DNA of 16,862 nucleotides from positions 1-16,862 of the forward strand of contig JAYEOW010000018.1 of NCBI GenBank assembly GCA_034723395.1, written 5' to 3'. Positions 1-16,862 of the stretch are shown piece by piece. The notes under the pieces were generated by a model. It was given only the letters and a program-made list of their open reading frames with translations. It ran no database searches and was not told the origin of the DNA. Made by a program: the position numbers and the translations under genes. The first letter of the stretch is position 1; every line of letters starts with the position of its first letter. This DNA comes from Candidatus Margulisiibacteriota bacterium. GTDB lineage: Bacteria; Margulisbacteria; WOR-1; O2-12-FULL-45-9.

Positions 1-180
<180 letters not shown>

Positions 181-189
181 TTAACCTCT

Positions 190-1413
190 TTAAGTTGATA
201 ATATATTTTTCCAGTTATAATTAACGGTCTTGCCTTTTAGGGAGAAATTGGATTTGGACCTGGAAATAATGGCGGTCGTTCCAATTTTTAATTTGAGCTC
301 ATTTTTAATTTTTATGATGGAAGCTGCGTGTTTTTGGGTGATAGTCATGCCGCTTTTTATTTCAAATAAATGCAGTTTTTGGTCGATCTCCAGCACCAAA
401 TCTATTTCCAGCCCGTCTCGAGTGCGCAGATAATATATAGAAGGCATTTGTCCGAAGTGAAGGAACCTTTTTAAGAAATCGTTAACGACCATAGTTTCGA
501 ACAGACTGCTGAAGTTCGGGCTTTTAATTAGTGTTTCGCGGTCATGTATGCCCAAAAGATAAGAAGCCAGGGCTGTGTCGCAGAAATATAGCTTCGGACT
601 TTTTACCAGCCGTTTACCGATATTCTTGTAATAAGGGTAGAGCAGATAAAGCTGGTAGCCGGTCTCCAGGATTGAGAGCCATCTTTTGGCGGTAGGGACG
701 CTTATCCCGATATCCTTGGCCATTTCTGAAAGATTAACGATTTGTCCCGTCCTTGTTGCGCATAATTTTAGGAATCTTTCAAATTGGGTTAAATCTCCGA
801 TATTGGCCAAGTTTCTAACATCGCGCTCCAGATAGGTGGAAATGTACGATCCGCACCACAGCTGCCGATCGACCGATCTTTTGCTGGCTATTTCCGGGTA
901 ATTTCCCCGCAATAAAACCTCGCTTAAAGAAGAATGCCCTTTCCCTGATTTGTGCAGGTTTAATTCTTTGAGCCATATTGCCGCTTTTTTTGCCTGTTTT
1001 GCCTGGTTTACCCTTTCTGTATAGGAAAAGGGGAGGAGTGATAAGACGGCTGCCCTGCCTGCCAGAGACTGGCTGACTCCCTGCATTAAGATAAAATTTT
1101 GCGATCCGGTAAACAGCCACTGTCCCGCTTTTCTATTTTGGTCGATTTTGGTTTTGATATAAGAGAGCAGTTCGGGAACGTATTGTATCTCGTCAAAGAT
1201 TACCGGGGGTCGGTTTTCTTCCAGAAAACCAAGAGGATCTTCTTTTGCCCGCATTCTTACGTCAGGGTCTTCAAGGGAGACGAAGCGATGCGTTTTGGCA
1301 AAAAGCATTTTTAAAAGTGTGGTTTTGCCGGATTGCCTTGGGCCGGTTACTACAATCGCCGGAAAAGTTTTTAGAGCCTTTGAAATGGCCTCAGCCAGGA
1401 CTCGGGGTTTCAC
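190..1413 (-). CDS. AAA+ ATPase (AAA_14-type) with DUF4143 and C-terminal PD-(D/E)xK-like region
   Basis: Walker A GPRQSGKTT, Walker B IFDEIQ, TGSQ, GNYPE, HTH-like NLSEMAKDIGISVPTAKRWLSIL, SPKLYFCDT, FETMV and EIDLVL...FEIKS. GTG start at 1413. Confidence 0.88.
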   Translation of the reverse strand: MKPRVLAEAISKALKTFPAIVVTGPRQSGKTTLLKMLFAKTHRFVSLEDPDVRMRAKEDPLGFLEENRPPVIFDEIQYVPELLSYIKTKIDQNRKAGQWLFTGSQNFILMQGVSQSLAGRAAVLSLLPFSYTERVNQAKQAKKAAIWLKELNLHKSGKGHSSLSEVLLRGNYPEIASKRSVDRQLWCGSYISTYLERDVRNLANIGDLTQFERFLKLCATRTGQIVNLSEMAKDIGISVPTAKRWLSILETGYQLYLLYPYYKNIGKRLVKSPKLYFCDTALASYLLGIHDRETLIKSPNFSSLFETMVVNDFLKRFLHFGQMPSIYYLRTRDGLEIDLVLEIDQKLHLFEIKSGMTITQKHAASIIKIKNELKLKIGTTAIISRSKSNFSLKGKTVNYNWKNILST

Positions 1414-1419
1414 GCTTAA

Positions 1420-1447
1420 ATTTTACCCTTAATATTTAATATGTCAA
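1420..1447 (-). promoter_or_regulatory. Sigma70-type promoter for the ATPase gene (TTGACA-N16-TAAAAT)
   Basis: Minus-strand TTGACA at 1442-1447 and TAAAAT at 1420-1425, followed by 6 nt and the GTG start. Confidence 0.7.
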
Positions 1448-1462
1448 GTTAAATATTAAGGG
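1426..1462. repeat. Perfect 14-bp inverted repeat (candidate operator) flanking the -35 box
   Basis: CCCTTAATATTTAA (1426-1439), 9-nt spacer, TTAAATATTAAGGG (1449-1462). Confidence 0.85.
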
Positions 1463-2268
1463 ATAGACAAGAAAGTATTTTTGGTCCTCTTGCCGGTCGC
1501 GTCCTGGCGGCAGTTATCAGCGATAAAATTCCGCTTGGAAATCGAGAAATCGCTCAAATTGATGATCCGATGTTTTACCTTTTTAAAGAGCATCCGTTTA
1601 CCGGTAGAGGACCCGCCATCCAACATGATCTTGATCCCCCACCAGCCGCTATGGTCCCTGGCGGCGTGGTTGTGGCCGTAAAGAACAATGTCGACCTTGC
1701 CCGCGATAATTCTTTTTAATTTTAAATGGTCTTTTAATTTATGAAAAGGCAGCAGGTCAATGGGATGATGATGAAAATATATTATTTTTTTAAAGCCCTG
1801 AAAATCTTTCCGGTTAATGATCTCATCCAACTTATTCAACTGCTCGTCCCCGATTTCCCCGTCCGCAAAAAAGCGGTCGTACCAGTGAATCTCTTCCACA
1901 TTGGAATCCAGCCCTACAAAAAGTGCGTCGCCAATAACGTCGATCCGGGGGAATTTTAACCCGAAAGCGCCCATAAATTTTTGGCCGATGCTTCTCGTGT
2001 TTACCCAGCCATTCCCATAATCATGGTTGCCCGGCGCAACCAAGACCTTAAAGCCCTCTTTTTTAAGCGTATTTATAATTTCGACGGCTTCGTCCAGCTG
2101 GCGGTTCGAGAATGCGGATTCTACCAAGTCGCCGGTAAGGACGATAACTATTTCATCCGCCTTCTCCCGATTGATAATATTCCGGGCAATGGACCGGAAC
2201 CTGCGCCCGCAATTGCGATAACCAATGTGCGGATCACTTAAGTGAAGGATTTTTAGGTTGTTTTTCAT
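1456..2268 (-). CDS. Calcineurin-like metallophosphoesterase (CpdA/Icc-like)
   Basis: All five metal-binding motifs are present: SDPH, TGDL, GNHD, FHHHP, GHNH. Confidence 0.9.
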   Translation of the reverse strand: MKNNLKILHLSDPHIGYRNCGRRFRSIARNIINREKADEIVIVLTGDLVESAFSNRQLDEAVEIINTLKKEGFKVLVAPGNHDYGNGWVNTRSIGQKFMGAFGLKFPRIDVIGDALFVGLDSNVEEIHWYDRFFADGEIGDEQLNKLDEIINRKDFQGFKKIIYFHHHPIDLLPFHKLKDHLKLKRIIAGKVDIVLYGHNHAARDHSGWWGIKIMLDGGSSTGKRMLFKKVKHRIINLSDFSISKRNFIADNCRQDATGKRTKNTFLSIP

Positions 2269-2335
2269 AAAATAAAATTAAAAAAACCGGGCCAGGTGAA
2301 AGTAATCTAACATATCCGGGCATAATTTGTACAGC

Positions 2336-2344
2336 TGCTATAAT
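2336..2344 (+). promoter_or_regulatory. Extended -10 element (TGCTATAAT) upstream of sppA
   Basis: Exact TGnTATAAT 70 nt before the ATG. A second TATAAT at 2400-2405 lies 9 nt before the ATG. Confidence 0.45.
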
Positions 2345-2414
2345 TCCTGGCGGGGTAGATGACCGTTAATATTAATTTGTATTAGTTTATCCGAACATAT
2401 ATAATATATTAACA

Positions 2415-4817
2415 ATGTATAGGTTAATAATCTTCTTCCTGGCGGTATCATTATCTATCTTTCCCGTTTTTTCTCAAACGCTTTCTGATTACGCGCTAAA
2501 ACAAGGGGTGGGAGTGCGAGCGGCGGGGATGGGGGGCGCTTATACAGCGATAGCCGATGATGAAAGCGCCATCTTTTATAATCCGGCCGGTTTGGCGCTC
2601 CCCGGGTTTTGCTACACCTTTGGAAACCCGGATACCGAACAGGCCAGATATAACGGATCGCAGGAATTATTAAAGCTTGGCTACGTTGGATACGGAGCCT
2701 GGCAGATGAGCAATACCGCAAGCGATGAGGTAAAAGTTAGCGCGGTCGGATTTGGGAACCGGAATGGATGGCTCAGCTGGGGGACAAGCTTTAAAAATGT
2801 TAACTGGACGGCATCGGGAATTGAAAATGCGGGATGGTCGGGAGATATCGGCCTTCTGGTCCGGATAAGTCCCCAATTTAATGTCGGGCTTTTGGTCCAG
2901 GATGTTTTAACCAGCAAAGATTTTATAGCCCCATCTTCCGGGAGGTTAGGCCTTGCTTTTAGTCCCTTGGATGGAAGGCTCGCGCTGGCCGCTGATCTTG
3001 AGATCGATAGCTCAGCGAAAAGTTACGGCCATTTAGGCTACGACCTGAATATCGTCAAAGGATTTTCCCTGCGCGGCGGATTCGACCGGGGAGAGCCAAC
3101 TGCCGGTGTAAGTTTGGACCTTGGCTTTTTCTCTTTTGAATATGCCGCCCTCTTTAGCGAAAACGGGAATGCGATCCATCGCTTCCAAACCGGAATAAAG
3201 GTCCTTCCGGCGCGTGAACGCCCCTTTTCAATTATTAAACCAAAAGAGTATGCGCTGATCGATATTGGAGGAGCGATCAAGGGCGGGAGGAGCGAGTATA
3301 GTTTTCTCGGCGGGATGAGGCCGGGGCTTGATAATATACTCTCTTCAATTAGAAGGGCGACTAAAGACAGGTCGATTGACGGGATTATGCTCAGGATCGG
3401 TGGTTTTGGCGGGGGGTTGGGGGGGATGGCGATCGTCCAGGAGATCCGGGCAGAGCTGGTGCGGGCGAAGAAAAAGGGGAAGAAGATCGTCGCTTTTATC
3501 GAAGGCAATGCGATCGGGGACGAATATTATCTGGCGGCAATTGCGGATAAGATCGTAGCGCCGCCCGGAGCGGCGATCGGTGGATTTGGCAAAAGCCTCG
3601 AGATTTACCGGATCAAGGGGTTGTATAAAAAGATTGGTATAGAGCAGCAGGTCTTTGCCCAGGGGAAGTATAAAGACGCGCTTAGTCCGTTCCGCGAAGA
3701 GATGACCATTGAGCAGGAAGAGATGGTTAGGGGGATTGTGGCTGATCTTTACCGGACGATGATTGCTCAGATCGCCGAAGATCGGGAACTGCCGGTTAGT
3801 AGCGTTAAAGAGATGGGGGATGGGATGATCTTTCCAGCAAAGCTGGCTAAAAAGCTGGGATTAGTCGATGAGATCGGGTATTTTAAGGATGCGAAGAAGA
3901 TTGGGGCTAAGCTACTGGGGGAAAAGGATAAAGAGGCATATATTGTTGAACCGCGGCAGGTAAAACCGGACGATCTCTTTTTGACCCGTGTGTTTGGGGT
4001 GGCGGTGATCGAGATCGATGGGGAGATCGTGAGCAGGAGCGGGGGAGAGAACGTTATTTTTGGCGGGCGCTACATCGGATCGGAATCGGTGGCCAAATAT
4101 ATCCGCAAAGCGAGCGACGACCTGTTTATTAAGGCGATAATTTTAAGGATCAACAGCCCGGGTGGAGGAGCGATCGCGTCCGGGGAGATCTATAAGGCGA
4201 TCAAGTATGCAAAAGACAGGAAGAAAGTGGTTATTGCATCGATCGGGAGTATTGGCACGTCCGGAGGGTATTATATCGCAGCGGGGGCGGATAAGATCAT
4301 TGCTAATCCATCCAGCCTGACCGGCAGTATCGGAGTGATCGGCCACCTGTCTATTATTTCTGAACTGTTGGATAAATTAGATGTAAAGACTGACGTGATC
4401 AAGGAGGGGGAACACGCCGATATGTTTTCCGGTCTGCGTGAACTAACCTCGGTAGAGGTTTTTGCGATAGAGCGGCTGCAAAAAGAGAGCTATGACGAAT
4501 TTGTTCAGGCGGTAGTTGCCGGCAGGGGGTTATCGACCGGAGAAGTGGAGGCGGCGGCGCAGGGGAGGCTTTATACCGGCGAGCAGGCGCTAGGCCTTAA
4601 CCTGATCGATGGGCTTGGCGGATTTTGCGATGCGGTTGATCTCGCCAAAAAAGAGGCGGGTATAAAAGGGGAGCCGCGCCTGGTCTTTTACCACGAACCG
4701 AGCTTATTCTTTAGGTTTGGTGAGGGAATTGTCGAGTCGCTGGGGATTAATATAATTGATCTCCTCAGGGTAGATCATCTTCAATCTCTCCCGAGCGATC
4801 CTCTCGATATCCGATAA
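2415..4817 (+). CDS. sppA: Signal peptide peptidase SppA (protease IV, two-domain 67K type, S49) fused to an N-terminal predicted outer-membrane beta-barrel
   Basis: Sec-type signal peptide, then barrel signature GVRAAGMGGAYTAIADDESAIFYNPAGL. Two S49 domains follow, with QGKYKDA (catalytic Lys position), INSPGGG, GTSGGYYIA (catalytic Ser), TGSIGV and GRLYTGEQA. Confidence 0.88.
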   Translation: MYRLIIFFLAVSLSIFPVFSQTLSDYALKQGVGVRAAGMGGAYTAIADDESAIFYNPAGLALPGFCYTFGNPDTEQARYNGSQELLKLGYVGYGAWQMSNTASDEVKVSAVGFGNRNGWLSWGTSFKNVNWTASGIENAGWSGDIGLLVRISPQFNVGLLVQDVLTSKDFIAPSSGRLGLAFSPLDGRLALAADLEIDSSAKSYGHLGYDLNIVKGFSLRGGFDRGEPTAGVSLDLGFFSFEYAALFSENGNAIHRFQTGIKVLPARERPFSIIKPKEYALIDIGGAIKGGRSEYSFLGGMRPGLDNILSSIRRATKDRSIDGIMLRIGGFGGGLGGMAIVQEIRAELVRAKKKGKKIVAFIEGNAIGDEYYLAAIADKIVAPPGAAIGGFGKSLEIYRIKGLYKKIGIEQQVFAQGKYKDALSPFREEMTIEQEEMVRGIVADLYRTMIAQIAEDRELPVSSVKEMGDGMIFPAKLAKKLGLVDEIGYFKDAKKIGAKLLGEKDKEAYIVEPRQVKPDDLFLTRVFGVAVIEIDGEIVSRSGGENVIFGGRYIGSESVAKYIRKASDDLFIKAIILRINSPGGGAIASGEIYKAIKYAKDRKKVVIASIGSIGTSGGYYIAAGADKIIANPSSLTGSIGVIGHLSIISELLDKLDVKTDVIKEGEHADMFSGLRELTSVEVFAIERLQKESYDEFVQAVVAGRGLSTGEVEAAAQGRLYTGEQALGLNLIDGLGGFCDAVDLAKKEAGIKGEPRLVFYHEPSLFFRFGEGIVESLGINIIDLLRVDHLQSLPSDPLDIR

Positions 4818-5003
4818 GTTTTCTTTCTTTGCTGCCCGGCTGCCCAAGTTCCTGTTCTTACTTCGGATCTCATTCAATTTGATCTTAAGGTCGGTTACTT
4901 TATATTTCAGATCGATATTTTGAGTGTTGATATATAAATGGATACTGGCCAGGGTGATAATTGTGACCAGAACAAAGACCGCGCGTCTAAATCGAAACTT
5001 CAT
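4704..5003 (-). CDS. ftsL: Cell division protein FtsL-like
   Basis: 99 aa with basic N-terminus, one TM helix, a coiled coil and IERIARERLKMIYP. Directly downstream of rsmH with an ATGA overlap. Confidence 0.78.
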   Translation of the reverse strand: MKFRFRRAVFVLVTIITLASIHLYINTQNIDLKYKVTDLKIKLNEIRSKNRNLGSRAAKKENLSDIERIARERLKMIYPEEINYINPQRLDNSLTKPKE

Positions 5004-5893
5004 ATTCTCTCTCCCGCCCTTAGTTTAGCGCTTTTGGCCCGCGGGTTGGAGGCGATTTCCTCTTCTCCTGCCCGGACCGGTTTTTTGGTCAGGATAATGA
5101 TCTTTTCCTCCCGTTTCGCGTTTCGTAGTGTTTGTTTGGCGATCCTGTCTTCCAGCGAGTGATAGGAGAGGATGACGATCCTTCCTCCCGGTTTTAGAAG
5201 GTCGACCGCATCATTCAACGCAGTTTTTAAGCTGTTAAGCTCATCATTGACGGCGATGCGCAGCGCCTGGAAAATTCTTGTAACCGATTCCCGTTTCTTC
5301 CAAGTTGGAATCGCTTTCTCGACGAGTTCCTTTAACTGAAAGGTCGTGTTCACATATTGCATATCACGTATCTCGATTATCCGACGAGCAATTCTTTTTG
5401 AAAAGCGCTCCTCCCCATACTTTTTAAATATCTTTTCAAGTTCTTCCTGCTCGAAATTATTTATAATCTGTTCTGCGGTTAATTTTTGCGACTTATCCAT
5501 CCGCATATCAAGCGGGCCATCATTTTTGACGCTGAAACCTCGAGATGGCTCATCGATTTGATAGGAAGAGATTCCAAGGTCAAAAAGAATCCCATCTACC
5601 GGTTCTTTAACAATATTTTTTAGATTTTTAAAATTATCTCTAACATACTCGATATTCCGCTTAGCTGATAATCTCTTCTTTGCTGCATCGACTGCCTCCT
5701 GGTCCATATCTATCCCGATGACGTTAGCGGTTTTCGCGATTATTTCCGCATGACCACCACCGCCGAGATTGCAATCGACATAGGCCCCGCCTGCTTTAAT
5801 GTTTATAAAGTCGATCGATTCTCTTGACATGACGGGGGTGTGTTGATAATTATCTGACATATTTTTTTCTATCGGGTAGGCGATTGAATTCAT
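5000..5893 (-). CDS. rsmH: 16S rRNA m4C1402 methyltransferase RsmH (MraW)
   Basis: HTPVM, DCNLGGGGHA, DLGISSYQID, RGFS, GPLDMRMD, YGEERF, FQALRIAVNDEL, SYHSLEDR, NPRAKSAKLR. The start is either ATG 5893 (6 nt after an extended -10) or ATG 5860. The ORF-track start at 6043 is unlikely. Confidence 0.95.
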   Translation of the reverse strand: MNSIAYPIEKNMSDNYQHTPVMSRESIDFINIKAGGAYVDCNLGGGGHAEIIAKTANVIGIDMDQEAVDAAKKRLSAKRNIEYVRDNFKNLKNIVKEPVDGILFDLGISSYQIDEPSRGFSVKNDGPLDMRMDKSQKLTAEQIINNFEQEELEKIFKKYGEERFSKRIARRIIEIRDMQYVNTTFQLKELVEKAIPTWKKRESVTRIFQALRIAVNDELNSLKTALNDAVDLLKPGGRIVILSYHSLEDRIAKQTLRNAKREEKIIILTKKPVRAGEEEIASNPRAKSAKLRAGERI

Positions 5894-5899
5894 GGATAA

Positions 5900-5908
5900 A
5901 TTATAACA
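5900..5908 (-). promoter_or_regulatory. Extended -10 (TGTTATAAT) for rsmH-ftsL
   Basis: Minus-strand TGTTATAAT ends 6 nt before ATG 5893. Confidence 0.55.
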
Positions 5909-5947
5909 TATATTGAAATTATCCAGGAAATTATACGAAAGATACCC

Positions 5948-7870
5948 GTGACAATACTTACTTATAAGGCTCAGGCGGGAAAGATTTTTTGCACCCAAAA
6001 GGGGCGCAATGCCATACGAAGAGTATTGGGCCGGATGCGCCACGGCCGAAGGTTGAGATCGATAATGACGCGGGAATCCGAGCTTAATTTACGCGCCTTG
6101 TCTTACACGCGGCCTAATACGACCCGCGCCTTTTTGAAAGGGTTGGCCAGGTTGGACAGTTTGGCCATCCCAGTTGAAGGGATTGTAGTTCCCAGAGCGT
6201 TGGGGGAGACTCAAAACCGCGGATTATTTTCCCGGTTGGGCAGTGTAAGATCACTGGTCCATCTTATTGATGAAAATGGCGTTTTAAATCTCCGCGCTGA
6301 ACGGGCAGGATTAAAGCATAAACTGGGATATATTGATCTTACGCCAAACCATAAGCCATTTACCCTCGGGGATTATCAAAAAGTCCTGGAAGAATCTTAT
6401 GCGGTTTTCGAAAAGGAGCAAAGCGGGGAGTTGGGAAACCTCTTTTTATTTAAAATATTACTGCGGGCGAGAATTGACCTGTACCGCGCGGGTGAAAGAC
6501 GCTCGGCGCGTAAACTAAAAGGAGAAGCTGTCGGCCTGACCCGTGAGATGCAGAGGATAAAAGGACACTTGGCTTATGTGGCCAATAATTTTCCTTTTGG
6601 GACAGCGGTAGAAAGAGAGAGGGCCAAGCAAGGGGTCGAGCGGACGGTAGAGCTGATGGGCAAAAAGAATAATACGGCGGCTAATTCTAAACTGGTTTCT
6701 TTAACAACTAATCTGGAAAGACTGCTTGAAAGCCAGGGAAGAGAGCGATTGGCAAGGACTCGAAGGGCTTCGGATCCGGGCAGGCTGAAGTTGAGATATG
6801 ACCGGGGAATGTGGAGGGTGAGGCAGGAGGGGTACAAAAGGAGCCGGGTAAGTTTGTTGACCAAGGGGGATATCGATCATGGCGTGTCGAACGCGAAATT
6901 ATTGAGCAGGATAGAGCATCAAATTGAAAGCATCAGCGAAGAGATAGTCCGGAATCGGATGTTTATTGAAGAATTAACTTATATAAGAGGGCATTTGCCG
7001 GATAACCTGGATGGCCTTTTCGAAATTTATCTCACCTTCACAAATTATTTTAATCGGCATAAGGAAAAGGCCTGCGCGGAAATCGAAGGGGCGTGGCAGC
7101 TGGCGGCGATCGGCACCCTCCAGGCGCTTAACCTGGCTAAAGGTTTAATGAACCTGGCGATCAAAGATATAAAGTTAAGGCAGGCAAACTTGGAGGTCCA
7201 GGGAAAAAGATTGGAAGGCTTTTACTCGCACACGGAGGGGAGAATGGCAGAGATCATGGTCCGTTTTGCTGAAAGTGTGGCCAGAGATTTGTCCGCGCCG
7301 CAAATATTTTCAGGAGAAGCGGGCCTGGGGAATATTGACAGGCGGTTAGGTGGTTTTTTGGGGACATTTTTCAGGGGGGAGATGCGGGAGAAATGGTTGA
7401 AAAGGGCAAAAAGCAGGGTGGTGGGAACGAAAAATGCGCTTTCGGGCATCACTGAGCTGGTCCGGCAGAAAAAAGAAAAGATGGGTGAAGTCGTAGAGAA
7501 AAGGAATACTTATCTTGCCCGACGGGATGAGTTTATTAACTTTGGAGGGGATCTCGAACTTTTTAGGGAAGAGGAATTGGCCCAGGTAAGGCAGGCCCTT
7601 GCCGGGATTAACGAGCTGAACGATGGGATTGAAGTCGCCCTGCTTAAAGCGTCCAGGTTTATTTTAAAGATGGGGTTGGATTATGCGAACCGGAGGGATG
7701 AGGCGATGTGTAAGACAGCGTATTTTAACGGTTATCGGTTTGAGCTCCACCGTTTTAGATTGTTAGGCATTGATCAGGTAACGATCAAAGGCTCAAGAGG
7801 AGAAAATATTGGGATAGCGTTAAGAGGGGAAGCTCAGGCGATGGGCCTTCGGTTCCAGGAATTAGCCTAG
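5948..7870 (+). CDS. Hypothetical protein, 640 aa, Arg-rich, predicted mostly alpha-helical
   Basis: Long ORF filling the gap between rsmH and gatB. No recognisable catalytic motif, signal peptide or TM segment. GTG start, exact start uncertain. Overlaps the gatB 3' end by 9 nt. Confidence 0.75.
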   Translation: MTILTYKAQAGKIFCTQKGRNAIRRVLGRMRHGRRLRSIMTRESELNLRALSYTRPNTTRAFLKGLARLDSLAIPVEGIVVPRALGETQNRGLFSRLGSVRSLVHLIDENGVLNLRAERAGLKHKLGYIDLTPNHKPFTLGDYQKVLEESYAVFEKEQSGELGNLFLFKILLRARIDLYRAGERRSARKLKGEAVGLTREMQRIKGHLAYVANNFPFGTAVERERAKQGVERTVELMGKKNNTAANSKLVSLTTNLERLLESQGRERLARTRRASDPGRLKLRYDRGMWRVRQEGYKRSRVSLLTKGDIDHGVSNAKLLSRIEHQIESISEEIVRNRMFIEELTYIRGHLPDNLDGLFEIYLTFTNYFNRHKEKACAEIEGAWQLAAIGTLQALNLAKGLMNLAIKDIKLRQANLEVQGKRLEGFYSHTEGRMAEIMVRFAESVARDLSAPQIFSGEAGLGNIDRRLGGFLGTFFRGEMREKWLKRAKSRVVGTKNALSGITELVRQKKEKMGEVVEKRNTYLARRDEFINFGGDLELFREEELAQVRQALAGINELNDGIEVALLKASRFILKMGLDYANRRDEAMCKTAYFNGYRFELHRFRLLGIDQVTIKGSRGENIGIALRGEAQAMGLRFQELA

Positions 7871-9304
7871 CTCTTTAGCCAAAAGCTTATTAGCCAATCC
7901 CGGATTTGCTCTTCCCTTAGAAGCCTTCATAACCTGACCAACCAAGAAACCGATTGTGGTCTTTTTCCCTGCCTTATATTGTTCAACCGGCCCGGGATTT
8001 TTCTCGATAATCTCTCTTACAATTTTTACCAGTTCGCTTTCATCACTGATCTGGGTCATCCCCGATTCGGTAATGATGTCTTTGATCGATTTCCCTGTTT
8101 TTAATGCCTGAAGAAGGACGGTTTTTGCGATCTTTCCGCTGATTGTCCCTTTATCGATCAGTTGAAGGATCTCCGCCAGCTGTCCGGGGGTAAAATCGAT
8201 CTGGTCGATCCGTTTTTTTTGGTCGTTAAGGTGGGCCGAGAGGTCGCCGATCAGCCAGTTGGCGACGACCTTGGGTTTATTGTGGAGCTTAATCGTCTCT
8301 TCGAAGAAATCAGCCATCTCTTTCGCGGAAATAAGCGCTACTGCATCATCGGCGGGAAGTTTTAACTCTTCAACAAATCTGTTTTTTCTCGCTTCTGGAA
8401 GTTCGCCCAATAATCTCTCGATTTCTTCCACCCATTCTTTTTCAGGTTCGACGGGGACCAGGTCCGGCTCTGGGAAATAGCGATAGTCGTGGGCAAACTC
8501 TTTGCTCCTCATCCCTTTTGTAGTGTCGGTATCGGTATCGAAGAAGCGGGTTTCCTGGACGATCTTTCCTCCCCCTTCGATGACTTCAGCATGCCGCTTC
8601 TCTTCGTACAACATTGCTTTTTCTACTGCTTTAAAGGAGTTCATGTTCTTTAGTTCGGTTTTGGTCCCGAATTCTTTCTGGTCAACCGGGCGGATTGAAA
8701 GGTTGGCATCACAGCGAAGCGATCCTTCTTCCATTTTGGCGTCGGTTACTCCGATATATCGAAGGAGGTTTGCTAATGTTTCCATAAAGACTGCGGCTTC
8801 TTTTGGAGAGCGCATATCAGGTTCGGAAACGATCTCCATTAGCGGCACGCCGGTTCGGTTGTAATCGACCAGCGATTCCTCAGCTCCCATGATCCTTTCG
8901 GCCCCAACATGGACCAGCTTTCCCGCATCCTCTTCTAAATGGACCCGGGTGATTCCGATTTTTTTGATCTTCCCGTCAATTTCGATATTTAGATATCCTT
9001 TTGTAGCAAGCGGAAGCTCGTATTGGGAAACTTGATAATCTTTTGGGATGTCGGGATAGAAGTAGTGCTTGCGGGCGAAGACAGATCGCGGTTCGATCTT
9101 GCAGTTGAGCGCGATCGCGGTTTTGATCGCAAGCTCGAACGATTTTTTATTAACAACCGGTAAAACCCCAGGCTGGCCGGTACAGACCGGGCAGATATTG
9201 GTGTTTGGAGGATTGCCGAACCTGGTAGAACAGCCGCAAAACATTTTGCTCTCGGTCAATAGCTGCGAGTGTATCTCAAGCCCGATAACGGTTTCGTATT
9301 TCAT
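7862..9304 (-). CDS. gatB: Asp-tRNA(Asn)/Glu-tRNA(Gln) amidotransferase subunit B
   Basis: IGLEIHSQL, KMFCGC, CPVCTGQPG, RKHYFYPD, HLEEDAGK, DYNRTGVPLMEIVSEPD, LRCDANLS, DYRYFPEPDL, and a YqeY-like tail with GQVMKASKGRANP. Confidence 0.98.
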   Translation of the reverse strand: MKYETVIGLEIHSQLLTESKMFCGCSTRFGNPPNTNICPVCTGQPGVLPVVNKKSFELAIKTAIALNCKIEPRSVFARKHYFYPDIPKDYQVSQYELPLATKGYLNIEIDGKIKKIGITRVHLEEDAGKLVHVGAERIMGAEESLVDYNRTGVPLMEIVSEPDMRSPKEAAVFMETLANLLRYIGVTDAKMEEGSLRCDANLSIRPVDQKEFGTKTELKNMNSFKAVEKAMLYEEKRHAEVIEGGGKIVQETRFFDTDTDTTKGMRSKEFAHDYRYFPEPDLVPVEPEKEWVEEIERLLGELPEARKNRFVEELKLPADDAVALISAKEMADFFEETIKLHNKPKVVANWLIGDLSAHLNDQKKRIDQIDFTPGQLAEILQLIDKGTISGKIAKTVLLQALKTGKSIKDIITESGMTQISDESELVKIVREIIEKNPGPVEQYKAGKKTTIGFLVGQVMKASKGRANPGLANKLLAKELG

Positions 9305-9312
9305 GCAATCGA

Positions 9313-11100
9313 TTATATCTTATTTTCGGGGTCTAATGAAGAGGGGATGGTCCCTTTTTCGAGCAGGGCTTTAAATTGCTTATAGTTGATCTCGTCCAGA
9401 TCGAGCCAGAGGAGTTTATCGACATAATAGATAAAACCGACATATTTTTGCTGGTCGCGCTTTACCAAAAGAATTTTTCCCGGTTCAAGCTCGATCACCA
9501 GGTCGTAACCAGCCCACTTCCCGGTAGGGGAGAGAAGCTTGGGAGCTTTAACCCGGATCGGCCCGGCCGCCTTTATTTTTTCGGCGATCAATCTTTTTGT
9601 CTCGCTCTTTATGATATTTCCGGCATATTTATTAACCAGCTTTTTAACTTCGGCATCCAGGACTTTGGCGGCCGCTTTTTTCAGGGCAGCTTCATCGACG
9701 GTGCTTAATGCTTTTTTAGTTACGGTCTCTTTAGCGACACTTTGTAACGCCGCTTTATCGACTGCTTTAAGCGCTTCATTTTTAACTGCTTGTTTGGCGA
9801 TTCGCCAGAGGGCGTCTTTGTCCATCAGGTATCTAACCCGATCTTCAATTACCTTAATACTTTTCCGTTCGACGATCTTTACCATCTCCGCCGTAGGGAT
9901 CCGGGCCATAATTATCTTTCTGGTCTCTTTTTCGATAACTTTTGGGGCTTCCTGACTTACGATTTTTTTAATCTCATTTTTAATGACGCTAAGGCCCTTT
10001 CCTGCGGGCAGGTCCCGTGCAATTATCTTTTCGACCTCTTTTTCCAGGATCTTTGGCGCCTCGGTTTTTAACAAAGCGATAATTTTCTTGTCGGGATAAT
10101 TTTCTTTTATAGCTTGCTGTGCTTCTTCTCTAAATATTCTGGGCGCCTCTTTGCTGATATATCCCTGCGCTTCGTATTTGATTATCTCTTTGGCATCCTT
10201 AACGATTATCTTGTTTGCCTCTTTTTCCACGATCTTTTTTAGCTCGCGTTTGGGGATACGCCTTTCAATATCCCTGACTGCCTGCTTTCTTACCAGCTCT
10301 TTTAGCTCTTTTTTGGGGACTTTGGTTTCGATATATTTTCTTGCTTCGCCTTCGATGATTTTTTGTGCTTTCTTCTCGACAATTAATATCGCTTCCTGCT
10401 GGATAACCTGCTTAGCATCCCGCTCCATGACTATGGCTGCCTCTTTGGTTGAGATCTCTTTTTGGGCGAACCGCTCTTTTAGCCGGTCCCACCATCCTTT
10501 GGCTTGCGGTTTCTTTTCCTGCCGGGTCCCTTTGGGGAGGGTAACCTTAATTGCGATGACTTCGGGGGAGCCTTTCTTTAAGACCGCCTTAAGAGTTGTC
10601 GTCCGGGTGGTTTTTTTTGGGGCCGGTTTTTGTCTTGCCGCCCGCTTTTTAGCCAGCTTTGTTTTTTTCTCTTTGCTGGTTTCCCGCTCGACTATTTTAA
10701 AAAATTCTTCCTGGGGGATATTGACTTTAAATGTTTTTTGCGCCCGCGGGTGGCGGATGACCAGATATTTTTTTATAAAGCGGAGACCCTTATAACGGGT
10801 CTCGATAGTAAGATATTTTTGGCCTTCATTTAGGGTTACTTTTGTTTTGAAGATAAGATTTTTGCTAATCGGGACCGGGCTTCCGTTTACCAGGACCAAT
10901 TCTACTCCCGGCGCAGCTTGACCATAAACATCTCCTTCGATCTTGTAAAAATAGGTGATATCGTACTTTTTGCCGCTGATCTTGACCGGCTCAAAATCTT
11001 TGGCAATGGAAAAACTTGCGGTGAAGAAAAAAATAGACAACAGACTTATGAGGATTAAGCCTTTAATCCAGGCATTTGCTATTTTTTGAGTTATCCTCAA
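9313..11100 (-). CDS. Hypothetical exported or membrane-anchored protein with a beta-rich domain and a long 8-residue helical repeat region
   Basis: N-terminal hydrophobic segment (LILISLLSIFFFTASFSIA), beta-rich Ig-like-looking segment (IEGDV...LVLVNG...FKTKVTLNEGQKYLTIE), Lys-rich linker, repeats such as KEANKIIV KDAKEIIK YEAQGYIS KEAPRIFR EEAQQAIK, and a small C-terminal beta domain. TTG start. Confidence 0.78.
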   Translation of the reverse strand: MRITQKIANAWIKGLILISLLSIFFFTASFSIAKDFEPVKISGKKYDITYFYKIEGDVYGQAAPGVELVLVNGSPVPISKNLIFKTKVTLNEGQKYLTIETRYKGLRFIKKYLVIRHPRAQKTFKVNIPQEEFFKIVERETSKEKKTKLAKKRAARQKPAPKKTTRTTTLKAVLKKGSPEVIAIKVTLPKGTRQEKKPQAKGWWDRLKERFAQKEISTKEAAIVMERDAKQVIQQEAILIVEKKAQKIIEGEARKYIETKVPKKELKELVRKQAVRDIERRIPKRELKKIVEKEANKIIVKDAKEIIKYEAQGYISKEAPRIFREEAQQAIKENYPDKKIIALLKTEAPKILEKEVEKIIARDLPAGKGLSVIKNEIKKIVSQEAPKVIEKETRKIIMARIPTAEMVKIVERKSIKVIEDRVRYLMDKDALWRIAKQAVKNEALKAVDKAALQSVAKETVTKKALSTVDEAALKKAAAKVLDAEVKKLVNKYAGNIIKSETKRLIAEKIKAAGPIRVKAPKLLSPTGKWAGYDLVIELEPGKILLVKRDQQKYVGFIYYVDKLLWLDLDEINYKQFKALLEKGTIPSSLDPENKI

Positions 11101-11123
11101 GATGCTCTTATTATAATGACCAA

Positions 11124-12578
11124 TTACGAATTTATCAATGGGGGATTCTTTTTATGCCATTGAGTATTTTGTTCGTAAGTGAAGGCCGCGTGGAGGATCG
11201 TTTCTTCATCAAAGGCCTTGCCGATGATCTGCAGGCCGATCGGAAGCCCGTTGCTTATCCCGCAAGGGACGGAGATCGCCGGGAGTCCGGCAAGATTTAC
11301 CGGGATCGTCGCGATATCGGCCATATACATCGCCAAGGGATCGTCTTTTTTCTCCCCAACCTTAAACGCGACCGAAGGAGAGGTTGGCGACACTAAAACA
11401 TCGCATCGCTTGAACGCTTTATCAAAATCCTGCTTGATCAATGTCCTTACTTTTAACGCTTTAAGGTAGTACGCATCATAATATCCGGCGGATAGTGCGT
11501 AGGTGCCAAGCATGATCCTTCTTTTTACTTCGGCGCCAAAACCTTCGGCGCGGGTCTTATAGTACATGGTCAGCAGATCTTTGGCTTCTTTGGCCCGATG
11601 GCCGAACTTAACTCCGTCATAGCGGGCAAGGTTAGAGCTTGCTTCAGCCGGAGCGATCAGATAATAGGTAGCTACGGCATATTCAAAAGAGGGCAACGAA
11701 ACTTCTATAATATCGGCGCCGAGCTCTTTTAATTTTGCGGTCGCTTTATTGACCGATTCTTGTATCGTTTTATCGATCCCTTTTCCTAATAGTTCTTTGA
11801 TAACGCCAACTTTTAGCTTTTTAACGTTATCGACCAATGCCTTTCGGTAATCCGGTACAGGGATATTTACCGAAGTCGAATCTTTTGGGTCGTAACCGGC
11901 GATCGTATTCAATAAAATTGCGCTATCGGTCACGTCTTTGGTAAGCGGCCCGATCTGGTCTAGCGAGGATGCGAAAGCGACTAATCCGTAGCGGGATACT
12001 CTTCCATAAGTAGGTTTGAAGCCGACCACTCCGCAAAAGGAGGCGGGCTGCCTGATCGACCCGCCGGTGTCAGAACCGGTGGCCAGGACCGCTTCGCCGG
12101 CAGCGACGGCAGCGGCGGAACCGCCGGAAGATCCGCCCGGGACCGTTTCGATATCCCAGGGATTAAAAGTCGGGTGCAATCCTGAGTTCTCGGTAGATGA
12201 GCCCATAGCGAATTCATCCATATTTGCTTTTCCGATAATAACCGCGCCGGCCTCTTTTATCTTTGTGACGATCGTAGCATCATAAGGCGGGATGTAATTT
12301 GCCAGGATCTTGGACGAACAGGTAGTCAATACTCCCCGAGTGCACATATTATCTTTGATTGCGATCGGAATACCGGTTAAGGGGGTGACGTTATCGTTGT
12401 TTTTTATCCTCTGGTCCGCAGCCTTGGCCTCTTTTAACGCGGCCTCTTTATTTATGCTTACATAAGCGCGGACCTTATTTTCGGTTTTATCGATTTGGGT
12501 AAAAACTGCTTCAGTAAGCTCGACAGAGCTTACTTTCTTGCTGGTTAATTGAGAATGTAATTCGTGAGCGGTTTTCAT
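11124..12578 (-). CDS. gatA: Asp-tRNA(Asn)/Glu-tRNA(Gln) amidotransferase subunit A
   Basis: Amidase signature: [65 protein letters not shown]. Confidence 0.98.
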
Positions 12579-12853
12579 TCGACGATCCTCGGGACCTTGA
12601 ACATGTTTTCCTCTTCTTCCGGGGCATTAGCCATGATCTCTTTTGTGTTTTTAAAGCTGACGACTTTATCTTCTCTTAGAACGTTCTTCATCGGGATGGC
12701 ATGTGAGGTAGGGGGGACCTTATCGATATCCAGCTTGTTTAGTATTTCCGCATATTCAAGGATCGCCGAGAGCTGCCTGCCAAACATCTCTTTTTCTGCG
12801 GGGGTTATCCCTAACCGGGCGAGCTTTGCGACATGTTCCACATTGATTTTCAT
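12575..12853 (-). CDS. gatC: Asp-tRNA(Asn)/Glu-tRNA(Gln) amidotransferase subunit C
   Basis: [35 protein letters not shown] overlap with gatA. Confidence 0.96.
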
Positions 12854-12862
12854 GGTTTATTT

Positions 12863-12871
12863 ATTATATCA
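12863..12871 (-). promoter_or_regulatory. Extended -10 (TGATATAAT) for gatCA
   Basis: Minus-strand TGATATAAT ends 9 nt before the gatC ATG. No SD in between. Confidence 0.55.
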
Positions 12872-12880
12872 GGGGGGAGA

Positions 12881-14164
12881 TTAAAGGGGAAGTGTGAAGT
12901 GGATGGTTGTTCCCTGGTTTCTTCCATCCGAGACCGCCCACATCTTTCCGCCGTGGGCTTCGACGATTGTTTTTGAGAGAGAGAGCCCCAGCCCTGTTCC
13001 TCTAAGGGACGGATTTTCTCTGGTAGCGCGAAAGAATTTTTTGAAGATGTTAGGGAGGTCTCCCGGCTCGACCCCGTAACCCTCATCGCGGACGGAAACA
13101 TTGGCCTTATTTTCTAACAATTGGGTTGAAACAAATATCTTGCCGGCCGGATTGGAAAATTTTATCGCGTTCGATAAAAGGTTGATCAATACTTCAGTGA
13201 TCCTGGTTTCGTCCATCGGGACATTGGTTAAATTGGGATCCAGCTCTTTTACGATCAACAGGTTCTTTTCGTCAATTTGCGGTTTCATCTCATCTAGAGC
13301 GTTTTCGACAAGGTTATGTAAAGGGAGGGATTCTTTTTTTATCGTTACACTGCCCGATTCGAGGCGGGCGATGTTTAACATGTCGTTAATAAGGCGGAGC
13401 ATCCGTTTTGATTGGCGTTTAACAATTTCTAAGATATCCAATTGTTTTTTTTGCAGCTCTCCAAATCCGCCTTGGACCAGGATATCGGTATAGCCCATAA
13501 TCGAAGTGAGCGGGCTTTTGGCCTCATGCATCATCTGGTTCATAAAATCCTCCCGGGATTTAGTCAGCCTTTCGATCTCATGTTGCTTTTCTTTGAATTT
13601 GTCGGATAGAAATGAGGCCGCGTAAATAAGGAGCGCGCAGCAGAAGAAAAGGCCGAACCCCCTTGAGATGACGTAATTGAAATCAGTATATAAATTTCCG
13701 GGCAGATGGCTAAGCCGGTAGTGGGGGATTATATGTTGGGCCTCCAGCAGGCAGAGGAACATAAAGATCGCGCTCCACTCCACAGTCACAAAAAATGCCA
13801 AACCGATAAACCCAAAAAGAGAAATAGTTAAAAACTCAACCAGATAGAGCAGGGAAAAAGGGCTTTCGATCCCGCCGGTAAAGTGGATCAGAAGGGTAAC
13901 GACGGTGAGATCCACATTTACCCTGAAGAAGGTGAAAAGGACGCTTTCAGAAAAGATTTTGTATTTCATGACCAGGAATGGGTAGATACTGTTATAGAGG
14001 GCAGAGAGGGTAACGATACCAACAAGGGTGACGATCGGGATATCGAACCTTGCTACTGCGGTCAGGAAGAAAAGGATGGCGCTGATTACGGCAATTGCCC
14101 CCCAGCGGATGCGGATAAACCAGAGAACCCTTAGCTGGTCTTCAGTAAGTTTTTGATCTGCCAT
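12881..14164 (-). CDS. Membrane sensor histidine kinase (multi-TM N-terminal domain, HisKA + HATPase_c)
   Basis: About 5-6 hydrophobic helices with RIRW and TGGIESPF (PilS/RegB-like membrane domain), H-box HEAKSPLTSI, N-box NLLSNAIKF, G1 DEGYG, F-box IFKKFF, G2 GTGLGL. Confidence 0.93.
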   Translation of the reverse strand: MADQKLTEDQLRVLWFIRIRWGAIAVISAILFFLTAVARFDIPIVTLVGIVTLSALYNSIYPFLVMKYKIFSESVLFTFFRVNVDLTVVTLLIHFTGGIESPFSLLYLVEFLTISLFGFIGLAFFVTVEWSAIFMFLCLLEAQHIIPHYRLSHLPGNLYTDFNYVISRGFGLFFCCALLIYAASFLSDKFKEKQHEIERLTKSREDFMNQMMHEAKSPLTSIMGYTDILVQGGFGELQKKQLDILEIVKRQSKRMLRLINDMLNIARLESGSVTIKKESLPLHNLVENALDEMKPQIDEKNLLIVKELDPNLTNVPMDETRITEVLINLLSNAIKFSNPAGKIFVSTQLLENKANVSVRDEGYGVEPGDLPNIFKKFFRATRENPSLRGTGLGLSLSKTIVEAHGGKMWAVSDGRNQGTTIHFTLPL

Positions 14165-14180
14165 TTCTGGCCCAATTATA

Positions 14181-15254
14181 TTATACCAGCCTTAAGCTGG
14201 CAACCGGGGAAAGTTTAACCCCCTCTTTTTTTCTCCCCCTTATTAAGGGGGAGACAGAGAGGGGGTGATAGAAGGCTGCACACCCGACCATGGCGGCGTT
14301 ATCGGTGCAGAGCGCGAGGGGAGGGGTGTGGACCTTGATCTTTTCTTTTTTGCATCGAGCAGTTAATTCTTCTCGGAGTTGTGAGTTTGCCGAAACGCCT
14401 CCCGCCAGCGCGATCGTTTTGCATTTGTTTTCTTTTGCCGCGCGGATCGTTTTTTCGACCAGGACATCGACCACTGCTTGTTGGAAGGAGGCGGCAATAT
14501 CGGTTACCGGTTTGCCAGTTTGCCGGTTTGCCTGTTTATTAACGTAATTTACTACAGCAGTCTTTATGCCGCTAAAGCTGAAATCGAATCCTTGATTAAG
14601 CATTGGCCTAGTAAAACTTATTGCTTTGGGATTCCCTTCTTTTGCCAGCTTATCGATAATCGGTCCGCCGGGATAGCCCAGCTTTAGAAAACGGGCGACT
14701 TTGTCGAATGCTTCTCCTGCCGCGTCATCTCTAGTTCTACCTAATGACTCGTATTTCCCGTGATCTTTAACCAGGACCAGCATTGTATGTCCTCCGGAAA
14801 CAATCAAGCAAACAAACGGGAACCTCACCCCCTCCCTTCGGGTTTCCCCCTCTCCATTGGAAATGGAGAGGGGGACAGAAGGGGGTGAGGAAAGAAAATT
14901 AGCATAAATGTGTGCTTCGTGGTGGTTAACGCCAATTAATGGGATGTCGAGCGAGTAGGCGATCGATTTTGCGGCGCAGAGTCCGACTAAAAGGGAGCCG
15001 ACCAGTCCCGGGCCATAAGTTACCGCAACTGCATCGAGCTCTTTGAACTTTGTCTTTGCCTTCTCTAATGCCTCTTTAATAATCGGGTTGATCACTTCGA
15101 TATGTTTACGCGAAGCGACCTCGGGGACGATCCCCCCATATTTTTTATGGAACTCAACCTGGGTAGCTACAATGTTAGAAAGGGTTCTTTTCCCATCCTT
15201 AACTACCGCCGCCGAAGTTTCATCGCACGAAGTCTCGATTGCCAGGATTTTCAT
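14181..15254 (-). CDS. tsaD: tRNA N6-threonylcarbamoyltransferase TsaD (Gcp/YgjD), with in-frame repeat-derived insertions
   Basis: LAIETSCDETSAAV, GGIVPEVASRKH, GPGLVGSL, HHEAH, VSGGHT, DDAAGEAFDKVAR, YPGGP, FSFSGIKT, GGVSAN, CTDNAAMV. Confidence 0.97.
   Translation of the reverse strand: MKILAIETSCDETSAAVVKDGKRTLSNIVATQVEFHKKYGGIVPEVASRKHIEVINPIIKEALEKAKTKFKELDAVAVTYGPGLVGSLLVGLCAAKSIAYSLDIPLIGVNHHEAHIYANFLSSPPSVPLSISNGEGETRREGVRFPFVCLIVSGGHTMLVLVKDHGKYESLGRTRDDAAGEAFDKVARFLKLGYPGGPIIDKLAKEGNPKAISFTRPMLNQGFDFSFSGIKTAVVNYVNKQANRQTGKPVTDIAASFQQAVVDVLVEKTIRAAKENKCKTIALAGGVSANSQLREELTARCKKEKIKVHTPPLALCTDNAAMVGCAAFYHPLSVSPLIRGRKKEGVKLSPVASLRLV
14218..14266. repeat. REP-like palindromic element A inside the 3' end of tsaD
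   Basis: Outer stem ACCCCCTCT (14218-14226) / AGAGGGGGT (14258-14266). Inner stem TCTCCCCCTT (14232-14241) / AAGGGGGAGA (14245-14254). Translated in tsaD as HPLSVSPLIRGRKKEGV. Confidence 0.8.
14502..14537. repeat. 8-bp tandem repeat (GTTTGCCN) inside tsaD
   Basis: ggttaccg-gtttgcca-gtttgccg-gtttgcct-gttt, encoding KQANRQTGKPVT on the minus strand. Confidence 0.8.
14823..14890. repeat. REP-like palindromic element B inside tsaD
   Basis: Outer 11-bp stem CCTCACCCCCT (14823-14833) / AGGGGGTGAGG (14880-14890). Inner 14-bp stem TCCCCCTCTCCATT (14845-14858) / AATGGAGAGGGGGA (14862-14875). Translated as SSPPSVPLSISNGEGETRREGVR. Confidence 0.88.
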
Positions 15255-15262
15255 ATTATAAA

Positions 15263-15271
15263 ATTATAGCA
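15263..15271 (-). promoter_or_regulatory. Extended -10 (TGCTATAAT) for tsaD
   Basis: Minus-strand TGCTATAAT ends 8 nt before the tsaD ATG. No SD. Confidence 0.55.
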
Positions 15272-15355
15272 TATTTGGGTAAGGGGAAGGCCGGCTCGTC
15301 AGCAAGAAGAATATGAGAGGCACAGATAGATAGTCTATTTAGGCGGTTGAGGCGC

Positions 15356-16063
15356 CTATTGGTTTTTGTTATCCAGTTTCAGCTTGAGCAAGAAAATTGT
15401 TTCCATTCTAAGTTTTGACTTAACCCATGCCTTCTGTTTATCATTAACAAGCTCGCCAATACCGGACAAAATGTTCCGGTTGCTCGTTTTCTCAAGCAGA
15501 TGAATGCATTTCCGCAGAAAATCTTTGAATGATATCCTGGCGCGTTTTTCCACGATTTCTTTGTTTACGGGCCAGTTATGCTGGAGAAAAAAACAAACAT
15601 CAAAAATATCGCGGTTTGTTTTGCCAATTCTTTCGCTCATCGCGACGAGCTTGTGGGCTGCCATGTCTTCTTTAACCATCACCTTCATTGAGATGCCGAG
15701 GTGCGTCTTCACCTCGTACTTTGAGCCGAAATTTCTACGGTTTATTTCTACCTTAATATTCCTGGCACCCTGAACCTTGTCGGTGTAGGACAGCAAGTAA
15801 AACAGGTTGTATCTTTTTTCCCGAGCTTCTTTTACCGTTCCATAGTCCGCCAGGATTTTCTTAACCTGTTCAAAAATATGTTTTTCTTTGGTTTCATCAA
15901 GCAGATCAAAATCAAGATCCACTGAAAAACGCTCCAGACCGTAAAGAAAATAGGCGGCCGTGCCGCCCTTAAAGCCTAAAAAGGGCCCGATAGATGTGTC
16001 AGTATAGATATCTTTGAGAATTCTTAAAAGGATGTTTTTATGTGTTGCTGTGTCTAAGCTCAT
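15356..16063 (-). CDS. abiEii: AbiEii/AbiGii-family nucleotidyltransferase toxin (type IV TA / abortive infection)
   Basis: FKGGTAAYFLYGLERFSVDLDF (GG...RFSxDLD Pol-beta NTase motif), KVEIN, AHKLVA, RDIFD. ATGA overlap with the upstream antitoxin gene. Confidence 0.9.
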   Translation of the reverse strand: MSLDTATHKNILLRILKDIYTDTSIGPFLGFKGGTAAYFLYGLERFSVDLDFDLLDETKEKHIFEQVKKILADYGTVKEAREKRYNLFYLLSYTDKVQGARNIKVEINRRNFGSKYEVKTHLGISMKVMVKEDMAAHKLVAMSERIGKTNRDIFDVCFFLQHNWPVNKEIVEKRARISFKDFLRKCIHLLEKTSNRNILSGIGELVNDKQKAWVKSKLRMETIFLLKLKLDNKNQ

Positions 16064-16644
16064 TTATTGTTAGCCTTAAAAGCTTGGTAATATTCCTTCA
16101 CGTTTTTTGTCATTCGTTTGTTATCGTACATTGGTAGCATTGCGAATGCCTTGTCCCAGTCCACGGGAGATAAATTGTCAAAATAATAATCTTTATTGAG
16201 GTAGATAATATCCAGAAAAGCCCTTTCTTTTGTGGCAATGGAATAATTGTTCTTGTCTTCAACACCAACATTATTAGTTAGAATATCGTCTTTGATTTTT
16301 TTAAATGAGTAAGTCTGCCCGTCGCAGACAATCTCTTTGGCCTGATAGGAAGCAACAAAAACCTGACCGTAATGCTGGAAGATAATCCCCGCCTCTGCCA
16401 GGACAGTTTCAAAACTTACGTAAGAGGGAGCAAGTATCTTTGTTGCCAGTTCGAGCTTATTATAATTTTTGTCTTTTGCATAAAGCCCCCGCCGAATCCC
16501 GTATAGTTGGCCATGAGAGGTGTAATAATTGAGCCTCCGCTTCAAGAGCGCGGGGTTATTTTCCCCCGAAGCGAGCAGAATATCCTTGAAAGAAAAAACG
16601 GTCTTATCTGAACGTAAAATATTTAAAATATTTGATTTTCCCAT
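16060..16644 (-). CDS. abiEi: AbiEi-family antitoxin / transcriptional regulator
   Basis: N-terminal winged HTH ending IRRGLY, PSYVSFETVL...GII, IATKERAFLDIIY. ATG 16644 is preferred over the ORF-track TTG 16668. Confidence 0.85.
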   Translation of the reverse strand: MGKSNILNILRSDKTVFSFKDILLASGENNPALLKRRLNYYTSHGQLYGIRRGLYAKDKNYNKLELATKILAPSYVSFETVLAEAGIIFQHYGQVFVASYQAKEIVCDGQTYSFKKIKDDILTNNVGVEDKNNYSIATKERAFLDIIYLNKDYYFDNLSPVDWDKAFAMLPMYDNKRMTKNVKEYYQAFKANNK

Positions 16645-16666
16645 GTTTATTCGCTTTATGAGAGTC

Positions 16667-16691
16667 AAAGGTTACGTATAATGTTACCTTT
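16667..16691. promoter_or_regulatory. Imperfect inverted repeat, candidate AbiEi operator
   Basis: AAAGGTTACGT (16667-16677) versus the reverse complement of 16681-16691, AAAGGTAACAT: 9 of 11 match. Lies just downstream of the predicted transcription start. Confidence 0.6.
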
Positions 16692-16698
16692 AGCTTAA

Positions 16699-16727
16699 AC
16701 TATACGCCGATATGCAAAATATGTCAA
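16699..16727 (-). promoter_or_regulatory. Sigma70-type promoter of the abiE operon (TTGACA-N17-TATAGT)
   Basis: Minus-strand TTGACA at 16722-16727, 17-nt spacer, TATAGT at 16699-16704. Confidence 0.75.
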
Positions 16728-16736
16728 TAACTATAT

Positions 16737-16862
16737 GGCTCCTCAGCAAAAAGTGTGCCAAACTAAACCTCCTAGATAAGTAATGGGAATAAACGCCAGC
16801 ATCATTTTTCTGATGTAAATTTGGACATTGCGAAAGCCGAAACTTAACCGTTTGATCATTTT
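16737..16862 (-). mobile_element. Right end of an ISL3-family insertion sequence (continues beyond the window)
   Basis: Terminus GGCTCCTCAGCAAAAAGTGTG starting at 16737 resembles ISL3 GGCTC(T/C) ends. The transposase stop lies inside it, and the flank is AT-rich (AACTATAT, 16729-16736). Confidence 0.75.
16743..16862 (-). CDS. ISL3-family transposase, C-terminal 39 aa (partial)
   Basis: Not in the ORF track. Manual translation gives KMIKRLSFGFRNVQIYIRKMMLAFIPITYLGGLVWHTFC*, matching the ISL3 C-terminal motif K-x-IKR-x-x-(Y/F)GFRN. Confidence 0.8.
   Translation of the reverse strand, partial: KMIKRLSFGFRNVQIYIRKMMLAFIPITYLGGLVWHTFC

Follow-up and report, generated by a model that had tools for sequence, protein, structure and literature searches.

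We propose that the palindrome at positions 14823–14890, read in frame inside the tsaD gene of a Candidatus Margulisiibacteriota bacterium, is a copy, without a gene, of a dispersed BoxC-like hairpin repeat, tolerated as a likely neutral loop and likely spread, or left behind, by a DUF559 cassette; we consider this reading probable, with room for others. The window analyzed is the whole stretch of 16,862 nucleotides that holds this gene, and G000 denotes the genome carrying it.

The element is a type-I nested palindrome with no assigned strand, whose in-frame reading on the minus strand supplies most of TsaD residues 122–144. An 11-bp outer arm (14823–14833), of the kind that bounds DUF559 cassettes, pairs with the other 11-bp arm (14880–14890), and together they enclose an inner hairpin (14845–14875) with a perfect 14-bp stem (14845–14858 with 14862–14875) and a 3-nt loop; there is an additional 3-bp side stem. 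The type-I core of this hairpin is also seen flanking type-I DUF559 genes. DNA folding of the element gives −28.4/−28.8 kcal/mol (z −6.2/−6.7), which none of 200 shuffles equaled on either strand, and the 68-bp nested palindrome described in the original prediction, with its 11-bp outer and 14-bp inner stems, was thus borne out at z of about −6. The 23 codons between HHEAHIYANFL and FPFVCLIVSGGHT amount to 69 nt, i.e., one T plus the 68-bp element, so element and single base provide all 23 residues between the NFL and FPF of TsaD; as claimed, the palindrome is essentially the whole stretch. The native linker was also expected to be short, and it is: 6 aa in the solved Thermotoga TsaD chains 6NAK/6N9A (a 17-residue gap relative to this TsaD), 5–6 aa in 25 of 82 orthologs (more than 6 aa in the other 57) and 5–6 aa in 11/11 rows of the outgroup branch. 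Read against these alignments, the element replaces the old linker, with a net gain of 17–18 aa, and is neither added to it nor splitting it. An Rfam search of 14000–15400 at E values up to 5 returned 25 matches, mostly to generic miRNA hairpin models, with none at gathering score.

The host gene is an uninterrupted open reading frame of 357 aa on the minus strand (14181–15254) that scores 446.6 bits against TIGR03723, well over the cut-off of 296.1. The HHEAH codons (14910–14924, minus strand; H111–H115) end 6 residues before the insert, which in sequence adjoins the metal motif. H111, E113 and H115, which we take to be the metal ligands, and D318 are among the positions that are invariant in a 41-sequence ortholog alignment and intact in this TsaD. 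An AlphaFold2 model keeps the fold (mean pLDDT 84.8; TM 0.82 to E. coli TsaD), and pLDDT falls below 50 only at residues 124–139 and 331–357, the segments of two inserts. The main insert is accordingly placed by the model in a loop, as had been anticipated; this loop (124–139) is predicted to be disordered and lies between helix 111–121, which bears H111 and H115, and strand 147–152, with the fold otherwise predicted to be intact. The other insert, which the original prediction overlooked, is a nested palindrome of a different subtype, type II, lying in frame in the C-terminal tail (14216–14270, inner stem 14232–14254; aa ~329–347; folding z −5.2/−5.1). It is the sole hairpin outside the main loop site among the tsaD genes scanned for our tree, and it is likely younger, since the closest TsaD homologs have ordinary C-terminal tails that lack it.

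Several features of the locus deserve a record of their own. TsaD position 112 (14919–14921, minus strand) is His, as part of HHEAH, where relatives in the lineage have Leu or Ile; in the 7 other HHEAH rows among the 82 TsaD sequences, which come from outside the lineage, the linker is short. Directly upstream of tsaD is a two-gene AbiEi/AbiEii-like pair (15356–16668, minus strand), the AbiEi match being weak and AbiEii our own reading. Two further open reading frames without an NCBIfam match lie in the window, one lysine-rich with internal repeats (9313–11100, minus strand, 595 aa) and one on the strand opposite to its neighbors (5948–7870, plus strand, 640 aa). The first 42–46 codons of tsaD are duplicated upstream in G019 and G032, with other genes between, and the 3′ end is duplicated in G014, which suggests that tsaD ends are integration sites; no such duplicate was found in G000.

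The loop can be followed through orthologs; relatives that bear a name are Margulisiibacteriota (WOR-1/Saganbacteria). In L057, a TsaD of 84% identity that comes from a separate data set, this site is occupied by the same element, whose hairpin centre and spacer differ, and P0083 and P0085 have it too, judged by peptide; across P0083–P0087 and L057 the insert stem is conserved while its centre varies. Type-I cores also occupy the loop in another frame (L059, L083), so that two reading frames of type I exist at this site. A fourth subtype, type IV, is found there in L003, L070, L081, L089 and L090, and peptides point to type II in P0093 and to type III in P0088, P0091 and P0092. Most of the remaining loops carry 7–8-mer tandem repeats or other palindromes. 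Near relatives have loops of 5–7 aa or unrelated repeats, and the insert peptide varies with frame and family. On a tree of 68 distinct TsaD rows built without the loops, loop class changes 18 times, and the well-supported branches force at least two changes for type I and at least three for type IV. The loop is one that has been refilled repeatedly among relatives, by four hairpin subtypes and by 7–8-mer repeats. The latter, unrelated to the hairpins, occupy it more often than hairpins do, and a general loop-filling process may therefore exist. The claim that the palindrome creates a new TsaD peptide loop must be qualified to this extent: the palindrome is in frame, but loop formation is not the work of one family alone, as several unrelated repeats fill the same place. 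Ortholog loops range from 5 to 36 aa, and a same-length loop shared without palindromic DNA, which would have spoken against the original prediction, did not emerge. Two more positions of TsaD vary similarly, one around aa 237 and one in the tail. Heptamer and octamer tandem repeats, together with other palindrome families, are seen in the TsaD loops of L002–L030, and the G000 protein has an 8-mer-periodic loop near aa 237–250.

The element belongs to a large family. Counted by pattern, and hence as lower bounds, G000 contains 67 hairpin cores at 62 loci (22 of type I, 12 of type II, 31 of type III and 2 ambiguous), compared with 1, 0 and 0 in three Markov controls. Of 41 genomes, 28 contain type-I cores, 30 contain type III, and types II and IV are each present in 17, while controls with the pattern reversed stay close to zero; the hairpins are polar (C-left in 58 cases, the reverse in 4), and the elements measure 51–133 bp across subtypes. 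Close intergenic twins of the TsaD element are present in G000 (contig C7) and in G011. A G011 match to TsaD residues 119–151 was considered as a split tsaD and rejected, being an intergenic copy of the repeat. In the type-I stems, three unconstrained positions pair in 45/45, 45/45 and 29/29 cores, with C-G/T-A swaps; this perfect pairing is predicted by selection and also by template-switch correction. No target-site duplication was found at the tsaD element, and flanking repeats of at least 5 bp accompany 4 of 28 two-armed elements against a shuffled mean of 1.7 and maximum of 7, which leaves duplication unsupported.

Most copies avoid coding sequence. Only 21 of the 67 cores fall inside open reading frames and 46 outside, although the ORF set used, a greedy and mechanical one and not an annotation, spans 93% of G000, and the coding copies consequently look like tolerated survivors. 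Within any ORF of at least 90 aa there are 23 cores: 9 N-terminal, 7 C-terminal, 1 doubtful and 6 internal, the last in TsaD, a HemW-like protein (twice), a GltD-like protein, a PMT-like protein and a giant Ig-domain protein. Of the core-bearing proteins scanned, 12/18 score above the Pfam cut-off, and an in-frame core occurs in 13/30 HemW-like orthologs. The same palindrome family is thus found in frame in TsaD (twice), HemW-like (twice), GltD-like, TruB and LarC-like proteins, next to the 46 copies outside ORFs. The search of the genome and its relatives for other copies, on which the original prediction depended, was therefore positive, and the miniature family said to colonize coding sequence is real in that it is gene-less and has in-frame members; it is also mostly extragenic and, lacking target-site duplication, not a classical MITE.

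Gene ends show two recurrent arrangements in G000. Type-III (~106 bp) and type-I elements lie just after likely start codons (C11:4597-4702, C36:5812-5917, C7:84726-84831, C43:29189-29294, C45:20455-20554, C48:6752-6840), where the right arm and a T-rich flank encode the start of a putative hydrophobic signal or membrane segment in SLH, DJ-1/PfpI, Memo-AMMECR1 and YceG proteins. The right arm GGGTGAGG also appears to give the TGA stop codon of several genes (LarB-like, LarC-like, TruB), just before the next start codon (C52:1045-2977, C24:27143-27889, C16:8805-8871); such a stop may explain why the repeat is tolerated between tightly packed genes.

The candidate partner of these hairpins is a small gene. 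All five DUF559 matches of G000 lie beside family hairpins; two, of types II and III, appear intact, and the sole type-I DUF559 found there is internally deleted. Over the genomes, a hairpin lies within ~250 bp of 32/33 DUF559 loci versus 3/61 and 0/54 control windows. Hairpin subtype follows the DUF559 protein tree (52 of 63 hits, 11 short fragments excluded) with 6 changes, against 26.1 for shuffled labels and with 0/200 shuffles as low; by this comparison each hairpin subtype pairs with one DUF559 clade, a concordance that demonstrates a cassette and not mobilization in trans, since flanks and gene are inherited together. The order within the cassette is left arm, hairpin, DUF559, hairpin, right arm. 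The upstream hairpin is preceded by the left outer arm in 36/46 cases and followed by the right arm in 8/46, while the downstream hairpin is followed by the right arm in 36/43 and preceded by the left arm in 4/43, over a background of 2–3%. Given this asymmetry, the cassette corresponds to a solo element whose two arms stand on either side of the gene, each with its own copy of the hairpin; conversely, the solo element is the cassette form with a single hairpin and without the gene. Of the two candidate mobilizers that the original prediction proposed to look for, DUF559 is the one flanked by the same palindromes, whereas RAYT failed. RAYT/Y1 was rejected as a partner because the lone Y1_Tnp fragment of G000, 79 aa long, is flanked by a different repeat. 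That fragment, at C19:37831-38070, has a separate palindromic repeat family at its flanks, and a similar repeat occurs in L164.

Genomes with the cognate clade tend to contain more solo copies: the medians, after subtraction of flanking copies, are 9 versus 2 for type I, 18 versus 2 for type III and 9 versus 0 for type IV. For type II the difference misses significance (p 0.07), and type-III copies also go with clade I (p 0.01); all such p-values are overstated because the genomes are kin. Exceptions exist. G015 (85% complete) and G005 (71% complete) have 56 and 25 cores with no DUF559 found, G036 has 31 type-II cores and no clade-II gene, and G031, with a clade-III gene, yields 0 strict type-III cores.

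An orthologous site captures the cassette in three states. Of 30 loci at the junction of ROK and hisH, 26 lack any hairpin, 3 contain the complete type-I cassette and 1 shows two hairpins without the gene. In the filled sites (L168, L170, L177, L181) the overlap between the two genes is duplicated, over 11, 9 and 8 bp in three and at least 6 bp in the fourth. It may be a duplication of the target, or no more than selection permits, as both genes are kept only with the duplicated overlap.

Whole cassettes also occur in frame, in TsaB, TsaC, MnmE, AroC, PduO and MetRS proteins, and that of TsaB sits at the point aligned with the TsaD loop described here. One protein combining PF00814 and DUF559 (P0031) was considered as a cassette-bearing TsaD and rejected, as it is TsaB. 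No TsaD with a whole DUF559 cassette appeared among the best 120 of 7081 homologs (longest 414 aa), a set that favors insert carriers because the query region contained the insert. We observed that several of the proteins with a cassette or element in frame work on tRNA (TsaB, TsaC, TsaD, MnmE, TruB and MetRS, including P0031, P0045, P0027, P0065 and the G000 TsaD and TruB) and that metabolic enzymes are hit as well (AroC, HisF, PduO).

The DUF559 proteins match PF04480 and the structure 3HRL strongly, and a G000 copy matches 3R3P weakly (E 0.022). A table in PMC3424549 groups DUF559 with VSR, 3HRL, 3R3P and the homing endonuclease I-Bth0305I. The proteins found here, ~125 aa in length, stand between hairpins, and no splicing element was seen with them. 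Among the top-ranked literature matches, taken by their main texts and with subscription journals thinly covered, no link of DUF559 to palindromic or BoxC-type repeats was found.

We infer from these arrangements that DUF559 may be the mobilizer of the hairpins. The nuclease would recognize and nick its cognate hairpin, and the element would then be copied in by repair or recombination, possibly through short matches at the junctions. In an alignment of six copies, the ends of the element itself agree with the conserved Phe-Leu and Phe codons that border the TsaD linker; the idea, drawn from these six sequences, is that the ends supply those codons, which weakly suggests a homology-guided replacement. 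Recombination between the two hairpins would collapse a cassette into a gene-less copy, and selection would retain only those copies that fall between genes, at gene ends or in loops that tolerate them. A selfish role of this kind would have precedent, by analogy, in the Vsr-like homing endonucleases treated in PMC3239194 and PMC2677866.

The same anatomy can be read the other way round: DUF559 could be a parasite of the repeats, a homing-like gene that inserts into hairpin elements and doubles the hairpin, while solo elements spread by host recombination, gene conversion or another enzyme. Insertion into a solo element would produce the cassette just as well as cassette collapse would produce the solo form, repeat-rich genomes with no detected DUF559 exist, and Vsr-like homing endonucleases are described (PMC2677866, PMC3239194). 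Nevertheless, the filled ROK–hisH sites are cassettes or, once, a two-hairpin remnant, and none is a lone solo element; the abundance of solo copies goes with the cognate clade in three of the four subtypes; and the only Y1 transposase fragment in G000 is flanked by a different repeat. We regard the parasite reading as unlikely, though it is the most serious competitor to a cassette-driven spread.

It is less probable still that the repeat-derived loops are adaptive, either because the hairpin acts on mRNA or DNA (pausing, stability, triplex, cruciform) or because the loop is a deliberate variable region. Such a role would fit the retention of the insert across several closely related TsaD clusters, where its stem is conserved and its centre varies (P0083–P0087, L057), the long loops common in the lineage (57/82) and the perfect pairing of the stems. 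It fits poorly with close relatives that do with 5–7 aa or with unrelated repeats, with a peptide that changes with frame and family, and with the strong depletion of copies from ORFs; for TM_ECO, moreover, the main text of PMC4666352 describes in vivo footprinting against a stable triplex and earlier work without promoter or terminator activity. Very improbable, in our judgment, is a local origin by slippage or template switching, or a mis-assembly from another repeat copy. Many sister loops are indeed simple tandem repeats, and the Logan contigs of run X1 break within the palindrome so that no single contig bridges it. However, close intergenic copies exist, the same element occupies the same site in the 84%-identical TsaD of L057 and, by peptide, in P0083 and P0085, and two X1 contigs each span one junction with no difference. 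The X1 DNA contigs over the locus showed no joints or alternative alleles; this support is not independent, as X1 may be the source sample. Local origin and artefact are already largely refuted, and a gene-less copy of a mobile repeat remains our preferred reading.

Taken alone, the TsaD insert is another case of a known phenomenon, coding palindromes being already known as the Rickettsia palindromic elements (RPE). What the present analysis adds is the match of subtype and clade, the split-arm anatomy, the orthologous site in three states and the turnover of the loop. In the literature examined, both the entry of RPE into coding genes and the spread of BoxC/triplex motifs are unexplained. A bolder hypothesis, for which we claim only tentative standing and somewhat less than even chances, is that DUF559–hairpin cassettes form an undescribed class of transposase-free mobile element, in which each clade of a minimal Vsr-like endonuclease would recognize its own hairpin subtype, mobilize the cassette together with its collapsed, gene-less form, leave no target-site duplication and so keep changing the loops, termini and signal peptides of conserved proteins. 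If true, BoxC/triplex-type repeats would thereby gain their missing mobilizer and coding palindromes their mechanism. The locus provides a concrete test system, as four hairpin subtypes, each with a DUF559 clade, make cleavage of cognate and non-cognate hairpins assayable, and a loop of TsaD, a conserved enzyme of tRNA modification, that is refilled by different repeat families is a natural experiment on how selfish DNA becomes protein sequence.

Known systems resemble the element in part. Short (68 bp) and gene-less, with 11-bp arms as terminal inverted repeats, it is MITE-like; it differs in having no target-site duplication, and the gene found to share its ends is DUF559. A second likeness is to REP/RAYT, where a single small gene is flanked by short palindromes of a matching subtype, which also occur in many solo copies and have a GTAG or CGTC tag beside the palindrome. 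The palindromes studied here also flank a single small gene by subtype and occur alone in many copies; in contrast, their partner is a Vsr-like DUF559 where REP/RAYT has a Y1 HUH enzyme, the gene divides the arms asymmetrically, many copies lie in coding sequence, and no GTAG or CGTC tag lies within 14823–14890 on either strand. REP/REPIN palindromes and the RAYT (TnpA-REP) HUH transposases are treated in PMC3333891, PMC2817692 and PMC3733652. With the Vsr-like (EDxHD) homing endonucleases, e.g., I-Bth0305I, DUF559 is grouped in one nuclease clan (PMC3424549), and their selfish spread and insertion into conserved genes (PMC3239194, PMC2677866) would be comparable. As described in the latter two papers, whose main texts do not name DUF559, those enzymes have a separate DNA-binding region and reside in introns or between split inteins, unlike the DUF559 proteins of this lineage.

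In appearance, the element is closest to the BoxC/PIT/TM_ECO repeats of E. coli (Holder et al. 2015, PMC4666352), which have a C-rich stem, a short loop, a G-rich stem and a second G-rich tract, and which that main text portrays as dispersed, of no known function and variable in copy number among relatives. The order of C-rich stem, G-rich stem and second G-rich tract is present in the TsaD element. The strict TM_ECO pattern, CCCTCNCCC N3-6 GGGNGAGGG N3 GGGNGAGGG with at most one mismatch (PMC4666352), has 0 matches in G000 at up to one substitution and 1 at two; the TsaD element fits it only with relaxed loops and 2 substitutions and, unlike TM_ECO, has both outer arms. According to the main text of PMC4666352, where ycjD does not appear, TM_ECO of E. 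coli MG1655 is always intergenic and has no mobile-element association, whereas 21/67 cores lie in ORFs here.

In behavior, the closest parallel is the RPE (Ogata et al. 2000, via Delihas 2007, PMC2229807), described there as palindromes that are intergenic as well as in frame in conserved proteins and roughly neutral, as for the RPE in Gmk. Intergenic and in-frame copies are likewise both found here, and an insert in a surface loop with an intact fold is predicted. Set apart by description, RPE measure 105–146 bp with 12-bp terminal repeats (PMC2229807), against 51–133 bp and several subtypes in our family. Besides length and host, the differences are that several subtypes here vie for the same loops, take the place of native linkers and are accompanied by a candidate nuclease. 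With the strict TM_ECO pattern, the MITE duplication and the RAYT association all failing, we file the element under none of BoxC/TM_ECO, MITE, REP/RAYT or RPE. By analogy, it appears to work like an RPE and to look like BoxC/TM_ECO.
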